DNA from: Vitrella brassicaformis CCMP3155
Taxonomy: Eukaryota > Protista > Chromerida
DNA: 11,810 nucleotides
Assembly (NCBI GenBank): GCA_001179505.1
Contig: CDMY01000905.1
Coordinates: 1 to 11,810 of the forward strand
Reading direction: 5' to 3'
In this document: one piece after another, positions 1 through 11,810 of the stretch
Layout of the letters: the number at the start of each line of letters is the position of its first letter
Position numbering within the stretch: the first letter of the stretch is position 1
Translations under genes and position numbers: made by a program
The notes under the pieces: model-generated
The model's database searches: none
What the model saw: the letters and a program-made list of their open reading frames with translations, nothing else
Told to the model about the DNA's origin: nothing

Positions 1-2750
1 ACACGTTTGGACTTGGAGTGTGTGTATATGACGAATGTCTCTGTGCGCGTGTATATGACGAATGTCTCTGTGCGCACACCTGCGCATGCACGTGTGGACT
101 TGGAGTGCGTGTATATGATGAATGTCTCTGTGCGCGTGTATAGACGAATGTCTCTGTGCGCACACCTGCGCATGCACGTGTGGACTTGGAGTGCGTGTAA
201 ATGATGAATATCTGTGTGCGCACACCTGCGCATGCACGTGCGAATGCATGTGTGGACTTGGAGTGCGTGTAAACGACGAATGTCTCTGTGCGCACACCTG
301 CGCATGCACGTGCGAATGCATGTGTGGACTTGGAGTGCGTGTATATGATGAATGTCTCTGTGCGCACACCTGCGCATGCACGTGCGCACGCATGTGTGGA
401 CTTGGAGTGCGTGTATATGATGAATATCTCTGTGCGCACACCTGCGCATGCAGGCGTCGACTTTGAGTGTGTATGTATGATGAATATCTGTGTGCGCACA
501 GCTGCGCATGCACGCGTGGACTTGGAAGATGCGTATAAGATGCGTATATGATGAATGCTTCCTTCGCATTTACGTTTGGACTTGGAGTGTGTGTATATGA
601 TGAATGTCTGTATGTGCACACCCCTCCGCATCCACGTATGGACTTTGGAGTGGGTGTATGCCATGAGTGTCTCCCTCTTTGCGCATACCTGGGTGTACAC
701 GCGTGGGCTTGGAGTGTGTGTATGTCATTGATTCCCTGTGCGCACACCCGCGCATGCACGTACGTACACACACAATAAATGTCTGTATGCGCACACCTGC
801 GCATGCACGTTTGGACTTGGAGCGTGTGTATATAATGATCTTCTCTCTGCACACACCTGCGCATGTACGCGTGGACTTGGAGTGTGCGTATATGATGAAT
901 GTCCCTGTGCGCACGCCTGCACATGCACATTTGGACTTGGAGCGTGTGTATGCGATGAATCTCTTTGTGCGCACACCTGCGCATGCACGAGTCGACTTGG
1001 AGCGTGTGTATGCGATGAATCTCTTTGTGCGCACACAAGGTGTGCGCATGCACGAGTCGACTTGGAGTGTGTGTATATAATGAAGGTCTCTGTGCGCACA
1101 CCTGTGCATGAGGTGTGTGAGTGCATGTTTGGACTTTGATGAACGTTCCTGTGCGAACGCCTGCGCATGCACGAGTGGACTTGGAGTGCGTGTATATGAT
1201 GAATCTCTTTGTGCGCACACCTGCGCATGCACGCGTCGACTTGGCCAGGTGTGCGCATGCACGCGTCGACTTGGAGTGCGTGTGTATGATGAATGTCTCT
1301 GTACGCACACCTGCGCACGCACGGGTTGACTTGGACTTCGTATGCATACCTGCGCATGCAGGCGTCGACTTGGAGTGGGTGTATATAATGAATGTCTGTA
1401 TGTACACACCTCTGTGCATGCACGTATGCACTTTGGAGTGGGTGTGTATGATGAATGTCTCTGTGCGCACACCTGCGCATGCACGGGTTGACTTGGAGTT
1501 TGTATGCATACCTACGCATGCAGGCGTCGACTTGGAGTGTGTATGTATGATGAATATCTGTGTGCGCACAGCTGCGCATGCACGCGTGGACTTGGAAGAT
1601 GCGTATATGATGAATGCTTCCTTCGCATTCACGTTTGGACTTGGAGTGTGTGTATATGATGAATGTCTGTATGTGCACACCCCTCCGCATGCACGTATGC
1701 ACTTTGGAGTGGGTGTATGCCATGAGTGTCTCCCTCTTTGCGCATACCTGGGTGTACACGCGTGGGCTTGGAGTGTGCGTATATGATGAATGTCCCTGTG
1801 CGCACGCCTGCACATGCACATTTGGACTTGGAGCATGTGTATACGATGAATATCTGTGTGCGCACACCTGCGCATGCACGAGTCGACTTGGAGTGCGTGT
1901 ATATGATGAATCTCTTTGTGCGCACACCTGCGCATGCACGCGTCGATGGAGCGTGTGTATGTGATGAATGTCTTTGTGCGTATGTGATGAATGTCTTTGT
2001 GCGCACACCTGCGCATGCACGAGTCGACTTGGAGTGTGTGTATATGATGAATGTCTTTGTGCGCACACCTGCGCATGCAGGCGTCGATTTGGAGGGTATG
2101 TGTATGTGATGAACATGCACTTTTGGACGTGGAGTGTGTGTATGTGATGAACATGCACTTTTTGACGTGGAGTGTGTGCATATGATGAATGTCTCTGTAC
2201 GCACACCTGCGCATGCACGTTTGGACCTGGAGTGTGTGTATATGCTGAATGTCTGTATGTGCATCCCCCTGCGCATGCACGTATGGACTTTGGAGTGGGT
2301 GTGTATGATGAATGTCTCTGTGCGCACACCTGCGCATGCACGGGTCCACTTGGAGTTTGTATGCACACCTGCGCATGCAGGCGTCGATTGGAGTGGATGA
2401 ATGTCTTTGTGCGCACCCCTGCGCATGCACGCGTCGATGGAGTGTGTGTATATGCTGAATGTCTGTATGTGCACCCCCCTGCGCATGCACGTATGGACTT
2501 TGGAGTGGGTGCATATGATGAATGTCTCTGTACGCACCCCTGCGCATGCACGGCTTGACTTGGACTTTGTATGCATACCTGCGCATGCACGTGTGGACTT
2601 GGAGTGGGTGTATGTGATGAAAACCTCTGTGCGCACACCTATGCGTACAATTGCGTATGCACGTTTGGACGTGGAGTGTGTGTATATGTTGAATGTCTGT
2701 ATGTGCACACCCCTGTGCATGCACGTATATCGCCTATGTATGTATGTGCA
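1..2750 (+). repeat. Satellite array, ~60-bp unit (consensus approx. GTGCGCACACCTGCGCATGCACGTGTGGACTTGGAGTGTGTGTATATGATGAATGTCTCT), roughly 45 degenerate units; runs off the window start
   Basis: The unit recurs directly throughout. The recurrent 20-aa pseudo-translation VRTPAHARVDLECVYMMNVS confirms the 60-nt period. Many internal indels and partial units. The right boundary is approximate. Confidence 0.97.
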
Positions 2751-3325
2751 AGTGTGGATGCCATTTGTCCTAGCAACTCTGGTCTTGGATAGAGTTGTTT
2801 GGCGGTGTGCCCCTCTCTGGTGACAATGACTAGAAGATCAATTCTTGCTCTGCCGTGTTGTGTGTGTTGTGATTTCGTAAATGTATTTGTTGGTTGAGAA
2901 TTTGGCTCGTCTGAGCGTGATCAAGTAAATTCCGTAGACCTATGGTGTTGGCAAGGCTTTCATTCACATCCCCCTTCAGCTCTCTCCCATTCTCCTTGCC
3001 CTCCCAGCACGACAGCCGGTCAGTCAACCCCAATACTCACGCCCATGTCGGAAATGGATGCACGCACATATATATGCACCGCACTGCTCTGCCTGCCTGC
3101 CTGTCTGCCTGCCCGCGTAGGAAAGGAAGAACAAAACAGCGTACGATGTATGGACGGATGACATGCAAAAAGAACAACGGCCGGACGGCCCTTCAACAAA
3201 GACACCCGACCCAGCCCCAGTGATTGCGGACACAACAGTGATTTGCACAATGCACACTCTCTCATGCAGCCGACACGACAAACCGTCAGTTGCGGTCAGT
3301 CGGATGGATGGCTGGCCTCTATGTC

Positions 3326-4447
3326 TCACCCCTCCCTCTCTGCCTCCAGGGCATGCACGCGCCTCTGCAGCTCCTGAACGACGGCTGCCATGGTGTAAAA
3401 CATATGGTCCATGTCGATGTACAGTGTCTCGGTGGGTTCCAAGCCCTCAACCGCCGCACTACTGGCAGACACCGCCTCTGAGAGAAAGGAGGAGAGCCAG
3501 CCATACCACACACAGAGACATGCATGCTTACCCGGTAACACTCTCTGCAACTCCTGCGCCAACACCCCTACAGCAGGCAAATCAGACAGACAAACCGAGA
3601 GACGCACGTGTCTCATGCACGCGAGGGACCCCTCAATTGCTCACGCGTACACTTACCGATGTGCACTTTGTCTCCGTCTTCACCTCGCACCTGCGCTTGG
3701 TCCCACTGGAAGTTCTTCAGAGGCAACTCGGCGAACTGCATGAATCAAAGACAGACAGACGGATAAGGGAGCACTGATGTCGATCTGTCCGTCCAGAGCG
3801 GTGTGTAGGGCTCACACGCTCACTTACTTTGTCGTATGCCTCCTGCACCGATTCAGCCGTCACGTCCTGCAGAAAGGCAGCCAAGAAGCCGAGCACAAAG
3901 CAGCTCTGGCCGGCGCGTATGCCAGCATACCTACCTGTATGTTCCTCTTGGACCTCTCGTCAGAGAGTCCTTTCTCAACGGTGCGGTAGATTCTGGTTGT
4001 GAATATCTTCCTGCGCGCAGAGCATGCACAGCACAGCAGACACACGGACGCGAAGAGCGATGCATGCCACTGCATGGTGCAGTGCAGTGCGTCGTGTGTG
4101 CACGTATTGCTAGCATGCCAGATGTTGTGGTCCTCTCCACATCCGATGATGCCTGCAAGCAGACAGGCAGACAGGCAAGCGAAGGGACAAGGAAATGCGA
4201 GTGATGTGACGCTGACGCCGGTGAGCTCACCAAAGCCGTCACTCGGTGACCCCTCGGTGTTCTGGACCACAAGGGCAGGATGCAGCTCGCCAGTATCGGG
4301 GTCCTCATCACCCGCATTCGCACGGCACGACTCCTCAGACCATTGTCGGGTGCTGACGACGCTATTGCTGATGGGATCCGCAGCCACGCACGACACACAC
4401 CCAAGGGCGACGAGCACAATTGCGGCACGAGCCATCACGGGAGGCAT
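3326..4447 (-). CDS. Putative secreted Peptidase S74 / intramolecular chaperone autoprocessing (ICA) domain protein, 7 exons, ~211-215 aa
   Basis: Exons (minus): 4447 or 4435-4231, 4152-4104, 4010-3935, 3866-3828, 3735-3657, 3567-3532, 3477-3326. All six introns are GT-AG (78, 93, 68, 92, 89, 54 nt) with matching phases, no stops, TGA end. Protein: MARAAIVLVALGCVSCVAA-DPISN...IYRTVEKGL-SDERSKRNIQDVTAESVQEAYDKFAELPLKNFQWD...KVHIGVLAQELQRVLPEAV...LYIDMDHMFYTMAAVVQELQRRVHALEAEREG. This matches the S74 pattern SDxRxK...W...GxxAQExxxxxPEAV...coiled coil. The intron-2 donor could instead be the GC at 4118 (same phase). Confidence 0.88.
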
Positions 4448-5036
4448 ATTCTCGGCCCAAAGCAAGCGGTGAGGGCGGATTTTTGATGATTCGGATTCGG
4501 CGCGGATTCTCGCTCGATCCGCAGGATCGTCGTCCCTTTTCCATGTTTTGTGGTTTGGGGTGGTGGGCGCCGCCACCACAGCGGGTAGATAGCTGCAGAT
4601 CCAGCAAATGCAGGTGCAAGAATGGCGTAACGAATGAAGTAAGCGACCGCCGCCATTCTCGCAACATCGCTTCCGGCACAAACGCAACGAATGAGGCACA
4701 ACGCACCCAAGAATCACGCGCAGACGACACCAATACACGCATGCCTCGTCCTAGCTGTCAGGTGCTCCGATCTGTATCAATGAGGTTAGTAGTCCGTCAT
4801 GTCCATGGGACGCTTTAACTTGTTGATTGGCACACGCACACATGCTGCGTAGAGCATGAAATGCATACATCCGGCGCAAACATCCAGTCCAAGGTGTCTC
4901 AGTGCAGTCAGTGCAGGAACGGATGACACACAAAGCAGATAGTCACTGTACAGCTGGCTGCACACCAGACACATGCATGCACTGAAACACAGGACAGAAA
5001 TTCATTATCCCCGACTGTCTGTCCTCATTCATGTTT

Positions 5037-6657
5037 CTAGCCTTCTGCTGCACGCTCTTCTACCACCATCGCGACACAGATGTACTGAAAATCCCAACCA
5101 GGTGGCTCATTGTCATACACATGATATCGCTCCTCATATTCAGGATGTACTCGTATGCAGAATGCTCTGCGTACCGCTGCTGGTTGCGCCCAAGCATACC
5201 CGCGCCCAGCATTTGTTGTTTTCAAGGGACTCGAGTACTGGTACAGGAAGTGGTTGCTCCATTCAGGGCAGCAGGCCTCCTCAAAAGCTCTCGCGAAGAT
5301 GTCACAATCCTTCATGTTGAGGGGACAATTAGGAAAGAGCGCCTTCAGACGCGCCTCCTCAAGTTCGTCATCATCGTATTCGTTGTTTTGGCGCTTTTTC
5401 GCTCTGATCCCCTCAACATAGCTCCTTATCGCAGCGGCAGAGTCCTCATCGACCAGCCCGCACTGCCACATCTGACAACGATCTTCTCCGTATATTTAGA
5501 TGCCAGGAACATCTTGAGATCGACTTGAAAGTGTTGGGACAGCACTTGATAGAGGTAGCTGTCGACTCACCGAGATGCTCCAGGGACATTGACGAAGGCG
5601 TGTAATCGTGCTGCAAATGGATGACGTAGCTGTTGTCCTTCCTCTCTCTCTCCCAGTAGGATAGCTGGGTCTGAGGCAATGCGACACATAGATAGATATC
5701 ACATTACCAGGCTGCTCTATTTCTCGCTCACCAGCAAGTGCTTGAAGTGGTAGTGAAGTGAGTCGATCATGTCTTGTAGCGAAGGAGCCAAGAAGGCCCC
5801 TGCCTGCGGTGCCATCTCAGTCACCCGTCTTCTCTGCAGATTGTACGCCAGCACCAGACGATAGCCCGACGTAATGGGTGCCACGCTGTGGGGAATGTCG
5901 GCAAAGAAGGCCACCCACCGACACCTCTTCGCCGCCAGGGCACGCTGTGTCTGCGCTTTGAAGCCGCTGGAGTTGAAGCCCTCTGTTTGCTCGAGCAGGA
6001 AGTCGCCCCTACGGTAGCTGGTGGGCATAAAGACGAGGAGCGATGCGAAGTGATCATCGGACCGTTGTGTCAATAGATGAATCAAAAGAAGGAGACAATA
6101 TATGTCCGCGTGTTCCTCGCTCGTCCTCTTTGCCTGTGTGTCTTTGTGTGCTTGAAAGAAGTCGCCCTTACGATACAGCAGCACCTTGTGCAGGTCGGCC
6201 GTCACCTGGCTGCCCGGCGACATCTCGGTTGCCACCTCGTCGCACACTCGCCAACATCGCACCCCAGTCGCCCGCATGACACCCAATCGTCAGCTCATCC
6301 GCTGAGACCTCCCTCGCCTGCCGCACCGCCAGGTCGACCACCGTGTTGTTCCAAATGCCCACCGGTGATTGCCATGCCTGTGTGTCGTAGATCTTCTTGA
6401 AGCCCCTGGATAAGAAGGTCGCCCCTTTTGCAGTGTTGCAGTTAGGCTCCAGCGCCCAGTTGGCCGCCTTGGGTGGGGATGAAGTCGATGGTGCCTGCGA
6501 TGAATGGTCCCGGGGCGTCGTGCTTCCTCAGGTAATCAATCGCCCTTGTCCAGCGCCGTGTCGAGGTCCAACATATCCGGTGGATCCCCACAGAATGAGC
6601 ATGCTTGCAATCCCCACAGAATGAGCATCCCAGGACGCGATTCAATGGCATCCGACG
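5037..6657 (-). pseudogene. Disrupted 2OG-Fe(II)-dependent oxygenase gene (family with upstream TVVDxxVR motif and downstream HxYT motif)
   Basis: LHKVLLYRKGDFFQAHKDTQ (HxD at 6148-6140), WVAFFADIPHSVAPITSGYRLVLAYNL (distal His 5890-5888, Arg 5860-5858), upstream QSPVGIWNNTVVDLAVR and downstream IHLQHDYT. GT-AG introns at 5731-5671 and 5570-5513. Lesions: 26-nt duplication (6584-6628), frameshifts near 6544, 6474 and 6245, a GC..AA intron-like insert (6133-6065), and an in-frame TAA (5498-5496). Confidence 0.85.
6584..6628. repeat. 19-bp perfect direct repeat (atccccacagaatgagcat) with a 7-nt spacer
   Basis: Copies read directly at 6584-6602 and 6610-6628. Confidence 0.95.
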
Positions 6658-6809
6658 CTGTGGTTAATGGTGTTAGAGAGCAAGACGAACCACGAGCAGT
6701 AGTATGCAAGATGTATTTCTGCGAGCTAGGGTAGATTATGTGTGGCCACGCAGCGGTTTCAGGCAGGACCCTAGGTGGCCCGACGGCCCAGTCCCGTGTT
6801 TGTACATCT

Positions 6810-6864
6810 CAACATGCAACATGCACCCCAACATGCAACACGCACACGCAACACGCAGCACGCA
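6810..6864 (+). repeat. Degenerate ~7-bp minisatellite (caacatg/caacacg)
   Basis: caacatgcaacatgcaccccaacatgcaacacgcacacgcaacacgcagcacgc. Confidence 0.7.
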
Positions 6865-7264
6865 AAGGGCAGAAGAAGCAAACAGGTGGATATGCAATGC
6901 GCTGCGAACGACGGCAACATACGAGCGAGCAGGCACATAGCGTCACACGCACGCCACCCCAGCACGCGACTGGAAGGGGCAACCCGAAGGCGACGTGCGT
7001 GCTGCACCATGACTCCATACGTACATACCGCCCATCCCCAGCTGGCCAGCCAGTGCAGATCGACCAGTCACACACAAATATGCCCTCAACACAAACACAC
7101 ACGGGGAGATGAGGGTGTCCGAAAGTGGGGAGCACGGGTTTGCGAGCTAGAAGGATGCATACAGGCAGGCAGATCTCTTCATTATAGCATTGCAGAACCA
7201 TTTTTGCAGCCATCTCACGCATGTATGCATTCGAGGAGGAAGACAATGCACACCCCACCATTAC

Positions 7265-7725
7265 ATAACGCCTGTGCACAAACATGTGGATTTGCAGAGG
7301 GTGTATGAAATATATATCTCTGTACACATACCTGCGCACGCACGCGTGGATCTGCAGGGAATGTATGTGATGGATATCTCTGTGCACACACCAATGCACA
7401 CACACATGGATTTGGAGCAGGTGTTTGATAAATGTCCTCGTACGTATACCTGTGCACACAAATGTGGACTTGCAGAGGGTGTATAAAACAAATGTCTCTG
7501 TATACATACCTGTGCACGCAGCGTGAACTTGTAGAAGCATATGATGAATCCCTCTGTGCACACATATGTACACACGCACGTGGACTTGGAGAGGGAGTAT
7601 GAAATAAATATGTCTGTACGCACACCTACGCACGCACGCATGGACTCGGAGTTGGTGCATGTGATAAATGTCTCTATACGCATACCTGCGCATACATGCG
7701 TGGACTTGGAGGGGGTGTATTATAA
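7265..7725 (+). repeat. Internal, more diverged array of the same ~60-bp satellite, ~8 units
   Basis: The cctg(c/t)gca core recurs near 7271, 7331, 7391, 7450, 7509, 7565, 7625 and 7685, with gga(c/t)ttg(c/g)ag between cores. Same orientation as the flanking arrays. Confidence 0.9.
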
Positions 7726-7887
7726 TGAAATTCTGCTCTAATTGATTTGAAACTCTGAGCGTACATCGTGCCTTCTATTCTTGGGACACTGGAAGCCATT
7801 CAATTGTGTACATGGTTGTGAGCTTCAGTCACTCGTCAAGCGTAATGGATATCATACACATGGTCTCTGTGCTTGGTCCGTTGATAA

Positions 7888-7950
7888 GAGACAGAGACAG
7901 AGAGACAGACAGACAGATAGACAGACAGAACCAGAAAACACACACACATA
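7888..7950. repeat. Compound microsatellite (gaca/gaga)n + (ca)n; resembles an intron pyrimidine tract on the minus strand
   Basis: gagacagagacagagagacagacagacagatagacagacagaaccagaaaacacacacacata. Confidence 0.85.
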
Positions 7951-8553
7951 CGTGTTCCCAAAGGCTACCTAGCTTAGGGCTCCCATCACTGCCCGTGGAC
8001 CATCTTCGGACTCCCCCCATCCTCCCTCACCAACCAAAAAATACAACATATACGAGCGTAAATGTTGCTGTTTGGAGTATGACAGCGCTGCACAAATGCA
8101 GTGGCATGCACAGCAGAGATGATGGTAGAGAAAAAACCAAGATAGCTTTGTAATTGCCAGCTGCAAACGGACAATAACATAACACACGATCGGTATGCAT
8201 CTCTAATGCAGCCTCAGTCACTCATGATTTCAGGCCCCCTAATGATTGATTCCGTTTCTCCCTCCGTCCCTTCCTTCATGAACGAGAAGAGAAAACTTTC
8301 TCTTTATGGGTCCACGAGGCAACAAATGAATGAAACGCATGAATACATGCACTAACTTCTGTCCGGACAGAAGGCCGCAAAGCACAAAAGTCTGTCCAAG
8401 CAGCAAGCACAGAAGGAAAAAGAAAACTCCTGTGCCATGCATACAACGGGCAAGTCAGATGGAGAGACAGACTAGGAGACGTCTCAATAAAGACAGTAAG
8501 CCCAAAGCAATACATACGTCACAGCAACCTTAATCGGCTTTTGCCAGCGAGCA

Positions 8554-9421
8554 CTACATCATCACCCGATTGAGGATCCAAGTCTAGTGATCGCTCTTGT
8601 AGTCAAAGTCTTGCACCACCAGGGCATTGTTGGTACCATTGGCGCCTTTCACGTTCACGTTGAGGCATTCATCTAAGACACACAAAGTAGAACAGCCAAC
8701 AAACAACAGCGGCATACATAATTGAATGAGATACATGCATGTGCCGTAAATGTTTTTTAGCAAACCACTATGGAAAACCCGCATGAGGTAGCCGTCATTA
8801 TTTTCTGCATTTACACATGTTTACATTGATTGATGCATATTCCTTCTTTATAATCCATACCTTCGAATTGCCAGTCATAATTGACCCCGCTGCACGTCTC
8901 CCCCTGCAGGCCAATCGCTCCCTCGATAATGATGGCCAGGTAAAAGCGAGTTCTGCAGGCCAATCGCTCCTTTGATAATAATGGCCAGGCAAAAACGGGT
9001 CCCGATCTGCGGGGTTTGCACAACTCTGAGTCTGTAGAAGCCATTGTCTTACTTTTCGATCTCCCATTGTGCTTCGTCCTTTTTACAGTTGAGGCTTTGC
9101 CAAGCAGGAGCTGCATTGTTTTTCTTGCAGGTTAACACACACACAGACACATATCTGCAATATGTAAGTATAGCCCTGCCAACACAGTCCCCTTCCTACT
9201 TACCCTCCTAGTCGGAGGGGCGATACGGACAAGTACTAATTGCTGTGCGCAGCATGCAACGTGTAGGTGCCCGGGTCGATGTCAGCGATGTTGTCCCCGC
9301 TGCAGATAGCGAAGTCATAGGCCTCTTGACACGTTTCGTCTATTCCATAGCTGAGACAGCACTGAGCGGCCGCCGTGGCCACAATGGCAAGAAGCGAGGC
9401 AACAAGGCACAGCGACTTCAC
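8554..9421 (-). pseudogene. Disrupted secreted ricin-B (beta-trefoil, QxW-type) lectin gene
   Basis: Signal peptide (GTG)KSLCLVASLLAIVATAAAQ, then three ~48-aa repeats: GTYTLHAAHSN*YLSVS...NCKKDEAQW; DNGFYRLRVV...FYLAII...TCSGVNYDWQF; NDGYLMRVFHSDECLNV...ANGTNNALVVQD...DH*TW. Introns: 9203-9155 (or 9125), 8860-8805, 8765-8673. Lesions: GTG start, TAG 9238-9236, TAA 9051-9049, 49-nt duplication 9000-8903, TAG 8586-8584. Confidence 0.78.
8903..9000. repeat. 49-nt-period tandem duplication inside the lectin coding exon
   Basis: The copies encode TRFCLAIIIKGAIGLQ and TRFYLAIIIEGAIGLQ and differ at 6 of 48 nt. Confidence 0.95.
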
Positions 9422-9942
9422 GGTGGTAGATCAATAGATGTACAAAGCTCGGGCAAGGGGAGAGCGAGCAGGGAAAAAGAAGCCGAGAAGCCATTGGGCG
9501 CAGCTTTTGTGTGTAGAGAAGCCGGACGCACTTTTTGCGTGTGCGTCCGTATGGCGTTTGGTTAACGGCGCTTGTAAATGTGGGCTCTCAGGGATGCATA
9601 TATCACGTATTTCGCTGCTATTGGTTTGCCATAAAGCAATGGTAGCTGGCGGCCACCATTTCCTCATCCTCGCCCCCCGTCTGCAAAGCTCCGAAGTCCA
9701 GAGCCAAGTCGAAGTACTCAAGACCGGCAGAGAGGCCGTCTAACCGTCTTCCTTCCAGAGACAAGTTGCGGACTCTGTCGGTGCCTGCCACCCGGTAGCG
9801 GCTGCATTCGTAAGGTGTACACTGAGACACGTACCAGCTGGTCCATACCAGCTCTCCATGTGTCGTTTATTGTCAGCGTTACGTCTTTGCCGAAGCTCAT
9901 TTGCATCGCTCGCTGTACTTGGAGGCCGCTTGTATTGTATAT

Positions 9943-10014
9943 ACAAGCAATGTAAGTTGAACCCTGATAACTTGCTTAAAAGCTCGCTATAAAGGTTCAA
10001 CTTACATTGCTTGT
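9943..10014. repeat. 72-nt fold-back: perfect 21-bp inverted repeat with a partly self-complementary 30-nt spacer
   Basis: acaagcaatgtaagttgaacc (9943-9963) is the exact reverse complement of ggttcaacttacattgcttgt (9994-10014). Confidence 0.95.
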
Positions 10015-10085
10015 GGTGGGGTTAAGGGTTTTGATGGACAGGATGAGAATGAGTGAGCAGTGGGTGGACAACGACGGTGATAAGT

Positions 10086-10155
10086 GTGGGGTTTGATTGA
10101 GTAATGCATTAATGAGTGAGGTGGGGCTCGATTGAGTAATGCGTCAACGAGTGAG
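10086..10155 (+). repeat. 35-bp tandem duplication (30/35 identical), with a partial third copy near 10176-10195
   Basis: gtggggtttgattgagtaatgcattaatgagtgag versus gtggggctcgattgagtaatgcgtcaacgagtgag. Confidence 0.85.
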
Positions 10156-10310
10156 ATAGAGGTAATCTTCCAAGGGTAAGGTTTGACCGAGTAATTAATT
10201 ACACAGAACAATAACTTTATTCAATACTTATAATTCACTTTGTTCCTTTTAAATAAATGGAACACATATATATAGAGGGAGAAAATGATAAGCGATATTG
10301 AAGCAGACAA

Positions 10311-11810
10311 TATGATGAACGTCCCTGTACGCATACCTGCGCATGCACGTTTGAACTTGCGTGTGTGAATATGATAAATGTCTCTGTGCGCACACCAGGC
10401 GTACGCACACCTGCGCATGCACGCTTGGGCTTGAAGTGTGTGAATATGACCCGGTGCGCACACCTGCGCATGCACGTTTGTACTTGGAGTGTGTGAATAT
10501 GATGAACGTCCCTGTGCGCATACCTGCGCATGCACGTTTGAACTTGCGTGTGTGAATATGACAAATGTCTCTCTGCGCACACGAGGCGTACGCACACCTG
10601 CGCATGCACGCTTGGACTTGAAGTGTGTGAATATGACCCAGTGCGCACACCTGCGCATGCACGTTTGGACGTAGAGTGTGTGTATACCATGAATGTCTGT
10701 GTGCGCACACCTGTACATACACGTTTGGACTTGGAGTGTGTTTATATGATGAATGTCTCGGTACGCACACCTGCGCATGCACGTTTGAATGTCTCTGTGC
10801 GCGCACCTGCGCATGCACGTGTGGACTTGGAGTGTGTGTATATGATGAATATCTCTGTGCGCACACCTGTGCATACACGTTTGGACTTGGAGTGTGTGTA
10901 TATGATGAATATCTTTGTGCGCACACCTGCGCACGCACGACCTGCGCATGCACGTTTGGACTTGGAGTGTGTATATATGATGAATGTCTGTGTGCGCACA
11001 CCTGCGCATACACGTGTGGACTTGGAGTGTGTGTATACCATGAATGTCTCTTTACGCACACCTGCGCATGCACGTGTTGGCTTGGAGTGTGTGTATATGA
11101 TGAATGTCTATGTGCGCACACCTGTGCATACACGTTTGGACTTGGAGTGTGTGTATATGATGAACGTCCCTGTGCGCACACCTTGGAGTGTGTGTATATG
11201 ATGAATATCTCTGTGCACACACCTGCGCATGCACGTTTGGACTTGGAGTGTGTGTATATGATGAATGTCTGTCTGCGCACACCTGCGCATACACGTGTGG
11301 ACTTGGAGTGTGTGTACATGATGAATGTCTCTTTACACACACCTGCGCACGCACGTGTTTGCTTGGAGTGTGTGCATATGATGAATGTCTATGTGCGCAC
11401 ACCTGTGCATACACGTTTGGACTTGGAGTGTGTGTATATGATGAATGTCTCGGTACGCAGGTGTGGTGTATATGATGAATGTCTCGATACGCACACCTGC
11501 GCATGCACGCTTGGACTTGAAGTGTGTGAATATGACCCAGTGCGCACACCTGCGCATGCACGTTTGGACTTGGAGTGTGTGTATATAATGAATGTCCTTA
11601 TCCGCACACCTGGGCAGGCACGTTTGAACTTGCGTGCGTGACTAGGATGAACGTCCCTGTGCACACACCTGCGCATGCACGTTTGGACTTGGTGTGTGTT
11701 TATATGATGAATGTCTCGGTACGCACACCTGCGCATGCACGCTTGGACTTGAAGTCTGTGAATATGACCCAGTGCGCACACCTGCGCATGCACGTTTGGA
11801 CTTGGAGTGT
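10311..11810 (+). repeat. Satellite array, same ~60-bp family, ~25 units; runs off the window end
   Basis: Same consensus and orientation as 1-2750. Carries its own variants (cttgaagtgtgtgaatatgaccc, gtttgaacttgcgtg). Confidence 0.97.

What the first reader, a model, noticed from the sequence alone, without database searches (positions are those of the whole stretch)
3326..4447. Intron-rich, apparently secreted protein with a phage-tailspike/MYRF-type self-cleaving chaperone and only a tiny cargo
Seen: the spliced product has an intact Ser-Asp-x-Arg-x-Lys motif (Ser 3964-3962, Lys 3949-3947), GVLAQEL..VLPEAV, and a terminal coiled coil ending at the stop. The domain is invisible in the ORF track because it is spread over five exons. 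Established: S74/ICA domains trimerise, fold the upstream segment into a triple-stranded beta structure and autocleave via a Ser-Lys dyad. This occurs in phage endosialidase/tail fibres and in MYRF/MrfA, where the released part is a transcription factor. Inference: cleavage here would release an ~81-aa secreted trimer (DPISN...EKGL) with no DNA-binding domain and no downstream TM helix. That would be a minimal extracellular autoprocessing module, possibly a domesticated phage/bacterial gene that has since gained six introns. Its intactness beside two decayed neighbours suggests selection.
Basis: partly seen in the sequence, partly recalled or inferred. Interest (0 to 1): 0.8.

Follow-up and report, generated by a model that had tools for sequence, protein, structure and literature searches.

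The report
Small secreted self-cleaving S74 protein, Vitrella
This is a real, expressed, seven-exon gene of the coral-associated alga Vitrella brassicaformis for a 210-residue, probably secreted protein ending in the trimerising, self-cleaving "chaperone" domain known from phage tail fibres and animal MYRF; databases already label the domain, it is one of about 35 such loci in this genome, and its function is untested.

Summary
The gene lies on the minus strand at 4447..3326, with seven exons and six introns. Spliced transcript contigs from two studies confirm it; a DNA run holds the unspliced form. One correction: intron 2 is a GC-AG intron (4118..4011), so the protein has 210 residues, not 215, and the predicted released part has 76 residues, not 81.

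The genome is Vitrella brassicaformis CCMP3155 (72,700,666 bp, 1064 scaffolds). The protein is already on record as CEM36715.1 / A0A0G4GZQ5, "Peptidase S74 domain-containing protein".

- **Domain:** Pfam PF13884 scores 57.8 bits, E 1.4e-15.
- **Motif:** S100-D-E-R-S-K105 is intact.
- **Fold:** the predicted structure matches only solved ICA structures. MyRF 7dc3 is best, then endoNF, T5 and GA-1.
- **Trimer:** the homotrimer model scores 0.85 against 0.00 for the best control.
- **Targeting:** the only hydrophobic stretch is an N-terminal signal-like segment.

It is not unique. About 35 loci in this genome match the family profile. They form one clan apart from MYRF and bacterial or viral sequences, and some have lost the catalytic dyad. 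No relative turned up outside Vitrella. The phage-origin and "decayed neighbours" arguments are not supported. Cleavage, secretion and biological role remain untested. This scan had already noted paralogues on other pieces of this genome.

The parts
4448..4500 (-). 5' UTR, at least this far: transcript contig X1 reaches 4500. No ATG lies upstream of 4447 in this stretch.
4231..4447 (-). Exon 1: start codon 4447-4445. Signal-like segment, residues 1-23 (4447..4379). Variable acidic head carrying the family motif R-Q-W-x-E-x-x-C41.
4153..4230 (-). Intron 1 (78 nt, GT-AG). In frame and stop-free, hence the misleading 292-aa ORF 3860..4738.
4119..4152 (-). Exon 2: G-I-I-G-C77-G-E-D-H-N-I-W. Family-invariant G73, G76 and C77. 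Start of the stalk segment.
4011..4118 (-). Intron 2 (108 nt, GC-AG). The naive GT site at 4103 is not the one used in the transcripts.
3935..4010 (-). Exon 3: end of the stalk (KIFTTRIYRTVEKGL). Predicted cleavage site is L99|S100 (3965|3964). Motif S100-D-E-R103-S-K105 (3964..3947).
3867..3934 (-). Intron 3 (68 nt, GT-AG)
3828..3866 (-). Exon 4 (DVTAESVQEAYDK), ICA helix 1
3736..3827 (-). Intron 4 (92 nt, GT-AG)
3657..3735 (-). Exon 5 (FAELPLKNFQWDQAQVRGEDGDKVHI-G)
3568..3656 (-). Intron 5 (89 nt, GT-AG)
3532..3567 (-). Exon 6 (VLAQELQRVLP), the most conserved ICA block: G149, L155, P160
3478..3531 (-). Intron 6 (54 nt, GT-AG, in frame and stop-free)
3326..3477 (-). Exon 7: rest of the ICA domain and the C-terminal helix (residues about 183-209, 3412..3332), predicted to form the central triple coiled coil. 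Stop codon 3328-3326.
3100..3325 (-). 3' UTR. Both transcript contigs cover it and run on 151-207 nt beyond the stretch that was laid.

Best explanation
A nuclear gene of Vitrella brassicaformis encodes a 210-aa precursor that enters the secretory pathway through a cleavable N-terminal signal (residues 1 to about 23). In the ER lumen or beyond, three chains assemble through the C-terminal S74/ICA domain. That domain has a central triple coiled coil (residues about 183-209) surrounded by helices.

Assembly brings the preceding stalk segment (G73 to L99, the counterpart of the beta-helical stalk of MYRF and of bacterial or phage fibre tips) into a three-chain structure. It also positions Ser100 and Lys105 for autoproteolysis of the L99-S100 bond.

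The products would be two acidic trimers:
- a 3 x 76-residue trimer (8.3 kDa per chain): a variable head with two family-invariant cysteines, C41 and C77, plus a short stalk;
- a 3 x 111-residue ICA trimer.

The gene is one member of a Vitrella-specific expansion of about 35 loci. These combine the same module with heads of different length, including a mucin-like Pro/Thr-rich one. This suggests extracellular or cell-surface trimeric fibre or knob proteins.

Shown: gene structure, expression, domain identity, motif, family.
Inferred from homology and models: trimer, stalk, cleavage.
Inferred from sequence features only: secretion.
Guess: extracellular matrix or surface role.
For: - **Gene and expression:** spliced contigs in two studies, unspliced in DNA. 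The public protein is identical to the exon translations.
- **Domain:** PF13884 57.8 bits, E 1.4e-15, profile positions 1-57 of 58. PDB sequence hits are MyRF ICA 7dc3 (E 0.011) and GA-1 3gud.
- **Fold:** in the AF2 model the ICA part has pLDDT above 90. Its 13 best Foldseek PDB matches are all ICA structures: 7dc3 (E 1.7e-6, TM 0.68 by target), 3gw6, 4uw8, 3gud. BFVD gives 351 viral ICA or tail-fibre matches at E <= 1e-3.
- **Dyad:** S100 and K105 align with the catalytic Ser and Lys of MYRF and bacterial proteins. PMC3742443 and PMC8326128 describe the Ser-Lys dyad and its dependence on trimerisation.
- **Trimer:** the homotrimer model scores ipSAE 0.85 in three runs, against 0.00 for the best of three controls. 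Partner pLDDT is at least 72 and the runs share at least 86% of contacts. The tool's calibration: the mark was reached by 21 of 30 solved homomers and 0 of 23 solved single chains. The tightest contacts lie between the C-terminal helices. The interface also covers cargo residues 56-62, 70-78 and 82-99, and C41.
- **Secretion:** the only Kyte-Doolittle 19-residue windows above 1.6 start at residues 1-10. Seven of nine paralogue models have the same. The mature part is acidic (net -7), unlike a plastid transit peptide.
- **Family:** conserved cargo positions are P57, G73, G76 and C77, plus the RxW..C motif. About 35 loci match. Vitrella members form one clan with 98/98 support.
Against: - No biochemical evidence of cleavage, trimerisation or secretion exists.
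- The trimer score may come from the model's memory of solved ICA trimers (caveat).
- The stalk has pLDDT below 50 in the monomer model.
- No signal-peptide predictor was available.
- Several expressed paralogues lack the Ser-Lys motif (P0008, P0015, P0016 and the C592 ORF). Self-cleavage is therefore not indispensable to the family's function.
- A 76-residue product with only about 49 residues ahead of the stalk is very small for a fibre tip.
- No hint of the biological role comes from the neighbouring genes.
Confidence: 0.62

Rival explanations
1. The ICA-like domain serves here mainly as a permanent trimerisation module. The working molecule is the uncleaved trimer, or the ICA trimer itself. 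The tiny 'cargo' is just an N-terminal decoration, and cleavage is slow, conditional or irrelevant.
For: Paralogues without the SDxRxK motif keep the rest of the domain, keep signal-like N-termini and are transcribed (P0015 and P0016 from MMETSP). The ICA part is the best-conserved part of the protein: 47-57% identity to the nearest paralogues, against 33-39% for the head. In MyRF the C-terminal coiled coil drives trimerisation independently of the stalk (PMC8326128).
Against: This gene retains the full canonical S-D-x-R-x-K, including the Arg. So do most of its close paralogues. In every studied ICA protein with an intact dyad the bond is cut.
Confidence: 0.2
2. The gene is an expressed but functionless remnant of a viral (polinton-like or giant-virus) or phage fibre gene. 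It has been reduced to stalk plus chaperone and is drifting in a satellite-rich region.
For: S74 fibre proteins are common in polinton-like viruses of protists (PMC12220804). The same assembly holds an AT-rich island with an rve integrase and an intronless S74 fibre-like ORF. The window gene sits between satellite arrays.
Against: The reading frame is intact across seven exons with correctly spliced mRNA in two studies. GC content is native. Cargo residues, the signal-like segment and the exon layout are conserved across paralogues on other contigs. The family is one clan that excludes the AT-island ORF, which scores only 14 bits against the family profile.
Confidence: 0.08
3. The N-terminal hydrophobic segment is the first part of a bipartite plastid-targeting leader or a signal anchor. 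On this reading the protein acts inside an organelle or stays membrane-bound, and is not secreted.
For: Chromerids target nuclear-encoded plastid proteins through the ER with a signal peptide first (established knowledge). No predictor was run.
Against: The residues after the predicted signal are strongly acidic (net -7 over 76 residues) and lack the features of a transit peptide. Small residues at -3/-1 (V-A-A|D) fit signal peptidase. Two invariant cysteines fit an oxidising extracellular or luminal environment.
Confidence: 0.07

Closest known systems
MYRF / Dictyostelium MrfA ICA domain with its beta-helical stalk (PDB 7dc3; PMC3742443, PMC3828593, PMC8326128)
   Same: Eukaryotic nuclear gene. 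S74/ICA domain with a Ser-Lys dyad and a C-terminal triple coiled coil. It is the best solved match by sequence and by fold. MYRF proteins are the best non-Vitrella hits of paralogue P0001 in 1.84 billion proteins. The stalk segment aligns.
   Different: No NDT80 DNA-binding domain, no MYRF_ICA (PF13887) match, no transmembrane helix or C-terminal domain after the ICA. The topology is luminal or secreted, not cytosolic. The cargo is 76 aa. MYRF does not group with the Vitrella family in the tree.
Phage tailspike and tail-fibre ICA domains (endosialidase endoNF 3gw6, T5 pb1 4uw8, GA-1 gp12 3gud) and bacterial 'tail fiber domain-containing proteins'
   Same: Same Pfam family and fold, same SDxRxK motif, and the G-(V/L)-(L/I)-A-Q-E, P-E-x-V and coiled-coil blocks. 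A short G-x-G stalk motif precedes the cleavage site.
   Different: Those carry large receptor-binding or enzymatic N-terminal parts and lie in viral or bacterial genomes without introns. This one is spliced from seven exons, has the host's GC content, a signal-like N-terminus and almost no cargo.
S74-tipped fibre proteins of polinton-like viruses of protists (PMC12220804) and the AT-rich island on contig C484 of this assembly
   Same: S74 domain in a eukaryote-associated setting. A plausible route by which such a domain reaches a protist genome.
   Different: PLV proteins are large modular fibres, up to 3.9 k residues. The C484 ORF is intronless and AT-rich, falls outside the Vitrella family and scores only 14 bits against its profile.
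Vitrella paralogues (CEM34855.1, CEM20033.1, P0001, CEM12505.1; dyad-less CEL99308.1 and CEM20043.1)
   Same: Same layout: signal-like segment, head with RxW..C, G-x-I-G-C-G stalk, ICA, coiled coil. Identity to the window protein is 22-49%. The subfamily shares the same exon layout.
   Different: Head length and content vary (a mucin-like Pro/Thr-rich extension in CEM12505.1). Some have lost the Ser-Lys motif.

Membership tests
Peptidase S74 / intramolecular chaperone auto-processing (ICA) domain | Match to Pfam PF13884 above the gathering score | tested here: met
   P0013: 57.8 bits against a cut-off of 22, E 1.4e-15, residues 100-163, profile 1-57/58. The exon 4-7 fragment P0007 scores 43.3 bits.
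Peptidase S74 / intramolecular chaperone auto-processing (ICA) domain | Catalytic Ser and Lys five residues apart (S-D-x-R-x-K) at the start of the domain | tested here: met
   S100-D-E-R103-S-K105, read from DNA at 3964..3947. It aligns with the motif in MYRF and bacterial or viral members.
Peptidase S74 / intramolecular chaperone auto-processing (ICA) domain | ICA fold | tested here: met
   In the AF2 model the ICA part has pLDDT above 90. The 13 best PDB matches are all ICA structures: 7dc3, 3gw6, 4uw8, 3gud. This is a predicted structure only.
Peptidase S74 / intramolecular chaperone auto-processing (ICA) domain | Homotrimer held by a C-terminal triple coiled coil | tested here: met
   Model only: ipSAE 0.85 in three runs, best control 0.00, pLDDT at least 72, at least 86% shared contacts. 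The mark was reached by 21 of 30 solved homomers and 0 of 23 single chains. The result may reflect memory of solved ICA trimers.
Peptidase S74 / intramolecular chaperone auto-processing (ICA) domain | Three-chain beta-helical stalk directly upstream of the cleavage site | tested here: inconclusive
   G73 to L99 aligns with the MYRF stalk and the bacterial G-I-G-T segment and lies in the modelled trimer interface. It has pLDDT below 50 in the monomer model.
Peptidase S74 / intramolecular chaperone auto-processing (ICA) domain | Autoproteolysis before the Ser, dependent on Ser and Lys | not testable with these tools
   Needs expression of wild type against S100A and K105A.
MYRF family (membrane-bound transcription factors) | NDT80/PhoG DNA-binding domain upstream of the ICA | tested here: not met
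   No such Pfam hit in P0013 at E <= 10. It is present in the MYRF controls P0005 and P0010.
MYRF family (membrane-bound transcription factors) | MYRF_ICA (PF13887) segment, transmembrane helix and C-terminal domain after the ICA | tested here: not met
   The protein ends at the coiled coil (stop at 3328-3326). There is no PF13887 hit and no hydrophobic stretch beyond the N-terminus.
Phage or viral tail fibre / tailspike | Large receptor-binding or enzymatic part upstream, gene in a viral genome or element | tested here: not met
   Only 76 residues lie upstream. There are six spliceosomal introns and a spliced mRNA, GC content is native, and no viral genes lie in the window.

The most novel reading that the evidence does not exclude
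Vitrella has turned the viral-type ICA chaperone into a general device for making small, covalently locked extracellular trimers. Each of about 35 genes would deliver a different short head on a three-chain stalk, with disulfides between the invariant C41 and C77 of neighbouring chains. After self-cleavage these mini-fibres would build or decorate the cell wall or sporangium, or act as decoys or receptors in interactions with viruses or the coral host. That would be a third, independent cellular use of the ICA domain, beside phage fibres and MYRF, and the first extracellular one in a eukaryote.
Probability: 0.3. Interest if true: 0.7.

Novelty: new variant of a known kind. Interest (0 to 1): 0.5.

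Why it matters
In cellular eukaryotes the ICA domain has been studied in one context only, the MYRF/MrfA membrane-bound transcription factors. Here the same self-cleaving trimerisation device sits in a soluble protein with a signal-like N-terminus, in an alveolate alga related to apicomplexan parasites. It has been expanded into a lineage-specific family and carries almost no cargo.

If cleavage and secretion are confirmed, three things follow:
- The domain would be shown to work in the secretory pathway of a eukaryote.
- The protein would be a natural minimal substrate (about 21 kDa precursor) for studying how an ICA folds a three-chain stalk.
- The dyad-less paralogues would offer a built-in comparison of cleaving and non-cleaving forms.

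It also bears on where the eukaryotic ICA domains came from, which is still open. Against this, the domain label is already in UniProt, the scan has met paralogues before, and nothing here points to the biological role.

Tried and rejected
**The joined step.** Exons were searched one by one by reference. The full-length sequence used later (P0013) is the database's own record, reached through the cluster of the fragment P0007. Exon agreement was checked piece by piece.

**Searches that gave nothing:**
- Single exons against Pfam and against PDB sequences. They are too short.
- A word search with the read-through of exons 1-3. The cluster is represented by a fragment holding exons 4-7 only.
- The look-up of encoding contigs for P0013. 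No record.
- Notes of this scan near the window. None.
- Protein-atlas look-up of the cargo alone. All scores were under 0.9. The only lead was small viral S74 proteins. No fold was assigned to the head.

**Readings rejected:**
- The long ORFs 725..2638 and 10249..11340 are translations of 60-bp satellite arrays, not neighbouring genes.
- The 292-aa ORF 3860..4738 reads through the in-frame introns 1 and 2 and is not a longer protein.
- The C592 locus, at first sight an intronless paralogue, reads through in-frame introns and has lost the dyad.
- Recent capture from the AT-rich island on C484.

**Not tested or not settled:**
- A specific MYRF-Vitrella sister relation could not be tested with the few sequences to hand.
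- No Chromera relative appeared in the protein searches. The Chromera genome itself could not be searched.
Full report
**1. What is in the sequence**

On the minus strand, an ATG at 4447 opens a reading frame that can be followed through seven exons to a TGA at 3328-3326. The exons are:

| Exon | Coordinates |
|---|---|
| 1 | 4447..4231 |
| 2 | 4152..4119 |
| 3 | 4010..3935 |
| 4 | 3866..3828 |
| 5 | 3735..3657 |
| 6 | 3567..3532 |
| 7 | 3477..3326 |

Ser is at 3964-3962 and Lys at 3949-3947, inside S-D-E-R-S-K. The block G-V-L-A-Q-E-L-Q-R-V-L-P-E-A-V is assembled from exons 5, 6 and 7. A terminal helix ends at the stop.

**2. Is the gene model real?**

I laid public runs on 3100..4800.
- Two runs from different studies (X1, X7) each hold one contig that skips exactly six stretches: 54, 89, 92, 68, 108 and 78 nt.
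- A third run (X3) holds the colinear, unspliced sequence.
- Five skips are GT-AG introns at the expected places.
- The sixth (4118..4011) is a GC-AG intron, 15 nt longer than the obvious GT-AG choice. Five residues (HASNT) of the naive model are therefore not in the protein.

The genome holds no second copy of exon 1 or exon 7, so the spliced contigs are cDNA and not a retrocopy. The transcript reaches at least 4500 upstream, with no earlier ATG, and runs beyond 3100 downstream. The CDS is 633 nt, 210 codons.

The runs are kept as contigs, and their RNA label is a guess by the tool. What counts here is the spliced form itself.

**3. Which organism, and is it annotated?**

The assembly has 72,700,666 bases in 1064 contigs. 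That is exactly the figure published for Vitrella brassicaformis CCMP3155 (PMC4501334).

Exon-wise Pfam and PDB searches were blank. A word search with the read-through of exons 1-3 found nothing either.

I reached the record through paralogues:
- A Pfam scan of the genome found other S74 loci.
- One of them led to the annotated paralogue P0001.
- A full HMMER search with P0001 returned a 111-aa fragment, P0007, that is exons 4-7 of this gene.
- Its cluster holds P0013 = CEM36715.1 / UniProt A0A0G4GZQ5, 210 aa, on an 11,810-bp contig, named "Peptidase S74 domain-containing protein".

P0013 contains each exon translation in order, with one residue at each split codon. The public model equals the transcript-supported one. 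Automatic annotation has already made the domain call.

No paper in the library combines Peptidase_S74 or PF13884 with Vitrella or Chromera.

**4. Domain identity**

- **Pfam:** P0013 matches PF13884 at 57.8 bits (cut-off 22), E 1.4e-15, residues 100-163, covering profile positions 1-57 of 58.
- **PDB by sequence:** the best hit is the MyRF ICA domain 7dc3 (E 0.011, residues 100-205), then the GA-1 neck appendage 3gud.
- **Monomer model:** an AlphaFold2 model built on an 18-row alignment has pLDDT above 90 over the ICA part. Its helices and strands follow the ICA order, and it ends in a 27-residue helix.
- **PDB by fold:** the 13 best Foldseek matches are all ICA structures. These are 7dc3 (E 1.7e-6, rmsd 2.9 A over 117 columns), endoNF 3gw6, T5 4uw8 and GA-1 3gud. 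Nothing else is significant.
- **Viral library:** 351 matches at E <= 1e-3, tail fibres with S74 domains among the 50 listed.
- **Alignment:** S100, G149, P160 and V163 are invariant across Vitrella, MYRF, bacterial and viral rows. K105 is kept wherever the Ser is.

**5. Architecture**

- **Signal-like segment.** Residues 1-23 (MPPVMARAAIVLVALGCVSCVAA) are the only hydrophobic stretch. Kyte-Doolittle 19-residue windows above 1.6 start only at residues 1-10. The pattern is basic, then hydrophobic, then V-A-A before D24, as in a signal peptide. Seven of nine paralogue models begin the same way. Of the two that do not, P0008 is shorter at its N-terminus than its transcript-derived relative P0015, which begins with such a segment.
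- **Head.** The part between the signal and Ser100 is 76 residues, 8.3 kDa, pI 4.5, net charge -7, with no N-glycosylation sequon. Residues 24-71 form a variable head with a family motif R-x-W-x-E-x-x-C41 and an invariant P57.
- **Stalk.** G73-x-I-G76-C77-G and the following 22 residues align with the beta-helical stalk of MYRF and with the "G-I-G-T..." segment that precedes the cleavage site in bacterial tail-fibre-domain proteins.
- **After the ICA.** Nothing follows the coiled coil: no TM helix, no MYRF_ICA segment and no DNA-binding domain.

**6. Trimer**

Three copies of residues 24-210 were folded together.
- ipSAE was 0.85, 0.85 and 0.86 in three runs. The best of three controls scored 0.00.
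- Partner pLDDT was at least 72. The runs share at least 86% of contacts.
- In the tool's calibration the mark was reached by 21 of 30 solved homomers and 0 of 23 solved single chains.
- The tool warns that a pass for a family with solved trimers may come from memory, and that the calibration held two copies, not three.

The most confident contacts are between the C-terminal helices of different chains (residues 190-201 in P0013 numbering). This matches the central triple coiled coil that drives MyRF trimerisation (PMC8326128). The interface also includes cargo residues 56-62, 70-78 and 82-99, and C41. The stalk and part of the head are thus modelled as a three-chain unit. I had no coordinates, so the Ser-Lys geometry and a possible C41-C77 disulfide are untested.

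**7. The family**

A profile of seven annotated members finds 63 exon-level matches in this genome. Grouped by position, they make about 35 loci on about 30 contigs. Several are tandem or head-to-head pairs: C204, C277, C520, C429.

- The closest relatives of the window gene are CEM34855.1 (C835, 49% identity) and CEM20033.1 (C520, 45%).
- Exon-by-exon tblastn shows the same order of exons 3 to 7 in C835, C520 and C204. These introns therefore predate the duplications.
- The C55 gene lacks introns 3 and 4.
- Heads differ. CEM12505.1 carries about 230 residues of Pro/Thr-rich, mucin-like sequence before the conserved head.
- A subfamily (CEL99308.1, CEM20042.1, CEM20043.1 and MMETSP transcripts) and the C592 locus have lost S-D-x-R-x-K but keep the rest.
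- Within the window gene's subfamily the ICA part is more conserved (47-57% identity) than the head (33-39%).

**8. Relatives elsewhere and origin**

With P0001, HMMER found only 11 proteins at E <= 1e-3 among 1.84 billion representatives. These were Vitrella paralogues, two MYRF proteins (a sturgeon MYRF at E 5.6e-10, and a metagenomic NDT80+S74+MYRF_ICA protein) and two unnamed proteins from Logan assemblies (P0011, P0012) whose sequences resemble bacterial or viral tail fibres. The family profile, in the word-limited search, added only Vitrella transcripts and bacterial "tail fiber domain-containing" proteins, for example from Phaeodactylibacter. No Chromera protein appeared.

A family HMM scores MYRF at 47-52 bits and bacterial proteins at 36-48 bits.

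In a maximum-likelihood tree of 22 ICA segments:
- All Vitrella members, cleaving and dyad-less, form one clan (98/98).
- MYRF sits among the bacterial or viral rows (80/89 with one of them).
- The AT-island ORF lies outside.

Rows left out: fragments and near-duplicates P0002, P0007, P0014, P0022, P0024-28, P0031 and P0032. The sample is small and was chosen by similarity to Vitrella. It supports one origin followed by expansion, but says nothing firm about the donor.

Polinton-like viruses of protists commonly carry S74-tipped fibres (PMC12220804). They are as good a candidate source as phages.

**9. Surroundings**

The window is a whole 11.8-kb contig. Positions 1 to about 2800, 7271-7720 and about 10300-11810 are arrays of a roughly 60-bp satellite. 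These account for the long ORFs there. No paralogue or decayed copy of this gene lies in the window. The only other gene-like stretch is a weak 2OG-Fe(II) oxygenase-like ORF at 5717-6286 (21.9 bits, below the cut-off).

**10. Verdict**

The finding is real and correctly read in its essentials. It is an expressed, intron-rich gene for a small protein with a signal-like N-terminus, an intact S74/ICA self-cleavage module and a very small upstream part.

Four things temper it:
- The domain is already labelled in public databases.
- The gene is one of a large Vitrella-specific family that this scan has met before on other pieces.
- The phage-origin and selection arguments are not supported by what I could test.
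- Cleavage, trimerisation, secretion and role are inferences.

I rate it a new variant of a known kind, of moderate interest.

Noticed in passing
window 1-2800, 7271-7720, 10300-11810: Arrays of a roughly 60-bp satellite (consensus about CACCTGCGCATGCACG..GGACTTGGAGTGTGTGTATATGATGAATGTCTCTGTGCGCA) flank the gene and fill about half of this 11.8-kb contig. They produce stop-free ORFs of up to 637 aa that are not genes.
   Followed up: partly
window 4011-4118 (minus strand): Intron 2 uses a GC donor (GC-AG). A GT 15 nt downstream would also keep the frame, but it is not the site seen in either transcript contig.
   Followed up: yes
window 3860-4738 and 3326-3616 (minus strand): Introns 1, 2 and 6 are in frame and stop-free. 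An ORF track therefore shows a misleading 292-aa ORF and a 96-aa ORF that read through them.
   Followed up: yes
window 5717-6286 (minus strand): ORF with a weak 2OG-Fe(II) oxygenase match (PF13640, 21.9 bits, below the cut-off of 27). Probably an exon of a neighbouring gene.
   Followed up: partly
G000 contig C484, about 48,000 to at least 64,000 (L055, L056, L001): GC content steps sharply from about 0.50 to 0.29-0.37 over at least 16 kb. The stretch is packed with same-strand, intronless ORFs. These include an rve integrase (PF00665, 32.7 bits) and a 377-aa fibre-like protein ending in an S74 domain (48.8 bits). It is a candidate endogenous polinton-like or virophage-like element, or an assembly chimera. 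Its S74 domain is not close to the native family.
   Followed up: partly
G000 C277:112507-115345, C520:159390-162120, C592:35613-36329 (P0008, P0015, P0016, L025): Paralogues that keep the signal-like segment, head, stalk and ICA-like domain but lack the S-D-x-R-x-K motif (for example ...TRSSLAQVD...). Two sit as head-to-head pairs, and MMETSP transcripts show they are expressed.
   Followed up: partly
G000 C436:54463-55200 (P0009 = CEM12505.1): Paralogue with about 230 residues of Pro/Thr/Asp-rich, mucin-like low-complexity sequence between the signal-like segment and the conserved head. This suggests a heavily glycosylated surface or wall protein.
   Followed up: no
G000 C204:113610-114547 and 115718-116727; C429:9258-9473 and 11831-12413: Tandem duplicates of family members. 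In the C204 copies the motif reads S-D-E-Q-F-K (Gln in place of Arg).
   Followed up: no
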